Assembly: GCA_034665065.1 (NCBI GenBank)
Contig: JAXDGL010000001.1
Span: 34,691 to 98,690 of the forward strand
Direction: 5' to 3'
Source of the DNA: Thermoanaerobaculia bacterium
GTDB lineage: Bacteria; Acidobacteriota; Thermoanaerobaculia; Gp7-AA8
Length of the DNA stretch: 64,000 bases
In this document: in pieces, positions 1 through 64,000 of the stretch
Layout of the letters: every line of letters starts with the position of its first letter
Position numbering within the stretch: the first letter of the stretch is position 1
The notes under the pieces: model-generated
Databases searched by the model: none
Told to the model about the DNA's origin: nothing
Seen by the model: the letters and a program-made list of their open reading frames with translations, nothing else
Program-made: the position numbers and the translations under genes

Positions 1-2
1 TG

Positions 3-875
3 CTGACGATCAACGTCGTCGATACGTTCACAAACACGCCGCTGCCGATGGCAACGCTCAAGTACGTGATCATGTCGCTGCGCGTGCCGCGCCATCCCGT
101 TCTCACGCTCGACGTCAGCCAGAGCAGCGCCGGCGATGAGGATGGCAAGCGCGCCGCGGGACGGTTCGTGATCAAAGGAGCGCCCGAGCGCGAGCTCCGC
201 CTAACCGTGAGCTGCACCGGCTACAAAAGGCGGGACATCGAACCCTTCTCGATGACGAAGAGCGAGACGAAGGTCATCGACGTCGATCTCGTTCCCCTCG
301 GCGGCTCCGAAGCGAAAGTCCTTTCCTCCCGTCCCTTCACGAACGGAACGATTTTCTGGTTCAACCTGTCTGGTGTCGAGACGGAGCGCACCGAGCTCGC
401 TCCCGACGGTGTGTTCCATTTCGAGAAGGCGCATTATCGCGACGAGACGATGACGGTCGTGTCGGCCTCGCATCCGCTGTGGATCCTGAGGGCTCCCATG
501 GTCGAACGCGCCACGCCGTTGCAGGTGCGATTCCCAGACTCCGCGCCACAACGCGAGGCCGAGGTTACGATCAACAACATGTCCGCGCGAACGGTGATGC
601 AGATCGGAGTCACCATCGGCGGACTGCGCGTTCCGCAGCCGGCGTTGGTGCAGCATCTTGCGCTCCGAGGGACGGCGCCGCTCGTCAGTGCAGGAGTTTC
701 GCTGCTCGTCCCTGCTCTGGCCGAAAGCGGCCCGATCGACATCCTGCGAGGAACGCTCGTCTTTCAACGGCCGGCGCTGGTCATGGACATCATGCTGCGC
801 AACTTTGCTCCGGTTGCGACGAAGAGGCTCGAACCGGGGAGCGCGGCGGTGACCTTCGACGCGACGGCGAGGTAG
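3..875 (+). CDS. Hypothetical protein, 5'-truncated by the window edge; possible carboxypeptidase-regulatory-like beta-sandwich modules
   Basis: The frame is open from base 3 (LTINVVDTFTNTPLPMA...), upstream of the ORF-track start at 48. Beta-rich segments such as 'ELRLTVSCTGYKRRDI' resemble CarboxypepD_reg-like modules. Confidence 0.5.
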   Translation: MTINVVDTFTNTPLPMATLKYVIMSLRVPRHPVLTLDVSQSSAGDEDGKRAAGRFVIKGAPERELRLTVSCTGYKRRDIEPFSMTKSETKVIDVDLVPLGGSEAKVLSSRPFTNGTIFWFNLSGVETERTELAPDGVFHFEKAHYRDETMTVVSASHPLWILRAPMVERATPLQVRFPDSAPQREAEVTINNMSARTVMQIGVTIGGLRVPQPALVQHLALRGTAPLVSAGVSLLVPALAESGPIDILRGTLVFQRPALVMDIMLRNFAPVATKRLEPGSAAVTFDATAR

Positions 876-930
876 AGCACAATCACTTGCTGAGCGGATT
901 GCCGGGAAATAATCAGAGGAGAATGGGCCC

Positions 931-1653
931 ATGCGAGTCCCCAACGTTCACGGCATCATTCGACGAAGATTGCTGGTCAACTTCCGAATCGATCCCGACG
1001 TTGCACAGAAGCAACTCCCTTCTCAATTTCGACCCAAGCTCCACGCGGGATACGCGGTCGGAGGGATTTGCCTGATCCGCCTCGAGGGAATCCGGCCCAA
1101 GCGGTTTCCCGAGATCCTCGGCTTCTCGAGTGAGAATGCGGCGCATCGTTTCGCGGTCCGATGGGACGGCGCCGGCGGTGAGCAGGAGGGCGTCTACATC
1201 CCGCGGCGCGATTCCGGATCGTTGCTCAACAGCATGGCCGGCGGGCGCCTCTTCCCCGGCGAGCAACATCGGGCGCGTTTTACCGTGACCGACGATGGCA
1301 ATCGCGTCGAGCTGGCGATGACCTCGGCGGATCGCGCGGTCTCGGTGCATGTTGCCGGCGCCTCCGCGGATGCCTTGTCGCCGCAATCGATCTTTTCATC
1401 GATCAAGGAAGCGTCCGATTTTTTCGAGGCCGGCTCGCTCGGCTACTCGGCTACATCCTCCGGCCGCAGACTCGATGGAATCGTGCTGTGCGCGCAGAAC
1501 TGGGAAGTCCACCCGCTGGGCATGGAATCGGTGCAGTCGAGTTACTTCGACGACCGCTCCCTTTTCCCATCGGAGAGTATTCGCTTCGATCACGCGCTGA
1601 TCATGCGCAACATCGAACACGAATGGCTCTCCGCATCCGCCATGTCCGTCTGA
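931..1653 (+). CDS. DUF2071 (YqjF-like) family protein
   Basis: 'IRRRLLVNFRIDPD...GYAVGGICLIRL...SSENAAHR' pattern; GGAG-like SD upstream. Confidence 0.7.
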   Translation: MRVPNVHGIIRRRLLVNFRIDPDVAQKQLPSQFRPKLHAGYAVGGICLIRLEGIRPKRFPEILGFSSENAAHRFAVRWDGAGGEQEGVYIPRRDSGSLLNSMAGGRLFPGEQHRARFTVTDDGNRVELAMTSADRAVSVHVAGASADALSPQSIFSSIKEASDFFEAGSLGYSATSSGRRLDGIVLCAQNWEVHPLGMESVQSSYFDDRSLFPSESIRFDHALIMRNIEHEWLSASAMSV

Positions 1654-1707
1654 GGCCGCAACTTCGCGGCATCTACTTTGCTTTTTCCGATCTAGGAGGA
1701 TTTGCGA

Positions 1708-1893
1708 ATGGCTGCGAAGAAACGGGAATTGATCGAGCCACACCCTGGCGACAAGCGCTACATCCGCCGCGATGATCAGGGACGCATCAAGGAGTCGGAC
1801 GACGTAAGCCGCTCCCTCTCTCAGGATCAGCGGAAGAAGGCGTCGACGGTTTCGAAGCCTGGCCAGGGCGACAAGGGCGATCGCAAGCGTTAG
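1708..1893 (+). CDS. Small (61 aa) highly charged hypothetical protein
   Basis: Strong SD AGGAGGA upstream of ATG 1708; MAAKKRELIEPHPGDKRYIRRDDQGRIKESDDV... Confidence 0.75.
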   Translation: MAAKKRELIEPHPGDKRYIRRDDQGRIKESDDVSRSLSQDQRKKASTVSKPGQGDKGDRKR

Positions 1894-2297
1894 CTTCCGC
1901 TCCAGTCCCCGCTGACAACGACGACCGGCTTGCCGCCGTCCGTCCGCGAGATGCGCGTGAGCGTCACGACGTAGACGGGTAGCGACGTTTCGCGTGCCAC
2001 GCGCGCATCGAGATGCGACGGCAGCGGCAGCCAGTTGGGATGTGTATGCACGATGGCCACGGTGCCGGCGGGAAGCGGACCGCTCCAGGCCGCGCGGTTC
2101 AGTTCTCCATTGGCGCGCCAGCGGAGAAAGAACATGGCTCCCCTCGCGTCACGTATGAGGAACGCCGCTTCCTCCGTGCTCGCGCAACCATAGCGCGCTT
2201 CGCGGAGCAGCATGGCCAGCACTCCGTGAACCGCGGGTTCGCGAAGATCAACCGCCGCGAGCCTGATGACGAAGGCAGTGATGGCGCTCAGCATCAT
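1890..2297 (-). CDS. JAB/JAMM (MPN+) metallo-isopeptidase-like protein
   Basis: Upstream Glu (EEAAF) plus HTHPNWLPLPSHLD, which is the exact H-x-H-x7-S-x2-D JAMM motif. Confidence 0.75.
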   Translation of the reverse strand: MMLSAITAFVIRLAAVDLREPAVHGVLAMLLREARYGCASTEEAAFLIRDARGAMFFLRWRANGELNRAAWSGPLPAGTVAIVHTHPNWLPLPSHLDARVARETSLPVYVVTLTRISRTDGGKPVVVVSGDWSGS

Positions 2298-2377
2298 GAC
2301 TGCTAAGAACGACCGGCAACGCGAAAGGTTTACGCGTTCCTGGGACCGCGGGCGTCCCGCCCGCTACTTACGCGACA

Positions 2378-2737
2378 CTACACAGACTCATCGGGCCGCG
2401 GCGCACTCTCGAGGCCGCGGATGCGATCGAGAACGTGACGCACACGATCGCGATCCTCGCCCGCCGGCATTCGCTCTAACCTCTCAGAAACACTCTCGCG
2501 AATCGTCCGCCGTCCATCATCGTCCGCATGCCGGAACTTCGTCGCCAGCACGTACGAGATGATCGAGGCCTTCGATTCGGACAGGGCCACGAGATCGGGC
2601 AGATCGCGAAGCAGCCGCTCGATCGGACGCGCTTCCAGATCTTTCACGAATGCTTCCAGTTCGCTGAAGGTCTTGGCATCGATCGCTTTCATCACGATCG
2701 ATGAGGTGGGGATTTTGTCGTTGCGTTCTGATTCCAT
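2378..2737 (-). CDS. Hypothetical alpha-helical protein
   Basis: Amphipathic helical ORF filling the gap between genes. Start uncertain (2737 or 2692). Confidence 0.5.
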   Translation of the reverse strand: MESERNDKIPTSSIVMKAIDAKTFSELEAFVKDLEARPIERLLRDLPDLVALSESKASIISYVLATKFRHADDDGRRTIRESVSERLERMPAGEDRDRVRHVLDRIRGLESAPRPDESV

Positions 2738-2910
2738 AGGTAGATCTTTGATCCTACATGAATCGCGCCGCCTGGCAATCGGCGTTCGATAACGAACGGT
2801 TACGAAATCGAGAGACTGTCTCACGCGAAGACACGGAGAAAAACCAACTCCGCACCTCCGCATCTCCGGGTGAAACTGTTTTTCGGGCTACTGCGAGATA
2901 CTTTGTCCTC

Positions 2911-4581
2911 ATGAGCGAAAGTCCAGCCCTTCCCGAGACGCGCAACAAGACCGAGCACGTCTTCCCGGTTCTCACGCCGGCGCAGATCGCGCGCATCGCG
3001 CCGCTCGGACGCGTGAGGCCGATTCAGGCAGGCGAAGTGCTGCTCGAAGCGGGGGAACAGGCCGATCACTTCTTCGTCATCCTTTCCGGGCGTCTCGACA
3101 TTCTTCGTACAACCGACGGAACGGAGTCGCTCGTGGTGTCGCACGGTCCGGGCATGTTCAGCGGCGACGTCAACATGCTGTCGGGCCGCCCAACGCTCGT
3201 ACGCATGCGCGCCGGAGAAACGGGCGAAGTCATCGAGCTCGATCGCGAGCACCTCATGTCGCTCGTACAAACCGACAACGAGCTGGGCGAGATCCTCATG
3301 CGCGCCTTCATCCTCCGGCGCGTGGAGCTGATCGCACGGGGTGTCGGCGGTGTCATTCTGATCGGATCGACGCACACGCAGGGGACGCTGCGCATCAAAG
3401 AGTTCCTCACGCGCAATGGCCATCCCTACAACTACATCGACCTCGATACGGACTCCGACGTTCAGACTCTGCTCGATCGATTTCACGTCAGCGTCGATGA
3501 CGTACCGGTGTTGATCTGCCGCGGCGAATTCGTCCTCCGAAATCCTTCCAATGAGAAGATCGCCGACTGTCTCGGCTTCAACGACGCCATCGATGAGGTG
3601 CACCAGCGCGATGTGGTCATCGTCGGCGCCGGTCCCGCCGGACTCGCCGCCGCCGTCTACGGCGCGTCCGAAGGCCTCGACGTTCTCGTGATCGAGTCGA
3701 ACGCACCCGGCGGCCAGGCCGGCGCCAGTTCGAAGATCGAAAACTACCTCGGCTTCCCCACCGGCATCAGCGGACAGGAGCTGGCCGGCCGCGCCTACAC
3801 GCAGGCACAGAAATTCGGAGCGCAGGTGATGATCGCGCGCGGCGCGAAGGAGCTCTCCTGCAGCCGCCGTCCGTTCGCCATCCTGCTCGAGAACGGATCG
3901 CGTGTTCCCGCGCGGACAGTGATTATCGCCACCGGCGCCGATTACCGGCGGCTGGCGATCGACAACCTGGCGCGATTCGAAGGCGCCGGCATTTACTACG
4001 GCGCGACGTTCGTCGAATCGCAGGCATGCGCAGCCGAGACAGTTGCCATCGTCGGCGGAGGAAACTCGGCGGGACAGGCGGCAGTGTTTCTCGCCGAGCA
4101 TGCGCAGCGCGTATTCATCTTCGTGCGCCGCGAAGGGTTGGATGAAACGATGTCGCGCTATCTCATCCGCCGCATCGAACAGAATCCGCGCATCGAGCTG
4201 CGAACGCGCACGGAAGTCGTCGCACTCGAAGGCGAGGATCACCTCGAGCGGATCCGCTGCCGCGATCACGCGGAGAAAGCCGAGACTCTGAACATCCGCC
4301 ATCTCTTCGTCATGACAGGTGCGGTGCCCAGCACGAAATGGCTGGACGGCTGTGTGACGCTCGACGAGAAAGGCTTCATCCGCACCGGCCCCGATTTAAC
4401 GCCCGAACATCTCGCCGCCGCCGGCTGGCCTCTGAAACGCGCGCCGTACCTCCTCGAGACAAGCCTCCCCGGCGTCTTCGCCGTCGGCGACGTAAGATCC
4501 GGCAACGTCAAGCGCGTCGCCTCGGCGGTCGGCGAAGGCTCGATCGCGATCTCGTTCGTACATCGTGTGTTGCACGAGTAG
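2911..4581 (+). CDS. cNMP-binding domain / thioredoxin-fold / FAD-dependent thioredoxin-reductase-like fusion
   Basis: N-terminal cNMP-binding-like fold (GEVLLEAGEQADHFFVILSG...GMFSGD). GAGPAG FAD motif, GGGNSAG NAD(P)H motif, C-terminal TSLPGVFAVGD. Confidence 0.85.
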   Translation: MSESPALPETRNKTEHVFPVLTPAQIARIAPLGRVRPIQAGEVLLEAGEQADHFFVILSGRLDILRTTDGTESLVVSHGPGMFSGDVNMLSGRPTLVRMRAGETGEVIELDREHLMSLVQTDNELGEILMRAFILRRVELIARGVGGVILIGSTHTQGTLRIKEFLTRNGHPYNYIDLDTDSDVQTLLDRFHVSVDDVPVLICRGEFVLRNPSNEKIADCLGFNDAIDEVHQRDVVIVGAGPAGLAAAVYGASEGLDVLVIESNAPGGQAGASSKIENYLGFPTGISGQELAGRAYTQAQKFGAQVMIARGAKELSCSRRPFAILLENGSRVPARTVIIATGADYRRLAIDNLARFEGAGIYYGATFVESQACAAETVAIVGGGNSAGQAAVFLAEHAQRVFIFVRREGLDETMSRYLIRRIEQNPRIELRTRTEVVALEGEDHLERIRCRDHAEKAETLNIRHLFVMTGAVPSTKWLDGCVTLDEKGFIRTGPDLTPEHLAAAGWPLKRAPYLLETSLPGVFAVGDVRSGNVKRVASAVGEGSIAISFVHRVLHE

Positions 4582-4808
4582 TCCAGGTCCCCAGATCAAC
4601 TAGATTCTTACGTTCCGCACTTCCGATGGACTCTCAGCGGGCAATGACCTGTCGCTTTCATCAGCCGTAGCGTGGTTGATGACTCGTCTCCCGGCTACAT
4701 AGACAGCGAACCTCTGCAGAGTTCCACGATCCGTCACCCAGGCCCACTGTAATCGACCGAAGTAGCAACCAATAAACGCAGAAACGTTCTCCTTCAATCG
4801 TCTGGGTC

Positions 4809-7118
4809 CTACTCGACAACCGGCCTCGGCAAGGGCGGCTTCAGGCCGCGACTCCAGTGGCGGTGAGCGGCGATCGCGGCGATGAAACCTGCGGCGAAGG
4901 AGCGGCCCCGCGTCTTCGAGGTGACGACGCCCGCCAATGGATCGGCATCGGGCCCCGCCTCCGGATGCGCTTTCGCATTCGTGATACCGGCGGCATCGAG
5001 GAGCTTCACGCCGGCACCGCTTGCAGCGATCGGCTTGTAGTGCTTGAACGCGTCCTGCAGGAACTCGATCGCGGCGGGCTCATTCATCAACGCGGCGATT
5101 GCGGCGTCGCCGCCAGCGACGTAGACGGCATCGAAAAAGACCGAGCTCGCGGTGAGGATGCTGAACTCGGCATTCATCGGCGCGCCATCCGCGCCGGAAA
5201 AGGCGCCAACGTGGCGGCCGACGAGCCGCGGCATCGCTCCTTCGGCCATCAATGCCTTCTTCATTGCGTCGATGTCAGCGGGATCGCTCCCTTCCGCGAC
5301 CAGGATGGCCACCTTGCGTGTGCGAATGTTCGGTTCAGGCTTGTTCGGAGTGAGCAGCATGCTCGTGGCCGGCGATGTCTCGACGTTGCGATTGACCGGT
5401 TTCGGCTGCCAGTCGCGCGGATTTGCATCGGCGGGGAAGCTCATGTTCAGCGGACCGCTGATCCGGGGGATCTTCTTCATCCCCAGTCCTTCGGCGACAC
5501 GCTGCGCAAGGCCCATGTCGACCTGTGAAAGCATCGCCACCATCCGTTCGCGAACGGCGACGGTCCCGCAGTGTCCCAGTTCGAACTGAAGCGCCTGAAT
5601 GATGTGCTCCTGTTCCGGCGCCGACTGACTCCTGAAAAACTGCAGCGCCTGCGTGAAGTGATCGAAGAATTTTTCGCTGCGCGCTCCCCGCACTTTGGTT
5701 CCCGCCAGCGCTTCCGGATGCGAGACGAAACCTCCGCTCTTGGAGCCAGCCTGAAACGGACAGCCGCCGCCGAGTGTGTTCGGCTCGTAGGCGACGCGTC
5801 CTTCGTTAATGGTCTGGCGCATCTGCCCATCGCGTTGAAGGTTGTGGACCGGAGCGACGGGACGGTTGATGGGGATCTCGTTGAAGTTGGGTCCACCGAG
5901 ACGCTTGAGTTGCGTGTCGAGGTAGGAGAATAGCCGGCCCTGCAGGAGCGGATCATCGCTGAAGTCGATGCCCGGAACGATGTGCCCGAGGTGAAAGGCG
6001 ACCTGCTCGGTCTCAGCGAAGAAATTGTCGGGGTTGCGGTTCAGCGTCATCTTCCCGATGCGGCGGACCGGCACGAGCTCCTCAGGAATGAGCTTCGTGG
6101 AGTCGAGAATGTCGAAATCGAATTTGTGCTCGTCCGCTTCGGGCACGATCTGCACGCCCAGCTCCCACTCCGGAAAGTCGCCACCGGCGATCGCATCCCA
6201 CAGATCGCGGCGATGAAAATCGGGGTCCTTCCCCGAGATCTTCTGCGCCTCGTCCCAGACGACGGAGTGCATACCCTGCAACGGCTTCCAGTGAAACTTC
6301 ACGAAGCACGACTTGCCGGCTTCATTGACGAAACGAAAGGTGTGGACGCCGAAGCCTTCCATCATCCGGAGGCTGCGGGGAATGGCGCGGTCCGACATCA
6401 CCCACATCACCATGTGCATCGCTTCCGGCATGAGCGAGATGAAATCCCAAAAAGTGTCGTGCGCCGACGCGGCTTGCGGGACTTCGTTGTGCGGCTCCGG
6501 CTTCACCGCATGGATCAGGTCGGGGAACTTCAGCGCGTCCTGGATGAAGAAAACAGGGATGTTGTTGCCGACGAGATCGACGTTTCCCTCGTCGGTGTAG
6601 AACTTCGTGGCGAAGCCGCGAACGTCGCGAGCGAGATCGGAAGAGCCGCGTGAACCGGCTACCGTCGAGAACCGGACGAAGACGGGCGTCTCACGCGAAG
6701 GATCTGTCAAAAAGCGCGCTTTGGTGAAGCGCTTCATCGAGTCGTCGTAAACACGGAAAATGCCGTGCGCCGCAGACCCACGCGCGTGAACGATGCGCTC
6801 CGGGATCCGTTCATGATCGAAGTGCGTGATCTTCTCCCGGAGGTGAAAATCTTCGATCAGCGTCGGACCGCGCACGCCTGCACGGAGCGAATTCTGGTCG
6901 TCCTCCATTCGCAGGCCCTGGTTCGTAGTGAGGAAGTGATCGTCGGAGCTCTCGCGGTCGCGTTCCAGCTCGTCCAACTTCCTATTGCTCGTCGTGGATC
7001 GGGCGCGCCGTTCCTTTTCTGCGTCCGATTTCGATGCGCTTGCTTCGGTGCGCGCATTCGGCGCGGTCCCGCGCGGTTTGGCTTCCTTCGTTGGTGCAGT
7101 TCGCTTCGCTTTTGCCAT
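4809..7118 (-). CDS. katE: Large-subunit catalase (HPII type) with C-terminal DJ-1/PfpI-like domain
   Basis: [15 protein letters not shown] catalytic His motif, RLFSYLDTQ heme-ligand motif, C-terminal flavodoxin-like domain. Start at MAKAK with GGGGGA SD. Confidence 0.95.
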
Positions 7119-7254
7119 TGGTCCCCCTTGGCGCAGTCTGAACCGCGCGCCACGTGGGCAATGCGCAAGGCTTGCCATGAGGGAACGACCGGCTACTCTT
7201 CGGTCGAATCGTTTTCCGCGCAGCGACCAGCTCCCCCGGATCGTCCGGCCGGCA

Positions 7255-7980
7255 TCACCGCGCAATCACGAGCAGCGTGAGGTCATCGTAGCGCGCGCCG
7301 CCGGCGTGGCGCGAGGCCGCATCACGGATCGCCGATGCGATCTCGCGAACGCACGACGATGCGGGGAGCGCTCGCATTACTCCTTCGACGCCGAACTCCG
7401 GTCCGTCGGGAGCGGCAGCTTCGATGACGCCATCGCTATAGAGAATGATCTGATCGCCAGGTGCCAGCGAGAGCGTTGCCGACACCCATCGCGAGGACTC
7501 GACGATCCCGACGACCGGACCTGTCGCGTCGATCTCTTCGATGCGGCCGTCGGCGCGGCGGATCATCGGCGGGCAATGGCCCGCATTGACGATCGTCATC
7601 ACGCCATCGTCCCGCAGCCAGCCGATGACGGCGGTGGCGAAGCGATTCGAGGGGAGCAGCGGCTTGAGAAACTGATGCAGACGCTGCATCGTCGTCGCCG
7701 GATCGCATCCGGCGCGCGCGCACGAGGCGATGCGGCGTTCCAACTCCTCCTGGATCATCGCCATCACCAGCGCGGCTGGCAGTCCCTTGCCCGCGACGTC
7801 GCCGAGGGCGAACCAGAGCCTGTCACCGGTGCGATGCGTGAACCAGAAGTCGCCGGTGAACATGCGCGAGGGGATCGAGATGGCGTGGACGTCGAATGTC
7901 GCGGTCACGTGGTTGCGCGCGCGGCGCGGCGTCGCAGTCGCGCGTGGGAGTGGCTCGATCTCGAATACTGAAGCAGTCAT
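7255..7980 (-). CDS. Stand-alone PP2C/SpoIIE-type (RsbU-like) Ser/Thr phosphatase
   Basis: GDF, LGDVAGKGLPAA, NAGHCPP, LYSDGVIEA and DDLT motifs; GGAG SD before ATG 7980. Confidence 0.9.
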   Translation of the reverse strand: MTASVFEIEPLPRATATPRRARNHVTATFDVHAISIPSRMFTGDFWFTHRTGDRLWFALGDVAGKGLPAALVMAMIQEELERRIASCARAGCDPATTMQRLHQFLKPLLPSNRFATAVIGWLRDDGVMTIVNAGHCPPMIRRADGRIEEIDATGPVVGIVESSRWVSATLSLAPGDQIILYSDGVIEAAAPDGPEFGVEGVMRALPASSCVREIASAIRDAASRHAGGARYDDLTLLVIAR

Positions 7981-8023
7981 GATGATCTCCATTCAAGTTC
8001 TTCCACTCTCGGATTGCTCGATG

Positions 8024-8077
8024 CCCCCTCATCCGCCTTCGGCACCTTCTCCCCCACAAAAGGCGTGGGGGAGAAGG
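8024..8077. repeat. REP-like element family C (CCCTCATCC...CCTTCTCCC-loop-GGGAGAAGG)
   Basis: Hairpin ccttctccccca...tgggggagaagg. A related element lies at 51811-51930. Confidence 0.7.
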
Positions 8078-8169
8078 ACGCTCCATGTTGAGTTTTCGTG
8101 ATCATTCCATCCTCGGAACCTGCAAGCTCTGACAGCCCTCCCGGAACCGAACATTCGCGAGACGTCGAA

Positions 8170-9045
8170 TCAGGCCGCCACCGGCTGGCAGTGACGGCAC
8201 GGGCGATAGCCGTTCTCGAGCGCGTCATCGGCATCGCGGAAAGGCATCCGATTCTTTTCCTGGATCCGCTTCGCATCGCGGCAGGTCGGGAAGCAGAAGA
8301 TGTGCGTCGTGCGCGATCCGATGTAGCGCACGTGCTCGCGCGCCAGTGCATCGAGCTCGTCGACATTCACCCCTTCGCGCTCCAGCAACGCGCGCTTCGT
8401 GGCGCTGCCGAAGATGTAGTTGCCGACGCCACCCGACGACGGCACGACGCGATGACACGGCACGACGTACGGAACCGGGTTGCGAGCGATGATGCTTGCG
8501 ACCGCCCGCACCGCACGCGGCCGGCCAGCCTGGCGCGCGACCCACGCATACGTCCGCACCTCTCCGCGCGGAATGCGGCTCAGCGTGGTCAGCACGTCGT
8601 GTTCGAGATCGTTCGTGGCATCCAGATCGACCTTGGGGGAATTCACTCCCTCCCCTTGCACCGCCGCCTGCACTTGACGCCGCAACGCATCCGGAATCGC
8701 CGCAGGTTCGAGAACGCGTCCGTACTTTTTCGCATACGCCGCGCGAACGTCGTCGATCGATTTCGCCTCGGCGATCATCCGGATCCGTCCATTCGCGAAC
8801 GCCACCCATGTGTCGCCGACGCGGTCGAAGGAATCGGCAATCTCCTCTTTGACCGCGTCGCGGCAGGAACGCTCCGGCACGACCGCAAGCGATTTGATTG
8901 CGTGCGCCAGATTGATCACGTCCGCCTGCGACTCGTTGCAACTGCGGCAGGTCTTGAAGTGCTGCTCCACCGCAATCTTCTCGATCGTCGCCAACTCGCG
9001 TGTCCGCAGCGCGTCGATCCGCGTCAACACTGTTCTACATTGCAT
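8170..9045 (-). CDS. Fusion: zf-HC2 (ZAS) anti-sigma motif + O6-alkylguanine-DNA methyltransferase domain + C-terminal Ada Zn-binding domain
   Basis: HFKTCRSC (HxxxCxxC), NPVPYVVPCHRVV (MGMT active site) and IFCFPTC...GYRPCRHCQP (Ada N-domain with 4 Cys). The start overlaps the sigma factor stop. Confidence 0.9.
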   Translation of the reverse strand: MQCRTVLTRIDALRTRELATIEKIAVEQHFKTCRSCNESQADVINLAHAIKSLAVVPERSCRDAVKEEIADSFDRVGDTWVAFANGRIRMIAEAKSIDDVRAAYAKKYGRVLEPAAIPDALRRQVQAAVQGEGVNSPKVDLDATNDLEHDVLTTLSRIPRGEVRTYAWVARQAGRPRAVRAVASIIARNPVPYVVPCHRVVPSSGGVGNYIFGSATKRALLEREGVNVDELDALAREHVRYIGSRTTHIFCFPTCRDAKRIQEKNRMPFRDADDALENGYRPCRHCQPVAA

Positions 9046-9667
9046 ACGCCACCCCCTTCTGGGTTGCCGGCTTCTCCAGCGCATCGCGCAACAGCTTGAG
9101 CGACCGGAACACCTTGCCGCGAAGAGCCGCCTCCGACTGACCTACCGTTTTGGCGATCTCCGCATACGACATCTCTTCCATGAACCGCAGCACGATCAAC
9201 TCGCGCGCGTCGACGGGCAGCAGCGCCATCGCACGGCGCAGCAGCTCGATCTCTTCCCTCCGTTCCAGATCCGAGCCCTCCAGATTGACGAACGGCCCGA
9301 GCCTGCCGTCATCGAACGTCTCCAGCGGTTGCTCGAGCGTGCTCCGCTTCGAGCGCCGCTTGTTGAGGGAGAGATTGCGCACGGTCTTGAACAGCCACGG
9401 GCGCAACGCCAGCGTCGCGCAGCGCGCCTCGTCATACTGCCGCGTCAACGCCTTGTGCGCGCGCATCATCGCGTCCTGCACGACTTCCTGCGCGTCGAAC
9501 GTGTTCTGCAGAATCCCGTGCGCGTACCCGAAGAGCGGCTGCTCGAATCGATCGATGAGCCTCTCGAACGCCCCCGGCTCGCAGCGATGGACAGCCACGG
9601 CGAGTTCGCCCCCATCGCCCAGCTCAGGCTCGCTCGCAGTCTCGCCGCCTGTCCAACTGTTCTTCAT
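9035..9667 (-). CDS. ECF RNA polymerase sigma factor
   Basis: Region 2 (AFERLIDRFEQPLFGYAHGILQNTFDAQEVVQDA...LRPWLFKTVRN) and region 4 (RELIVLRFMEEMSYAEIAKTVG). Confidence 0.93.
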   Translation of the reverse strand: MKNSWTGGETASEPELGDGGELAVAVHRCEPGAFERLIDRFEQPLFGYAHGILQNTFDAQEVVQDAMMRAHKALTRQYDEARCATLALRPWLFKTVRNLSLNKRRSKRSTLEQPLETFDDGRLGPFVNLEGSDLERREEIELLRRAMALLPVDARELIVLRFMEEMSYAEIAKTVGQSEAALRGKVFRSLKLLRDALEKPATQKGVAYAM

Positions 9668-9676
9668 ATAGGTAAG

Positions 9677-9701
9677 AACACGGGGAAAGGGAGTTTCGTT
9701 C
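9677..9701 (-). promoter_or_regulatory. Putative ECF-type autoregulatory promoter GAAC-N16-GTGTT
   Basis: Minus strand reads ccGAACgaaactccctttccccGTGTTcttacctatATG. The spacing fits the ECF -35 AAC / -10 GT pattern. Confidence 0.4.
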
Positions 9702-9723
9702 GGGGCCTACTCGAAAAGCATTG

Positions 9724-9766
9724 TCACGCGGAGACGCGGAGAAAGCCTCCGCGGTCTCCGCGTGAA
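9724..9766. repeat. Palindromic MITE/REP-like element family A (CACGCGGAGACGCGGAG...CTCCGCGTCTCCGCGTG), short copy
   Basis: tcacgcggagacgcggag...ctccgcggtctccgcgtgaa; five further copies occur in the window. Confidence 0.85.
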
Positions 9767-9805
9767 CCCGTAACCCTGTTGCTTCGAAGGAGAAATCGAA
9801 CCTCC

Positions 9806-11071
9806 CTACTCGTACCGCAGCGCGTCGATCGGATCCAGCTTTGCTGCTTTGTACGCGGGGTAGATTCCGAAGAACAGGCCGATCGAGATCGAGACCACCA
9901 AGCCCACGACGATCGACCAGATCGGCGTGGCCGTCTCCAGCGGGCTGACCTTGCGCACGACCAGCGCGATCAGCATGCCCGCCGCGACGCCGATGATGCC
10001 GCCCATCCCTGACAGCGTCATCGCTTCGGTCAGAAACTGCACGACGATGTCCCGCCGCACGGCGCCGATCGCTTTGCGCACGCCGATCTCGCGCGTCCGC
10101 TCCGTCACCGACACGAGCATGATGTTCATGACTCCCACACCGCCAACCAGCAGCGCGATCGATGAGATGAAGATCATCGCCAGCGTGATGCCGCCGGTGA
10201 CAGCCTTGAAGTTTCCGATCAACTTGTCGGGCGTCATCAGACCGAAGTCATTCGGCTTGTTGAAGGGGACTTTGCGCCGCGCGCGAAGCACGGCGGTCCC
10301 CTCTTCCGTGATGCGATCGACCCATTCCGGTCTGCGCGGAACGGTAGCGATGTTCACACCCATCGTTCTCTTGATCGACGGGAAATGCGCATCGAATGTC
10401 GTGATGGGGATGAAGATGTGCGAATCGGTCGACTCGAAGAACGTTGCGCCCTGCTTCTCCATCACGCCGATGACCGTGAACTTGCGGCCGAAGATCGTCA
10501 CTTCCTTGCCGAGGGGATCGCGGCGCTGGAAGAGTGTATCGGCGATGCCGGAGCCGACGACGATGACCGGCGCGCTCGATCGAACGTCGCTGTCGCTGAT
10601 GAAGCGCCCTTCGCCGACAAAGTGATTGTTCGCGATCGTATAGTCCTGATTCACGCCTCCGAACTCGTCGGGCGTGGCCTGCTGGCTCTTGTAGATCACT
10701 TCCAGCGACGCGTTGTTGCCGTTCCAGTAACGCTCGGGCGAAACGGCCAGCATCGAAGGGCAGAGGCGCTTGAGCGCCATCGCATCCTCGTACGTCAGAT
10801 CTTTCCGCATCCGCTGCGATTCGTCGTTGTTGCCGGGACCGAAGCGCGGATCGAATTTCTGGAACTGCACGAGCGTCGCACCGAAGGATTGAAACTCGCG
10901 CGTGACGTTGTTGTTGAACCCTTCGATGATCGAGACCATGGCGATGACCGTCGTCACGCCGATGACGATGCCGAGCACCGTGAGCGCGGAGCGGAGCTTG
11001 TACGCGGTCAGCGCGCGCGCGGCGAAGCGGACATTCTCACGGGCAGCAAGGATGTGGTCACGTGCGCGCAT
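9806..11071 (-). CDS. ABC transporter permease (MacB/FtsX family, no fused ATPase)
   Basis: LRSALTVLGIVIGV, VGGVGVMNIMLVSVTERTREIGVRKAIGA and PAYKAAKLDPIDALRYE motifs. True start about 11071; the longer ORF-track N-terminus is a shadow frame. Confidence 0.92.
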   Translation of the reverse strand: MRARDHILAARENVRFAARALTAYKLRSALTVLGIVIGVTTVIAMVSIIEGFNNNVTREFQSFGATLVQFQKFDPRFGPGNNDESQRMRKDLTYEDAMALKRLCPSMLAVSPERYWNGNNASLEVIYKSQQATPDEFGGVNQDYTIANNHFVGEGRFISDSDVRSSAPVIVVGSGIADTLFQRRDPLGKEVTIFGRKFTVIGVMEKQGATFFESTDSHIFIPITTFDAHFPSIKRTMGVNIATVPRRPEWVDRITEEGTAVLRARRKVPFNKPNDFGLMTPDKLIGNFKAVTGGITLAMIFISSIALLVGGVGVMNIMLVSVTERTREIGVRKAIGAVRRDIVVQFLTEAMTLSGMGGIIGVAAGMLIALVVRKVSPLETATPIWSIVVGLVVSISIGLFFGIYPAYKAAKLDPIDALRYE

Positions 11072-11076
11072 CACGA

Positions 11077-12288
11077 TTACTCCGACCTCAACGCATCGAT
11101 CGGCGGCAGGTTCGCCGCGCGCATCGCGGGAAAAAATCCAGCGGCGACGCCGGTGATCACCGCGATCATCAGACCGCTGATGACGAGCGAAGGTCTGACC
11201 AGCGTCGGCAACGGGAACACGGCAGAAATCACGAAACTGATCAGCGAGCCGAGGAGCACGCCGGCGATTCCGCCGCCAAGGGAGAGGAGAATCGCCTCGG
11301 TGAGAAACTGAAACTGGATGTTGCGTTTGCGCGCGCCGAGGGCGCGGCGAATCCCGATCTCGCGCGTCCGCTCGATCACCGACACCAGCATGATGTTCGT
11401 GATGACGATGCCGCCGACGACGAGCGAGATGCCGGAGATGAAGATCATCACCGCGAATCCCGCCGCCGAGATGCTCTTCCACAACGACTGCAGCGCTTCG
11501 GCCGAGACAACGCCGAACGGATCGTCGGCGCGAAACCCCGTCTTGCGCCGGCCGCGGATCAGCACGCGCACCTGATCGAGAGACTTCTCCAATCCGGGAA
11601 CGCCGCCCGCCGCGCGAATGTAGAGATTGAGTCCTCGCTTCGAGCCAAATGCTTTCTGGTACGCCGTGAGCGGGATGTAGAGCTGATTGTCCTGACTTCG
11701 TCCGAGAACCGAACCCTGTTTGCGGAGCAATCCGATGACGCGCGCGGGGCGGCCGGCGATGTGAATCGTGCGCCCGATCGGATCGAGCTTGCCGAAGAGC
11801 TCGTCCTTCACGTCCGATCCGATCACCGTCACCATCGCCGCATGCTCATCCTCGGTACGCGTGAAGAAGCGGCCCTCCTCGACGTCGACGTTGCTGATCT
11901 CGCCGATGTTGGCCGTGCCGCCCTGCACACGAACGCCGCCCAACTTCTGCGCGCCGTTCTTGACGGTCATGCTGTTCGCTTCCTGCGCTCCGACGGCTGC
12001 GCACAGAGTGCACTGCGCGCGGATGGCCTCGTAGTCGTGCCAGTCGATCTTCTTGCGCTTCACCGCGGTCAGAAATTGCTCGCGGCTCGTGATGATGCCG
12101 AATTGCGTGACGACGTAGACGTCGGGACTGAGCGTGAACACTTTCTCCGCAATGTAGGAGTTCAGGCCGGAGATGATCGAGACGACGGAGATGACGGTCA
12201 TCACGCCGACGATCACGCCGAGCAGCGTGAGGAAGCTGCGAAGCTTGTGCGCGGCGAGCGCGGCGACTGCGATGCGGAGAGTGTCCAT
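11077..12288 (-). CDS. ABC transporter permease (MacB/FtsX family)
   Basis: KLRSFLTLLGVIVGV...VGGIVITNIMLVSVIERTREIGIRRALGA...PIDALRSE. Confidence 0.92.
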   Translation of the reverse strand: MDTLRIAVAALAAHKLRSFLTLLGVIVGVMTVISVVSIISGLNSYIAEKVFTLSPDVYVVTQFGIITSREQFLTAVKRKKIDWHDYEAIRAQCTLCAAVGAQEANSMTVKNGAQKLGGVRVQGGTANIGEISNVDVEEGRFFTRTEDEHAAMVTVIGSDVKDELFGKLDPIGRTIHIAGRPARVIGLLRKQGSVLGRSQDNQLYIPLTAYQKAFGSKRGLNLYIRAAGGVPGLEKSLDQVRVLIRGRRKTGFRADDPFGVVSAEALQSLWKSISAAGFAVMIFISGISLVVGGIVITNIMLVSVIERTREIGIRRALGARKRNIQFQFLTEAILLSLGGGIAGVLLGSLISFVISAVFPLPTLVRPSLVISGLMIAVITGVAAGFFPAMRAANLPPIDALRSE

Positions 12289-12296
12289 GATGTCCT

Positions 12297-12429
12297 GGGT
12301 GTCGGGTGTCGGCTGTCAGGTGTCGGGTGTCGGGTGTCGATGACTCGTTGGCTGGCGCGGCCGACCGCGCGCAGCTCGAACCACTAATCCACTGATCACT
12401 AATCCACTGATCACTGATCACTGATCACT
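12297..12429. repeat. Opposed heptamer tandem arrays: (GGGTGTC)x6 and (CACTGAT)-type x~7
   Basis: Read directly at 12297-12338 and 12381-12429 in the macA-macB intergenic region. Confidence 0.9.
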
Positions 12430-12434
12430 CATCG

Positions 12435-13673
12435 CTAGCCCTTCTTATCCCCGCTCGCTCCTTCGCCTTCCTTCTCTTTCTGCTCCTTCACCTTCGTCCC
12501 ATCCTTCAACTCACGCAACGCGCGGAAGGGGCCGGTGATGATTTGCTGTCCTTCCTTTGCGCCGCTCACAATCTCGATCGCGCTGTCGCCGGAAAGGCCT
12601 GTCGTGACGGTCTCGAACTTCACGGCGCCGTTCTCATTGATGAAGACGCCTTCCTCATCCTGCGGCTTGCCGGGCGCACTTCCTTTTTTTTCGCGGACGA
12701 CAAGGGCCTGGACCGGGATCGCCAGAGCTTTGGTGCGCGTGCCGGTGATGATGTCTGCCGACGCGGAGAAGCCGGGACGAACACCGGGCGGCGGATTCTC
12801 GATCTGGATCTTGACCTCGAAGTTCACCGCCTCCGTGCTGCCGCTTCCGGAAAGGCCGTTTCGTTTGATGGGACTCGATGCCACCTCGGTCACGAGGCCG
12901 GGGAACGTCTTGTTCGGATAGGCGTCGATCGTGACGTTGGCGCGCTGGCCGACTTTCACCGCCGGAACGTCGGTCTCGTCAACCTCCATCACTGCTTCGA
13001 CGACGCTCATGTCGGCGATCGTCATGAGCACGGTGCCGGCGTTGTTCATCGTTCCGATGACGGCGACTTCCCCTTCCTCTACGGGAAGAGCGGTGACGAT
13101 GCCGGCCATCGGCGCGCGCATCGTCGTCTTCTGCAGTGTGTCGCGCGCGGCGTTGAGGTTCTCGCGCGCCTGGCTGATGCGCTGCTCGAGCGCCATCACG
13201 TTGGCGCGCGCGGAGTCGCGAGCACTCTGGGCGCGATCGAGGTCGGCGCGGGGAATGATCTTCTGATCGAAGTTTTTCTGCGCGCGCTGAAAGTCCTGTT
13301 CCGCGGCGATCGCCTGCGCTTTCGCGGCATCGCGGTCGGAGAAGACCGCCTGGAGCGCGGCGTCGGCGCTGCGCGCGGAGGCAGCGAGTTGCTTCTGATC
13401 GATCTGCAGAAGGAAGTCGCCCTTCTTGACGACGTCGCCCTCGCGCACGGCCAGGTTGACGACCTGCCCCATCACGTTCGCGGAAAGATCCACTTTGCGT
13501 TTGGCGTCGATGCGCCCGTTCGCGGAGACCTTGCTCGTCAAATCCTGCCGCTTCACGTTGCCGAAGGTGACGGGCGTGATGTCTTTGCCGCGATTCGATA
13601 CAAATCCGGCAGTGACCATGCCCGCAACGACGAGCACGACCACTCCGATGATGATTTTGGTGCGACGCCTCAT
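12435..13673 (-). CDS. Efflux periplasmic adaptor subunit (MacA/HlyD family)
   Basis: N-terminal TM anchor, lipoyl-like GQVVNLAVREGDVVKKGDFL, alpha-hairpin, and TMRAPMAGIV motif. Confidence 0.92.
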   Translation of the reverse strand: MRRRTKIIIGVVVLVVAGMVTAGFVSNRGKDITPVTFGNVKRQDLTSKVSANGRIDAKRKVDLSANVMGQVVNLAVREGDVVKKGDFLLQIDQKQLAASARSADAALQAVFSDRDAAKAQAIAAEQDFQRAQKNFDQKIIPRADLDRAQSARDSARANVMALEQRISQARENLNAARDTLQKTTMRAPMAGIVTALPVEEGEVAVIGTMNNAGTVLMTIADMSVVEAVMEVDETDVPAVKVGQRANVTIDAYPNKTFPGLVTEVASSPIKRNGLSGSGSTEAVNFEVKIQIENPPPGVRPGFSASADIITGTRTKALAIPVQALVVREKKGSAPGKPQDEEGVFINENGAVKFETVTTGLSGDSAIEIVSGAKEGQQIITGPFRALRELKDGTKVKEQKEKEGEGASGDKKG

Positions 13674-13740
13674 GAACGGATCTCCTTGATGGGAGAGCTA
13701 TACGGGAATGGTGCTTCGGGGTTGCGAATCACGAAAGTCA

Positions 13741-13818
13741 AAGGCGTTTCACGCGGAGACGCGGAGGGCGCGGAGTTGCTTTTCTTCGCGCTCCCCGCGT
13801 CTCCGCGTGAAATGCCTT
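13741..13818. repeat. Family A palindromic element
   Basis: aaggcgtttcacgcggagacgcggag...ccccgcgtctccgcgtgaaatgcctt. Confidence 0.9.
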
Positions 13819-13890
13819 TGTTTTTCAGTCATCCCGAACATTCATGAGAATGCATAACGATTTGGGCAGGAGTCGTACACTTGAGGTTCA

Positions 13891-14919
13891 TTGGATCTGC
13901 AAGTCACCATCGATGGCCGTCCGCTGGTCGGGAACCGTACGGGAATCGGCGTTCACACCGCCGAGATCGCGCGCCGGCTCGGCGTTGACGCGCCGCTCAT
14001 CGCATCGCATGCGGAGATCGCCGACCGCTCGGGCCTCGAGAACTGCCGCTTCCGCGTCGATCCGATGCCCCTTGGCGTGATCTGGCAGCAACTGGTTTTG
14101 CCGCGTATCGCGGATATAGGCGTGCTCTGGGCTCCGCACGGAACACTGCCGCTGGCGTTGCGCATCCCATCCGTCGCCACGCTTCACGACTTCAGCTCGC
14201 TCACCATGCCACTCCGTCATCGCGCGAAGACCGTTCTCTCCTTTAATGTCTTCATCGGACGAAGCCTGCAGATGGCCACGCGCATCGCTGCGGTGTCGCG
14301 CGTGGTCGCGGAAGAAGCGGTGCGCTGGTTCGGCGTGGCGCGCGAGAGGATCGAGATCGTGCCGAATGGCGTCGACGAATTTTTTGCTCCGGGTGACGGC
14401 GATGGCGAAGAAGAACCAGGCTACGTGCTCTTCGTCGGCACGATCGAGCCGCGCAAAGGGCTCGACGATCTGCTCGCGGTCTGGGATTCGCTGTCCGCGC
14501 CGCGTCCGCGGCTCGTGCTCTGCGGCGACGCCGGCTGGGGCGGCGTTGCGCTGCCGCGCGGCGCGGAGGTCACCGGCTACGTGGATCGTACGACGTTGCG
14601 CGATCTTTATCGTCGCGCGCGCGCGTTCGTCTATCCGTCACGTTACGAAGGCTTCGGCATTCCGCCGCTCGAAGCGATGGCGTGCGGTGCGCCGGTCATC
14701 GCCACGCGCACGGGCGCCGTTCCCGAATATGCAGACGGTGCGGCGCTGCTCGTCGATCCCGGCGATCGCGGCGGATTGCGCGACGCGCTCGTCCGGCTTT
14801 TGCGCGATCGGACATTGCGATCCGAGTTGCGCGAGCGCGGTGCCGGGCGCGCGCGAACGTACTCGTGGCAGCGTTCCGCGACCCTGATGACCGAACTTCT
14901 GGCCGAGGCAGGGCGATGA
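13891..14919 (+). CDS. Glycosyltransferase family 4 (GT-B)
   Basis: FVGTIEPRKG and PSRYEGFGIPPLEAMACG motifs; TTG start after GAGG. Confidence 0.9.
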   Translation: MDLQVTIDGRPLVGNRTGIGVHTAEIARRLGVDAPLIASHAEIADRSGLENCRFRVDPMPLGVIWQQLVLPRIADIGVLWAPHGTLPLALRIPSVATLHDFSSLTMPLRHRAKTVLSFNVFIGRSLQMATRIAAVSRVVAEEAVRWFGVARERIEIVPNGVDEFFAPGDGDGEEEPGYVLFVGTIEPRKGLDDLLAVWDSLSAPRPRLVLCGDAGWGGVALPRGAEVTGYVDRTTLRDLYRRARAFVYPSRYEGFGIPPLEAMACGAPVIATRTGAVPEYADGAALLVDPGDRGGLRDALVRLLRDRTLRSELRERGAGRARTYSWQRSATLMTELLAEAGR

Positions 14920-15923
14920 GAATCGGCGTAGATGCGAGGAAAATGGCCGATTTCGGGATCGGTACGTACATCCGGGAGTTGCTGCACGCGCTCACCGCGC
15001 TCGGGGGCGATGACACGTACATCGCCTTCGCGCCGCGGCGTCACGCGCACCTGCTGCCGCCCGGCGTGGAGCTCATCGAAGTCGACGCGCCGCACTATTC
15101 GATCCGCGAGCTCGTCACGATCGGGCGCGCGATCGATCGCGCGAAGATCGATCTCTTTCACGCGCCGCACTACGTCGTTCCCTTCACCAGCACTCCGTTT
15201 GTCGTCACCGTCCACGATCTCATTCACCTTCGTCATCCCAACCCGCTGGCGCGGACGTATGCGCGGCAGATGATCGGACGCGCGGTGCGCAGAAGCCGGC
15301 GCGTGCTGACCGTGAGCGAGACGGTGAAAGGCGAGATCGTGGCGACGTTCGGATGCAGCGACGATCATGTGGTCGTCACGCCGAACGGCGTCACTGCACC
15401 GTTCACGGCGGAGGGCAACGCGGCGGAAGGACGCTACTTCCTCTACGCCGGCAACGACAAGCCGCACAAGAACGTCGATCTGCTCGTCGATGCGTTCGCG
15501 CGGATCAGCGGCGCGTCGCTCGTGCTGACCGGCGCGCCGTTCGAACGGTTCCGCGACCGCGATGGCGTGATCATCAGCGGATTCGTGAAGGATGAGGAGC
15601 TCGCGGCGCTCTACCGCGGCGCGTTGGCGCTGGTGATGCCGAGCCGCGAGGAAGGGTTTGGACTGCCGGCGCTCGAGGCGATGGCCTGCGGCACAGCGGT
15701 GATCACGTCCAACGCGCCGGCGCTGGTCGAGATCACCGGCGATGCGGCGCTGCACGTTGATGCGACGATCGACGCGCTCGCCGATGCGATGCAGCGCGTC
15801 GCATCCGACTCCGTGCTGCGCGGAGATCTCGCGCGCCGCGGCATCGAGCGCGCGAGATTTTTCACGTGGACGCGCTGCGCGGAACGCACGCGCGACGCGT
15901 TTCGCGCCGCGATGAATCGCTGA
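14916..15923 (+). CDS. Glycosyltransferase family 4 (GT-B)
   Basis: MRIGVDAR start coupled by ATGA to the previous stop; PSREEGFGLPALEAMACG motif. Confidence 0.9.
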   Translation: MRIGVDARKMADFGIGTYIRELLHALTALGGDDTYIAFAPRRHAHLLPPGVELIEVDAPHYSIRELVTIGRAIDRAKIDLFHAPHYVVPFTSTPFVVTVHDLIHLRHPNPLARTYARQMIGRAVRRSRRVLTVSETVKGEIVATFGCSDDHVVVTPNGVTAPFTAEGNAAEGRYFLYAGNDKPHKNVDLLVDAFARISGASLVLTGAPFERFRDRDGVIISGFVKDEELAALYRGALALVMPSREEGFGLPALEAMACGTAVITSNAPALVEITGDAALHVDATIDALADAMQRVASDSVLRGDLARRGIERARFFTWTRCAERTRDAFRAAMNR

Positions 15924-15991
15924 AAAGGCGTCTTTTTCGTGGAACGGACGTGGAACATCGCGTCTCGATTACGATTTTCATAAACAATTGC

Positions 15992-16020
15992 TTGACAATA
16001 TGGATTAACGATCGCATATT
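15992..16020 (+). promoter_or_regulatory. Sigma70-like promoter TTGACA-N17-CATATT
   Basis: Perfect -35 hexamer in an AT-rich island upstream of the micropeptide. Confidence 0.55.
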
Positions 16021-16216
16021 AATGACAAGTTAAAACGATGATCGCCAGGAACTGGAAAAACACCCACGAAGCTCCGGTCAATGTCGAAGGTCGTCGTCTC
16101 TTCACTCCCCGCCGTAATCCGAATCCGAAAAACGATTTGCCGGCAAAGTCCGGCGTTGTTTGCCAAGTAGGCGCGACCGTGAGGTCCCGTACGGCATGAA
16201 AGGTGGTGAGCTTAAA

Positions 16217-16279
16217 ATGGCCGCAAAGAAAAAGGCAGCAGCGAAGAAGCCAGCGAAGAAGGCAGCGAAGAAGAAGTAA
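16217..16279 (+). CDS. 20-aa Lys/Ala-rich micropeptide MAAKKKAAAKKPAKKAAKKK (histone-H1-tail-like)
   Basis: AAAGGTGGT SD upstream, ATG 16217, TAA 16277-79, followed by a strong intrinsic terminator. Absent from the ORF track. Confidence 0.7.
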   Translation: MAAKKKAAAKKPAKKAAKKK

Positions 16280-16309
16280 GCATTTCAATCGACTTTTGGG
16301 GAGTCGTAC

Positions 16310-16341
16310 TCGAGGGGTCTTCGGACCCCTCGTTTTTTTTT
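16310..16341 (+). terminator. Rho-independent terminator
   Basis: cgaggggtc-ttcg-gacccctcg followed by a run of T's. Confidence 0.9.
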
Positions 16342-16391
16342 CGATAACCTTTTCCCGCGCTCTCCGTTCTTCACAGGTGGAGAACCTCCCC

Positions 16392-17063
16392 ATGCGCAAA
16401 ACACTTTTCCTCGCTGCGTTGTCGCTTCTCGCCGCCGGAGCCGCGTTCGCGGATCGCGAAGTCACGCACGCGTTCTCGACCTCCGCGCCGCGCGCTCGGG
16501 TCCGCCGCGTCGTCATCGACATTCCGGCCGGCAGCGTGAAGATCCGCAACGGCGCCGCCAATCGCATCGCCGTCCGCGGAGAAGTCCGCCGCCGGTTCGA
16601 CGGATATCGCCGTCGCGAGCGAGAACAGGCAATCGCCAACGACATCACGGCGGAGATCGTCATCGACGGCGACGAGGCGATCGTGCGCCGGCATTACGGA
16701 CCGGGCGCGCAGAGTTGGAGTGCGAAGAGCATCCGCTCCGTCGTCGAGATCACCGTCGATGTGCCAACCGGCATCGACGTCGACGTATCAACACACTACG
16801 GCGAAGTCGACATCGAGGGCGCGTTCGGCAATATCAATAGCGATCTCCGCGCCGGCGAAGTCCACGTGCGAACCCCGCGCGCCAACGTCCGCGATCTTCG
16901 AGCCTCGGTGCTGATCGGTGAAGTGCACACCTACTTCGGCGACCACTACATCGAGAACGAGGGACTCTTTCCGCGGACCGCGCATTTCCACAACGCGGCC
17001 GGGCGCTCGGACGTCAGCGTCCACTCGACCTTCGGCGAGGTACACGTCACGCTGACGCAGTGA
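16392..17063 (+). CDS. Secreted DUF4097-like (beta-strand repeat, putative adhesin) protein
   Basis: Signal peptide MRKTLFLAALSLLAAGAAFA; repeated beta motifs (VDVSTHYGEVDIEG, INSDLRAGEVHV, SVHSTFGEVHV). Confidence 0.7.
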   Translation: MRKTLFLAALSLLAAGAAFADREVTHAFSTSAPRARVRRVVIDIPAGSVKIRNGAANRIAVRGEVRRRFDGYRRREREQAIANDITAEIVIDGDEAIVRRHYGPGAQSWSAKSIRSVVEITVDVPTGIDVDVSTHYGEVDIEGAFGNINSDLRAGEVHVRTPRANVRDLRASVLIGEVHTYFGDHYIENEGLFPRTAHFHNAAGRSDVSVHSTFGEVHVTLTQ

Positions 17064-18111
17064 TGAACGCGGCGGCCTCGTCACGAGTCGTGATGCGGCC
17101 CATGAGTTGCGCTTCGAGCAACGCGCGCTTCAACTGCCCGACGCGCGGACCCGGCGGGATGCCCGACAGCGATGCGATCTCGTCGCCGCTGAGAAACGTC
17201 CACGTGCCGAAGTCGGGAAGCGCGACCGGTTCGTCGCGTCCGAGTGCGCGAAGCATCGGCGCGAGTTGCCGGGCCACGCGCTCCCCCGCATCGTAGAGAT
17301 CGAGCAGCGTGTGCGCGTCGCGCAGACGTTGCAGCGATTGCACATCGCGAAGCAGCGTCGCGCTCAACCGCCAGCGTTTTGCAAACACCTCAGGGTCGTC
17401 GATCAACAAAGCCAGCGCCGCCGCCACCGGCACATCGTCGGCGGCGAAGGAATCTTGATCGAGCGCATGCCCGAAGAGCGGGACATCGAGCGATGTGTCA
17501 TGCAGCAATGCAAGCGCACGACGGAATGACTTCGCCGAGAAAATGACGAGCAACTCGTAGGCGACGCGCTCCACAGCCACGCTGGTGATGCGTCCGGCGC
17601 GGATGCGAATCGCCTGCAGCGTGCTCTCCTCGATCGCGAAATCGAATCGCACGGCCATCCGCACGGCCTTCAACATCCGCAGCGGATCGTCATCGAAGTT
17701 GCTGGCGTCGACCATGCGGACGAGCCGTTGCCGGAGATCTTCACGGCCGCCGTGCGGATCGAGAAGCGCACCCGATGCGAGATCGACGGCCATGGCGTTG
17801 ATGGTGAAGTCGCGGCGGGCCAGATCGGCGTCAATGCTGCCATCGAGCAGCGCGGCGAAGTCGTAGACATGCGCGCCGTCGACGACGCGCCAGGCGCTGA
17901 GATGATCTTCGCGGCCGAGCCGGATGACCTTGCGCCCGAGGGTGCGGGCGCAGACGAACGGATCGAGACAGGCGACGTCGACATCCGCCGGCGCGGCGCC
18001 GAAGATCAGATCGCGCACCGCGCCACCGACGACGTAGGCACCGGCGGAGAGCCCGCGAAGCCGCGGAAAGAGGCGGAGAAGGTCGTCGCGGATATCTTTC
18101 ACGGCGTCCAC
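17047..18111 (-). CDS. CCA tRNA nucleotidyltransferase / poly(A) polymerase family
   Basis: YVVGGAVRD, DVDV, DLARRDFTINAMA and DDPLRMLKAVR motifs; GTG start with GAGG. Confidence 0.9.
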   Translation of the reverse strand: MDAVKDIRDDLLRLFPRLRGLSAGAYVVGGAVRDLIFGAAPADVDVACLDPFVCARTLGRKVIRLGREDHLSAWRVVDGAHVYDFAALLDGSIDADLARRDFTINAMAVDLASGALLDPHGGREDLRQRLVRMVDASNFDDDPLRMLKAVRMAVRFDFAIEESTLQAIRIRAGRITSVAVERVAYELLVIFSAKSFRRALALLHDTSLDVPLFGHALDQDSFAADDVPVAAALALLIDDPEVFAKRWRLSATLLRDVQSLQRLRDAHTLLDLYDAGERVARQLAPMLRALGRDEPVALPDFGTWTFLSGDEIASLSGIPPGPRVGQLKRALLEAQLMGRITTRDEAAAFITASA

Positions 18112-18123
18112 ACGACCCTCCCG

Positions 18124-18821
18124 GCTGTCATCCTGAGACTGCCGGAGCCGCCGCAAGTTTCGCTGCGATCGCTACCAGCAGGCGTCGGCGGCGGAGGACG
18201 TCGAAGGACCCCCTTCCTACATTCCGATTGGGTGGTGAGGAAAAGCGCGGCACGTGGGCGGGGGATCCTTCGACCGTCCTCCGCCGCGAACCCTGCTGAT
18301 GCAAACGCAGCGTGAAGGCGCGGCTTCGGCGGCTCAGGATGACAGGTCATAGGCGGGGGGTCCTTCGACCGTCCTCCGCCGCGAACCCTGCTGATGCAAA
18401 CGCAGCGTGAAGGCGCGGCTCCGGCGGCTCAGGATGACAGGTCATAGGCGGGGCCTCCTTCGACCGTCCTCCGCCGCGAAGCCTGCTGATGCAAACGCAG
18501 CGTGAAGGCGCGGCTTCGGCGGCTCAGGATGACAGATCAGGCGGGGGGTCCTTCGACCGTCCTCCGCCGCGAACCCTGCTGATGCAAACGCAGCGTGCAG
18601 GCGCGGCTTCGGCGGCTCAGGATGACAGGTTAGGCGGGGGGTCCTTCGACCGTCCTCCGCCGCGAACCCTGCTGATGCAAACGCAGCGTGAACGCGCGGC
18701 TCCGGCGGCTCAGGATGACAGGTCATAGGCGGGGCCTCCTTCGACCGTCTTCCGCCGCGAACCCTGCTGATGCAAACGCAGCGTGCAGGCGCGGCTTCGG
18801 CGGCTCAGGATGACAGGTCAT
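18124..18821. repeat. REP family B (GTCATCCTGAG-type) cluster: one inverted copy plus six tandem 93-95 bp direct units
   Basis: The anchor tccttcgacc recurs at 18266, 18361, 18456, 18549, 18642 and 18737, and each unit ends in ggcggctcaggatgac. The inverted copy starts at about 18124. Confidence 0.93.
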
Positions 18822-18839
18822 GCAGCGCCGCACTCGTTC

Positions 18840-19598
18840 TTAGTCCACCACAACATTCCGCAGCACTCCGATTCCTTCGATCTCCACTTCGACGCGATCG
18901 CCAGCCACGAGCGGGCCGACGCCGGCGGGTGTGCCCGTCAGGATCACGTCGCCGGGATGCAGCGTCATCACCGACGTGATGAACTCGATGATCACGCCGC
19001 AGTCGAAGACCATGTCGCGCGTGTTGCCGTCCTGCTTCGTCTCGCCATTTACGCGCGTGCGAAGCGAAAGGCTCGACGGATCGAGATCGGTCTCGATGCA
19101 CGGACCCATCGGACAGAATGTGTCGAAGCTTTTTCCTCGCGTAAATTGCACATCTTTTTTCTGCAGGTCGCGGGCGGTGACGTCGTTGGCACAGGCGAAA
19201 CCGAGGACGACGCTGCGCCAATCGGCGGCGGTAATGTTCCGCGCTGTGCTCCCGATGACGATGGCCAGCTCCCCTTCGAAGTCGACGCGCTGCGATTGGC
19301 GAGGGCGAACGATCGTTCCATTCGGCGACAGCAGGGCGCTCGGCGGTTTCAAAAAGATGATCGGCTCGGAAGGCGCTTCGTTGCCAAGCTCCTTCGCGTG
19401 CTCGGCGTAGTTGCGTCCTACAGCAACGATCTTCGTGGGGACCACTGGAGGAAGGAGCTCGGCAGTGGCCAGCGGAATGGCGTGACTTGTGGCCTGACCA
19501 AGCGCGGTCGCATCGCGGCCGGTGTACCGAACGATCCGGTCACCATCCGCCACACCGATGGCGACACGGCCCCCGTCGAGAAAGCGATAGATTTTCAC
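18840..19598 (-). CDS. Fumarylacetoacetate hydrolase family protein
   Basis: KIVAVGRNYAEHA, FLKP, DFEGEL, ANDVTARD, KSFDTFCPMGP and GDVILTGTPAGV motifs. Confidence 0.93.
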   Translation of the reverse strand: MKIYRFLDGGRVAIGVADGDRIVRYTGRDATALGQATSHAIPLATAELLPPVVPTKIVAVGRNYAEHAKELGNEAPSEPIIFLKPPSALLSPNGTIVRPRQSQRVDFEGELAIVIGSTARNITAADWRSVVLGFACANDVTARDLQKKDVQFTRGKSFDTFCPMGPCIETDLDPSSLSLRTRVNGETKQDGNTRDMVFDCGVIIEFITSVMTLHPGDVILTGTPAGVGPLVAGDRVEVEIEGIGVLRNVVVD

Positions 19599-19630
19599 GG
19601 CGGCGAATTGTAATCGTAGAATCCACAACC

Positions 19631-20149
19631 ATGGCGCAAACAACATTGTTCAGCAAGGCAGATATCGACCGTCGTGTCGCGGAAATGGGCGCAGAGATCA
19701 CCAAAGACCTGGCCGGGAGCGATCTCATCGCGCTCTGCGTGCTCAAAGGGGCGATGTTCTTCTGCAGCGACTTGATGCGGCAGATTGGATTCGATGTCGC
19801 CCTCGACTTCATCCAGATCTCGTCGTACGGCAATCAGAAGACGTCGTCCGGCGTCGTGACGATTCTGAAAGAACCGCAGCTCGACATGCGCGATCGCACG
19901 GTGCTGATCATCGAAGACATCATCGACAGCGGCCTGTCGATGAAGGAAGTCTTCCGCTACATCAAGCTCGACCGCGGTGCGAAGGAAGTGCGAACGGCCA
20001 CATTCCTCGACAAACCTGCCGCGCGCAAGGTCGAGTTCCAGGCCGACTACATCGGGTTTTCCATCGACCCGAAGTTCGTCATCGGCTATGGGCTGGACTA
20101 CGCGGAGAAGTATCGGAACGTGCCGGAGATTCAGGTATTGGAAGAGTGA
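19631..20149 (+). CDS. hpt: Hypoxanthine phosphoribosyltransferase
   Basis: LCVLKGA, VLIIEDIIDSG PRPP-binding motif, FVIGYGLDYAEKYRN. Confidence 0.95.
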   Translation: MAQTTLFSKADIDRRVAEMGAEITKDLAGSDLIALCVLKGAMFFCSDLMRQIGFDVALDFIQISSYGNQKTSSGVVTILKEPQLDMRDRTVLIIEDIIDSGLSMKEVFRYIKLDRGAKEVRTATFLDKPAARKVEFQADYIGFSIDPKFVIGYGLDYAEKYRNVPEIQVLEE

Positions 20150-20616
20150 AGAACCAAGAGTGAAGGGTGAAGAGTGAAGAGTGAAAGGAATGACCGAACC
20201 GAAACGCGATCTTCCGGAGCGGACCTTTGAATTTTCTCGTCGTGTCGTCAAGCTGTGTCAGAAGCTTGATCAATCTCCCGGTGTCAGTCGAACGCTCGCT
20301 CATCAGATTCTTCGCGCCGCTTGCTCGGTGGGAGCGAACGTTCAGGAGGGCCAGGGAAGTCAGAGCCGCGCTGATTTCATTTCGAAATACTCCATCGCCT
20401 GCAAAGAAGCGCGCGAAACTCACTACTGGCTGAGACTTCTATCAGAAGCCGGCGTAGTTCCCGCAGACCGCCTCTTGCCACTCATCGAAGAAGCAAATCA
20501 GCTCGTCGCAATCCTGACGACTATCGTTAGGAAAACTCGCGCCAACAACAAAAGGGCTCAAGGCTGACGCAAGAATTTCACTCTTCACTCTTCACTCTTC
20601 ACTCTTCACTCTTCAC
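20141..20616. mobile_element. Cassette bounded by inverted heptamer arrays (GAAGAGT)n / (TTCACTC)n enclosing a four-helix-bundle gene
   Basis: Arrays at 20141-20186 and 20576-20616 are reverse complements of each other. Confidence 0.6.
20190..20567 (+). CDS. Four helix bundle protein (23S rRNA IVP-like family)
   Basis: RTFEFSRRVV...QILRAACSVGANVQEG...SRADFISKYSIACKEARETHYWLRLL. Confidence 0.92.
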   Translation: MTEPKRDLPERTFEFSRRVVKLCQKLDQSPGVSRTLAHQILRAACSVGANVQEGQGSQSRADFISKYSIACKEARETHYWLRLLSEAGVVPADRLLPLIEEANQLVAILTTIVRKTRANNKRAQG

Positions 20617-21437
20617 TTCAAGTACTTCGTCATCAACATCGCGATCATCGCCGCGCCGAGTACGTAGCGGTAGTAGATGAACACATGCGTCGTGTGCGTG
20701 CGCAGGAAGCGGATCAGGAACCAGATCGATGCGTAGCCGGAGATGAAGGCCACGACGATGGCCACGGCGATCGGTGTCCATCCGAGTGCGCCGAGGGCGT
20801 GGCGCTCCTTGAAGAGCTCGAGCACGCCGGCGCCCCCAACTGCGGGAATCGACAAGAGAAACGAATAGCGCGCCGCAGTCGGGCGATCGATCCCTCGGAA
20901 AATCGCCGGCATGATCGTCGAGCCGCTCCGTGACGATCCCGGAATCAAGGCCAGGCATTGCCCGAGGCCGATGACGACGGCGTCCGTCACCGTCATGTCA
21001 TCAAATCCTCGCAGCTTCCGCCGCTTCGCATACCCCTCGGCGATCTGCATCAGGATCGCGACCACGATCACCATCGTCGTCACGATCCACAATCCGCGAA
21101 ACGTCGACTCGATGTGCTTCTTGAACAAGAGGCCGAGGACGACGATGGGAATCGTGCCGATGATGACGAGCCAGGCCTCGCGCGAGTCGGTGTCGATCAG
21201 AATCCGGCGCGTCATCAACCCGCGAAAGAAGCCGCCGATGAGCCGAACGATGTCGCGGAAGAAATAGATGATCGCCGCGAGCAGCGTGCCGAACTGAATC
21301 ACCGCCGAGACTGCGGCACCGGGATCGCCCCATCCGAGAACAGACGGAACGATGAGCAGATGCGCGGTCGAGCTGACGGGGATGAATTCGGTCAGGCCCT
21401 GAACGAGGCCGAGGACGATGGCTTCGGTGATGGTCAT
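20613..21437 (-). CDS. uppP: Undecaprenyl-diphosphate phosphatase
   Basis: LGLVQGLTEFIPVSSTAHL, QCLALIPGSSRSGST and AARYSFLLSIP motifs. Confidence 0.96.
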   Translation of the reverse strand: MTITEAIVLGLVQGLTEFIPVSSTAHLLIVPSVLGWGDPGAAVSAVIQFGTLLAAIIYFFRDIVRLIGGFFRGLMTRRILIDTDSREAWLVIIGTIPIVVLGLLFKKHIESTFRGLWIVTTMVIVVAILMQIAEGYAKRRKLRGFDDMTVTDAVVIGLGQCLALIPGSSRSGSTIMPAIFRGIDRPTAARYSFLLSIPAVGGAGVLELFKERHALGALGWTPIAVAIVVAFISGYASIWFLIRFLRTHTTHVFIYYRYVLGAAMIAMLMTKYLK

Positions 21438-21472
21438 TCGTGCTCCTGAATTGTGACGTCGGCGGTATGCGA

Positions 21473-21549
21473 GTTGTCGGTTGTCGGTTTTCTGTTGTCA
21501 GAACCGCACATAGCCGACAACTGATAACCGATAACCGACAACCGACAAC
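21473..21549. repeat. Inverted heptamer arrays (GTTGTCG)x4 / (CGACAAC)x5 with a 13-nt loop
   Basis: Read directly, between the rnj stop and the uppP start. Confidence 0.9.
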
Positions 21550-21560
21550 TCCAGGAAAAA

Positions 21561-23255
21561 CTACATCTCCCAGATCACTGGGAGAATCATCGGTCTGCGT
21601 CCCATCGACTTGCGGAAATACCGTTTGAGCAGACTGCGCATTCTCTCCTGCACCAGATCGCTGTCGCGCAATTCGTCGGGACCGCACGCGTGCAGCATCT
21701 GCACGAGTTGTGCGCGAACCTCGGCCAGGATGTCCTGACTCTCGTCGACGTGCAGCAGTCCGCGCGTGATGATCTCCGGTTCGCGTCCGATGTGGCCGTT
21801 CGAATCGATCGCCGTCACCACGATCACGAATCCATCCTCGGCCAGATGCTGCCGGTCGCGGACGACGATCTCCGGCACTTCCTCCGCCTCGCCGTCGATG
21901 AAGACTTTGCCGTAAGGGACGCGCTCTTCGAGGACGCGAATCTCGTCGCCGGCGATCTCCGCCACCTGGCCGTTGGTGATCACAATCCCGTGCGGCACGC
22001 CGACGCTCTTCGCCAGACGGGCGTGATGAATGAGATGACGCAGCGTGCCGTGAATGGGGATGAAGAATTTCGGCCGCGTGACGTTGAGCATCAGCTTCAA
22101 CTCTTCCTCGCAGGCGTGACCGGAGACATGAACGTCGGCGTTCTCCCAGTTCAACACTTCGGCGCCGCGGCGATAGAGGTTGTCGATGACATGCGAGACG
22201 GCGCGCTCGTTTCCCGGAATCGTGCGCGCCGAAAGGATAACGACGTCGCCGCGCTTGATCTCGACCGACTTGTGCTCGCCGATGGCCATGCGCGAGAGCG
22301 CGGATCGCGGCTCCCCCTGGGTTCCTGTCGTGAGAATGAGCACTTCGTGATCGGCATAGTCGGACGGCTTGGCGTTCGCGCCAGGACGTTGTTCGCGCGC
22401 GATGCGCAGATAGCCGAGACGCTCGGCCGTTTCGGCGTTGTCGACGAGCGAGCGTCCGATGAGAAAAACCTTGCGCTTGTGCTTGCGCGCGGCATCGACA
22501 ACCTGCTGCACGCGATGGATGTGCGACGCGAAGGTCGTGAGGATGATGCGCCCGGTGAGATTAGCGAAGAGGTTGTTGAATGAGTTTCCGACTGTTTTCT
22601 CTGACGGGCCGTGACCCGGCACGAGCGCGTTGGTGGAGTCGCTCATCAACGCGAGCACACCTTCTTCACCATATGCCGCGAAGCGCGCCAAGTCCGTTCG
22701 CTTGCCATCGACCGGCGTGTGATCGATCTTGAAATCGCCGGTGTGAATGAGCGTTCCCGCAGGCGTGCGAATGGCCAGCCCGATGGCGTCGACGATCGAA
22801 TGCGTGACTTGAATTGCTTCGACGCGGAACACGCCGGCGTCGACGACGTCGCGCGGCATGAACGGCCGGAGCTCGACATTCTCGATCCCGAACTCTTCGA
22901 GCTTGTCGCGGACGAAGCCGAGCGTCAGCGGCATTCCGTACACGGGCACATTCACTGTCTCGACGAGGAACGGAATCGCGCCGATGTGGTCTTCGTGTCC
23001 ATGCGTGAGAAACACAGCCTTCACACGCTCGGGGCGGTCGAAGAGATACGTCATGTCGGGAACGATGACGTCGACGCCGAGCGTGGCGGCATCGGGAAAC
23101 ATCATGCCGCAGTCGACGAGGATGGCGTCATCGCCGTACTCGTAGACCATCAGGTTCATCCCGATCTCGCCGAGTCCGCCGAGGGGAATGATTCTCAATG
23201 CGCCTGGCGGCGCGTTATCGGTTGTCGGTTGCCGGGTGTCGGTATCTGCAGTCAT
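21561..23255 (-). CDS. rnj: Ribonuclease J
   Basis: IIPLGGLGEIGMN, THGHEDHIG, HTGDFK, TFASHIHR and HVSGHA motifs. Confidence 0.96.
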   Translation of the reverse strand: MTADTDTRQPTTDNAPPGALRIIPLGGLGEIGMNLMVYEYGDDAILVDCGMMFPDAATLGVDVIVPDMTYLFDRPERVKAVFLTHGHEDHIGAIPFLVETVNVPVYGMPLTLGFVRDKLEEFGIENVELRPFMPRDVVDAGVFRVEAIQVTHSIVDAIGLAIRTPAGTLIHTGDFKIDHTPVDGKRTDLARFAAYGEEGVLALMSDSTNALVPGHGPSEKTVGNSFNNLFANLTGRIILTTFASHIHRVQQVVDAARKHKRKVFLIGRSLVDNAETAERLGYLRIAREQRPGANAKPSDYADHEVLILTTGTQGEPRSALSRMAIGEHKSVEIKRGDVVILSARTIPGNERAVSHVIDNLYRRGAEVLNWENADVHVSGHACEEELKLMLNVTRPKFFIPIHGTLRHLIHHARLAKSVGVPHGIVITNGQVAEIAGDEIRVLEERVPYGKVFIDGEAEEVPEIVVRDRQHLAEDGFVIVVTAIDSNGHIGREPEIITRGLLHVDESQDILAEVRAQLVQMLHACGPDELRDSDLVQERMRSLLKRYFRKSMGRRPMILPVIWEM

Positions 23256-23310
23256 GTTCGCGGGACTCCGATGCTATCGCACCGACAACGGACAACCGAC
23301 AACCGAGAAC
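23214..23310. repeat. Inverted heptamer arrays spanning the rnj start codon
   Basis: (GTTGTCG)-type at 23214-23247 inside the CDS; (CGACAAC)-type at 23283-23310 upstream. Confidence 0.85.
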
Positions 23311-23323
23311 GCGCGAAGCGCAA

Positions 23324-24616
23324 TCAGGGGTAAATCCTGTTCAGCGTGCGCGGATACGGAATCGTCTCGCGGAGATGCGGGACGCCGCTCACCCACGCCA
23401 CGCAGCGCTCGATTCCCATGCCGAAGCCGGAGTGCGGGAACGTGCCGTACTTGCGCACGTCGAGATACCACTGGAACTTGTCGAGCGGCAGTTTGTGCTG
23501 CTGGATCCGTTCGAGGAGCAGGTCGTGATCATGAATGCGTTGCGAGCCGCCGATGATCTCGCCGTAGCCTTCCGGCGCGATCATGTCGAGACCGAGAACG
23601 ACCGACGGATCTTCAGGATCGGGCTGCATGTAGAACGCTTTGATGTCGGTCGGATAGCGGCTGATCATCACCGGCTGATCGAAGGAGTTGGCGATGACGG
23701 TTTCTTCGTCGCCGCCGAGGTCGTCGCCGAACTTCGCTTCCATGCCTTTTGATGCGAGGAGCTCGATGGCCTGGCGGTACGTAATGCGCGGAAAAGGCCG
23801 CTTTACTTTCTCGAGCTTCGATTGATCGCGCTCGAGTGTTTTCAATTCTTCCTGACAGCGCTCCAGCGCTCGCCCGACGAGATACTCGACGAACTCCTCA
23901 GCCAGTGACTGCAATCCTTCGAACTCGAGGAACGCAACCTCCGGCTCGACCATCCAGAACTCGGTGAGATGGCGTCGCGTCTTCGACTTCTCGGCGCGGA
24001 ACGTCGGACCGAAGCAGTAGACTTTCCCGAATGCTGCCGCGGCGGGCTCGAGGTAGAGCTGTCCCGATTGCGAGAGATAGGCCTTTTCACCGAAGTAGTC
24101 GGTCTCGAAGAGCGTCGACATTCCTTCCGCGGCGTTGGCGGTGAGGATCGGCGAGTCGATGAGAACGAAATCACGATCGTAGAAAAAGTCGCGAATCCCT
24201 TTCTCGATCTCGTTGCGGATGCGCAGAACCGCGTGTTGTTTCGATGACCGCAGCCAGAGATGGCGGTGGTTCATCAGGAAGTCGGTGCCATGCTCTTTCG
24301 GCGAGATTGGGTAATCGACGGAGGGACCGGTGATCTCGATCGACTCCACGCCAAGCTCGACGCCGCCCGGCGCGCGCGCTTCGGCACGAACGGACCCGGT
24401 GATGCGCACCGATGACTCCTGCGTCACTTCATCGGCAGCCTTCCAGGTCTCTTCGCTGACTTCCTTCTTGAAGACGACGCACTGCAGATAGCCGCTGCCG
24501 TCGCGGACGATAGGGAAAATCAGCTTGCCGGCGGTGCGCTTGTTGTAGAGCCACCCATCGATGGTGACGGTTTCTCCGACATGCTGCGATAGGTCTTTGA
24601 TTCGAACGTTGGTCAT
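23324..24616 (-). CDS. asnS: Asparagine--tRNA ligase
   Basis: OB-fold N-terminus, [36 protein letters not shown] and [11 protein letters not shown] motifs. Confidence 0.96.
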
Positions 24617-24647
24617 AAAGGGCGGGGATTATAGCGTCATTAATTTA

Positions 24648-25595
24648 GGCGGCGAGGACGCCGCCTGGCCAGCCGGCGTGACGCCAGCGTTCCGCCGGCA
24701 CGAAGCCGCCGTTGCCATGGACCGACGCGAGAAGGGTGCAAGTGCGGATGGAACGCTGGCGTCCTCGCCGGCTGGCTCGGCGGCGTCTCGCCGCCGTTTG
24801 CAAAGCCGATCACTCCGAGGTAGCCTTCTCGCTCCCACAAGCATCGGACGCGCTCTCTCCAAGCGCGCATGCGCCACGACAACTTCATCCCCCCAACTCA
24901 CAATCTCAATCGACGATCAAGAGGCAGGCTTCCTCACTGGGAGCTCGACGAGTCGACATACTCGATCACGTTCCGTCTTCGCGATTCGTTACCCCGCTCT
25001 GTTGCCGAAATGCTTTTCCGGGAGCGCCAGCACATGCTGCAAACTGCGATGAACGCCGCTGAGCGAGCGGAGGCGGATCGGATGTTCAGCCTACGCCTCG
25101 ATTCGTATCTCGACGCCGGCTACGGAAGCTGCATTTTGCGCGAGGACCGAAACGCGACCATCGTCGCCGGGGCGTTGCAATACTTCGACGGCACCCGTTA
25201 TGACCTTCACGCATGGTGCGTGATGCCGAATCACGTGCACGCGATGATTTATCTCGCGCATGGATCCGACCTCGAACGCGTGCTGCACTCATGGAAGTCG
25301 TACACCGCGCATAAGATCGGACAAGGCGTGATCTGGCAGCGGGAGTACTTTGATCGAATCGTTCGCGACGAGCGTGATTTTCGTGATGCCCGCAACTACG
25401 TGCTGAACAACCCGGCGAAAGCGGGACTGCGCAACTGGAAGTGGGTTGGCTATGGCCGCAAGCATGAAGGCGGCGGGGACGCCGCCTAGCCAGCCGGCGG
25501 GACGCCAGCGTTCCGCCAGCCCAGATTGCGACAAAAAACGTGCAAGTAGCGGATGGAAGCATGAAGGCGGCGGGGACGCCGCCTAGCCAGCCCGT
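24648..25595. mobile_element. RAYT locus flanked by cognate REP family D (GGAACGCTGGCGTC...GCCGGCTGG)
   Basis: Inverted REP pair at 24648-24696 / 24750-24795. Further copies at 25469-25517 and a partial copy at 25558-25592. Confidence 0.85.
24869..25489 (+). CDS. REP-associated tyrosine transposase (RAYT, Y1 HUH family)
   Basis: RGRLPHW, ITFRLRDSLP, MPNHVH (HUH), WQREYFDRIVRD and YVLNNPAKAG motifs. The stop codon lies within a REP. Confidence 0.92.
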   Translation: MRHDNFIPPTHNLNRRSRGRLPHWELDESTYSITFRLRDSLPRSVAEMLFRERQHMLQTAMNAAERAEADRMFSLRLDSYLDAGYGSCILREDRNATIVAGALQYFDGTRYDLHAWCVMPNHVHAMIYLAHGSDLERVLHSWKSYTAHKIGQGVIWQREYFDRIVRDERDFRDARNYVLNNPAKAGLRNWKWVGYGRKHEGGGDAA

Positions 25596-26488
25596 TACCG
25601 CGGCACCTTCACCGACAGCGACTGCGGGACGATCGTCACGACCAGGGGTGTGGCCAGGGTCACCACCTCGCCATCGACGCCGACTTGAAACACCTTCTTT
25701 CGCGATTGCACTTTGACGCGCGACGTCCGAAACGAGCGGAATCCTGGCGCCGTGTGCACGCGGCCCGCGAGGTAATGCGCGACGAAGCTCGTCAGCGCGA
25801 GCCGTGGCACGTGCGGCAGCCAATAGACCGAGAGCCGTCCTTCTTCGAGTGCCAGACGCGGCGCTTCGATCCCGAGCCGCGAGAGGTCGTACGTATTGTT
25901 CGAGATCATCAATACGTGCGTGCGCACGGCCTCCTGATGGTGTTCGCTTTCGAGCGTCACGGCGATGTGCGGATACTTGCGCAGCGTCGCGAAGGCCGCA
26001 TAAATGCGCGCCTTCCAGCGCGGATAGTCGCGCCCTTTCTCTTCGCGGCGCGCGACCAGCTCCGGATAGAGCCCCATGGAAACGTTGTTCACGAAAAACC
26101 GTTCGTTGATACGCGCGGCGTCAATCGGCTTCGTCGCGCCCGAGGTGATCACGTCGAGCGCTTCGGGCCACGGCAGCGGAATCCCGAGGTCCTTGGCGAA
26201 GTGGTTGTAGGTGCCGACAGGGATGACGCCGAGGATGGCGTCGGTGTTCACGAGGGGTTGGATCACGGTGTTGATCGTCCCATCGCCACCCGCAGCGACG
26301 AAGAGGCGAATCCCCTCTCGCAGGCGCGTTCGAATCAACGCTGCGCAATTGAGCTCGCGGCTGACGCGGATCACTTCCAATCCGGCTTCGCCGGCGGCTT
26401 GCTCCAGCTCCTTTTTCTCCGCCTCGGGCATCTTCAATCCCGATGACGGATTGAAAAACATGAGGCCTCTTACTTTTTGGTCCGGCAA
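25595..26488 (-). CDS. Diacylglycerol kinase family lipid kinase (YegS/BmrU-like)
   Basis: FNPSSG, AAGGDGTIN, IPVGTYNHFAKDLG and GVDGE motifs. Probable TTG start at 26488 after GGGGAG. Confidence 0.9.
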   Translation of the reverse strand: MPDQKVRGLMFFNPSSGLKMPEAEKKELEQAAGEAGLEVIRVSRELNCAALIRTRLREGIRLFVAAGGDGTINTVIQPLVNTDAILGVIPVGTYNHFAKDLGIPLPWPEALDVITSGATKPIDAARINERFFVNNVSMGLYPELVARREEKGRDYPRWKARIYAAFATLRKYPHIAVTLESEHHQEAVRTHVLMISNNTYDLSRLGIEAPRLALEEGRLSVYWLPHVPRLALTSFVAHYLAGRVHTAPGFRSFRTSRVKVQSRKKVFQVGVDGEVVTLATPLVVTIVPQSLSVKVPR

Positions 26489-26524
26489 TATCAACTCCCC
26501 TGCTGGCGTTTGCAAAACGGCAAA

Positions 26525-29488
26525 ATGAAACGGACCTATCTACTCATCGCTCTCGTAATCACTCTGCAAGTTTGCATCCTCCCGCTCGTGGCTGCGGAAA
26601 CGCCGAAAGAGTGCAGCCTCTGCGCCGGTGTGATTTCCGACCTGCAGATCGTTCCCGCTACGCCGCTGCCGCTCCTCGTGCGCGTTCGTCAGGATGACTT
26701 CGCGGCAGCCGGAACCGCGCTCGACGCCATGCCTCCCGCGATTCGCGCGAAGATGACTGTCATCGTCGGATACGCCGTCGACGCAGGCAAAGACCCGATG
26801 GCGGATGTCGAGACGCACACGCAAGCGGTCGTCGAGTGGGCGCGCGTCCACGGACCGTTCGAAGCGATCGGCATCACCGCCGATAACGTAGAGCCGTCGG
26901 TAGCTGGTTATGCGATCAAGCGGCTCGCCGTCTCAGCGCAAGGGCAGAACGTCGCGTCGAGGATCGTGTTCGACGCGAGCGTCCAGGGTCGGAAGCCGGG
27001 CGTCGAAGCAGCACTCTCGAGCACCACCTCTCCCGACCTCCAGACAGCGATTCCTGGCTCGCTTACGATGCTCACCGACACCGGGGCGCAGTCGTACGTC
27101 GATGTACTGCTCACCGATGCGGCGGATGTGAAAGCGACGCAGGCCTGGGTGCTGGAAAAAGACCCTGCCAAGAAAATCTGGGCGATCGTTCCACCGCAAT
27201 CTCCCAACGTCTTCTTCGACGTCGCCCGCTCGCTTGCCGACGGCGCCACGCGCGCGTACACAAGCGCGCCCGCGACGGCCGAGCTCCTCACCGCCGCCGC
27301 GAGCTTCAACCGCGCGCTCATCGGCGACTACGCGTTCGATTCCACCGCGCGCATCGACCTGCTCGACGCGAAAGGCAACAAGGTCGACGAGCCGGCGCTG
27401 GCGTTCGTGCGCGGCGAGGATCTGCGCACCATCATCGTTCCGCGCGGCGACGCATCCGCGTCGACGATCGTCTCCCTAGCCGGTGACGACTACAAGAAAC
27501 CGCGCCGCTACGACGCCGCCGGCGACAAAGATGTCACCGATGTCGGCACGAAAGGCGGCCGCTTCCTCATCGGTATGCCGCCCGTCACGAAGCCGTTCGT
27601 CTTCACGGTCGAGCACAACGAAGTGCCGCGCGCGAACGTCACCAAAGAAGCGGTGAACATCACCGGACATCGCAGCATCCCGGTCGAGGAGATCATCCGC
27701 AATCATCAGGTGTACAAGTCGTATGAGGAGTCGATCCAGCCGCGGTACGTCGCGCGCGACGCGACCAAGCTTCGCTTCACGATGACCGGCGGCGAAGCGA
27801 TCGAAGCGACGATCTCCGGCGACTACTTCTCCGATCCCCTTGCGAAACCAACGCCGCGCGCCGACTGGGTGTGGCAGGACTTTTACCTCAACGGCGTGAA
27901 GTGGAAGTACGGGAAGATTCCGGAACTCCCGCTGATCCAGCCGGAGAAGGTGTCGCAGCTTCCGCTCGACATCCATCTCACGAATGAGTACCGCTACGAG
28001 CTCGTTCGCGAGACCGACCTCCTCGGCTATCACACCTACGAAGTGCGCTTCGAGCCGCCGGCCAAAGCGCCGGCGAATCTGCCGCTCTACCGCGGAACGG
28101 TATGGATCGACGCGCGATCGTGGGCACGCATCCGCCTCTCGATGGTGCAGCTCAACCTGACCGGCGAAGTGCTCTCGAACGACGAGCGCGTCGACTTTCA
28201 GCCGTTCGCGCGAACAACACACGCGCCACTAACGTCCGCAGACGTCACGAAAACGGATCCGCGCGAGATCCTCTGGCTTCCGCAGACCGTGAGCGCGCAG
28301 CAGGTCGTGTCCGCGGCAGGACGAGGCACGGTTGTCCTCCGCCAGACCGACTTCACCGACTTCCGCATCGATCCGGAAAACTACGAGACGCACCTCGCCG
28401 AGGCCGAGAAATCCGACGCGCGGATGGTCCGCGAGACCAAGGCCGGCCTGCGCTATCTGGAGCGGACCACGACCGGTGAGCGCGTCGTCAAAGAAGGCTT
28501 CAACTCTTCCCGCACTTTTCTCATCGGCGGCGTCCACCACGACGCCGGCCTGCAATATCCGGTCGTCCCCCTCGGCGGCATCGACTACTTCAACTTCGAT
28601 TTCAAGAACACAGGGATTCAGACCAACGTCTTTTTCGCAGGCGTCGTGCTCGTGGCCAACGCCACGAATCCGAATGTGGCCAAGACGCACACAAACGTCG
28701 GCGTCGACTTTTTCGGCATCGCCTTTCCGTCGACCCAATCGCTCTACCGCAACGGCAGCGAGCAGCTCGGCGAAGAGGTGAAGGCGCTGCCGACGCGGAT
28801 CTCCGTTCGCGCCGGCCATCCGTTCCTGCAGTTCGGCAAGATCGACGTCTCGCTCACCGCGCAGCACCTCACGTATATGCGCAGTGAGAACACCGCGGCG
28901 TCGTTCATCGTGCCGAGCGATACCTTCGTCATCACGCCGTCGCTCGACGCCCAGTACGCGCGATGGGGCGCGACGGTCACGGGCTTCTTCGACTACAACC
29001 GGCGAACGGCGTGGAAACCGTGGGGCAACCTGGCCGAGTACGATCCGAAGCAGAAGACGTTTCTCACCTATGGCGGATCATTGGCCAAGAGTTTCTACCT
29101 GCCAAAGTTCCAGCGCATCGGCGCGGAGATCGACTACCTCGACGGAACGCGTCTCGACCGCTTCTCACAGTACGGATTCGGTTTCTTCGGAGCGCAGCGA
29201 ATCCACGGCATCAAGTCGGGCTCCGTTCTGGCCGATCGCGCGATCCTCGCCCATCTCTCGTACGGATTCGTCTTCTCCGATCAGTTCCGCCTCGAGGCGT
29301 TCTACGATCACGGCCTCATCGACAACAAGCTGGCCGGATACCGCCGCGAGCCGTTCCAGGGACTCGGCATTGCCGGGCAGACGGTCGGCCCGTACGGAAC
29401 GCTGCTCCGTCTCGATATCGGCAAGACGATCGGACGCAACGCGCAGACCGGATTCGTGGCGGATGTGGTGTTCCTGAAGTTGTTCTGA
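26525..29488 (+). CDS. Large secreted multidomain protein, probable outer-membrane beta-barrel C-terminus
   Basis: Signal peptide, aromatic-rich alternating beta strands in the last ~300 aa, and terminal Phe (VFLKLF). Confidence 0.7.
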   Translation: MKRTYLLIALVITLQVCILPLVAAETPKECSLCAGVISDLQIVPATPLPLLVRVRQDDFAAAGTALDAMPPAIRAKMTVIVGYAVDAGKDPMADVETHTQAVVEWARVHGPFEAIGITADNVEPSVAGYAIKRLAVSAQGQNVASRIVFDASVQGRKPGVEAALSSTTSPDLQTAIPGSLTMLTDTGAQSYVDVLLTDAADVKATQAWVLEKDPAKKIWAIVPPQSPNVFFDVARSLADGATRAYTSAPATAELLTAAASFNRALIGDYAFDSTARIDLLDAKGNKVDEPALAFVRGEDLRTIIVPRGDASASTIVSLAGDDYKKPRRYDAAGDKDVTDVGTKGGRFLIGMPPVTKPFVFTVEHNEVPRANVTKEAVNITGHRSIPVEEIIRNHQVYKSYEESIQPRYVARDATKLRFTMTGGEAIEATISGDYFSDPLAKPTPRADWVWQDFYLNGVKWKYGKIPELPLIQPEKVSQLPLDIHLTNEYRYELVRETDLLGYHTYEVRFEPPAKAPANLPLYRGTVWIDARSWARIRLSMVQLNLTGEVLSNDERVDFQPFARTTHAPLTSADVTKTDPREILWLPQTVSAQQVVSAAGRGTVVLRQTDFTDFRIDPENYETHLAEAEKSDARMVRETKAGLRYLERTTTGERVVKEGFNSSRTFLIGGVHHDAGLQYPVVPLGGIDYFNFDFKNTGIQTNVFFAGVVLVANATNPNVAKTHTNVGVDFFGIAFPSTQSLYRNGSEQLGEEVKALPTRISVRAGHPFLQFGKIDVSLTAQHLTYMRSENTAASFIVPSDTFVITPSLDAQYARWGATVTGFFDYNRRTAWKPWGNLAEYDPKQKTFLTYGGSLAKSFYLPKFQRIGAEIDYLDGTRLDRFSQYGFGFFGAQRIHGIKSGSVLADRAILAHLSYGFVFSDQFRLEAFYDHGLIDNKLAGYRREPFQGLGIAGQTVGPYGTLLRLDIGKTIGRNAQTGFVADVVFLKLF

Positions 29489-29564
29489 GTGTAACGTTAT
29501 TGTATTACTTTATGGCTATCCTTTATCGCCACTAATTCTAGTTCCGCGCGTCTTCAACTGTCGA

Positions 29565-29639
29565 AAACCGTTTCACGCGGAGACGCGGAGGCCGCGGAGA
29601 AAAGCACCGCGCTCTCCGCGTCTCCGCGTGAAACGGTTT
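29565..29639. repeat. Family A palindromic element
   Basis: aaaccgtttcacgcggagacgcggag...ctccgcgtctccgcgtgaaacggttt. Confidence 0.92.
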
Positions 29640-29769
29640 CTGACTTGAATTGAACAGAGCCCCCGACAGAAACCGTGCGGGGCCAGCCGCTCGCACCAGC
29701 CGCAAGTCGTGCCCAACCCGGCCATCGAGGCGGCGGCCCCTGCACGCAATTACGTAGACGGACACGAAA

Positions 29770-30489
29770 TCACAATTTCCGGCTTGCGATCACGATTGCC
29801 CCTTTGATCCCGCCGTGATCCGTCGGGACAATGCGCGCTTCGCCGCAGCCGTGCTTGCGCAGAATGGCCATTACGCGCAGTGGGTCGTACTCATTCATCT
29901 GCATGTAGGGCATCGAACGCTCGCCGCGGATTCGTTGCGCGATGCGGTGCACGAGCGGCACGCGCGCGCGGACGGTGCGCGCGATGCGGCGAAGAAACGA
30001 CCCCGGGCGGCGAAAGGTGAATTGCAACGCGGCCACGCTGTCGTCCGAGAGGTGAGCGAGGAGATCGTCGAGCAGCGCTTCCCCGCGTGCGACCGGAATG
30101 TGCTGAAACACGATCAGCGACACGATGAGGTCGAATCGCTCGTTGGGGATGGATGACGAGAACGATGCCTCGGGCACATTCGCGCGCGCGAGTCGCAGCA
30201 TGCTCTGCGCGACATCGACGCCGGCCACGCGTTCCACGCGCTTCGTCAACGCGCGCGTAAGCCGGCCGACTCCGCAGCCAAAGTCGAGCGCCGACTTCGG
30301 CGCGAAATCGGGACGAGCGATGAGATCGAAGATATGGGCGATGTCGGCGTCGCCGCTCGCGAAAAAGTCGCGGAGATCCTCGGACGACATCCGCTCGCGC
30401 AAGTAGCGCTCGTCCGTGAGCACAGCGAACCACGGCTCAGTCTCGCCGAGGGCGTTCCAATCGTCGGAGGAGCGATCGCGCATCGTCAT
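29770..30489 (-). CDS. Class I SAM-dependent methyltransferase
   Basis: ALDFGCGVGRL motif I, GVDVAQSML and FDLIVSLIVFQH. Confidence 0.9.
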   Translation of the reverse strand: MTMRDRSSDDWNALGETEPWFAVLTDERYLRERMSSEDLRDFFASGDADIAHIFDLIARPDFAPKSALDFGCGVGRLTRALTKRVERVAGVDVAQSMLRLARANVPEASFSSSIPNERFDLIVSLIVFQHIPVARGEALLDDLLAHLSDDSVAALQFTFRRPGSFLRRIARTVRARVPLVHRIAQRIRGERSMPYMQMNEYDPLRVMAILRKHGCGEARIVPTDHGGIKGAIVIASRKL

Positions 30490-30495
30490 TTCACA

Positions 30496-30677
30496 GTCAT
30501 CCCGAGTCGCCGCAGCCGCGCCTCGGCACTAACTTCAGCCCCGGCAGGCATCGCGGCGAAGGACTCGAAGGACCCCCTGACCATGTGCCGCGTGGGTTGA
30601 GAAAAACCTCGGCATGGAAGTAGGGCGTCCTTCGACCGTCCTCCGGCACTTCGTGTCCTTCGGCGGCTCAGGATGAC
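30496..30677. repeat. REP family B doublet
   Basis: gtcatcccgag...tcgaaggaccccc / gtccttcgaccgtcc...ggcggctcaggatgac. Confidence 0.85.
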
Positions 30678-31459
30678 AGTATCGTAGTCGCCGGCATCGT
30701 CATCGCCGGCACGATCTCGATCAGCTCGCGCAGGTCGGTGATCGTCGCATCGGGGACGATCACCAGGCCGTGGTCGACGGGTGGGGCGATCGCGGTGCCG
30801 CGCGTTGGGGGATCGAAGAGGACGCCGGTCATGCCGAGGCGTTGCGAGCCGTGGACGTCGACGTAGAGGTTGTCGCCCACGAACATCATCTCGCTGTAGC
30901 CGACGCCAAGACCGCTGCGCAGCGTTTCGAAGATCGAAGGGAGCGGCTTGCAGACGCCGTGTTCGTTCGAGAAGACCATCGTGTCCATCAGCGAGGCCAT
31001 GCCGAGGCGGTCGAGAATCTCGCGCAGGGCGTAGCCGGGAGTGCGGCCGGTGTTGCTGATCAGCCCGATGAGATAGCCACGCTCGCGAAGTGCTGTCAGA
31101 ACTTCGACCGCGCCCGGCACCGGCAAGGGCAGAATCTCGACCGCAGCATTGGCGTAGACATCTTCGAGTGCGGCAAGCGCCGGCTCGCCGAACGTCGTGT
31201 GATCGAGGCCCAGCTCTTCGAGGAAATGCTCGATCTGCACGCGGCAGGCGATGTCTTCATCGCGCGACCAGTAGAGCTCGTAGCATCGATGCCAGAAGCT
31301 GCGATAGGCCTGCTCGATCCGCGCGGCGGTCTCCGGAAAGCCTCGCTCGATGAGAACGCGCTCCATCCGATCGAGGCGCAGCCGCTCCTGACGCCGCGAC
31401 AATTCCGGCGAATCGGTGAGGAGCGTTTCCCATAGATCGAATGCGATGGCTTTGAGCAT
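30668..31459 (-). CDS. HAD family hydrolase
   Basis: FDLWETL (motif I), LISNT, KP and FVGDNLYVDVHG motifs. Confidence 0.92.
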   Translation of the reverse strand: MLKAIAFDLWETLLTDSPELSRRQERLRLDRMERVLIERGFPETAARIEQAYRSFWHRCYELYWSRDEDIACRVQIEHFLEELGLDHTTFGEPALAALEDVYANAAVEILPLPVPGAVEVLTALRERGYLIGLISNTGRTPGYALREILDRLGMASLMDTMVFSNEHGVCKPLPSIFETLRSGLGVGYSEMMFVGDNLYVDVHGSQRLGMTGVLFDPPTRGTAIAPPVDHGLVIVPDATITDLRELIEIVPAMTMPATTILSS

Positions 31460-31468
31460 GTGGAGTTT

Positions 31469-31817
31469 CAGTGATCAGTGATCAGTGATCAGTGATCAGT
31501 GGTCAGTGGTCAGTGGTCAGTGATCAGTGGTCAGTGGTCAGTGGTCAGTGATTATCAGTGATCAGTGGTTGGTGGTTGGTGGTTGGTGGGTAAGTAGACA
31601 GCGATGAACAAAAGCTGCCTCAGCGACAGAGTTTTCGTATCCGTATTTCTACTCAGCACAAACTCTCCTGACCACTGATCACTAACCACTGACCACTTTC
31701 TCTTCGGTAGTCGCTAGAGAAAAAGAGAGGCTCGGCACCAAGGTCAAGAGTTTTGGAGTCCGTATTCGATTTTCAAGCGAACCCTCCTGATCACTGATCA
31801 CTACCCACTGATCACTG
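31469..31817. repeat. Long (CAGTGRT)n heptamer array (31469-31590) plus two opposite-orientation arrays (31668-31697, 31787-31817)
   Basis: Read directly from the sequence. Confidence 0.92.
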
Positions 31818-32141
31818 CAATTTCACCCTTCCGCCGAATCCTTCTTCATATCCATGAAAGTACTGGAGCGATGGCTCCGGGTGCTGCCAGCAGTAGTAGC
31901 CGCTTCCGTTGTCGAAGTCGATGAGCCAGAGCCCTTTCACTTCGATCCCGAGCTCGATGATGGCGCCGGCCCAGTCGGTGATGATGCGCTCGGACTCCGC
32001 GGCCGCCGATTCGCTTTCCGGCAGCGAGTCGACCTCGGCCACCGCCTCCGCGGTAATACGACGTGCCTCAGGAAGCAGCGCTGCTGCCTCTTCGTAGGTG
32101 TAGGTTTTCCGATCGGTCAGCGCTGCACTTCGTCGAGCCAT
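31812..32141 (-). CDS. DUF2203 family protein
   Basis: TYEEAAALLP...GIEVKGLWLIDF...YYCWQHPEPSLQYFHGYEEGFGGR. Confidence 0.85.
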   Translation of the reverse strand: MARRSAALTDRKTYTYEEAAALLPEARRITAEAVAEVDSLPESESAAAESERIITDWAGAIIELGIEVKGLWLIDFDNGSGYYCWQHPEPSLQYFHGYEEGFGGRVKLQ

Positions 32142-32770
32142 TTGTCGAATTTCTCCTTGATCTTCTTCGCTTCGTCAGCGCGGTTCGAGCGCCGCAGGTC
32201 GTCTTCGAGTTTTCCCGTGCGTTTCCGAATCTCTTCGATGTGGCGCCCGAGGGCATCGGCGCCTTCGGCTTTCCACTGCGGAACTTTCGACTTCAATGAC
32301 GCGAGCTCCGCATCGAAATGCTTCTGATCGAGTTTGTCGATCTCCTGATCGGCGGCGTGTTTCATCTTCGCGATGAAGGGCTGCACCGCCGAGCCATGTT
32401 TGGCGAGCCATGCGCTCACGCCGTCCGTTCGTGCACGGAGCACATCGCCATCCGCGATCGGAGAACCGACCGCGAAGGTATTCGTAACGATGATCTTGTG
32501 CTCGTCGGCCGCGAAGTGAGAATCGCTCACCACGTCGCGGCGATGCTCGCGGTCGATCACGATCGAGACAGCGTCTGAGCCGTCGAGACGCGTCACTTTC
32601 TTCACGACACCGATCTTCGAACCGTCGGCCATGACGGGATCGCCGTTGCGCAGGGCGCCGGCGTGGTCGAAAACGATCGTCGCCTTCACCTCGCCCCGAT
32701 GGACGAGCGCTCTCGCGGCGAACCACACCACGGCGACGATGACCAGCAGCACGAGAAGTTTTCGCATCAT
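32117..32770 (-). CDS. MlaD/MCE domain protein
   Basis: N-terminal TM followed by FDHAGALRNGDPVMADGSKIGVVKKV, an MCE signature. Confidence 0.75.
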   Translation of the reverse strand: MMRKLLVLLVIVAVVWFAARALVHRGEVKATIVFDHAGALRNGDPVMADGSKIGVVKKVTRLDGSDAVSIVIDREHRRDVVSDSHFAADEHKIIVTNTFAVGSPIADGDVLRARTDGVSAWLAKHGSAVQPFIAKMKHAADQEIDKLDQKHFDAELASLKSKVPQWKAEGADALGRHIEEIRKRTGKLEDDLRRSNRADEAKKIKEKFDKWLDEVQR

Positions 32771-32882
32771 CGTTGCCATGTGAACTCACGATTGACGATT
32801 CGCATTCTGCATTGGCTGGTTTTGTGCTAAAAAACGCCCTGCATTCCCCCACCTCGTGCGGGGAAATGAGGAGGAGATACCG

Positions 32883-33125
32883 ATGTCGGTTGAGGATCGC
32901 GTCAAATCAATTATCGTCGAGCAACTCGGCGTCGATGCCGATGAAGTCAAACCGGATGCGTCGTTCGTCGAGGACCTCGGAGCGGACTCGCTCGATACCG
33001 TCGAGCTGATCATGGCCTTCGAGGAGGAGTTCGGCGTCGAGATTTCGGACGACGAGGCCGAGAAGATCAAGAAGGTCAAGGACGCAGTCGAGTACATCGA
33101 CAAACGCGCCGCCAAATCTTCGTAG
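32883..33125 (+). CDS. acpP: Acyl carrier protein
   Basis: [24 protein letters not shown]; GAGGAGGAG SD. Confidence 0.97.
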
Positions 33126-33133
33126 TTCCATCC

Positions 33134-33159
33134 GGCACGGGCCCCACCCGGCCCGTGCC
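33134..33159 (+). terminator. GC-rich hairpin between acpP and fabF (attenuator or stabiliser)
   Basis: ggcacgggcc-N6-ggcccgtgcc with only a weak U-tract. Confidence 0.5.
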
Positions 33160-33220
33160 CCTCTTCGGGAATGATCCACGCATTTCCCATGTCCACACCC
33201 GTGCAGCTTCGCGAATACGC

Positions 33221-34462
33221 ATGAGCAAACGCCGCGTCGTCGTTACCGGAATCGGAATGGTCTCGCCCCTGGGCGTTGGCAACGAGCCGACCTGGCAGGG
33301 CCTCATCGAAGGGCGCTCGGGCGTTGGCCCGATCACGAAGTTCGATGCCACGGCCTTCGCCTGCCGGATCGCCGGCGAGGTCAAAGGCTTCGTGCCCGAG
33401 CAGTGGATGGAAAAGAAGGAAGTCAAGAAGTCCGACACCTTCATCCACTACGCCATGGCCGCCGCGGACATGGCGGTGCAGGATGCGGGACTCGACTGCG
33501 CAAACTGCAACGGCGAGCGCTTCGGCGTGATCGTTGGATCCGGGATCGGCGGCCTCCCGCTGATCGAGGAAATGCACAGCAAATTGCTGGAGCGCGGGCC
33601 CAGCCGCATTTCACCCTTCTTCATTCCCGGCCTGATCATCAATCTAGCCGCAGGGCAGATCTCGATCCGCTACGGATGCCAGGGGCCGAGCTCCGCGCCG
33701 GCGACCGCCTGTGCCACTGGTGCTCACGCCATCGGCGATGCCTTCAAAGTCATTCAGCGCGACGATGCCGACATCATGTTCGCGGGCGGCAGCGAGGCCG
33801 TGGTCTGCAGCCTGGCCGTTGGAGGCTTCGCGGCGATGCGCGCGCTGACGACGCGCAACGACGACCCGGAGCACGCTTCGCGTCCCTGGGATCTGAATCG
33901 CGACGGCTTCGTGATCGGCGAAGGTGCGGGCATGCTCATCCTCGAGGAGCTCGAGCACGCCAAAGCGCGCGGCGCGTCGATCTACTGCGAGATCGCCGGC
34001 TACGGCATGTCCAGCGACGCATATCACATCACCTCCCCTGCCGAAGACGGCGGCGGCATGGTTCGCGTGATGAAAGCCGCTCTGCGCGACGCGCAACTGA
34101 ATCCTTCCGCGATCGACTACATCAACGCGCACGGGACGTCGACGTCCGTCGGCGACCTGACCGAGACCGTGGCGATCAAAGGCGTGTTCGGCGACGACGC
34201 TTACAAAGTCGCGGTGAGCTCCACCAAATCGATGACCGGTCATCTCCTCGGCGCTGCCGGCGGCCTGGAAGCTGCCATCGCCGCGATGACGATCAAAACC
34301 AACGTCATCCCGCCGACGATCAACTACGAGACACCCGATCCCGCCTGCGATCTCGATTACGTTCCCAACACCGCGCGCGAGATGAAGGTGACGAACGTGA
34401 TGTCGAACTCGTTCGGCTTCGGCGGCACCAACGCCACGCTGATCTTCAGCCGGTTATCCTGA
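33221..34462 (+). CDS. fabF: Beta-ketoacyl-ACP synthase II
   Basis: [12 protein letters not shown] (Cys), YINAHGTST (His), [12 protein letters not shown] and [10 protein letters not shown] motifs. Confidence 0.96.
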
Positions 34463-34486
34463 GTTAACGTGCTCGGTGACGACGAT

Positions 34487-34591
34487 TTCATTCCGAACCG
34501 GCGAAGCACGGAGAGGAATCCCCTGCTGAAGGCCGATGCTCGCTCCGTAGGCGGGGGATTCCTCTCCGCGCTGCGTCGGTTCGGAATGACA
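34487..34591. repeat. REP family B-related palindromic element (TCATTCCGAACC...GGTTCGGAATGA)
   Basis: Terminal IRs plus an internal gaggaatcccc / ggggattcctc IR. Confidence 0.8.
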
Positions 34592-34640
34592 GATCGGATC
34601 ATTTTCGTCATCATCGCGAAGTGAACTGCGACGCGCACGG

Positions 34641-35651
34641 ATGATCACCGAAAACACGTTCACGCCCGCATGGTTCCTTCGCGGACCGCACGCCCAGACC
34701 ATCTGGGGCCGCATGACGCGCCGACGCCGGCTCGTGAAACTCCGTCGTGAAACGCTGACCACTTCCGACGGTGACGAGCTCGTGCTCGATCATCTCGACG
34801 CGCCGGTCCGCAACGATCGTTTTCGATTCGTCTTGCTGCACGGACTGGAAGGAAGCGCAAACTCGGTCTACATGCAGGGACTGCTGTCGGTCATCGCCCG
34901 GCTCGGCTTCGCCGCGACGGCGATCAATTTCCGCTCCTGTGCGCGTGATCCGAAACGCTTCAGCGGAACGATTCCCAATCGCCGTCCGCGTCTCTATCAC
35001 TCCGGCGAAACGACCGACTTCGATTTCGTTGTCCACACGTTGCGCGGCCGCGAGCCGAACGTCCAACTCCTCGCGGCAGGCGCATCGCTCGGCGGCAACG
35101 TGTTGCTCAAGTGGCTCGGCGAGCATCCCGGTCAGACCGATGTCACCGCCGCGGCCACGATGTCGGTTCCCTACGATCTCGGCGCAGGATCGCGTTTCAT
35201 GGAAAGCGGCTTTCTTCCGCGCTTCTACGTCACGCGCTTTCTGGTGACGCTGCGAAAAAAAGCGAAGCGGATGTCGGCGCGTTTCCCCGAGGTGCGCGGC
35301 AAGCTCGATCTCGAAGGAGTGATGCGCGCCAGGACATTCCGCGAGTTCGACGACGCGGCGAACGGGCCCATTCATGGATTCACCGGGGCGGACGATTACT
35401 ACAATCGCGCAAGCTCGATCTACTTTCTCCATTCCATCACCACGCCGACGCTCTGCATCAGCGCGGCCGATGATCCGTTCCTTCCGGCCAAAGTGCTCGA
35501 ACGGGTGAAAGCGGTGGCATCGGACTCGGTCGAGTTTCTCATCACCGAACATGGCGGTCACACCGGCTTCGTCGCCGGCGACTGGCCGTGGAACTGCGAG
35601 TATTGGGCGGAAGAGATTCTCATTCACTGGCTGGCGGGACACGCGCAATGA
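34641..35651 (+). CDS. YheT-family alpha/beta hydrolase
   Basis: HAQTIW, LHGLEGS, YHSG, GASLGG nucleophile elbow, DDPF and GGHTGF motifs. Confidence 0.9.
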   Translation: MITENTFTPAWFLRGPHAQTIWGRMTRRRRLVKLRRETLTTSDGDELVLDHLDAPVRNDRFRFVLLHGLEGSANSVYMQGLLSVIARLGFAATAINFRSCARDPKRFSGTIPNRRPRLYHSGETTDFDFVVHTLRGREPNVQLLAAGASLGGNVLLKWLGEHPGQTDVTAAATMSVPYDLGAGSRFMESGFLPRFYVTRFLVTLRKKAKRMSARFPEVRGKLDLEGVMRARTFREFDDAANGPIHGFTGADDYYNRASSIYFLHSITTPTLCISAADDPFLPAKVLERVKAVASDSVEFLITEHGGHTGFVAGDWPWNCEYWAEEILIHWLAGHAQ

Positions 35652-37912
35652 CCGGCCGGCGAGATTTGATCCTCCGCGCCGCCGCCGCAATCTGGGGCTT
35701 GGCCATCGCCATCTCACTTCTTCCGCTTTGGCTTGGACCGCCGTACCCCGGACAGTTGCCTGGCTACGCGAAAGCAGCCGGGCTCGATGCCCGTGCGCCG
35801 ATGCGTTTCATCCTCGGCATGATGATCATCCCGCTCCTCTGGACGTTCGCGCTTCGCCCGCTGCTGGCGATTCTCGCGCGCGGCGAGACGCGTGCGTGGG
35901 CTCGCAATGCCTTTGCAGCCGCCGCGGCGGGAGCGCTCTGGTTCGTCATCATCGACCACAATCTGGCATGGGTACTGATCGCGCCTGCGCTGGTTCTGGC
36001 TTTCTGCCTCGCGATGCGGCGCGCCGACGCGCAGTTCTCGCGGCGCGATCTGATTCTCCTCCCTGTACTGGCGACGCTCTATCTCGCGTTGCTCGATCTC
36101 TTCGAGCTGCCGGTCGAGCAGTTGTTGGTCATCGCGTTGATCGTCGTGTTCATTGTTCGCATCGCGATCATCTTCATCCGCCGCGAGACCGGCCTTGCTC
36201 CGGCGCTCTGCTTTTCACTCGCGCCTCTCGGTCTGGCGCTGCAATCGAGTTTCAACGCGTACGGCGTGCGGCACTCGCCGTGGGCGCCGCTGGCGATCGC
36301 CATCGTCACGCCGTTTCTTCTTCGTGCGTTCGTGCGCGACTCGCCGGCGACGCGCGCTCGATTCCGCGCGGCGTTGCGGTACGTGATCTTCCCGCTGGCC
36401 GCGTATGCGTATTTGAGCGCCACCAGTCAATTTGCGACCGAGGGGATGCCGCGGGCGGATCTGTTCGAGGATCAGCAGCATATGGTTCCCGCGGCGGAAA
36501 TGCTGCGCGGCGAGAAGCCGTATCGCGACATCATCCCTGCACATGGATTTGGGCAGGATGCATTGCTCGACTACGTCGCGCTGCGCACCGGCCCGGTGAC
36601 CCTAGGCCGCGCGCTGAAGTTTCGCGGAGTCGTGTCGGGCACGATCGTCATCGCGCACTACGCGCTCGTCGCCGCAGTTACCGGCTCGCCGGAAGTCGGC
36701 CTGGCTTCGACGTTTCTGGCGATGCTCCTCGGCACCGCCGGCGGATCGTTTCGCATTCTCCCCTCGCTGGCCACGCTGGCGTTCCTCGCTTACGCCGTTC
36801 GCCGCCGCGATCCACGCTGGCTCATCGCGGCCGGCATCGGTGTCGTGATCTGCATCTTCACCAGTCTCGATCAGGGAGCGTATGCGCTGCTCACGATTCT
36901 CATCGCATCGCTCCGTTTCCGCGGAGAGAGAAAACGAGCGTTGATGTTCGCTGCGATCGGTGGCGGCGGCGCTGCCATCGTCGCGTTCAGCGCAATGGCG
37001 GTTTACGGCATCGCCGGCGATTTCGTCCGCGTTACGCTTTTCGAGATCGCCACGCTCGGTCCGGCCTACGTGCTCACTCCGTACGACGCGCCCGCCGCGC
37101 TGCAGCGAATCAACAATGTGCCCGAGGTCCTGGGAGCGCTGCTCGATAAAACGTCGTGGCAATACGTCTTCTGGCCGGTGATGATGTTGTTGACCGTGCT
37201 GGGCCTGACTGCGCGCACGTCGATGACGCCGCGCAAACGGGCGCAACGTGACGCGGTGCTCGCCGTGGGGATCTTCGGCGTCCTCACCGCGATTTCGTAC
37301 GCGGAGCGGCATCATCTTCTCTGGCAGTTCGTCGCGGCGCCACTGATTTCGATCGCGATCTTTCGTCTGTTTCGCAGCCGCATACCGGCAGCACGCGTAT
37401 TTGCATCCGCGCTGCTGGTCCTCGCCCTGATGATGGCGCAACCGACGGCGCACATCGCGATCGCCGGAGCGCTCCGCCGCTCTCGTGGTCCGACTGAGAG
37501 CGGATGGAAGGAGCTGGCGCTGCCACGAGCACGCGGAGCGCTGTCGAAGGATGCCGATGCCGTTGTGATCGACGTCGTGCAGCGATACGTGGCCTCGCAC
37601 CTCAAGCCGGAAGAAACGTGGTTCGACTTCACGAACCGCGGCAATCTCTACTTCCTGCTCGACCGCGATTGCCCGATGCGACAGGTCGAGGTGGCGTTCT
37701 ACGAGACCGAAACGCTCCAGCGCGACGTGATCCGCCGCATTGAGCAGAACCCGCGTATCCGCTTCGCACTCGTCCCGCCCTATCCCGGCGACAACACGTG
37801 CGTCGACAACGTGGCCAATCGCGATCGCGCACCGCTGGTGTACGCGTATCTGCAGGAGCACTTCACGCCCGACTACGAAGAAGGCGGAGTGATTTTCTGG
37901 CGGCGGAAGTAG
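35648..37912 (+). CDS. Polytopic membrane protein, possibly GT-C-like
   Basis: Many TM segments and a C-terminal soluble domain; ATGA-coupled to the upstream gene. Function is inferred only. Confidence 0.65.
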   Translation: MTGRRDLILRAAAAIWGLAIAISLLPLWLGPPYPGQLPGYAKAAGLDARAPMRFILGMMIIPLLWTFALRPLLAILARGETRAWARNAFAAAAAGALWFVIIDHNLAWVLIAPALVLAFCLAMRRADAQFSRRDLILLPVLATLYLALLDLFELPVEQLLVIALIVVFIVRIAIIFIRRETGLAPALCFSLAPLGLALQSSFNAYGVRHSPWAPLAIAIVTPFLLRAFVRDSPATRARFRAALRYVIFPLAAYAYLSATSQFATEGMPRADLFEDQQHMVPAAEMLRGEKPYRDIIPAHGFGQDALLDYVALRTGPVTLGRALKFRGVVSGTIVIAHYALVAAVTGSPEVGLASTFLAMLLGTAGGSFRILPSLATLAFLAYAVRRRDPRWLIAAGIGVVICIFTSLDQGAYALLTILIASLRFRGERKRALMFAAIGGGGAAIVAFSAMAVYGIAGDFVRVTLFEIATLGPAYVLTPYDAPAALQRINNVPEVLGALLDKTSWQYVFWPVMMLLTVLGLTARTSMTPRKRAQRDAVLAVGIFGVLTAISYAERHHLLWQFVAAPLISIAIFRLFRSRIPAARVFASALLVLALMMAQPTAHIAIAGALRRSRGPTESGWKELALPRARGALSKDADAVVIDVVQRYVASHLKPEETWFDFTNRGNLYFLLDRDCPMRQVEVAFYETETLQRDVIRRIEQNPRIRFALVPPYPGDNTCVDNVANRDRAPLVYAYLQEHFTPDYEEGGVIFWRRK

Positions 37913-37949
37913 CGTGGAGCGCCGTCATGAGGCGCCCGCAAGGATACGG

Positions 37950-38585
37950 TTACTGATAGCAGTCGCCGAACCATGCCTTACCAAGGGGTATGAAGGAGTT
38001 GACCGCCTTTGCTATTTGCGCTCCACGAAGTGGCGATGCAGCGAATACCTTCTTGCCGAGGCTGCGTACGAACGCGATGGCGGGCGTAAAATCGCCATCC
38101 GCCGATAAGATGTAGGCGCAATCGTATTGGTCGCGAGCTGCCATCGTTACCAAATCGACCGCTAACGATACGTCCACGGCTTTCTCTACATACACCGTTG
38201 CATCGCAGTGCTTCTTCGCTATCTCATTCAGCTCAGCGAAGACCTTCGGATCGATCTTCGTCGTCAGAGCGCCCAGATATTTCCTGAGCTCTTTCGCGGC
38301 CAGATCATCGGACTTGCGAGACTCAATCCTGCCAAGGTGAACGGAGATGCGAACATCCGCAGCTTCGAGACTAGCGAGAAAACTTCGCTGGTTTGCGTAG
38401 AACCCAGGATTCGATTGCTGGTCTACTTGCCCGATATAGTATCGGGTGGCAACCCATTCACGAGGCCCGAGTAGTTTTCTGGATATCTTCTTGTAACAAA
38501 GACGGGCTCGAGCCTCCACGCCGATTTTGCCCAGGCCATGGAACCAGTTGTTGCCGTCGATGAAAACGACAGCTCGGTCGGTCAC
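37950..38585 (-). CDS. NYN domain (PIN-like, LabA/DUF88) RNase
   Basis: FIDGNN, EKAVDVSLAVD and SADGDF acidic motifs. GTG start after GGAG. Visibly more AT-rich than its neighbours. Confidence 0.9.
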   Translation of the reverse strand: MTDRAVVFIDGNNWFHGLGKIGVEARARLCYKKISRKLLGPREWVATRYYIGQVDQQSNPGFYANQRSFLASLEAADVRISVHLGRIESRKSDDLAAKELRKYLGALTTKIDPKVFAELNEIAKKHCDATVYVEKAVDVSLAVDLVTMAARDQYDCAYILSADGDFTPAIAFVRSLGKKVFAASPLRGAQIAKAVNSFIPLGKAWFGDCYQ

Positions 38586-38594
38586 GCTTGCTCC

Positions 38595-38636
38595 AAAAAA
38601 CAAAAACCCCGGCGTGTGGAAGACCAGACACCGGGG
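38595..38636 (-). terminator. Intrinsic terminator immediately upstream of the NYN gene
   Basis: Minus strand: ccccggtgtctgg-tctt-ccacacgccgggg followed by TTTTTGTTTTTT. Confidence 0.85.
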
Positions 38637-38669
38637 GGGTTAATGGATCCATCCCCTTGAGGTGGACCC
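38597..38669 (-). ncRNA. Putative ~75-nt two-hairpin leader/small RNA
   Basis: Hairpin 1 gggtcca...tggatcc (38645-38669) plus the terminator hairpin; starts at the predicted TSS. Confidence 0.45.
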
Positions 38670-38674
38670 GCAAA

Positions 38675-38703
38675 GATATACAACCGTACACGGGAGAAGT
38701 CAA
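38675..38703 (-). promoter_or_regulatory. Sigma70-like promoter TTGACT-N17-TATATC
   Basis: Read on the minus strand; predicted TSS at about 38668. Confidence 0.55.
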
Positions 38704-38748
38704 TTTCCAACACGCCCATGCACCCACGACTGCGTTAGCATCGCGCCG

Positions 38749-41358
38749 ATGACTGCTACCCTCGAAACAGCAGCCCGCAAAACCCCCTTGCTTGCGCGAT
38801 TCGCGGCCTTCGTCGCGGAACGGCATCCGCTCGCGCTGCGGCCCGCGGTGACGGCGCTCGATATGGCTATGAGTGGCCATATCGACAACGAGTGGGACGC
38901 CGCGGAGATCGACGCCCTTCGCGATCCGCTGCGCCGCATCCTCAACCAGACTCTCTCCGATTTTCTCTCGCCCGATGCCAGCGCCGCACCAAAGCTCATG
39001 GGCGCTGTTCCCGAAACAACGCCCGGAGTCCTCGTCAGCGAACGCCTCCATCAGGCCGTCGCAGAGGTCGTCGACGCGTGCGACGGATTCCTTCGCCGCG
39101 AAGCGATCACGGCGTCACTCAGCGCGGATGAAAAGCGCGAAATGCTGCGCGGAATGATCCTCACGCGCGCCACCGACAACCGGCTCAAGCAATTCTTCAC
39201 CGGTGGCGAAGTGCGCTACGGCTCCGGAACGTTTCAGGGGAAAGGGTTTCGCTCTCTCGGTCAGGAGGCGATTTACGCCGCCGCGATTCGTCTGCGACGC
39301 GGCGAGGAGTTCGTTTCCGCCGACGGCTGGCGCGGCGATGTCGTCTCCCCCATGATCCGCGACCTCGGCGTCGTCCTGTCCATGCACAACGATCCATCCA
39401 CCGTGCGCATGGTCCTCAGCGCGCAAATGGGCAAAGCCGGTCCGCCGATGAACGGCAAAGACCTCCACGTCGGCGACTGGTCGCGCGGGATTTTTCCGGC
39501 GATGGCGCCACTGGGATCGCCGGCGCTGACGATCGCCGGAATCGCGATGGCGTTCTCGCGGGAGTCGGGAGTCGGGGGTCGAGGGTCGGAGAAAGATCCG
39601 CTCGATTCACGCACAGACACGAATGATTCTCCCTCCGACACCCGACACCCGAAAATCGACACCCGCGTAGCCATCTCCTTCATCGGCGAAGGCGCCACAT
39701 CCCTCGGCGAATGGCACGAGGCGATCAATGCCTGCGCCGCGCGCAAGCTGCCTGCGATCTTTTGCGTCCAGAACAACCAGACGGCGCTCTCGACGACGCA
39801 ACGCGAACAGTCCGCCGTGCGCGTGTTCGCCGACAAAGCGATCGGCTACGGCATCCCGGCGATCACGATCGACGGCACCGATCCCGAAGCGATCGCCGCA
39901 GCGTTCGCGTGGGCAACGGAACGAGCGCGCGCCGGCGAGGGCCCCGCACTCATCGAGCTCGTGGCGATGCGCATGTGCGGTCATGCCCATCACGATGACA
40001 TGCTCTACCTAGGCAAAGATCCGCAGCAATCGTGGACGTATCCGCCGCTGACGGAGAGCGGCTATGCGAACCGTGATCAGTACGAATACTGGTGCCGCAA
40101 AGATCCGATCCCGACGTACGCCGCCAAACTCCAGACCGAAGGAGTCATCGCCGCCGGAGATCTGGAGCGTTTTCAACGCGAGGCCGAAGAGTTGGTGGAG
40201 AGGGAAGCGCGCGCCGTCATCGACGCGCCATGGCCTGACGCCGAGTTGGCCGGCAGCGGCGTGCTTGCAAACGAGCCGCGCCGCGTTCACATCGAAGTGC
40301 TGGATGAAAGCGTGCGCCATGCTGCGGCGAAGAACATCGGACTACCTCCGATCGAGGAAGCGCCGGCGTTCGATGCGAAAGGCAGGACGTTCCTCGAAGC
40401 GGTGATGCTCGGCGTCGGCGATGCGTTACGCAGCGATCCGCGCACGTTCGTCTACGGCGAAGATGTCGGGGGCAAGTACGGCAACGCCTTCCTTCTTCTC
40501 AAACCGCTGATGAAGGATTTCGGCGATCGGATCATGAATTCGATTCTCTCCGAGGGAGCGACGCTGGGCGTCTGCATCGGCGCGGCGCTGACGGGGATGC
40601 GGCCAATCGGCGAGATTCAGTTCAACGACTTCGTCGCCACCGGATTCAATCAGCTCGTCAACAACGCCGCGAAGATCCGCTACCGCTGGGGCGGATCGGT
40701 TCCGATGGTCGTACGCATGCCGTGGGGCGGATTGCGTCACGCCGGCCCGTTCCATTCGCAAAACACGGAAGCGTGGTTCTACCGGACGCCGGGATTGAAA
40801 ATCATCGCGCCGTCGACGCCTTACGATGCGCGCGCGCTGATGGCCAGCGCTGTCGCCGATCCCGATCCGGTTTTGTATTACGAGCACATCGCGCTCTACC
40901 GCGATCCGCGAGTGAAGCAACTGCTCTCCGATGGTGCACCGCCGCCCATTCCGATCGGCAAGGCGGCTCTGCGACGCAGCGGCAACGATCTCGCCATCAT
41001 CTCGTACGGCGCGTATGTACACGTCGGAATGCGCGTCGCCGAGACGCTGGCGAAGGATGGGATCGAGTCGTCGGTTCTCGACCTTCGCTCCCTCGCGCCG
41101 CTCGATCGCGCTGCGGTGCTGGCCGTGGCGCGCCACTGCAACCGCGTGCTGATCATCGAAGAAGACACACGCACTGGATCGATCGGCGAGTCGCTCGCGG
41201 CGATCATCCAGGAAGAGGCGTTCGAGTATCTCGACGCGCCCATCCGCATCATCGGCGCGCTCGACACGCCCGTGCCATATTCGCCGCCGCTCGAGGAAGA
41301 GTTCCTGGCGCGCGAGGGGCAGATCGAGAACGCGGCGCGATTGCTGGTCAACTATTGA
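38749..41358 (+). CDS. TPP-dependent 2-oxoacid dehydrogenase E1, fused alpha+beta subunits
   Basis: GQEA, FIGEGATS...NN TPP motif, GHAHHD, VYGEDVG, GEIQFNDF and DLRSLAPLD motifs. Confidence 0.92.
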   Translation: MTATLETAARKTPLLARFAAFVAERHPLALRPAVTALDMAMSGHIDNEWDAAEIDALRDPLRRILNQTLSDFLSPDASAAPKLMGAVPETTPGVLVSERLHQAVAEVVDACDGFLRREAITASLSADEKREMLRGMILTRATDNRLKQFFTGGEVRYGSGTFQGKGFRSLGQEAIYAAAIRLRRGEEFVSADGWRGDVVSPMIRDLGVVLSMHNDPSTVRMVLSAQMGKAGPPMNGKDLHVGDWSRGIFPAMAPLGSPALTIAGIAMAFSRESGVGGRGSEKDPLDSRTDTNDSPSDTRHPKIDTRVAISFIGEGATSLGEWHEAINACAARKLPAIFCVQNNQTALSTTQREQSAVRVFADKAIGYGIPAITIDGTDPEAIAAAFAWATERARAGEGPALIELVAMRMCGHAHHDDMLYLGKDPQQSWTYPPLTESGYANRDQYEYWCRKDPIPTYAAKLQTEGVIAAGDLERFQREAEELVEREARAVIDAPWPDAELAGSGVLANEPRRVHIEVLDESVRHAAAKNIGLPPIEEAPAFDAKGRTFLEAVMLGVGDALRSDPRTFVYGEDVGGKYGNAFLLLKPLMKDFGDRIMNSILSEGATLGVCIGAALTGMRPIGEIQFNDFVATGFNQLVNNAAKIRYRWGGSVPMVVRMPWGGLRHAGPFHSQNTEAWFYRTPGLKIIAPSTPYDARALMASAVADPDPVLYYEHIALYRDPRVKQLLSDGAPPPIPIGKAALRRSGNDLAIISYGAYVHVGMRVAETLAKDGIESSVLDLRSLAPLDRAAVLAVARHCNRVLIIEEDTRTGSIGESLAAIIQEEAFEYLDAPIRIIGALDTPVPYSPPLEEEFLAREGQIENAARLLVNY
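39559..39665. repeat. In-frame inverted heptamer element inside the E1 CDS
   Basis: (CGGGAGT)-type at 39559-39589 and (CCGACAC)-type at 39635-39665. Confidence 0.8.
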
Positions 41359-41401
41359 TCGTCATCGCGCGCTGAATGCATGAGCACCAACAACTAGAAA
41401 A

Positions 41402-41605
41402 TCAGCTCCTGCCGCGGACAACTCGCGCAACATCTCGGCGAAATCCGGCGCGAAGCGCTGCTGGGTCATACGTTTCCCACATCATTTCGGTCAGTTGCCA
41501 TGCAAGTTCGATCCGCTCGCCAGAAGTCATTCGCCGAGTCTCTTCATCGACAACAGGCTCCTCGTCCATCTTGTACTTTCGCAGAGTGATTCCGGTTCGC
41601 GCCAC
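41402..41605 (-). CDS. Small hypothetical protein (67 aa)
   Basis: MARTGITLRKYKMDEEP...RRMTSGERIELAWQLTE...; directly follows the aldo/keto reductase stop. Confidence 0.65.
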   Translation of the reverse strand: MARTGITLRKYKMDEEPVVDEETRRMTSGERIELAWQLTEMMWETYDPAALRAGFRRDVARVVRGRS

Positions 41606-41612
41606 GTTCTAA

Positions 41613-42581
41613 TTATATCCCGCGATAGACCCGCTTCACCCACGCCGCATCGGCATCGCTCAGTATGCTTCCAACAGTCGCCGCGGCATCGGCCTGCTTC
41701 GGATTGCGCTGGCCGAGGAGGACGGTAGCGTTGGAATTTCCGGCGAGGAGCGCACCGGTCAGCGCGTGGAGCACAGGCTCGCGCTGATCGGGAAACCTGC
41801 GCGTCATCTCATCGCGGGCGTAGCGCATGCGAACCAGGAATTGCGGATCGCCGAACTGCGGAATGCCACTTCGGAAATCGCCTTCGGGAAATGTTTGTGG
41901 CTCATCGTATTTGCCGAGGAGAAGTCCGTGCTTGAGTGGGGAAAAGAACGCGACGCCGGCATCGTGGGCTTCGACCCACGCTTTCAGTCCGCTCGACTCG
42001 TAGTCGTCGTCGATGACGTTGCGATACGGCTGTACGACATCGGGATCGACGCGCTCGATGAACTTCATGATCTTCCGTCCATCCCAATCGGAGAGGCCGA
42101 TGAAGCGGATTTTCCCTTCGTCGCGGAACGCTCGCATCGCGGCCAGCGCGTCGTCAAAGTACTCGTCGTTCGGACCGAAATCGCAATGGTGAAAGTAATA
42201 GAGATCGATGACGCCGGTCTTCAGATTGCGCAGCGACGCCTCGCACTGCGCACGCATGTACGACGGCTCGTACCAATGCGAACCTTCCTCTTTCCGGTAT
42301 CCGAACTTGGAAGCGACGAAGATCTCCTTGCGAGGTACACCTTCAGCAAACACCTCCCCGATCAACTCCTCGGCATGACCGCTGCCGTACGCATCCGCGG
42401 TGTCCCAGTGCGTGATTCCCTGCCGATGCGCTTCGACGAGAGCCGCTTTTGCCAGCCGATCGTCGTGACCGCTCCAGCCGACGGAGTTGCCGTCGGCCAT
42501 GGTGGGGCCTCCATGGCCCCAAGTGCCGAGACTGATCGCGGGAACCTGTACGTTGGTACGCCCGAATCGAAGCATGCGCAT
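41613..42581 (-). CDS. Aldo/keto reductase
   Basis: ISLGTWG, WDTADAYGSG, ASKFG, IDLYYFH and GKIRFIGLS motifs. Confidence 0.93.
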   Translation of the reverse strand: MRMLRFGRTNVQVPAISLGTWGHGGPTMADGNSVGWSGHDDRLAKAALVEAHRQGITHWDTADAYGSGHAEELIGEVFAEGVPRKEIFVASKFGYRKEEGSHWYEPSYMRAQCEASLRNLKTGVIDLYYFHHCDFGPNDEYFDDALAAMRAFRDEGKIRFIGLSDWDGRKIMKFIERVDPDVVQPYRNVIDDDYESSGLKAWVEAHDAGVAFFSPLKHGLLLGKYDEPQTFPEGDFRSGIPQFGDPQFLVRMRYARDEMTRRFPDQREPVLHALTGALLAGNSNATVLLGQRNPKQADAAATVGSILSDADAAWVKRVYRGI

Positions 42582-42595
42582 TGGGGGATATTGTT

Positions 42596-42652
42596 TCACG
42601 CGAACGTGCGGATCGACCCTCCGCGTTCTCCGCGTCTCCGCGTGAACCGTTC
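42596..42652. repeat. Family A element, partial
   Basis: ttcacgcg...ctccgcgttctccgcgtctccgcgtgaa. Confidence 0.75.
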
Positions 42653-42694
42653 TCTGTAGCCTGATGCAACAGTCACGATAGAGTCGCGGTTCAC

Positions 42695-43102
42695 ATGCCC
42701 TGCGTTTTCTGCAACGACCCGTGCGAGGCTGGCGAAGTAGTGTTCGAGGACGAAAAGGTCCTCGCCATCCTGCACAACGATTGGGCAGTGCGAGGGCACG
42801 CCATGATCGTCTGGAAAGCGCACATCGAGAACGTCGCAGACCTGTCGCCGGACGAGCATGCGCATTTCGCAGCGGTCCATCATCGCGTCGAGCGCGTGTT
42901 GCTCAACGCAACGGGCGCAGATCGCGCCGTGCTTCTGAAGCTCGGCATCCTGACGCCGCACTTGCATCTGCACATCTATCCCGTAAGCGCGGACTTGGAT
43001 CGCGCACAAGTGATGGAGATCATCGACGCAACGACGGTCGATCCGATGAGCGACGAGGATCGCCGAACGCTCGTAAGCGCTCTTCGCTCTCGTCTCTCTT
43101 GA
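42695..43102 (+). CDS. HIT family protein
   Basis: CxxC N-terminus (CVFC) and PHLHLHIYP histidine triad. Confidence 0.9.
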   Translation: MPCVFCNDPCEAGEVVFEDEKVLAILHNDWAVRGHAMIVWKAHIENVADLSPDEHAHFAAVHHRVERVLLNATGADRAVLLKLGILTPHLHLHIYPVSADLDRAQVMEIIDATTVDPMSDEDRRTLVSALRSRLS

Positions 43103-43115
43103 CAATCCGGCCGAA

Positions 43116-43135
43116 CTGAATGAGCATTCATTCAG
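43116..43135. promoter_or_regulatory. Palindromic operator CTGAATGA-GCAT-TCATTCAG (Bacillus FadR/YsiA-box-like) overlapping the -10 of a TTGACA (43099) promoter
   Basis: Perfect 8-bp IR directly upstream of the TetR gene. Confidence 0.7.
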
Positions 43136-43137
43136 TA

Positions 43138-43755
43138 ATGGCCAGCCAAGCGACCGCCCTCCCCTCCCCTCCCGAGACCGCGCGCGGCACGACCAAACGC
43201 GAGCGCATTCTTCGCGCCGCAATCGAAGTCTTCGCGCAGAACGGCTACTTCAACGCGAAAGTCTCCGAGATCGCCAAATCTGCGGGTGTCGCAGACGGTA
43301 CGATTTATCTCTATTTTGATGGCAAGGAAGACTTGCTGATCACCGTCTTCCGCGAGCACACGCGGAACTACCTGCAGTCGCTCGAACAGGCGCTCGCGCA
43401 CGTGCGCCGCCCCGAGGAGCGGATCCGCATTGCCATTCGCCACCACCTCGAGACCCTCGGCCGTGATCGTTCGCTGGCAATCGTCGCGCAGGTCGAGCTG
43501 CGCCACAGCCTGAAGTTCATGAGCCTCCTCTCGCAGCAGGAAGTCGCTGACTATCTCAACATGCTGCGCAAGATGATCGAGCACGGCCAGTCGGACGGCA
43601 GCTTCCGACGCACGGTCCATCCGCAACTCGGCGCAAAAGCGGTCTTCGGAATCCTCGACGAGATGGTTACGTCGTGGATCCTGTCGGAGAAGGACTACGA
43701 CCTCGCCGCCAGCGCCGACGCGATCGCCGACCTGGTGCTGACGGGGTTGCTGTAG
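43138..43755 (+). CDS. TetR/AcrR family regulator, Bacillus FadR(YsiA)-like
   Basis: [40 protein letters not shown]. Start placed after the operator; the ORF track gives 43120. Confidence 0.9.
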
Positions 43756-43860
43756 CGCTGCACAATCTCCCCAGTGTGGATTTGAGCTTTTCCCGAAGGT
43801 TCTTCCACCCTCAGGGCGGTCATAGAATTCTGCTTCGGTGCATTGCCGAGGTATTTTTTC

Positions 43861-44279
43861 ATCCGCAGATTGCGCAGATGGACGCAGATAGAAGAGATCC
43901 GCTGACCTACTCGGTGATTGGCGCGGCGATGAGTGTGCATACCGAATTGGGACACGGATTTCTGGAGGCCGTTTACCAGGAAGCTCTAGCCCGCGAGCTG
44001 GAAGCACGCGGAGTATCACATGTGCGGGAGGCTGCTCTTCCGGTCTTTTATCGTGGAGCCCTTCTCAAAACGACGTATCGCGCCGACTTCGTCTGCTTTG
44101 GCTCGCTCATCGTCGAGTTGAAAGCATTGAAGACTCTTTCGAGCATCGAGGAAGGCCAGACCATCAATTACCTCAAAGCGTCAGGAATGCAGAAAGCGCT
44201 TCTTATCAATTTTGGCGCTTCCCGCCTCGAATACAAACGCCTCGTCTTAAATCTGCGACCATCTGCGTCATCTGCGGAT
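43861..44279. mobile_element. GxxExxY cassette bounded by 29-bp inverted repeats built of GCAGAT sub-repeats
   Basis: atccgcagattgcgcagatggacgcagat (43861-43889) versus atctgcgaccatctgcgtcatctgcggat (44251-44279): 26/29 reverse-complement match. Confidence 0.6.
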
Positions 44280-44300
44280 AAAAACCTCGTGGGCAGATAG
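43878..44300 (+). CDS. GxxExxY protein (PD-(D/E)XK nuclease-like)
   Basis: [25 protein letters not shown]...IVELKA and LLINFG motifs. Confidence 0.93.
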
Positions 44301-44302
44301 CC

Positions 44303-47300
44303 CTACGCCTCAACCTCCGCGAAATTCACCGACACCAGCCTTGAGCAGCCGGCTTCCTCCATCGTCACGCCGTAGAGCACGTCCGCCGCTTCCATCGTGC
44401 GGCGGCTGTGCGTGATGACGATGAACTGCGTGTCGCGCGACATATCACGCACGAGTCGCACGAAGCGCTCGTTGTTCACTTCGTCGAGCGGCGCGTCGAC
44501 CTCGTCGAGGATGCAGAACGGCGATGGTTTATAGCGGAAGATCGCGAACAGCAGCGCCAGCGCCGTCAGTGCCCGCTCTCCGCCTGAAAGCAGCGCGATC
44601 GATTGGTTCTTCTTTCCCGGCGGCTGCGCCACCAGCTCGATGCCGCTCTCGAGGACGTCTTCCTCATCGAGCAACTGCATCCGCGCCGTACCACCGCCGA
44701 AGAGCGAAATGAAGATCTCGGTGAAGTATTCGTTGACCGCGTGAAACGCGTCGCGAAACAGCTCGCGAGACGTGAGATTGATTTTGCGGATCGTGCCGCG
44801 CAGCGACTCGATGGCCTGCACGAGGTCGTCGCGCTGCGTACGAAGGAACGACTCGCGCCCTTCCAGCTCGTTGTGCTCCTCGATGGCCAGCACGTTCACC
44901 GGTCCGATCTTCTCGATCTGGTCGGTGAACTTCGCCACCTCCGCTTCCAGCGCGTTGCGCCCTTCCTCATCGGCCGGCGGCTCCACTTCCGCGAGCGCGT
45001 CGATTCCGGCGTGAAGATCGAGCGCGATCTGTTCGCGCAGGAGATCAAACGACGCTCCGGCGCGATCGCTACGCCGTTCGGCTTCGAACAAGGAGTCCTT
45101 CGCCGCGTTCCACTGCTCGCGCGACGCGACTGCCCTCGCCTCCAGCTCTTGCACCCGCACCTGCAGATCGGCCACTTCGGCCTCGACTCCGACGCGTACT
45201 TCGCTCAGCTCGTGCAACTTCTTCAGCGATTCGTCGAGCTGACCGCGCGAGCTCTCGACCGCCGCCTCCGTCTCCTGACGCTTCCGTGCGAGCGACTCGA
45301 TTTCGTGCAGCAGACTCGTGGCGCGCGACCCGAGGGAGATGACGATACGCGAGAGGTTCTCGTGCTCGCGCTGAATGCCATTGACGTTCCCCGCGGCCGT
45401 CTCGACATCGACACGCGCCTTCGACGCCGCCTCGGTCACCGCCTCGAACGTCGCGCGCAACGTCGCCAGCTCCTCTTCGTGTTGACGGATCTGCGCCTGG
45501 ACTTCCGCTTCCTGCTGTTCGAGCTGCCGCAGCTCTTCGATCGCCGCATTCTTCCGCGCGATGAGCTGTTCTTTTTCTTCGAGGTAGAGCGTCTGTTCTT
45601 CCGATGCAACGGCCAGATCGCGCTCGAAACGATCGAGCTCCTGTTTGGCGCGCTCGCGGTTGCCACGACGCTCTCTCAACTCCTGATCCGCAGCACGCGC
45701 ACGCTCCTCGGCGAGAATGCGCGCGTCGTCGGCGCTGCGCAGATCGTCTTCGATCGTCTGCAACTCCTCGGCGATGCCGCTGGCGCGCGTCTCTTCGGTG
45801 CCCAGCAATGTCTCGAGATCCGACACCTCCCGCTTGAGCGAGAAGACACCCGGCGTTGCATTCGCCGACTTGCCGCCGATGACGAGCGGTCCGCGCACGA
45901 TGTCGCCGTCGAGCGTGACGAACGTCGCGCTCGGACGTTCTTCCGCGCGGTCCAGCGCTTCACCAATCGATCCGACGATGTACGCCTCGGGCATGGCGCG
46001 CCGCACCGCGTCCGCGATCTCACCCTCACCGACGACTGCAAACTTGGCGTCGCCGCGGCGGCCGCCTTCGCCCGACGCAACGAAGTCGAGTGTGATGAAC
46101 GCGCCGCGTCCTGCGCCGCGTTCGCGCAGCCGCCCGATGGCGTCGATCACGGTGCGTGCGTCGTCGACGACCACTGCCTTCGAGACGTCGCGGAGCAGCG
46201 TATCGAGCGCCGCTTCGAAACCTTCCGCTGCGCGCACCGCTTCCGCTGCCGGCGTCGCATCCGGAATCAACTCGAGGATGGCGCGGCGGACATCGGCGTC
46301 CTGTGACTCCATCGTCACGAGCAGCGTGCGCAACGAGTCGAGTTTGTACGTCATCTGCGACACGCGGTCGCGCGTTCCGGCCAGCGTGTCGCGCAGACCG
46401 TTGCGGCGAATCGTCAGTTGATCGGTCTGTGAGATTGCGTCACGCGCAGTTTGCCGCGCGGCTTCGAGCGCCTGCTCCGCCTCGCTCACGCGCTGATCCC
46501 AATCGGCGCTCAGTGTGAGCGCGCCGTCGCGGCTCTCGGTCGCACGTCGCGCCGACTCGCTCAACTTGCCGAGGTAAAACTCGCACTTCTCGACGGCGAC
46601 TTCGATCTGATGCAGTTGATTGCGCGCCTCGGAGATGCGCCCGATCGTCCGCATCAGCACTTCCCGCGCGTCACCGAGCGCCTTCTCGTGGCGGCGCACT
46701 TCGTCGGAGCGCTCCTGACGATCCTTCTCCGCCTGCTCGGCGATTTCGCGAAGCTGGTTGCGCTCGCCGCGCGCCACTTCCAACGCCTGCGCACGTTCAT
46801 CGAGCAGCGCCTGCTGTTCGAGCGCTTCGCTTTCGAGCTGCGCGATCTGCGTTTGCGCGTTCTCGCTGCGCTGCACCAGATCGCCGAGGTTCGTTTCGGA
46901 TTGCTGGAGGAAGGAGCGAAGTCGCTCGACGTCGCCGGAGAGTGTGGCCATCTCCTCGCGGACATGCGATGCGTGGGACGAGCTCGAAGTCAGCGTGGTG
47001 CGATTCTCGGCGAGCTGCGCTTCGTCGCTGGCCAGTTGCGCGGAGAGCTCGGACTCGCTCAACTGCGCGGCGGCCATCCCGGCTTCTGCGGCTGCCTGCT
47101 CCGCTTCCGCGGCCACGATGCGACCTTTGTATAGCGAGCGCTTCGCAGTGGAGAGTTGCTCGCTCAGTTCTTTGTGACGGCGCGCTTTGCCCGCTTGTCT
47201 CTTGAGCGAATTCAGATTGCGCGTCACCTCGGAAAGCGTGTCGTCGATCCGCAGAAGATTCTGCTGCGTCTCTTCCAGTTTCAGCTCGGCGGCGCGTCGC

Positions 47301-47830
47301 TTGGTTTTGTACTTCGTGATGCCCGCCGCTTCCTCGATCAGCTTGCGGCGGTCCTGCGGCTTGTTGGAGAGGATCAGATCGATCTTCCCTTGCTCCATCA
47401 CCGAGTAGTTGCGGATCCCGAGTCCGGTGTCCATGAGGATGTCGGAGATGTCTTTGAGGCGAACACGCTTGCCGTTGAGACGGAACTCCGACTCACCGGT
47501 GCGGAAGACGCGGCGGTTGATCGTGATGCGTCCGTCGTCGGCGGCGGGATGGTCGACGTCACCGTTGACCGTTGCGAGCGTGAGCGTGACTTCGCCCATC
47601 GACAGCGGGCGGCGCCGCGCCGAGCCCTGGAAGATGACGTCGTCCATCGTCTCGCCACGAATGTGGGAGGCGCGGTTCTCGCCCAGGACCCAGATGATGG
47701 CGTCGCAGATGTTCGACTTGCCGCAACCGTTGGGACCGACGACAGCGGTCATCGGAGCGGGAAAAGAAAGATGCGCCGGGTCGTAGAACGATTTGAAGCC
47801 GTGAATTTCTAACTTGTCGAGACGGAACAT
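44303..47830 (-). CDS. smc: Chromosome segregation protein SMC
   Basis: GFKSF, VVGPNGCGKSNI Walker A, long coiled coils with hinge, LSGGERAL signature and ILDEVDAPLD Walker B. Confidence 0.96.
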   Translation of the reverse strand: MFRLDKLEIHGFKSFYDPAHLSFPAPMTAVVGPNGCGKSNICDAIIWVLGENRASHIRGETMDDVIFQGSARRRPLSMGEVTLTLATVNGDVDHPAADDGRITINRRVFRTGESEFRLNGKRVRLKDISDILMDTGLGIRNYSVMEQGKIDLILSNKPQDRRKLIEEAAGITKYKTKRRAAELKLEETQQNLLRIDDTLSEVTRNLNSLKRQAGKARRHKELSEQLSTAKRSLYKGRIVAAEAEQAAAEAGMAAAQLSESELSAQLASDEAQLAENRTTLTSSSSHASHVREEMATLSGDVERLRSFLQQSETNLGDLVQRSENAQTQIAQLESEALEQQALLDERAQALEVARGERNQLREIAEQAEKDRQERSDEVRRHEKALGDAREVLMRTIGRISEARNQLHQIEVAVEKCEFYLGKLSESARRATESRDGALTLSADWDQRVSEAEQALEAARQTARDAISQTDQLTIRRNGLRDTLAGTRDRVSQMTYKLDSLRTLLVTMESQDADVRRAILELIPDATPAAEAVRAAEGFEAALDTLLRDVSKAVVVDDARTVIDAIGRLRERGAGRGAFITLDFVASGEGGRRGDAKFAVVGEGEIADAVRRAMPEAYIVGSIGEALDRAEERPSATFVTLDGDIVRGPLVIGGKSANATPGVFSLKREVSDLETLLGTEETRASGIAEELQTIEDDLRSADDARILAEERARAADQELRERRGNRERAKQELDRFERDLAVASEEQTLYLEEKEQLIARKNAAIEELRQLEQQEAEVQAQIRQHEEELATLRATFEAVTEAASKARVDVETAAGNVNGIQREHENLSRIVISLGSRATSLLHEIESLARKRQETEAAVESSRGQLDESLKKLHELSEVRVGVEAEVADLQVRVQELEARAVASREQWNAAKDSLFEAERRSDRAGASFDLLREQIALDLHAGIDALAEVEPPADEEGRNALEAEVAKFTDQIEKIGPVNVLAIEEHNELEGRESFLRTQRDDLVQAIESLRGTIRKINLTSRELFRDAFHAVNEYFTEIFISLFGGGTARMQLLDEEDVLESGIELVAQPPGKKNQSIALLSGGERALTALALLFAIFRYKPSPFCILDEVDAPLDEVNNERFVRLVRDMSRDTQFIVITHSRRTMEAADVLYGVTMEEAGCSRLVSVNFAEVEA

Positions 47831-48008
47831 TGAATGAAAAGCACCTGACCGATCGATTTGAACGCGGCGGATGGTAGCAGCAATCCAGCGGCGCTGATGG
47901 GAGTGAATTGCCTGCCTGTAACTCTATCAAAACATAGGCAAATTCGTGGTTGACAGCATCGTGGCGCAATCGTTCCTGTGCAGGTCCTGCCCGTACAATG
48001 CGCACGCG

Positions 48009-49097
48009 ATGACGCTCGACGATTTTCTGAGGCGAGAGATCGAAGTGGGAAGTTTCCCCGGCGCCGTCTACGCGATCGGCTCCTCCCGCGGTATCGAGCG
48101 CGAGAACGCGTTGGGAAACGCGGTGGCAGTGCCGCTGCGGATTCCGGCCACTCTCGACACGCTCTACGACTGCGCGTCGATCACGAAGCCGCTCGTCACC
48201 GCAACGCTCGCGCTGCAACTGCTCGATCTCAATCCATACGTTCGCAGCCTGCTCACGCATACATCGGGCATGCGCGCCTGGCTGCCGCTCTACCTCTACG
48301 ACAACTATCTCGACGCCATCCGCGAACACGGCCCGGAGTACGAGCCCGGCACGCGCGTCATCTACTCCGATCTGAATTTCGTTCTCCTATGGTCGATGCT
48401 CCCGGATTTCGTCTCTCTTGCACGCGAACGAATCTTCGCGCCGCTCGGAGTCGAGCACGACGCGATGTTCCATCCGCTGTCATCGGAGCGTCCCCGGATC
48501 GCCGCGACGGAGTGGGGACAGCGGTACGAGGCGAAGATGGCTGCGACCAGTGGTCAGCGGACAAGTGATCAGTGGTCAGTGATCAGTGATCAGGGGCAGA
48601 GTGGCCAGCGGCCTGGTTCCAGCGGCCATCGGCCAGCAGTCAGCGGTCAGGAGCAGCCCGTTGTTCGCGCGTCGGCCTTCGCGCAGCGCGATGGTTTGAT
48701 CTGGGGCGAGACGCACGATGGCAACTCGCACTTTGCCGGAGGGACGGCCGGCAACGCCGGCCTCTTCGCCACTGCACGTTCGGTGTTCCGCCTCGCGCAA
48801 TCGTGGGTTAGCGCGGAGCTGCTGTCGCGCGCGCTCATCGATGAAGCGACCTCGAATCTAACTCCCGGCCTCCCCGACGCCCGCGGCCTCGGATGGCAGA
48901 AACCGACCGGAAGCCTGGCGACGTCAATGCTTTCGGACCGAGCCTACGGCCACACTGGATTCACCGGAACGTCCGTCTGGATCGAGCCGGAGCGCGAACG
49001 CATCATGGTGCTGCTGACGAATCGCGTACATCCCTGCGCCGCGCCGATCGCGATGCAGCGGATACGGGGGGAGTTTCATCGGTGGGCGCTACAGTAG
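48009..49097 (+). CDS. Serine hydrolase (beta-lactamase-related family)
   Basis: ASITK (SxxK), LLTHTSG, YSDLNF and GHTGFTG motifs. Confidence 0.9.
   Translation: MTLDDFLRREIEVGSFPGAVYAIGSSRGIERENALGNAVAVPLRIPATLDTLYDCASITKPLVTATLALQLLDLNPYVRSLLTHTSGMRAWLPLYLYDNYLDAIREHGPEYEPGTRVIYSDLNFVLLWSMLPDFVSLARERIFAPLGVEHDAMFHPLSSERPRIAATEWGQRYEAKMAATSGQRTSDQWSVISDQGQSGQRPGSSGHRPAVSGQEQPVVRASAFAQRDGLIWGETHDGNSHFAGGTAGNAGLFATARSVFRLAQSWVSAELLSRALIDEATSNLTPGLPDARGLGWQKPTGSLATSMLSDRAYGHTGFTGTSVWIEPERERIMVLLTNRVHPCAAPIAMQRIRGEFHRWALQ
48548..48651 (+). repeat. In-frame (CAGTGRT/CAGCGGY) heptamer array inside the serine hydrolase CDS
   Basis: About 14-15 units of the same family as 31469-31590. Confidence 0.85.
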
Positions 49098-49310
49098 AGC
49101 GAGGAAGTCGTCGACCGTCATGCCGGAACTGCGAATGAGTGATCGCAGCGTTCCCGTCGCAAGCTCTCGGTGGAGCGGGATCGAGAGGTTTGCTCTCACT
49201 CCGTCTTTGACGAGGACCAGGTGACTGCCGACTTGGCCCGAGACACGCCAGCCAGCTTTTTGAAACGCTCTCGCTGCCTCGCGACCCGAGATGTTGCCGA
49301 GGGTACCCAC
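49089..49310 (-). CDS. hicA: HicA family toxin
   Basis: AFQKAGW...GSHLVL...LSIPLH.ELATGTLRSLIRSSG. Confidence 0.9.
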   Translation of the reverse strand: MGTLGNISGREAARAFQKAGWRVSGQVGSHLVLVKDGVRANLSIPLHRELATGTLRSLIRSSGMTVDDFLALL

Positions 49311-49312
49311 GA

Positions 49313-49516
49313 CTAAACAGCGACCACGATGCGGTCAGCGTCAGGCATTTTCGACGCGGCCTTCTGATCTTCTGCCCAGAGCCAGCCGACGATTGCTTCC
49401 TTGATGTTATCGAGCGCTTCCTTCTCATCGCGGCCTTGCGATACGCAGCCCGGAAGTGCAGGACATTCGACGACGTACCAGCCGTCGGATTGTTCCATCG
49501 TGACGTGGAAGATCAT
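49313..49516 (-). CDS. hicB: Short HicB family antitoxin without a DNA-binding domain
   Basis: YVVECPALPGCVSQGRDEKEALDNIKEAI. Confidence 0.9.
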   Translation of the reverse strand: MIFHVTMEQSDGWYVVECPALPGCVSQGRDEKEALDNIKEAIVGWLWAEDQKAASKMPDADRIVVAV

Positions 49517-49568
49517 GGTGAAGTTATACAGCGACTGGGCGGCTTGCGCTATTCCGAGACAGAGAGCC

Positions 49569-49648
49569 AAAACCGTTGCACGCGGAGACGCGGGGGTCGC
49601 GGAGAAAGGCCGCTCCGCGTTCTCCGCGTCTCCGCGTGAAACGGTTTT
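49569..49648. repeat. Family A palindromic element
   Basis: aaaaccgttgcacgcggagacgcgg...ctccgcgtctccgcgtgaaacggtttt. Confidence 0.9.
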
Positions 49649-49693
49649 GACTTCGCTGGTACTATTTCACAAACTACTTTATAATACCAAGTC

Positions 49694-51313
49694 ATGCGAA
49701 TCCTTCGCGTGAAGTTCATCCTCCCCGCTCTCACCGAAGCGACCTCTCCCTTCTTCCGTCCGATCAAGTACTCGCTCTTTACGCCTCTCGGGTTGGCGAC
49801 GCTCGCTGCCTACCTCGGGCCGGACGACGACGCGCGCATCGTCGATGAGCATGTGGAGGTGCTCGGCACAGACGACCGACCGGATCTCGTCGTGATTCAG
49901 GTCTACATCACCAACGCCTATCGCGCCTATCGCATCGCTGACACCTATCGAGCCAAAGGCTGCTTCGTCGCGCTCGGCGGACTGCACGTGACGTCTCTTC
50001 CGACTGAGGCGGCGGCGCACGCGGACGCGATCTTCATCGGCCCGGGCGAACAGACGTTTCCGAAGTTCCTCGATGACTTTCGCGCCGGCCGCGTCGAGCG
50101 CGTTTATCGTTCGACAAGCGGCCGCACACTCGATCGCGTGCCTCCGATCCGCCGCGATCTCATCAAGCGCCGCAACTACCTCGTGCCGAACTCGATCGTC
50201 GTCACGCGCGGCTGTCCGCAACATTGCGACTTCTGCTACAAGGACGCGTTCTTCGAAGGCGGCCGCGGGTTCTACACGCAGCGCGTCGACGATGCGCTGG
50301 CCGAGATCGCGCGCCTTCCGGGCCGCCATCTTTACTTTCTCGACGATCATCTCCTCGGCGATGTCCGCTTCGCCCGCGCCCTCTTCGACGGGATGCGTGG
50401 CATGAATCGCCTCTTTCAGGGCGCAGCGACGGTCGACTCGATCCTTCGCGGCGATCTGATCGAACATGCCGCTGCCGCCGGTCTGCGCAGCATCTTCGTC
50501 GGCTTCGAAACGTTGACGCCCGGCAATCTCGCGCGCAGCAACAAGCGCCAGAACCTCGGCCGCGACTATCGCGCCGTCGTCAACCGCCTGCACGCCCTCG
50601 GCATCATGATCAACGGCAGCTTCGTCTTCGGCATGGACGATGACGGCGAGGATGTCTTTCGCCGCACCGTCGATTGGGCGATCGAGAATGGTCTCACCAC
50701 GGCCACGTTTCACATCCAGACGCCGTATCCCGGGACGAAGTTGTACGCGCAGATGCAGGCGGACAAACGGCTCACCACGAGCAACTGGGATCTGTACGAC
50801 ACGCGGCACGTTGTCTACAAGCCCGCGCGTCTGTCGCCCGCGGCGCTGGAGAAGGGCTATAACTGGGCATACCGCGAGTTCTACCGATGGTCGTCGATCG
50901 CGCGCGCGTCGTTGACGCATGGATCGGTGAAACATCAGACGAAGCACTTCTTCTATGCCGCCGGCTGGAAGAAGTTTGAGGCCTTGTGGAACTTCGTCAT
51001 TCGCATGAAACAACTGCGCAAGATGACGCCGATGCTGGAGGCGGTGCTGGCGAAGGTGACGGCGTCGGAGGCTGATGAAGTCAAAAGCATTTCACGCGGA
51101 GACGCGGAGGCCGCGGAGAGAGGCAACCCCGCGTTCTCCGCGTCTCCGCGTGAAACGGTTTTGACTCTTCGCTACGCACCCCACGCGCTCCCCGGCGCCC
51201 ATTCCGCGGCCTTTGCGCGCAATGCGGCCGCGCGCGCGGAGTCGCCGGCGGCTTCGGAGAGCGCGGCGAACATCACCAGCGTTTCGGCGAGGAGTGGGTC
51301 GGGATCGGTGTAG
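49694..51313 (+). CDS. B12-binding domain radical SAM protein with a repeat-derived C-terminal extension
   Basis: GGLHVT cobalamin-binding region, RGCPQHCDFC (CxxxCxxC) and TPYPGT motifs. Confidence 0.9.
   Translation: MRILRVKFILPALTEATSPFFRPIKYSLFTPLGLATLAAYLGPDDDARIVDEHVEVLGTDDRPDLVVIQVYITNAYRAYRIADTYRAKGCFVALGGLHVTSLPTEAAAHADAIFIGPGEQTFPKFLDDFRAGRVERVYRSTSGRTLDRVPPIRRDLIKRRNYLVPNSIVVTRGCPQHCDFCYKDAFFEGGRGFYTQRVDDALAEIARLPGRHLYFLDDHLLGDVRFARALFDGMRGMNRLFQGAATVDSILRGDLIEHAAAAGLRSIFVGFETLTPGNLARSNKRQNLGRDYRAVVNRLHALGIMINGSFVFGMDDDGEDVFRRTVDWAIENGLTTATFHIQTPYPGTKLYAQMQADKRLTTSNWDLYDTRHVVYKPARLSPAALEKGYNWAYREFYRWSSIARASLTHGSVKHQTKHFFYAAGWKKFEALWNFVIRMKQLRKMTPMLEAVLAKVTASEADEVKSISRGDAEAAERGNPAFSASPRETVLTLRYAPHALPGAHSAAFARNAAARAESPAASESAANITSVSARSGSGSV
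51080..51165. repeat. Family A palindromic element read through in frame by the radical SAM ORF
   Basis: gtcaaaagcatttcacgcggagacgcggag...ctccgcgtgaaacggttttgac. Confidence 0.9.
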
Positions 51314-51759
51314 TCGTCGCGGAATCTCGTCTCCAGGAGCTCGACGTTGTCGTTAAAGATTCTCAGCGCGTCGTCTTTCTCGCCGCGTTTGAGTTGGATG
51401 TAGGCGAGGCCCAACGCCTGGAACTCCTGGATCTGGGGATGGAGCGCGATCGTCTCTTCCATCAGCCGCTTCGCTTCGTCGAGATCGCGTCCGAGGTGTG
51501 CGAGGGAGAGGGCGACGCCTTCGCGGGCTGCGGGATCGTTCGATTGGCGATACGCCGCGATCGCGTCGTCGAAGCGGCCGAGGAGTTTGAGCGCTTCGGC
51601 GCGGTGCAGCGGATCGTTGGTCGCGGCGGCGACGGCATCTTCGTAGCGATGCTGCTGGATGAGTTGTTGCGCGCTCGTGACCGGTTTCTGCGCGAGCATC
51701 CAGGCGGCGAGCCAGCCGATGAGGATCACGGCGGCGATGATGACGATGATCTGCAACAT
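51172..51759 (-). CDS. Membrane-anchored TPR protein
   Basis: N-terminal TM helix; TPR-like helices (RAEALKLLGRFDDAIAAY, LGLAYIQLKRGEKDDAL). Confidence 0.75.
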   Translation of the reverse strand: MLQIIVIIAAVILIGWLAAWMLAQKPVTSAQQLIQQHRYEDAVAAATNDPLHRAEALKLLGRFDDAIAAYRQSNDPAAREGVALSLAHLGRDLDEAKRLMEETIALHPQIQEFQALGLAYIQLKRGEKDDALRIFNDNVELLETRFRDDYTDPDPLLAETLVMFAALSEAAGDSARAAALRAKAAEWAPGSAWGA

Positions 51760-51810
51760 GCGGGTTGAAGTCTATGCGTTCTTGAAGGCTCTTCAGCGTT
51801 TCTTGATCGG

Positions 51811-51930
51811 CCCCTCATCCGCATTCGGCACCCTTCTCCCTCGGCTGAGAAGCGCCGTGGGGAGAAGGCCCTCGATCGAAAGGTACTGCGATTGCTCGTC
51901 ACGCCCCACAAAGCGCCGCGGGGAGAAGGG
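51811..51930. repeat. REP family C element
   Basis: cccctcatccgcattcggcacccttctccc...ggggagaagg, with a second ggggagaagg half. Confidence 0.7.
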
Positions 51931-51952
51931 GCGCTCGAACAAAAGGTAGTCT

Positions 51953-52131
51953 CTGTCATTCCGAGCCGGCGGAACCGCGGGGTGGAGTGGGTGGGCGGGA
52001 GCGGTGGAGCGCGGTCGAGGAATCCCCCGCCGACATCGAAAGACTCGCTTCGTGGGCGGGGGATTTCTCATCGCGCTTCACCGCTCCGCCCACCCTTCCA
52101 CCCCCGCGGTTCCGCCGATTCGAAATGACAG
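51953..52131. repeat. REP family B-related long palindromic element
   Basis: ctgtcattccgag...ggaaccgcgggg / ccccgcggttcc...cgaaatgacag with an internal aatccccc / gggggatt IR. Confidence 0.8.
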
Positions 52132-52160
52132 GACGCGAAACGTGGTGCGCGGAACGACGC

Positions 52161-52778
52161 TCAGTGCTTCGCTGCAGATGATGTTGATCCGGCAAACGGC
52201 TTTGGCACACCGCCCTGCCCAACCGCGGGCTGCACCGGCGCGGCGGTTGGTTGCGACGCCGCTTGCTTCGCGGCGGCTTCCTGCGCCGCGGCTTGTTGTG
52301 CGGCGAGCACTTCGGGAGGCACGACTGCTCCCGGTTCGACAACGAACGTGCGCATTGTTTGCGGGTGACCGTCGAATGCGTACTTCAGGTCGGGCATCGG
52401 CTGCGGCTTGTTTTCGTCGCCTTGATTCGTCAGGTCGGTGACTTCGGTCAGCGGGATCGCAGCGGCGGCGGAGACATCGCGCGCGTTGCGGCGCGTAACG
52501 TACTCGTGCAGGCCGGCAAGGATGAGGATCACGACGCCGATGCCGAGGGCGATGACGACACCCTGGCGGTGGCGGGCGAACTCGACGACGTTTTCCGTCG
52601 CCGAAATCTTGCGCGGATGAAACACCTCGTTCAGCATCGCCTGCGTATCGACCGGCTTCTCGCCCGTGCGCGGGTCGGCGCCGCAATACGGACAAAGCCT
52701 GGCGACGGAATCGATCTCGTGCCGGCATGCGGCACAGACGATGCGGTCGGAGGAGCTGAAGGCCGGATCGGATGTCAT
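52161..52778 (-). CDS. Zinc-ribbon + TM protein
   Basis: CAAC...CPYC N-terminus, one TM helix, Ala/Pro/Gln-rich tail. Confidence 0.75.
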   Translation of the reverse strand: MTSDPAFSSSDRIVCAACRHEIDSVARLCPYCGADPRTGEKPVDTQAMLNEVFHPRKISATENVVEFARHRQGVVIALGIGVVILILAGLHEYVTRRNARDVSAAAAIPLTEVTDLTNQGDENKPQPMPDLKYAFDGHPQTMRTFVVEPGAVVPPEVLAAQQAAAQEAAAKQAASQPTAAPVQPAVGQGGVPKPFAGSTSSAAKH

Positions 52779-53647
52779 CGTGGTCGCACCGTTATATCGA
52801 CAGCGAACGTCGATGTCACGGGATGGCCGTTTTCCGTGGCGGGCCGGAAGCGCCAATCTTGCACCGCCGCGATCAGACGCGGCATTTCGCCGGGGATTGA
52901 CTGCGCAACGTTGATACTTCGAACGTGCCCTTGCGGCCCGACGGTGAGAATCAGCCGCGCGTTGGCCGGACGATCGATCTGCATCGACGGCACCGGCTGA
53001 TAGAGCGGAACCGGTTGCGTTCGATGCACCGCCGTTCGGACGACGGGAGTTTGCTGACTTGACGGCGAGGTCTCGCGGTGAGCCGATGTTGATTCGACGC
53101 CGCCTCCGACGGTTCGCGGATCGACGATTCCTTCGCTTGGCCGCGCTGCTTTTTCCGCGCGCGCACGCGTCGCTGCGGCCGAGTAGGACTCTGACGGAAG
53201 GGCGGTGGCGTCGGTGCGATCCCCAATCGACTCGGTGCCGCTTGCTCTTGGCGTTTGTGGCGGCGCGCTCGTCACTGGTGATTGTTCCTGCGTCGCTGCG
53301 TCAACGTCGACCGGCACCAGCACGACGGTGGAGCGAGGCTTGGAGCTGCCTATCGCGGGCTCGGCTGTGCTGGTGGACGCAGACGTCCCACTCGTTTCGT
53401 TCGCATCGGCGCGATGCACGAGCGAACCGATGAGGAACGCTGCGATGACCAGCACGAGGAAACCGGCGATGCCGAACAGCCGGTTGCGGATTCGATTGTC
53501 CGCAGGCGGTACATACGGCTTCGCCAGTGGAGCGGCCGGTATCTCCGCGGACTTGGGCAGGGACTGGTTCCAACTGCAAAAAACACAGGTCCGGGCATTT
53601 GCGTCGATCATCCGCTCGCAGCGGACACACGGTTTGTTCTCTGCCAT
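52775..53647 (-). CDS. Zinc-ribbon + TM + TonB C-terminal domain protein
   Basis: CVRC...CVFC, TM helix, Pro/Thr linker, then LTVGPQGHVRSINV...AAVQDWRFRPATENGHPV (TonB_C). Confidence 0.8.
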   Translation of the reverse strand: MAENKPCVRCERMIDANARTCVFCSWNQSLPKSAEIPAAPLAKPYVPPADNRIRNRLFGIAGFLVLVIAAFLIGSLVHRADANETSGTSASTSTAEPAIGSSKPRSTVVLVPVDVDAATQEQSPVTSAPPQTPRASGTESIGDRTDATALPSESYSAAATRARAEKAARPSEGIVDPRTVGGGVESTSAHRETSPSSQQTPVVRTAVHRTQPVPLYQPVPSMQIDRPANARLILTVGPQGHVRSINVAQSIPGEMPRLIAAVQDWRFRPATENGHPVTSTFAVDITVRPR

Positions 53648-53706
53648 AAGCACTCTTCTTTCATGAATCTGCTGCAACCGTCGTACCGCGTCGATACAAT
53701 GCGCAC

Positions 53707-55419
53707 GTGCTCTCACCCGAACAGCAGCTCGGACCCTACCGCCTCATCGCTCGTGTCGGTGCAGGCGGCATGGGCGAGGTGTGGCGGGCCGAGGATTCGC
53801 GGCTGGGCCGCATCGTGGCGATCAAGGTCCTGCCGCCGAGTTTCGTTGCCGATGCCGAGGCGACGTCGCGGCTCAAGAGGGAAGCGAGGACGGCGGCGCA
53901 GCTCTATCACCCATCGATCGCCACGATCCACTCGATCGAGCAGGATGGCGATCACATCTTCATCGTCGAGGAGTTCGTCGAAGGGGAATCGCTGACGAAG
54001 GTCATCAAGCGCGGCGGGCTTCCGGAGCCGGAGATCTGCCGCATCGTTCGCGCCGTCGCCGATGCGCTGGCCGAGGCGCATGCGAAAGGCATCGTTCACC
54101 GCGACATCAAGCCCGACAACATCATCGTCAGCGGCAATCGCGTGAAGGTTCTCGACTTCGGCATCGCCAAGCAGGTCGGCGTCACCGGCGCCGCTCCCGA
54201 GACGTTCGTCACGCAGCAAGGCATGATCCTCGGCACCATCCACTACATGTCCCCCGAGCAGGCCCTCGGCAGAAACCTCGACGGCCGCACGGATGTGTTC
54301 TCGCTCGGCGTCGTGTTGTACGAAATGGCCACCGGACGCAAGCCCTTCGAAGGCGAGACGATCACCGAGACGATGACGCAGATCATCCGCGACGAGCCGG
54401 CGGACGCCGCGATCCTCAATCCGGGCATGTCGGCCGGGCTGAAGTCGATCATCGAACGATCGATGCGGAAGAATCCGGCGGAGCGATTCACTGCCGCGGA
54501 ATTGGTCTCGGCACTCGACGAACAACTCGGCCGGGCACGGACCGCGCCCTACACATCGGAGCAATCGGGCACACCGACCGTTGTTTCGTCGCCGGTCGCA
54601 GCCGCTCCATCCGCGGCGGCTCCGACGATCCGAACCGGACCGCAGGCCGCAACCGTGCAGCAGTCGGTGCAACCAGCAGCGAAGTCGCGGCGTGGTTTGC
54701 TGGCGGCCATACTCATCGTCCTGTTCATCGTCATGGCCGCTGCAGCGGTGGCGGTCGTATCACTGTTTCGCTCCGAGCCGGCGACAGTGACGACGCAGAC
54801 GACGACGGCAAAGCCGGCCGCGCCGCAGTCATCGACATCCGTCAGTGTGACTGCGCCTCCCGAGGCAACGGTCGAAGAGACATCGACGGCGGCGGATACG
54901 GCGGACGACGCGTCGACCGAGGGATTGACTAGAGTCGGATCGGCAAAGCCGGCGACCGATACGTCAGAATCTGCGGATGCCGAGCAGGAGACCGTAACGG
55001 AATCGGCGCCGACGGAGGGCGCAGACGCTCTTTACATGCACGCAATGACGCAGATTGCCAGTGGCGATTCGATCGAGGCGAGAAAAACACTGCATCGCGT
55101 GATTCAGCAGGATCCGCATTACGCCAAGGCGCACTTCCGCATGGGCGAGATCGCGCTTCTCAATCGCAATCTCGACTACGCGAGCAAAGAGCTGCAAAAG
55201 GCGCTGGACGATCCGGACCGGCTCGGCGTACGCGAGGAGCGGCTCGCGCGGCTCGGACTGGCCTTGGCTGCTCACGAGCGTCCGGAGATCCGGCGGCTCA
55301 GCATGGAGATCTGGCAGCGCTGGCCGGGCGACCCCGACCTGATCCAGATGCGCGCGACGTTCCCCGGAATGTTCGGTGAAGGAATGCGCGATCGCGAACG
55401 GCGCTGGCAACGGCCGTAG
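53707..55419 (+). CDS. Hanks-type Ser/Thr protein kinase with TM helix and C-terminal TPR
   Basis: GAGGMGEV, VAIKVL, HRDIKPDN, DFGIAK and GTIHYMSPEQ motifs; TM helix; DPHYAKAHFRMGEIAL TPR. Confidence 0.95.
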   Translation: MLSPEQQLGPYRLIARVGAGGMGEVWRAEDSRLGRIVAIKVLPPSFVADAEATSRLKREARTAAQLYHPSIATIHSIEQDGDHIFIVEEFVEGESLTKVIKRGGLPEPEICRIVRAVADALAEAHAKGIVHRDIKPDNIIVSGNRVKVLDFGIAKQVGVTGAAPETFVTQQGMILGTIHYMSPEQALGRNLDGRTDVFSLGVVLYEMATGRKPFEGETITETMTQIIRDEPADAAILNPGMSAGLKSIIERSMRKNPAERFTAAELVSALDEQLGRARTAPYTSEQSGTPTVVSSPVAAAPSAAAPTIRTGPQAATVQQSVQPAAKSRRGLLAAILIVLFIVMAAAAVAVVSLFRSEPATVTTQTTTAKPAAPQSSTSVSVTAPPEATVEETSTAADTADDASTEGLTRVGSAKPATDTSESADAEQETVTESAPTEGADALYMHAMTQIASGDSIEARKTLHRVIQQDPHYAKAHFRMGEIALLNRNLDYASKELQKALDDPDRLGVREERLARLGLALAAHERPEIRRLSMEIWQRWPGDPDLIQMRATFPGMFGEGMRDRERRWQRP

Positions 55420-55852
55420 CCGCGACATCGCGCCCACGTCACTCTCATCTTGAGAAACCGTCATCCTGAGCCGCCGAAGCCGCCGCCTTCACGCTGCTCG
55501 TACAACCGGTACACACCGGCGGCGGAGGACGGTCGAAGGGCGAAGGATCAGCACATCACCATCTCTGACGCGATCGAGGCGGCGATTCTCGAAAACATCA
55601 TGGTCCCTGAGGTCGAGCGGATGATGAAGCGGTCACCAGAGTTCGCGCGTATCGCGAAGGATTGGATGCAAAGCGCAAAGATCAGGCGGACATGATGGCG
55701 ACGAAAGGGAAGCGAAAAGATCCGACGGATCGATGCGGCAAGGGAATTCCTTCATAAGAACAGCGAGGACATACTCCGGCGTGCTGAGTCGCACGCCAGC
55801 GTGACGCGCGAAAAGTTGGTGCTGGAGATCGCGTGAGAGCGAGAAGCGCACA

Positions 55853-56686
55853 TCACGTATCTGCCTTGGCTCCGATTATTAGGATGCATCCGCGTCCTTC
55901 TCGATCTAGTAGGGTCGCCGGTATCCCTGCTTCCGCCATCGCCCGATGAAGAGCGGTCCCGAATGTTGGTTGACTCCCGTGTAGCGTCATCGGTACGTCA
56001 AGAACAAAGATCCCGGAGCGGTAGTAATCGGTGTCACGGTTGGCCACATACTCCGGGCGCAGGACTGATAGAAACACGTGAAATTCCAGCGACACTAAAA
56101 GATCATGGAACTCCTGTGCGTACGGCGCGCAGTCACTGCCCGGCGCGTAATAGATGGCGATCCCCGGAATGCCGTGCCTGTATTGCCAAGCACGAGCGAC
56201 ACCTTGTAACCGCCCGCGAATGATCTCTCTCTCGGTTGCTGACAGGTGGCGTGGCGCATCACGCTCCATCGCCGCGAGAATCGGCACGACTTCCTGAAGT
56301 CGAAGTTTTTGGGCGGCCACAAGGCTTGCCAACTCAGCATTGCGCGCCTGAAGTTCGGCGATCTCTGTGCTTTGGGCGGCGATCTTTTTTTCCTGCCGTT
56401 CTCGCGTTTCCGCAAACTGCGGATACGAGACGCCGGTTATGGCTGGAACTCCTACGAGTCCATACCAAGCCGCGCGTGCGAAACAAATGACAGCGCCAAC
56501 GAACGATGAGGTAGCAATTGCGACCGAAGTTTCCGGCGAAAGCCATGCGTGTGGAAACGTCATGGTCGCACCTATGCCGACAAATGCGAGGCCATACCCG
56601 GTCCACACCGCCGCCCATGTCGGATCGCGCTTGCGAAGTTGGACTGCTGCCATCGCGTGGAAGGGTATCGCACCACCACGGCCCAA
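55853..56686 (-). CDS. Hypothetical protein: 2 TM + coiled coil + alpha/beta domain
   Basis: Longest ORF in the insert. Start uncertain (MAAVQ is likely). Atypical codon usage. Confidence 0.6.
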   Translation of the reverse strand: MGRGGAIPFHAMAAVQLRKRDPTWAAVWTGYGLAFVGIGATMTFPHAWLSPETSVAIATSSFVGAVICFARAAWYGLVGVPAITGVSYPQFAETRERQEKKIAAQSTEIAELQARNAELASLVAAQKLRLQEVVPILAAMERDAPRHLSATEREIIRGRLQGVARAWQYRHGIPGIAIYYAPGSDCAPYAQEFHDLLVSLEFHVFLSVLRPEYVANRDTDYYRSGIFVLDVPMTLHGSQPTFGTALHRAMAEAGIPATLLDREGRGCILIIGAKADT

Positions 56687-56723
56687 CGACCGCAGGTTAT
56701 CGGCTGTTTTGAGAACAGGCCGT

Positions 56724-56777
56724 GGACTTTATGTGCAGACATCGGACTTAATGTGCAGAAAGGACTTTGTGTGCAAA
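56724..56777. repeat. Three 16-bp direct repeats GGACTTWRTGTGCARA
   Basis: Copies at 56724, 56744 and 56762. Confidence 0.85.
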
Positions 56778-56964
56778 GCCGGTCGAAGGACCCCCTGATT
56801 GTGTGCAACAGCGCCTGACGAAAACCATCGCAAAAGAAGCAGGGGGTCCTTCGACGTCCTCCGCCGCGATGCCTGCCGTTTGTCAGAGCAGCGTGGAGGC
56901 GCGGCTCCGGCAGTCTCAGGATGACAGCGAGGATGACGCGATCCGCTTACAATCCGCCCCGCTC

Positions 56965-57972
56965 ATGTTCGACCCAATCCCATTCGCGAAACAGCTCATC
57001 GATATCCCGTCGCCGAGCGACGAGGAATTCGACGCCGCCGTTTTCCTGCACGACACGCTCGCCGCGCTCGGCTACGACTGCCGGCGTCAACCGGTCAGCC
57101 AGCGCCGCTTCAACCTCTACGCCGCAGCGGGCGGAAGACCGCGCGTCATTCTCAATTCGCACATGGACACCGTCCCTCCCTGGTTCGCTGCGCGCGACGA
57201 TGGCGACACGCTCTACGGCCGCGGCGCGTGCGACACCAAGGGCATCATCGCGGCGATGATCGCGGCGGGCGAGCGGCTTCGCGGCGAGGGAATGCGCGAC
57301 TTCGCGTTTCTCTTCGTCGTCGGCGAAGAGACCGACTCGATCGGCGCGAAAATGGCGAATAGCGAGTTTGCGGGACTCGGATCCGAGTTCGTGCTCGTCG
57401 GTGAGCCGACGGAATCGACGTTCGCCCGCGCCTCAAAAGGGGCGCTGACCTGCTTCGTGCGCTTCGACGGCATCGCTGCCCACTCCGCATATCCCGAGCG
57501 CGGCGACTCCGCGATCAACAAGATGGTCAAGGCGATCGCGGAGATCAACGCAACGAGTTGGGGTGCGGACGATGATCTCGGAGTGACGACGGTCAACGTC
57601 GGCGTCGTTCACGGCGGAGAAAAGCCAAACATCATTCCCGCTGCAGCGGAGTGTCAGATGATTTTCCGCACAGTCACACATCCCGACGTGGTGCAGGAGC
57701 GACTGCAGTCGATCGTTAGCCGCCACGGCGGCACGATCACTGTTTCGCGCGGCAATCCGCCGCAGTTCATGACGGTACCGGACGGCCAGCGCTCCGCCGT
57801 GGTGGCGTTCAACACCGACGTGCCGCACCTCGGCGCGCTCGGCAAACCGTTGCTATTCGGTCCGGGGTCGATTCTCGATGCGCATGGAGCGAACGAGAAG
57901 ATCGGGAAGAAGGAATTGTTGGAATCGGTGACGACCTACGCCGACACAGTCCACTCGCTATGCCGAAACTGA
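56965..57972 (+). CDS. M20 family metallopeptidase (ArgE/DapE-like)
   Basis: NSHMDTV, LYGRGACDTKG, VGEETD, VGEPT and AHGANE motifs. Confidence 0.9.
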   Translation: MFDPIPFAKQLIDIPSPSDEEFDAAVFLHDTLAALGYDCRRQPVSQRRFNLYAAAGGRPRVILNSHMDTVPPWFAARDDGDTLYGRGACDTKGIIAAMIAAGERLRGEGMRDFAFLFVVGEETDSIGAKMANSEFAGLGSEFVLVGEPTESTFARASKGALTCFVRFDGIAAHSAYPERGDSAINKMVKAIAEINATSWGADDDLGVTTVNVGVVHGGEKPNIIPAAAECQMIFRTVTHPDVVQERLQSIVSRHGGTITVSRGNPPQFMTVPDGQRSAVVAFNTDVPHLGALGKPLLFGPGSILDAHGANEKIGKKELLESVTTYADTVHSLCRN

Positions 57973-59150
57973 ACGAGACCATCTATCTTCTTGCCGCGGT
58001 CCGCACACCGATCGGAAAGTTCGGAGGAGGGCTCTCTTCCCTCACCGCCGCCGACCTCGGCACCGCAAGCGCGAAGGCGACGCTGGAGCGCAGCGGCGTC
58101 GATCCGTCCGCGATCGATGAGGTGATCCTCGGCAACGCACGTCAGGCCGGCGTCGGTCCGAACGTCGCGCGGCAGATCGCGATCCGCAGCGGGCTCGCGC
58201 ACGAAGTTCCGGCGTACACGGTCAACCAGGCCTGCGGCTCGGGGCTGCGCGCGATCATGAACGCCGCCGATCAGATCCGGCTCGGGCAGGCAAGCATCGT
58301 CCTCGCCGGCGGAACAGAATCGATGTCGAATACACCGTATCTATTGCCGCGCGCACGCTGGGGCTACCGCATGGGCGACGCCGAAATCATCGACGGGATG
58401 TACCGCGACGGATTCATGTGCCCCCTCGCCGACGAGATGATGGGCGCGACCGCGGAGACGCTCGCTGACCGCTACAACATCTCGCGCGAGGAGCAGGATG
58501 CGTACGCGGTCGAGACGCAGCGCCGCGCCGGCGTCGCATACGACGAGGGACGATTCAACGATGAGATCGTGCCGGTCACGGTCGCCGGCCGGAAAGGCGA
58601 CGTCGTCGTCGATCGCGATGAGCATCCCCGCTTCGATGCCGACCTCGGCTCGCTGGCGAAGCTGCCGCCGGTGTTTCGCAAGAATGGAACGGTTCACGCG
58701 GGCAATTCGTCGGGAGTGACCGACGGTGCGTCATCGATGCTCGTCGCGTCGGCGGCCGCGTTGCAAGAGCATGGCTTGACGCCGATGGCGCGGATCATCG
58801 GCTACGCGCAGGCGGGCGTCGATCCGAAGATCATGGGGATCGGTCCGGTGCCGGCGACGAAGAAACTGCTCGACGAAACGGGGATCGAACTGTCGGACAT
58901 TGACCTCATCGAGCTCAACGAAGCGTTCGCGGCGCAGGTGATCGCATGCGATCGCGAGTTGCACTTCGATCGCGACAGATTGAACGTTCACGGCGGCGCG
59001 ATCTCACTCGGTCATCCAATCGGTGCGACCGGCGCGCGGATCACGACGACGCTGCTTCACGCGCTGGCATCGCGCGACAAGCGGCTGGGACTTGCGACGC
59101 TTTGCATCAGCGGAGGGATGGGCATTTCGCTTCTGGTGGAGAAATGTTGA
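57960..59150 (+). CDS. Acetyl-CoA acyltransferase (thiolase)
   Basis: NQACGSG, GNSSGVTDG, NEAFA, HGGAISLGHPIGATG and LCISGG motifs. Confidence 0.95.
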   Translation: MPKLNETIYLLAAVRTPIGKFGGGLSSLTAADLGTASAKATLERSGVDPSAIDEVILGNARQAGVGPNVARQIAIRSGLAHEVPAYTVNQACGSGLRAIMNAADQIRLGQASIVLAGGTESMSNTPYLLPRARWGYRMGDAEIIDGMYRDGFMCPLADEMMGATAETLADRYNISREEQDAYAVETQRRAGVAYDEGRFNDEIVPVTVAGRKGDVVVDRDEHPRFDADLGSLAKLPPVFRKNGTVHAGNSSGVTDGASSMLVASAAALQEHGLTPMARIIGYAQAGVDPKIMGIGPVPATKKLLDETGIELSDIDLIELNEAFAAQVIACDRELHFDRDRLNVHGGAISLGHPIGATGARITTTLLHALASRDKRLGLATLCISGGMGISLLVEKC

Positions 59151-59327
59151 ATGTTGAGTGTTGAATGTTGAATGTTGAATGAAGGCCGATTGATGAGGCA
59201 GAGCGGCGCGACAATATCTTCGGCACACCCAACGCAAAAAACGTCACCCTTTAAGCGAACTCATCCAGTATTTACATTCACATTTAACATTCAACATTTA
59301 ACATTCAACACTTAACATTCAACATTC
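59143..59327. repeat. Inverted heptamer arrays (AATGTTG)n / (AACATTY)n around a 90-bp spacer
   Basis: Arrays at 59143-59181 and 59271-59327. Confidence 0.9.
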
Positions 59328-60092
59328 ATGATCTTCACTGACTCCCACTGCCATCTGACCATGTCCGACGCGGACGGCAATCTGGCCCGTGCCCGCGAGG
59401 GCGGCGTGCGTGGATTCGTCGTGCCGGCGACCAAACTTTCCGATGCGCCCGAAGCGGTGGCGGTCGCGCAGCGCAATGACGATGTGTGGGCCGCCGTCGG
59501 CTTCCATCCGCACGAGACGAAGGATTGCGATGACGCGGCGTTCGCGGAGATCGAACGGCTGGCCGGCGAGCCACGCGTCGTCGCCATCGGCGAGTGCGGG
59601 CTCGACTACCACTACATGCACTCCCCGCGTGAAACGCAGATCGCCGTCTTCGAGCGGCATCTCGACCTCGCCAGGCGGATGAACAAACCGATCATCGTTC
59701 ACAATCGCGAGTCGACGGAAGACATCGTGTCGATCCTCGCGAATGCCGGCGCGCGCGGCATCCTCCATTCGTTCACCGAGTCGGAAGAGATCGCACGCAA
59801 ATTCATCGAGGCCGGCTACTTCATCTCCTTCTCCGGCATCGTCACCTTTCGCAGTGCCGAGTCGTTGCGGGCCTGCGCCAAAGCACTGCCTCACGATCGC
59901 GTGCTCATCGAAACCGACACACCGTACCTCGCACCCGTGCCGTTTCGCGGGCGCGACAACGAGCCGGCGTATGTCGTCAAAGTCGCGGAGCTGCTGGCGT
60001 CGTTGTGGGACGTCTCGCTGGCCGAGGTGGCGGCGCGGACAACGGCAAATTTTGAGAATGTGTTTGGAGTTACAGTCACCACTTTATCCTGA
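59328..60092 (+). CDS. TatD family hydrolase
   Basis: DSHCHL, GFHP, IGECGLDY, IVHNRE, LHSF and ETDTPYLAP motifs. Confidence 0.95.
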   Translation: MIFTDSHCHLTMSDADGNLARAREGGVRGFVVPATKLSDAPEAVAVAQRNDDVWAAVGFHPHETKDCDDAAFAEIERLAGEPRVVAIGECGLDYHYMHSPRETQIAVFERHLDLARRMNKPIIVHNRESTEDIVSILANAGARGILHSFTESEEIARKFIEAGYFISFSGIVTFRSAESLRACAKALPHDRVLIETDTPYLAPVPFRGRDNEPAYVVKVAELLASLWDVSLAEVAARTTANFENVFGVTVTTLS

Positions 60093-60187
60093 GCGAAGCG
60101 AAGGATCTCTAGTGCAACCGCGCGGGACGTGCTGATATCGACGACAGCGCGGCTGCACCGGAGATCCTTCGCTTCGCTCAGGATAAA
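60083..60187. repeat. REP family B palindromic element with a perfect 27-bp IR
   Basis: tttatcctgagcgaagcgaaggatctc / gagatccttcgcttcgctcaggataaa. Confidence 0.92.
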
Positions 60188-60196
60188 CTTCGCCCA

Positions 60197-60913
60197 ATGC
60201 CCGACCTTTCCGTCGTCTTTCCCGTCTACAACGAGGAAGAAAACATCCCCATCCTTCTCGATGAGATCGCGAAGGCTCTGGATGGATCACCGTGGTCGTA
60301 CGAGATCGTTGCGGTCGATGACGGCTCGACCGATCGCAGCCTGGAAGTGCTGCGCGCCAGCCGTTCGAAACATCCGACGTTGCGCGTGCTGACCTTCGCG
60401 AAGAACAGCGGACAGACGGCGGCGCTCGATGCGGCCTGGCGCGCGGCGAGCGGGACGTACGTGGTCTCACTCGACGCCGATCTGCAGAACGATCCCGCCG
60501 ACATCCCGGCCATGATGCGAAAACTGGAGTCGAGCGGATCGGACATGGTCATCGGCGTGCGCGTGAATCGTCACGACACCTGGTCGCGCAAGATGCAGTC
60601 GAAGATCGGCAACGGCGTGCGCAACTGGATCACGAACGATCACATCACCGACACCGGCTGCTCGCTCAAGCTGATCAAACGTGTGGCGATCGACCGCGTG
60701 CGGCTTCACACCGGAATGCATCGTTTTCTGCCGACGCTGGTACGGATGCAGGGCTACCAAGTGGTAGAAATGCCGGTCAATCACCGCGCGCGGCAGTTCG
60801 GCGTGTCGAAGTACGGAGCGATGAACCGCGCCTTTCGCGGCCTCGCCGACTGCATCGCGGTGCGCTGGATGTCGAAGCGCGTGCTGAAGTACGAGGTGCG
60901 GGAAGTTCCCTAG
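60197..60913 (+). CDS. Glycosyltransferase family 2 (ArnC / polyprenol-phosphate GT-like)
   Basis: VFPVYNEEENI, VDDGSTD, NSGQTAA, LDADLQNDPAD and DTGCSLK motifs. Confidence 0.93.
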   Translation: MPDLSVVFPVYNEEENIPILLDEIAKALDGSPWSYEIVAVDDGSTDRSLEVLRASRSKHPTLRVLTFAKNSGQTAALDAAWRAASGTYVVSLDADLQNDPADIPAMMRKLESSGSDMVIGVRVNRHDTWSRKMQSKIGNGVRNWITNDHITDTGCSLKLIKRVAIDRVRLHTGMHRFLPTLVRMQGYQVVEMPVNHRARQFGVSKYGAMNRAFRGLADCIAVRWMSKRVLKYEVREVP

Positions 60914-60914
60914 A

Positions 60915-61023
60915 GTCTATCCTGAGCGCCAGCGAAGGATCTCCGGTGCGGCTGCGCGTGAAGTGCCGACAACCGGGAGCGCGCGGCTGCACTGGAGATC
61001 CTTCGCTGGCGCTCAGGATAGAC
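60915..61023. repeat. REP family B palindromic element with a perfect 30-bp IR
   Basis: gtctatcctgagcgccagcgaaggatctcc / ggagatccttcgctggcgctcaggatagac. Confidence 0.92.
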
Positions 61024-61035
61024 TTCCTTCACCCG

Positions 61036-61332
61036 ATGCACTTCCCTCTCTCATTCGACCCGCGCACGTGGCACTGGGACTTGCTCGCCCTCTTCGGCTT
61101 CGTGGCGCAGACGCTCTTCGCCGCGCGCTTCATCGTGCAATGGATCGCGTCGGAGCGCCGCAAGATGAGTCACGTTCCGGTGGGGTTCTGGTACCTCTCG
61201 CTCACCGGCGGACTGCTGATGACGATCTACGGCGTCGCCCGCCGCGATCCCGTCATCATCCTCGGGCAGGCTCCGGCATTGATCGTGTACATCCGCAATC
61301 TAATGCTCATCCGATCCGCACGAACTCGTTAG
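61036..61332 (+). CDS. Lipid-A-disaccharide synthase N-terminal (LAB_N) domain protein
   Basis: GFVAQTLFAARFIVQWIASER...PVGFWYLSLTGG...DPVIILGQ...YIRNL. Confidence 0.88.
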   Translation: MHFPLSFDPRTWHWDLLALFGFVAQTLFAARFIVQWIASERRKMSHVPVGFWYLSLTGGLLMTIYGVARRDPVIILGQAPALIVYIRNLMLIRSARTR

Positions 61333-61334
61333 CC

Positions 61335-61886
61335 ATGTTCGACCTCAACGACGATCAGCGAAAAACCTTACTCGGCATCGCGCGAAAATCGATCGCCTCT
61401 GTGCTCGGCGGACACGCGCCCGAGTGGAAGGCGGAGGATTTCGACGATCTTCTCCGCCGTCCGGCGGGAGCTTTCGTGACGTTGAAAACGCATGACGGCG
61501 ATCTTCGCGGATGCATCGGATCAATTCAGGCAGTGCAGCCGCTTTTCCAGGCAGTGGCTTCGAGCGCGGTCTCGGCGGCGTTTCGAGATCCGCGATTTCC
61601 TCCGCTCAGTCCCGGCGAGCTCGATGCGCTCGATCTCGAAATCTCGGTCATGGGGCCGATCGAAGTCGTCGGCAACATCGAGGACATCGTCCCTGGCAGG
61701 GATGGTTTGATCATCAGCAAAGGGCGGAATGCCGGACTGCTGCTCCCTCAGGTCGCGACAGAATATGGCTGGGACCGCGAGACCTTCCTCCAGCACACCT
61801 GCCTCAAAGCGGGACTCCCTCGGGACGCCTGGCGATCAGGCGACTGCCGCATCGAGAAGTTTTCAGCCGTCGTATTTGGCGAATAA
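61335..61886 (+). CDS. AmmeMemoRadiSam system protein A (AMMECR1 family)
   Basis: GAFVTL...LRGCIG...DPRFPPL...LEISV...GLLLPQVA. Confidence 0.92.
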   Translation: MFDLNDDQRKTLLGIARKSIASVLGGHAPEWKAEDFDDLLRRPAGAFVTLKTHDGDLRGCIGSIQAVQPLFQAVASSAVSAAFRDPRFPPLSPGELDALDLEISVMGPIEVVGNIEDIVPGRDGLIISKGRNAGLLLPQVATEYGWDRETFLQHTCLKAGLPRDAWRSGDCRIEKFSAVVFGE

Positions 61887-62024
61887 CTCTTCTGTGCGCA
61901 ATAAGTTGAGCCTTGTTTCGCAAGTCAGAGCTTGTGGATCGGCGGCATAAACCTCTACTCCCCCTTCGTTACCAGCGCCACGAGACCAATCTTATTCGTA
62001 GCGACAATAACTGTAGGGAGGACG

Positions 62025-62939
62025 ATGCCGAAGAAGCCGCTGTCACTCACGGAATCTCTGTCCACTCGCTCGGCGAACGTACGCCGCAAGACGCAGTCTC
62101 ACAAGTTTCTCCGCCTGATCGGTGGACGCGCCGCAGCGACGATCGTCGTCGGAGCGGCACTCTCCGTCGGCGGCGTAACCGAAGCGCTGCAGGGGGTGCA
62201 CTTCCTCGTGCTGAAGGATATTGATGCCGTGAAGATCGTCGAGCAGAAGGGATCGCATTCGACGGTCGTCGCGAAGCTCGGCGACGACTTCGCCGGCAAC
62301 TCCTTCTTCAAACTCTCGCGAAGCCTTCCGAAGAGTCTCGTGACGCAGCGCATCAATCTCTTCAACGAATCGTGGCTGCCCGAGAGCACTTCGTTCGCGC
62401 CGCCGGCCCCGCAGAAAACGGACGTCTTTCACGCGGAGATGCGGCGGATCAACGACGCGATTCGCAAAGAGTTTTTCGCCAACGCGGTTCCGTTTGGCGA
62501 CATCATCCACGCCAAGTCGCAAAAATATGACGTCGATCCCGCGCTCGTCGCCGCAGTGGTCGAGACGGAGTCACGCTTCCGCACCAATGCGCGCTCGGAA
62601 GTCGGCGCGCGCGGACTGATGCAGCTCATGCCACGTACCGGCCGCTGGATGGGAGCGACGAACCTCTACAACGCCGAGCAGAATGTCGACGCCGGCGCGA
62701 AGTACCTCAGCTACCTCAATCAGCGTTTCGACGGCAACCTCACGAAGACGATCGCCGCGTACAACGCAGGCGAGGGCAACGTCCGCCGTTACAACGGCGT
62801 GCCTCCGTTCCGCGAGACGCGCACGTACGTGAAGCGGGTCATGTCGCGTTACGCCAAACGCAAGCAGGAACTGAAGCAGTACGACACCGAGCACGGGCCA
62901 GGCGCAGCCAGCGACGACAGCGTGATGACGCTGCGGTGA
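62025..62939 (+). CDS. Lytic transglycosylase (SLT domain)
   Basis: AVVETESRF, SEVGARGLMQLMP, AAYNAGEG and PPFRETRTYV motifs; GGGAGG SD. Confidence 0.93.
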   Translation: MPKKPLSLTESLSTRSANVRRKTQSHKFLRLIGGRAAATIVVGAALSVGGVTEALQGVHFLVLKDIDAVKIVEQKGSHSTVVAKLGDDFAGNSFFKLSRSLPKSLVTQRINLFNESWLPESTSFAPPAPQKTDVFHAEMRRINDAIRKEFFANAVPFGDIIHAKSQKYDVDPALVAAVVETESRFRTNARSEVGARGLMQLMPRTGRWMGATNLYNAEQNVDAGAKYLSYLNQRFDGNLTKTIAAYNAGEGNVRRYNGVPPFRETRTYVKRVMSRYAKRKQELKQYDTEHGPGAASDDSVMTLR

Positions 62940-63046
62940 GGCAGCCGCAGCGCCAAACGGCGTGAGCGCGGACTCACTGGAGTCTTATCCCTTTGATCTG
63001 TGAATCCCTGCCCCAACCACTGAGCCCTGCTCACTGATTGCAGTTC

Positions 63047-63097
63047 CTGATCTCTGATCTCTGACTCTCTGATCACTGACTCTCTGATCACTGAATC
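63047..63097. repeat. Heptamer/octamer tandem array (CTGATCT/CTGATCA)
   Basis: Read directly from the sequence. Confidence 0.85.
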
Positions 63098-63192
63098 CCC
63101 GCAAACCCTAACCCTCATCCCCTCCGAAACTTGACCGCATCGGCTTGTTGGGATAACGTTTTCGCCGACCTCGACAACCTTGGGAGGGGAAA

Positions 63193-64000
63193 ATGGTCAG
63201 TGTGCGTAGGGTGGTCCCCGTTCTCCTGCTTGCGGTCGCTATCCCGATTTTCGGGGCGCCGAAGAAGTCTTCATCGCACCCGCCGCGCGATCTGCATCGC
63301 GTTGGCGACCATTGGACGGCGTACAACCCTCCCGATCCATCCACCTGGCCGGCTGGTGCCAGGACCTACACGATCAAGAGCGGCGACACGCTCTGGGGGC
63401 TGGCGCAGCAATTCTTCAAGAACGCCTACCTCTGGCCGCAACTCTGGGAAGGCAACACCTGGATCACCGACGCGCACTGGATCTACCCCGGCGACGTCCT
63501 GCTGATCGATTCGGAGACCGCGCAGCAGATTGCCGCGGCAACGACACCCGGAGGCACCGGCGCACTTCCTCCGCCGCCGGCCATCATGCCGGAAGACACC
63601 ACGCCGAGCTCCGCCAGCACGTCCGTAACCTCAGGAACGACTGAACGCCGATTCATCACCGCTGCCGATCCCGCGGGCGGCAGCCGCAGCCCCATACCGC
63701 TCGGTACGGAAGCCGACGTCTACTGTTACGGCTACATCGGTGCCGACGGCGAATCCATGCCGAACTCCGTCCTCGGCTACGAAGATTCCGAACTGCGCTA
63801 CGCCAAGGGGGCGGTCGAGCAAGTGATTTCCGGATCCATCGGCGATCTCGTCCTCATCGACGGGGGAACCGGCAGCGGACTCGTCGCGGGCGAGACCTAC
63901 ATGCTCGTCGACGTCGGCAACCTCATCAAACATCCAGGCAGAAAAATGCAGATCGTCGGACGCGAGTATCTCTACCGCGGCCAGGTGAAGATCCTCTGCG
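63193..64000 (+). CDS. Secreted LysM domain protein, 3'-truncated by the window edge
   Basis: GGGAGGGG SD, signal-like MVSVRRVVPVLLLAVAIP, YTIKSGDTLWGLAQQFFKNAYLWPQLW...HWIYPGD. The frame is open to the window end; absent from the ORF track. Confidence 0.88.
   Translation, partial: MVSVRRVVPVLLLAVAIPIFGAPKKSSSHPPRDLHRVGDHWTAYNPPDPSTWPAGARTYTIKSGDTLWGLAQQFFKNAYLWPQLWEGNTWITDAHWIYPGDVLLIDSETAQQIAAATTPGGTGALPPPPAIMPEDTTPSSASTSVTSGTTERRFITAADPAGGSRSPIPLGTEADVYCYGYIGADGESMPNSVLGYEDSELRYAKGAVEQVISGSIGDLVLIDGGTGSGLVAGETYMLVDVGNLIKHPGRKMQIVGREYLYRGQVKILC

Follow-up and report, generated by a model that had tools for sequence, protein, structure and literature searches.

A GxxExxY nuclease-fold gene framed by inverted arrays of a phased heptamer: a candidate nuclease–repeat partnership in a Thermoanaerobaculia genome

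The window analyzed here, a stretch of 64,000 nucleotides from a genome of 5.67 Mb in 34 contigs, contains a small gene of the GxxExxY family, both ends of which lie in the arms of an inverted repeat. The features of the locus are, in window coordinates:

43120–43755, forward strand: gene for a TetR/FadR-like regulator (tetR), flanking the cassette
43831–43853, forward strand: stem resembling a terminator, with a T-run after it, between tetR and the left arm
43847–43895, forward strand: left arm of the inverted repeat, with the start codon of the GxxExxY gene inside
43878–44300, forward strand: GxxExxY/PDDEXK_3 gene of 140 amino acids, identified by profile matches, motifs, structure model and dN/dS
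44245–44289, forward strand: right arm of the inverted repeat, traversed by the last codons of the gene
44294–44299, forward strand: single GCAGAT unit, oriented as in the left arm, just beyond the right arm and 3 nt ahead of the smc stop codon
44303–47830, reverse strand: smc, flanking the cassette

The left core of the inverted repeat (43861–43889, ATCCGCAGATTGCGCAGATGGACGCAGAT) consists of ATCC followed by three CGCAGAT units, and the right core (44251–44279), its inverse, of three ATCTGCG units followed by GGAT; the two agree at 26 of 29 positions. The repeats and their three sub-repeats are read directly from the sequence, as stated in the original prediction, which gave the sub-repeat as GCAGAT; the full unit is CGCAGAT. 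Within each arm the units start 9 and 10 nt apart. A repeat search extends the arms to 40 nt with 85% complementarity (43856–43895 and 44245–44284), and if one small indel is allowed the inverted repeat stretches to 43847 and 44289, giving arms of 40–49 nt. The sequence GCAGATNNNGCAGAT occurs in the window in both arms and at one site with a single mismatch, and nowhere else, against a chance expectation of 0.42 hits. The inverted-repeat local-alignment score across the gene is 30, to be compared with a median of 11, a 99th percentile of 19 and a maximum of 21 in a null set of 400 random genome positions with the geometry of the locus.

The ATG of the gene (43878–43880) is made by the second unit of the left arm, and the final 17 codons pass through the right arm and 21 nt more to the TAG at 44298–44300. 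The overlap of the gene with both repeats and the convergent orientation of tetR and smc around the unit had been predicted correctly, but the gene is not exactly delimited by the repeats, since the ORF runs 21 nt past the 29-nt core. On the tetR side, the inverted repeat extends outward into the 3′ half of the stem at 43831–43853 and its T-run. On the smc side, the lone unit together with the right arm resembles the junctions of the form "right arm – GGATaaaa – left arm" known from other loci and, judged by this resemblance, may be the vestige of a former tandem neighbor.

The protein matches the TIGR04256 profile (GxxExxY protein) with 139.2 bits against a cut-off of 35, over positions 2–116 of 116, and PF13366 (PDDEXK_3) with 131.8 bits against a cut-off of 22; these two were the sole matches in the profile searches. 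The motifs G27-F-L-E30-A-V-Y33, D70 and E80-L-K82 bear out the predicted nuclease fold with its D…ELK signature, and G27xxE30xxY33, D70, E80 and K82 are invariant among 50 homologs. Same-site orthologs have dN/dS values of 0.06–0.13 and are hence under purifying selection. The AlphaFold model (pLDDT 87, pTM 0.79) displays an α–β core, with a folded part spanning residues ~8–123 and with the arm-encoded residues 1–5 and 127–140 predicted to be disordered. A Foldseek search against the PDB returned Cas4 SSO0001 (PDB code 4ic1) as top match (E = 2e-4), followed by LHK/lambda exonuclease, the AdnAB/AddAB nuclease domains, ACE1 and MGME1; Hjc superimposes on the model with an rmsd of 3.6 Å over 98 columns. 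The catalytic E…D…ExK arrangement is the same as in the Cas4/RecB-family nucleases; however, the TM-score to SSO0001 is only 0.42–0.53, and the present protein has no Fe-S cluster domain and no CRISPR context, and is half the size. The model and motifs suggest that the protein is a minimal, probably active RecB/Cas4-like PD-(D/E)XK nuclease. The GxxExxY/PF13366 family is a very large one among prokaryotes, and a single search returned 3212 homologs at E ≤ 1e-10. A sequence search found no solved structure for the GxxExxY protein, and a literature search on "GxxExxY" and "PF13366" found no functional study; the only functional statement on the family found in print reads "Unknown ... multiple transfers" (PMC3424549).

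Three GxxExxY paralogs with 35–36% mutual identity are present in the genome, and every one of them is framed by inverted arrays of its own unit, i.e., CGCAGAT for the gene described above, CGCGGAG for the second paralog (locus L002) and CGCGAAG for the third (locus L003). The same three families stand out in an unbiased scan of all hexamers with at least three copies phased at 8–11 nt, which yielded 176 hits for CGCGGAG, 61 for CGCAGAT and 43 for CGCGAAG, and at most 4 hits for each of the other, non-overlapping hexamers, a poly-G run excepted. Clusters of at least three units number 46 for CGCAGAT, 195 for CGCGGAG and 65 for CGCGAAG, and most of them are gene-less "+−" hairpins, the loops of which retain the innermost cassette sequence. 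Among the CGCAGAT clusters, 23 are "+−" hairpins with the arm order of the cassette and loops of 8–35 nt, and 14 have the "−+" form, in which the right arm, GGATaaa...tttATCC and the left arm follow one another so that the outer ends are central. The hairpins are found intergenically, directly after stop codons. For each unit family there is one gene copy per genome, and in the present genome ~40 gene-less hairpin-type elements share the arms of the single CGCAGAT gene; the situation in relatives is similar. Beside the third paralog, a block of ~290 bp (L003:1899–2185, G000:C10) consists of repeated CGCGAAG modules (gtcacgcgaaggcgcgaagaacgcgaagggg-aagaagaaaggg) and then an inverted copy, which amounts to a multi-module expansion of an arm adjoining the gene.

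The window also contains members of the second family:

9728–9761, 13753–13810, 29577–29627, 42619–42641, 49582–49635 and 51096–51149: CGCGGAG hairpins or arms, with tCACGCGGAG...CTCCGCGTGa ends

The gene-bearing copy of this family is the L002 paralog (G000:C28:159784–160170). These are presumably the palindromes that had been called family A and attributed to the class of element represented by the present gene. The attribution holds for the class, which appears to give rise to gene-less palindromes, but the palindromes in the window carry the arms of the L002 paralog.

The relation between protein and unit extends beyond this genome. In a set of 32 full-length genes from the genus and two outgroups, the inverted-repeat score reaches or exceeds the 99th percentile of the null in 21 genes; the other 11 have eroded arms or none, with no significant inverted repeat, and are themselves intact. 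The unit types are each monophyletic on the protein tree, CGCAGAT with 8 genes, CACRGAG with 6, CGCGGAG with 12 and CGCGAAG with 4, and all units fit C-R-C-R-R-A-K. The CGCGAAG clade is nested within the CGCGGAG clade on a long stem, and the switch from CGCGGAG to CGCGAAG thus appears within the genus as a long-stemmed protein subclade. The survey of repeats around homologs that had been proposed thus shows that unit type follows protein clade. Within the genus, this match is partly explained by physical linkage. Stronger evidence comes from homologs of 66–70% identity in Pirellulales, Hydrogenedentes and the complete genome GCA_942493245.1, which have the same ATCCGCAGATgaCGCAGATnnnCGCAGAT arms: the units have stayed constant while protein and neutral sites diverged, and the cassette has crossed phyla. 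A search for fixed residue differences between the clades, as candidates for specificity, returned only a few, e.g., at positions 59 and 74, which are uninterpretable.

Tandem cassettes and fragments are found at two of the loci from other phyla (L091 and L092), and the "−+" form lies between such tandem cassettes. On the Hydrogenedentes contig DAOOWD010000022.1 (L092:9762–11144), four PDDEXK_3 genes or fragments follow one another in tandem, each junction consisting of a right arm and a left arm of CGCAGAT units, and cassettes can thus pile up head to tail. In GCA_942493245.1 (L093:6172–9923), mobile DNA is plentiful around the cassette, whose neighbors are an IS transposase of the rve type and the reverse transcriptase of a group II intron.

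No sigma-70-like promoter was found for the gene, and expression probably occurs by read-through from the upstream gene because the ATG lies ~20 nt inside the end of the element. In the predicted RNA fold the arms pair (z = −4.9) and enclose the ORF and the AUG; a single transcript would, according to this fold, bury the AUG in a stem of ~45 bp. Pairing of this kind, the positions of the hairpins right after stop codons and between genes, and the persistence of arrays in genomes that lack the gene agree with a role at the structural or RNA level, in which the repeats would be terminators, mRNA stabilizers or RNase III sites, as in rRNA intervening sequences, that flank the gene by happenstance and are not read by the protein. 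We consider this quite unlikely. The inner 3-nt spacers of perfect hairpins, a small set, are complementary at 8 of 30 positions, which is the chance level, and the units are intact, so that it is the sequence of the unit that is conserved and not base pairing; the 7-nt units are moreover constant across phyla. A stem could form without three phased units in each arm, "−+" arrangements with the outer ends in the center exist as well, and no Rfam family matches. Furthermore, the correspondence of three paralogs with three unit families and the match between clade and unit would be left unexplained.

With respect to its location, the cassette is stable within the genus. Based on tblastn searches with the C-terminus of smc, all 8 CGCAGAT-clade genes of the genus and one pseudogene lie directly 3′ of smc, gene-bearing cassettes being present at this site in, e.g., the genome of study, G001, G006 and G008. 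The G008 copy (L048, G008:C344) is the pseudogene, frameshifted after YRAVLLN and preceded by two duplicated CGCAGAT arm modules, and by its sequence this cassette is decaying in place. In G009 and G004 the position 3′ of smc holds a mini-palindrome with one unit per arm (TTTTCATCCGCAGATCAGCGGAT), and in G007 a remnant of an arm; a clean empty site abutting a Uma2-like gene is found in G003, G010, G012, G002 and G011. The genome of study nests in the smc tree with G009, G004 and G003, all three of which are without the gene. The simplest history suggested by these sequences would be one old residence followed by repeated loss with footprints, and not repeated insertion. The synonymous divergence of the gene (1.2–2.4) exceeds that of smc (0.44–0.83) for the same genome pairs, a weak piece of evidence given 121 codons near saturation, and the excess could be due to codon bias, a higher mutation rate of the cassette or gene conversion.

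Unlike the site 3′ of smc, the adjacency of tetR and smc is peculiar to this genome and results from a rearrangement. In 13 congeners, the 8 kb downstream of tetR contain no smc gene, and among the complete genomes the distance between the two is 3.3 Mb in G003 and 60 kb in G007. The recent insertion between tetR and smc that had been envisaged is therefore not supported, the junction being no insertion target; the empty tetR–smc junction expected in relatives does not exist in these congeners, and empty sites are instead found 3′ of smc.

These data bear directly on the proposal that the locus is an autonomous minimal mobile element, the arms and gene of which transpose or home by means of the encoded nuclease, with one copy inserted between tetR and smc. 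In its favor, a single nuclease gene is closely bounded by terminal inverted repeats, five congeners have an empty site 3′ of smc, homologs of ~70% identity with identical arms in other phyla imply that horizontal spread has happened, and the tandem cassettes and fragments at L091 and L092, as well as the excess synonymous divergence over smc, point in the same direction. Against it stand the 8 genes and the G008 pseudogene at one and the same site, the single gene copy per unit family and genome, footprints in G009, G004 and G007 that point to loss and not gain, and the private nature of the tetR–smc adjacency. In addition, neither the cassette nor the flanks of 46 clusters nor the aligned empty sites show an evident target-site duplication. 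The hairpins, none of which has turned into a gene copy, argue against homing, in which the gene would copy itself into gene-less targets. Stable inheritance, which had been named as an observation at odds with a mobile element, is thus what is found at genus scale, and we regard the proposal as unlikely. What stands of it is that nuclease and sub-repeated ends belong together, as judged by the three paralogs with three unit families, the clade–unit match and the conservation of arms across phyla; the cassette itself has not been seen moving within the genus.

The gene-less hairpins, in contrast to the gene-bearing cassette, do occur as the same element at different sites, and their presence varies between species. 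The joined flanks of 13 CGCAGAT hairpin sites were searched in five congeners, and clean empty sites were found for C28:22709 in G009 (440/440 nt), for C33:97055 in G001 and G007, for C3:276564 in G004 and for C8:4814 in G007; the site matching C4:358743 is occupied in four relatives. In the alignments, one hairpin starts 8 nt past a stop codon and is traceless in the sister species; G003 shows a solo arm, and G009 the footprint of a single unit at C8:4814. Larger inserts (0.4–5 kb) at matching sites were considered as hidden cassettes and proved to be MazF-type toxin–antitoxin pairs, an NYN-domain gene and other small genes. At one such site, L099 (G003:C1:657739–658751) and its counterparts in G004, G009 and G007 have a MazF-like toxin and an RHH antitoxin where the genome of study has a CGCAGAT hairpin (C4:7000–7067).

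A count of three-unit arrays covered 31 genomes. Of the 18 genomes of the genus, 17 have CGCAGAT arrays (16–92 per genome), whereas none of 12 outgroups does. Any genome with a gene of a given clade also has arrays of the corresponding unit, in every case, and G013, with one gene, has arrays of that gene's unit family only. The converse does not hold: the mean number of CGCAGAT arrays per genome is ~52–53 with or without the cognate gene, and in the complete genomes G003 and G007 the one GxxExxY gene found even at E ≤ 0.01, mostly a non-cognate one, is accompanied by 43–121 arrays of other units, i.e., 43 CGCAGAT and 121 CGCGAAG arrays beside one non-cognate gene in G003, and 66 CGCAGAT arrays in G007. 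The gene therefore predicts the repeats, the repeats outlive the gene, as has been reported for REPINs and for Ssn, and, since arrays are equally abundant where the cognate gene is missing, their persistence does not need it. The link between gene and repeats could be purely historical. One species subclade of the smc tree has CGCGAAG arrays in 7 of its 8 members, against 0 of the 5 genomes outside it; all four genomes with a CGCGAAG gene are among the 11 of 18 with such arrays, an association that is not significant in a Fisher test (p ~0.11, by hand) and is confounded by phylogeny. G010 (95% complete, 50 contigs), the only well-assembled genome without a GxxExxY gene, is the sole member of the genus that also lacks arrays of all three kinds. 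The fragmented G014 assembly (960 contigs) has many arrays and no detectable gene, possibly as a result of assembly breaks at repeats.

The phasing of the units at 8–10 nt is similar to that of iterons or operators, the gene is framed by its own sites so that autoregulation is possible, and it is stable, single-copy and vertically inherited. Such features could also belong to a system without any spreading, where the arms would be operator-like binding sites for a protein that acts mainly in DNA binding, regulation or genome architecture, or as a guardian that processes hairpins and cruciforms. The invariance of the catalytic E/D/ExK residues in 50 homologs and the low dN/dS, however, argue that the nuclease is active, the hundreds of sites, scattered behind unrelated genes, do not make up an obvious regulon, and the gene is often lost while the sites remain. 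We therefore regard a purely operator-like or guardian role as improbable, and as the least probable of the readings given here.

The combination of features is most reminiscent of two known systems. As in the REP/REPIN–RAYT systems, or REPtrons (PMC3733652, PMC8266576), a single-copy, vertically inherited gene has its own short repeat on both sides in inverted orientation, intergenic regions contain tens to hundreds of hairpins (inverted doublets without a gene), a genome may have several gene–repeat pairs each with its own repeat sequence, and the repeats outlast loss of the gene. The RAYT protein, however, is an HUH/Y1 transposase of the IS200/IS605-like type, whereas the protein encoded here is a PD-(D/E)XK nuclease of ~125–140 amino acids without a cleavage-and-rejoining chemistry of its own; and the REP is a GTAG-tagged stem-loop, whereas the arms of the present cassette consist of ATCC and three phased 7-nt units without GTAG, and the ORF begins and ends within them. 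With the NTS/SRM–Ssn system (Chenal et al. 2025, PMC11893778) the locus shares a small gene for a single-domain nuclease in a repeat–gene–repeat layout, a repeat variant specific to each homolog, hundreds of dispersed copies, and an imperfect association of gene and repeat across genomes (81% for Ssn). Here the differences are in the fold, GIY-YIG in Ssn and PD-(D/E)XK in the GxxExxY protein, and in the repeat, a 20–50-nt hairpin of the CGTC-tagged REP type in NTS as opposed to a phased heptamer array. Site-specific cleavage of single-stranded DNA near its own repeat has been demonstrated experimentally for Ssn (PMC11893778), while for the GxxExxY protein cleavage is only inferred. The CGTC-tagged REPs described by Di Nocera (2013) were considered as an identity for the present hairpins and rejected, as they are stem-loops of 8–9 bp and identical with the NTS/dRS3 repeats that belong to Ssn. 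Insertion sequences and MITEs have in common with the cassette that terminal inverted repeats bound one gene, that gene-less derivatives resemble internal deletions, and that presence or absence between species leaves clean empty sites. They differ in that the present element, of only ~430 bp and without its own promoter, encodes no DDE, serine or tyrosine transposase, lacks an evident target-site duplication, and has an autonomous copy that is single and fixed in place within the genus.

On this basis we somewhat favor a nuclease–repeat partnership, REP/RAYT-like or NTS/Ssn-like in organization and based on another enzyme fold; no description of such a partnership for GxxExxY proteins was found in print. 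The locus would represent the gene-bearing "master" copy, in which three CGCAGAT units per arm frame a Cas4/RecB-like nuclease. The protein would recognize the units sequence-specifically, probably with several protomers per arm, and cut at or near the arms. The gene-less hairpins would be internal-deletion derivatives of cassettes, spread or maintained in trans as in REP/REPIN–RAYT and NTS–Ssn. Any mobilization would need host functions, since a PD-(D/E)XK nuclease is unable to rejoin DNA. Within the genus the gene copy is not hopping but is a single-copy resident at the 3′ end of smc, vertically inherited, often lost and sometimes left with eroded arms; on a long timescale the cassette crosses phyla.

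A more far-reaching and tentative proposal, which we think possible and rather doubtful at present, is that GxxExxY proteins in general are nucleases that read such units and that establish and propagate families of phased-heptamer hairpins, and that they constitute a third, cross-phylum nuclease–repeat symbiosis beside RAYT/REP and Ssn/NTS, with a specificity that is evolutionarily re-programmable. If these proteins are site-specific nucleases whose specificity shifts by a few residues, this would explain widespread intergenic and intragenic hairpin repeats, and, like Ssn, they could serve as small sequence-specific nuclease tools. The specific and easily synthesized DNA units make a very large family without assigned function directly testable by biochemical means, and the genus is a useful test set for this purpose, as it offers four unit types, footprints, genomes that have or lack each gene, and one genome devoid of both genes and arrays.

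The surroundings of the cassette differ from those in related genomes on both sides. In most congeners one or two Uma2-family genes (DUF820, also PD-(D/E)XK) are convergent to smc and are followed by a gene for a PAP2-like membrane protein (L039–L043, L046, L048–L050). In the genome of study the PAP2-like gene is located elsewhere (C32:20331–21209), and the best Uma2-like matches are on C9; no CGCAGAT arm, as a reciprocal product of the rearrangement, is found by this PAP2-like gene, which in relatives comes after the cassette. Almost every species of the genus has a different sequence 3′ of the TetR/FadR-like gene (window 43756–43860; L005–L018, L025–L037). Found there are small DUF433-like ORFs, an AAA ATPase and other genes, as well as, in G005, a duplicated fragment of tetR; the flank has the appearance of a hot spot where small accessory genes gather and rearrangements occur.

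Follow-up and report, generated by a model that had tools for sequence, protein, structure and literature searches.

Transporter ISs and mobile insertion cassettes, in the terms of ISfinder, are IS-derived units that hold passenger genes between IS-type ends. IS903, an element of ~1 kb that encodes its transposase only, has an inverted repeat beginning GGCTTTG, and the one-ended products of Tn3-family transposons are reported to be flanked by a target duplication. Insertion by IS903 creates 9-bp target duplications and favors palindromic targets (PMC2577343 Table 1; PMC13618097). Targeting of REPs by ISs has been documented for other families (PMC1525189), with ISPpu9/ISPpu10, ISPa11, ISPsy8 and ISRm22 as examples (Tobes & Pareja 2006, PMC1525189); ISPpu9 and ISPpu10, the best studied of them, are IS110-family elements with DEDD recombinases (PMC12288879, PMC11187229). 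One-ended transposition, finally, is described for the IS91/IS801 elements (PMC3189936).

Here, we compare with these systems a locus in the window (the whole 64,000-nucleotide stretch analyzed, from a Thermoanaerobaculia bacterium) in which an insert divides a REP doublet between a kinase gene and an M20 peptidase gene (Table 1). A preliminary description had regarded the insert as foreign cargo captured inside the doublet and had proposed that REPs act as integration sites or as carriers for accessory genes. Judged from comparative sequence analysis, the insert is very probably the remnant of an IS5/IS903-like transposon that landed in the left arm of an existing doublet with a 9-bp duplication.

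Table 1. Features of the divided REP doublet, its insert and the flanking genes (window positions, except where a contig, C1, is named)
Feature	Position	Strand	Basis or remark
Ser/Thr kinase gene	53707-55419		flanking gene
REP doublet, left arm	55460..55539	+	GTCATCCTGAG...GGAGGACGGTCGAAGG; cut at position 81 of 87 in the arm model
Left arm, profile match	C1:90150-90229		nhmmer model positions 2-81; doublet alignment agrees
Target-site duplication, left copy GGTCGAAGG	55531..55539		sequence; 9-bp duplications of the family known from six sites elsewhere
Transposon remnant (very probable), IS5/IS903-like, passenger-carrying	55540..56780		1,241 bp; one terminus (End A, right); transposase end missing
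Small element gene, 5'-truncated	55540..55695	+	last 51 codons and natural stop of a 102-105-aa gene
Next small element gene, decayed	55696..55839	+	C-terminal ~33 codons recognizable; in-frame proper start absent
Passenger ORF, intact	55853..56686	-	277 aa from TTG at 56686
End A of transposon	56725..56780	+	three direct 14-bp repeats GACTTTRTGTGCAR at 56725, 56745 and 56763
Target-site duplication, right copy GGTCGAAGG	56781..56789		same basis as left copy
Remainder of REP doublet	56790..56926		left-arm end (ACCCCC), 46-bp apex spacer and right arm
Right arm of REP doublet	56842-56926		minus-strand arm match
M20 peptidase gene	start about 56965		flanking gene

The target repeat is a multi-copy extragenic palindromic unit that occurs in inverted pairs with fixed spacing, as in a REP doublet or REPIN-type repeat. 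Its motif occurs eight times in the window, against 0.04 occurrences expected by chance, and an nhmmer search of the host genome with an arm profile returned 368 arm hits, comprising 140 convergent neighboring pairs and 88 unpaired matches. Deletion of 55540-56789 restores a doublet, as had been anticipated: the 217 bp obtained by joining 55459-55539 to 56790-56925 align by BLAST over their full length to ~90 separate sites across the genome of 5.67 Mb (best identity 82.6%). In a MAFFT alignment with 25 other genomic doublets (26 in all) they are gap-free at the junction (GGAGGACGGTCGAAGGACCCCCTGATT), and their apex matches the genome-wide median. An Rfam scan of 55000-57400 gave no match, and a metagenome scan with the private left-arm sequence of this doublet found nothing.

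The adjacency of the kinase and M20 genes is conserved throughout the genus, with a spacer of 30-350 bp in the relatives. In three genomes (G013, G010 and G017) the spacer measures 30-64 bp and lacks a repeat; G001 and G005 each contain an intact doublet of this REP family, G014 has a tandem doublet array, G015 has a 1.87-kb insert unrelated to that in the window, and other genomes have unrelated palindromes. In the closest relative (G009) two contigs overlap by 19 nt at this position, and the GGACGGTCGAAGGACCCCC of the doublet is unbroken inside one of them. The uninterrupted doublets of G001, G005 and G009 are empty sites, and the insert is foreign DNA inside a doublet that already existed, in agreement with the preliminary description. 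The variety of repeats and inserts among the relatives marks the intergenic site as a general sink for repeats. Synteny also refutes the alternative that two independent REP arms flank a vertically inherited gene by chance, which we regard as practically impossible. The 88 unpaired matches demonstrate that orphan arms exist, but in the 11 same-genus genomes in which a single contig spans both flanking genes the interval between kinase and M20 contains no homolog of the insert, and no full-length homolog of the passenger ORF was found in the 123 other genomes of the taxonomic family. Moreover, the left arm stops at model position 81, the bases that it lacks follow the insert, and the rebuilt geometry is canonical.

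The insert is single-copy in the host genome (BLAST) and, as first noted, atypical in composition, with a GC content of 0.57, compared with 0.62 in the remainder of the window. A genus-level DNA search with the insert returned matches to its two ends only. Nine loci in eight genomes share End A (~60 bp, 56725-56780) at 80-93% identity, and in all of them the homology ends exactly after ...GTGTGCAAAGCC (AAAGCC) and the downstream flanks differ; the terminus ...GCAAAGCC at 56780 is thus the limit of homology in all 9 loci. A motif scan places the three End A repeats 18-20 bp apart. The last of them forms a terminal inverted repeat, ...GACTTTGTGTGCAAAGCC, and the repeats are presumed to be transposase binding sites. 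On the other side, homology to the elements of the relatives starts at 55540, a base that falls midway along a 102-105-aa gene in the alignment; this gene is complete in loci L028 and L029. The gene fragment perceived at this end in the preliminary description is therefore real, with residues that align to the C-terminal half of that gene (tblastn, 57-69% identity to L028 9021-9167 and L029 8452-8607; the nucleotide alignment agrees). The fragment lacks about 24 or more codons on its N-terminal side and has no Pfam match. The decayed gene beside it is recognized by tblastn in L049 (58% over 33 aa, E = 1e-8) and L029 (8736-8831, E = 0.002). A scan for promoters and terminators gave nothing above shuffled expectation.

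Full-length relatives establish the identity of the element. Three such copies, L028 (G006, 6.15 kb), L038 (G011, 4.7 kb) and L034 (G020, 3.4 kb), finish at their far end with ...TTTAGGTGCAAAGCC beside the transposase gene, giving inverted termini that begin GGCTTTGCAC. The family termini read GGCTTTGCAC(A/C)(C/T)AAAGTC at both ends of the three copies and bear two or three extra phased copies of the 14-bp motif; at the transposase end, two more copies overlap the 3' end of the gene. The transposase, of 416-439 aa and encoded at one end of the element, combines a DDE_Tnp_1 domain (PF01609, E = 8e-19) with a SWIM zinc finger (PF04434, E = 2e-6) fused N-terminally to it. Its best NCBIfam model among six transposase models is NF033579 (IS5_2, 'IS5 family transposase', E = 2e-35), at a score of 122.5 bits that falls below the 140-bit cut-off, and its catalytic core is ~33% identical to that of enterobacterial IS5-family transposases. 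Between one and about nine passenger genes are carried per element (HTH regulators, small ORFs, MazF and 2TM proteins); among the cargo of L028, for example, are two HTH regulators, several small ORFs, a MazF/PemK toxin, a 290-aa ORF and a 239-aa 2TM protein. The terminus was found in 21 of 124 family genomes (versus 3 controls), one of which (G042) contains 29 ends, ~140-bp miniature copies included. All named relatives with the transposase are MAGs labeled Thermoanaerobaculia or Acidobacteriota, and more distant copies, 38-44% identical, were found in Planctomycetota MAGs and in one archaeal MAG. The absence of a transposase, remarked upon in the preliminary description, thus holds for the window copy and for the host genome, in which a search found no homolog, but not for the element family. 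With no related transposase in its host, the remnant is immobile.

Together, these features suggest an undescribed lineage of the IS5 family that lies closest to the IS903 group, a placement that is approximate owing to the sub-cut-off score and the additional SWIM domain. Shared with IS903 are the DDE_Tnp_1 transposase, the 9-bp duplication and a preference for symmetric targets; the termini, which start with GGC, may be of the IS903 type as well (an enterobacterial IS5-family element begins with GG(G/C)C.TTGTTG). In contrast to IS903, the transposase has about 120 additional aa and an N-terminal SWIM zinc finger, the element is not compact but spans 3.4-6.2 kb with passenger genes, the termini carry two to three additional phased 14-bp repeats, and the hosts are uncultured Acidobacteriota (Thermoanaerobaculia), the relatives at 38-44% identity being from Planctomycetota and one archaeal MAG.

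The window junctions were read from a metagenome-derived assembly (34 contigs). The left junction reads ...GGCGGAGGA CGGTCGAAGG / GCGAAGGATC... at 55520-55549 and the right junction ...GTGTGCAAAGC CGGTCGAAGG ACCCCCTGATT... at 56768-56800. A 10-bp direct repeat had been reported here, and CGGTCGAAGG is indeed present at 55530-55539 and 56780-56789; its meaningful length, however, is 9 bp. The tenth match comes from the last C of the transposon (C56780), which coincides with a C of the REP. As 9-bp duplications flank the related elements, the repeat is a 9-bp target duplication, GGTCGAAGG, plus one coincidental C. Clean 9-bp duplications occur at six sites outside the window, and their sequence varies from site to site: GCATGAGGT in G020, CCCATGAGC in G105, GCGTGGAGT in G120, CCCACTCCC in G004, GGGTGTGGG in G014 and CGGCGACCG in G063. 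The flanks of L028 show no clean duplication.

This variation bears on a further possibility, namely that a tyrosine or serine recombinase integrated a now-decayed island, with CGGTCGAAGG as the att core and the phased repeats as arm-type sites. Direct repeats flank the insert, phased repeats lie near its terminus, and the same REP position has been used three times (see below), all of which such an integration could accommodate. We nevertheless consider it highly improbable: an integrase is absent from the remnant and from the full-length relatives, which encode a DDE transposase, the element ends are inverted repeats, and the flanking repeat varies by site with the 9-bp length of a staggered-cut duplication rather than a fixed core. 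No copy encodes a recombinase, and no att core is constant across the sites.

The junctions also bear on the quality of the assembly. A remnant from another REP copy mis-joined into this doublet is conceivable in a 34-contig assembly of metagenome type with REP arms repeated about 370 times, and the assembly of the closest relative breaks in the same doublet. Such an artefact is nonetheless very unlikely, as the REP copies are only ~70-85% identical to one another and too divergent to confuse a k-mer assembler; in addition, one 9-bp duplication event accounts for both junctions, and the halves together restore a doublet with the 46-bp median apex.

The transposon reading is strengthened by two further copies at the identical REP nucleotide, which make the REP arm a hot-spot target and bear out the earlier proposal that REPs serve as integration sites. 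In the closest relative (G009:C115), a 1.1-kb derivative with both termini lies between the arms of a short-arm doublet, and its duplication copies, TGTCGAAGG and GGTCGAAGG, differ by one base. In a genome of another genus (G114:C63), a full-length, transposase-bearing copy lies in the opposite arm at the mirror-image position (...GGGGATCCTTCGACC/GGCTTTGCAC). As neither the loci nor the element interiors agree, the three insertions, in three genomes, are independent. One nucleotide in one orientation across ~370 arms in 5.7 Mb represents roughly 3e-5 of the possible sites, and by our own estimate chance is excluded for three matches among about 25 distinct sites. Many other copies of the family sit in short tandem or palindromic intergenic repeats; the family favors repeat DNA and chooses one REP 9-mer recurrently. 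The fixed-position insertion within REP palindromes, which makes REPs hot-spots, is shared with the REP-targeting ISs. The window family differs from ISPpu9/ISPpu10 in its DDE, IS5-like enzyme, its 9-bp duplication and its use of non-REP repeat targets as well; to our knowledge, ISPpu9 and ISPpu10 make no duplication comparable to 9 bp.

The other half of the proposal, that REPs are carriers of accessory genes, did not hold: no other arm in the host genome is cut at model position 81 of 87, and by arm profile none of its other ~130 doublets is interrupted there, so that the doublets are not general gene carriers. A capture mechanism, in which the doublet or its mobilizing enzyme takes up foreign genes, would account for the precise placement of the insert within the doublet, and one other doublet (C8:195226-195904) holds a small GIY-YIG gene in its apex. 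Capture is very unlikely all the same, as the insert owns a transposon terminus seen at many non-REP sites in other genomes, no other arm among the 140 convergent pairs is cut there, and the GIY-YIG gene has a different position and only four copies, two of them off REP arms. The same counts led us to reject the GIY-YIG gene as the parent of the doublets. Because the cargo came on a DDE transposon that used REP arms as a landing pad, no new mechanism by which REPs capture genes is needed, and cargo in a REP doublet is a new example of a known phenomenon.

The transposon remnant in the window has one end only. IS-type ends around non-transposition genes, together with non-autonomous derivatives (1.1 kb in G009, ~140 bp in G042), are what the family shares with mobile insertion cassettes; in contrast to these, the window copy lacks a second functional inverted terminus, its left edge being internal coding sequence, and with one end it is not even a mobilizable cassette. 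The break lies within 1 bp of where the missing end met the duplication, and the truncated interior abuts the intact left copy. Very probably, a passenger-carrying IS903-like transposon entered the left arm of a REP doublet between the kinase and M20 genes and duplicated its 9-bp target, GGTCGAAGG; the copy now lacks its transposase end and is left with End A, a single intact passenger gene and two small genes that are broken. Two routes could lead to the one-ended copy: the transposase may have cut at the missing end, with the interior then lost and the ends joined, or an aberrant insertion may have used End A alone. A perfect duplication beside a truncated interior is unusual for random decay, and we infer that a transposase-related event produced the one-ended state.

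Two further candidates for the left edge were discarded. A pseudo-end, GGATCAGCACATCACC (55545-55560), agrees with the terminus in 10 of 16 positions, and an end placed there would shift the duplication 5 bp from its register. Deletion through the microhomology CGAAGG, common to the REP and the interior, is contradicted by the junction tandem, CGAAGG-G-CGAAGG; both copies are retained, so simple microhomology joining does not yield the junction. One-ended transposition of IS91/IS801 type provides an analogy for the route that uses End A alone, in that its products run from one authentic terminus to an arbitrary internal point, but the chemistry differs (rolling-circle HUH for IS91, replicative for Tn3). 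We know of no one-ended events documented for IS5-family elements, and a later deletion explains the structure equally well.

The intact passenger ORF probably starts at the ATG at 56653, as suggested by its homologs (266 aa), and is likely to be transcribed from the End A side. The layout of two transmembrane helices, a coiled coil and an alpha/beta domain put forward in the preliminary description is reproduced by AlphaFold2 (mean pLDDT 82), which predicts two TM helices, a long helix of ~55-56 residues and a compact C-terminal alpha/beta domain of ~150 aa with pLDDT above 90. An exhaustive search of 1.84 billion entries yielded relatives in 22 cluster representatives, which split into families of the N-terminal module and of the C-terminal domain and among which R146 and D185 are invariant; the ORF belongs to a rare two-module family. 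Its dN/dS of 0.13-0.27 against three homologs, with dS saturated, is consistent with purifying selection. On metagenome contig L071 the same gene adjoins the same three-repeat terminus (70.7% nucleotide identity), and in L070 it lies at the edge of a related element; a metagenome scan for relatives of the ORF found nothing. No Pfam, PADLOC, PHROG or NCBIfam match above noise was obtained, nor did PADLOC-DB 2.0 contain a match for the 277-aa ORF or its three domain relatives. A fold search against the PDB returned no significant match (best E = 0.03, TM < 0.3, generic Rossmann or PRTase-like), and one against BFVD returned one, an unnamed 188-aa phage protein (A0A516ME84, E = 1e-8). One homolog adjoins a TIR-domain gene, a weak association with defence. 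A role as a defence effector, as proposed in the preliminary description, is a guess.

For the study of mobile DNA, the interest of the locus lies in an IS5/IS903-like transposase-SWIM fusion from uncultured Acidobacteriota that is accompanied by passenger genes and miniature derivatives. The reuse of one REP 9-mer, nucleotide-precisely and in three genomes, adds a DDE, duplication-making element to the "REP hunters", and the truncated copy with its perfect duplication hints at one-ended insertion or a transposase-cut deletion. A broader reading, which we put forward tentatively and think more likely wrong than right, is that of an undescribed cargo-carrying IS903-like lineage of Acidobacteriota, with distant members in Planctomycetota, steered by the N-terminal SWIM zinc finger to the 9-mer of REP hairpin arms and to other intergenic repeat arrays, capable of single-end insertion and with the 2TM gene as a functional module. 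If true, single-end insertion would explain the perfect 9-bp duplication around a truncated copy, and the 2TM-coiled-coil-alpha/beta gene would be a module of the transposon (for example, for exclusion, addiction or defence) and not random cargo.

A full-length member of the IS5/IS903-like transposon family that is represented by a remnant in the window was located in the relative G006; its flanks on the two sides do not match as a clean 9-bp duplication. The cargo comprises divergent HTH regulators, several small ORFs and a MazF/PemK toxin gene, together with a 290-aa ORF and a 239-aa 2TM protein. G042, a genome from the same taxonomic family but another genus, contains at least 29 termini belonging to these transposons. 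Many of them are arranged as inverted pairs 125–145 bp apart, which has the appearance of a burst of MITE-like miniature derivatives.

Coordinates of the features described
Feature	Sequence	Position	Length
Kinase–M20 spacer	Window	55420-56964	
Full-length transposon family member	L028 (G006:C142)	8004-14154	6.15 kb
Example inverted pair of termini	G042:C7	29560-29703	
Inverted motif pair	G000:C3	226618-226676	
Passenger-ORF homolog and TIR-domain gene	L069	6906-8753	
Doublet with nested repeat	G000:C4	390501-390954	
Short-arm doublet with GIY-YIG-like ORF	G000:C8	195226-195904	

Outside the window in the same genome (G000), a perfect inverted pair (CTGCACATAAACTC ... GAGTTTATGTGCAG, 31 bp between) nearly copies the 14-bp motif of the transposon termini; it lies in intergenic sequence with no transposon around it and may represent either a relic or an operator-like site. 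On a JGI metagenome contig, a homolog of the passenger ORF (55% identical) is positioned immediately 3′ of a TIR-domain gene matching PADLOC TIR models (Aga_TIR-PNTD1-PNTD2, E 2e-19), with rve transposase fragments in the vicinity.

Two REP doublets of G000 outside the window have additional sequence in their apices. The 286-bp apex of one contains a different nested palindromic repeat (GAGGACATCGAGGACAC..., copies facing), and the 535-bp apex of another, compared with a median of ~46 bp, holds a minus-strand GIY-YIG-like ORF of ~95 aa. Only four copies of this gene are present in the genome; of the others, one adjoins a doublet and two are distant from all REP arms.

Across the window and the orthologous loci (L013–L027), the spacer between the kinase and M20 peptidase genes is between 30 bp and 1.87 kb long. 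Its occupants, different palindrome families among them, vary by species: G014 carries a tandem doublet array and G015 an unrelated 1.87-kb insert. The kinase–M20 spacer is a genus-wide repeat sink.
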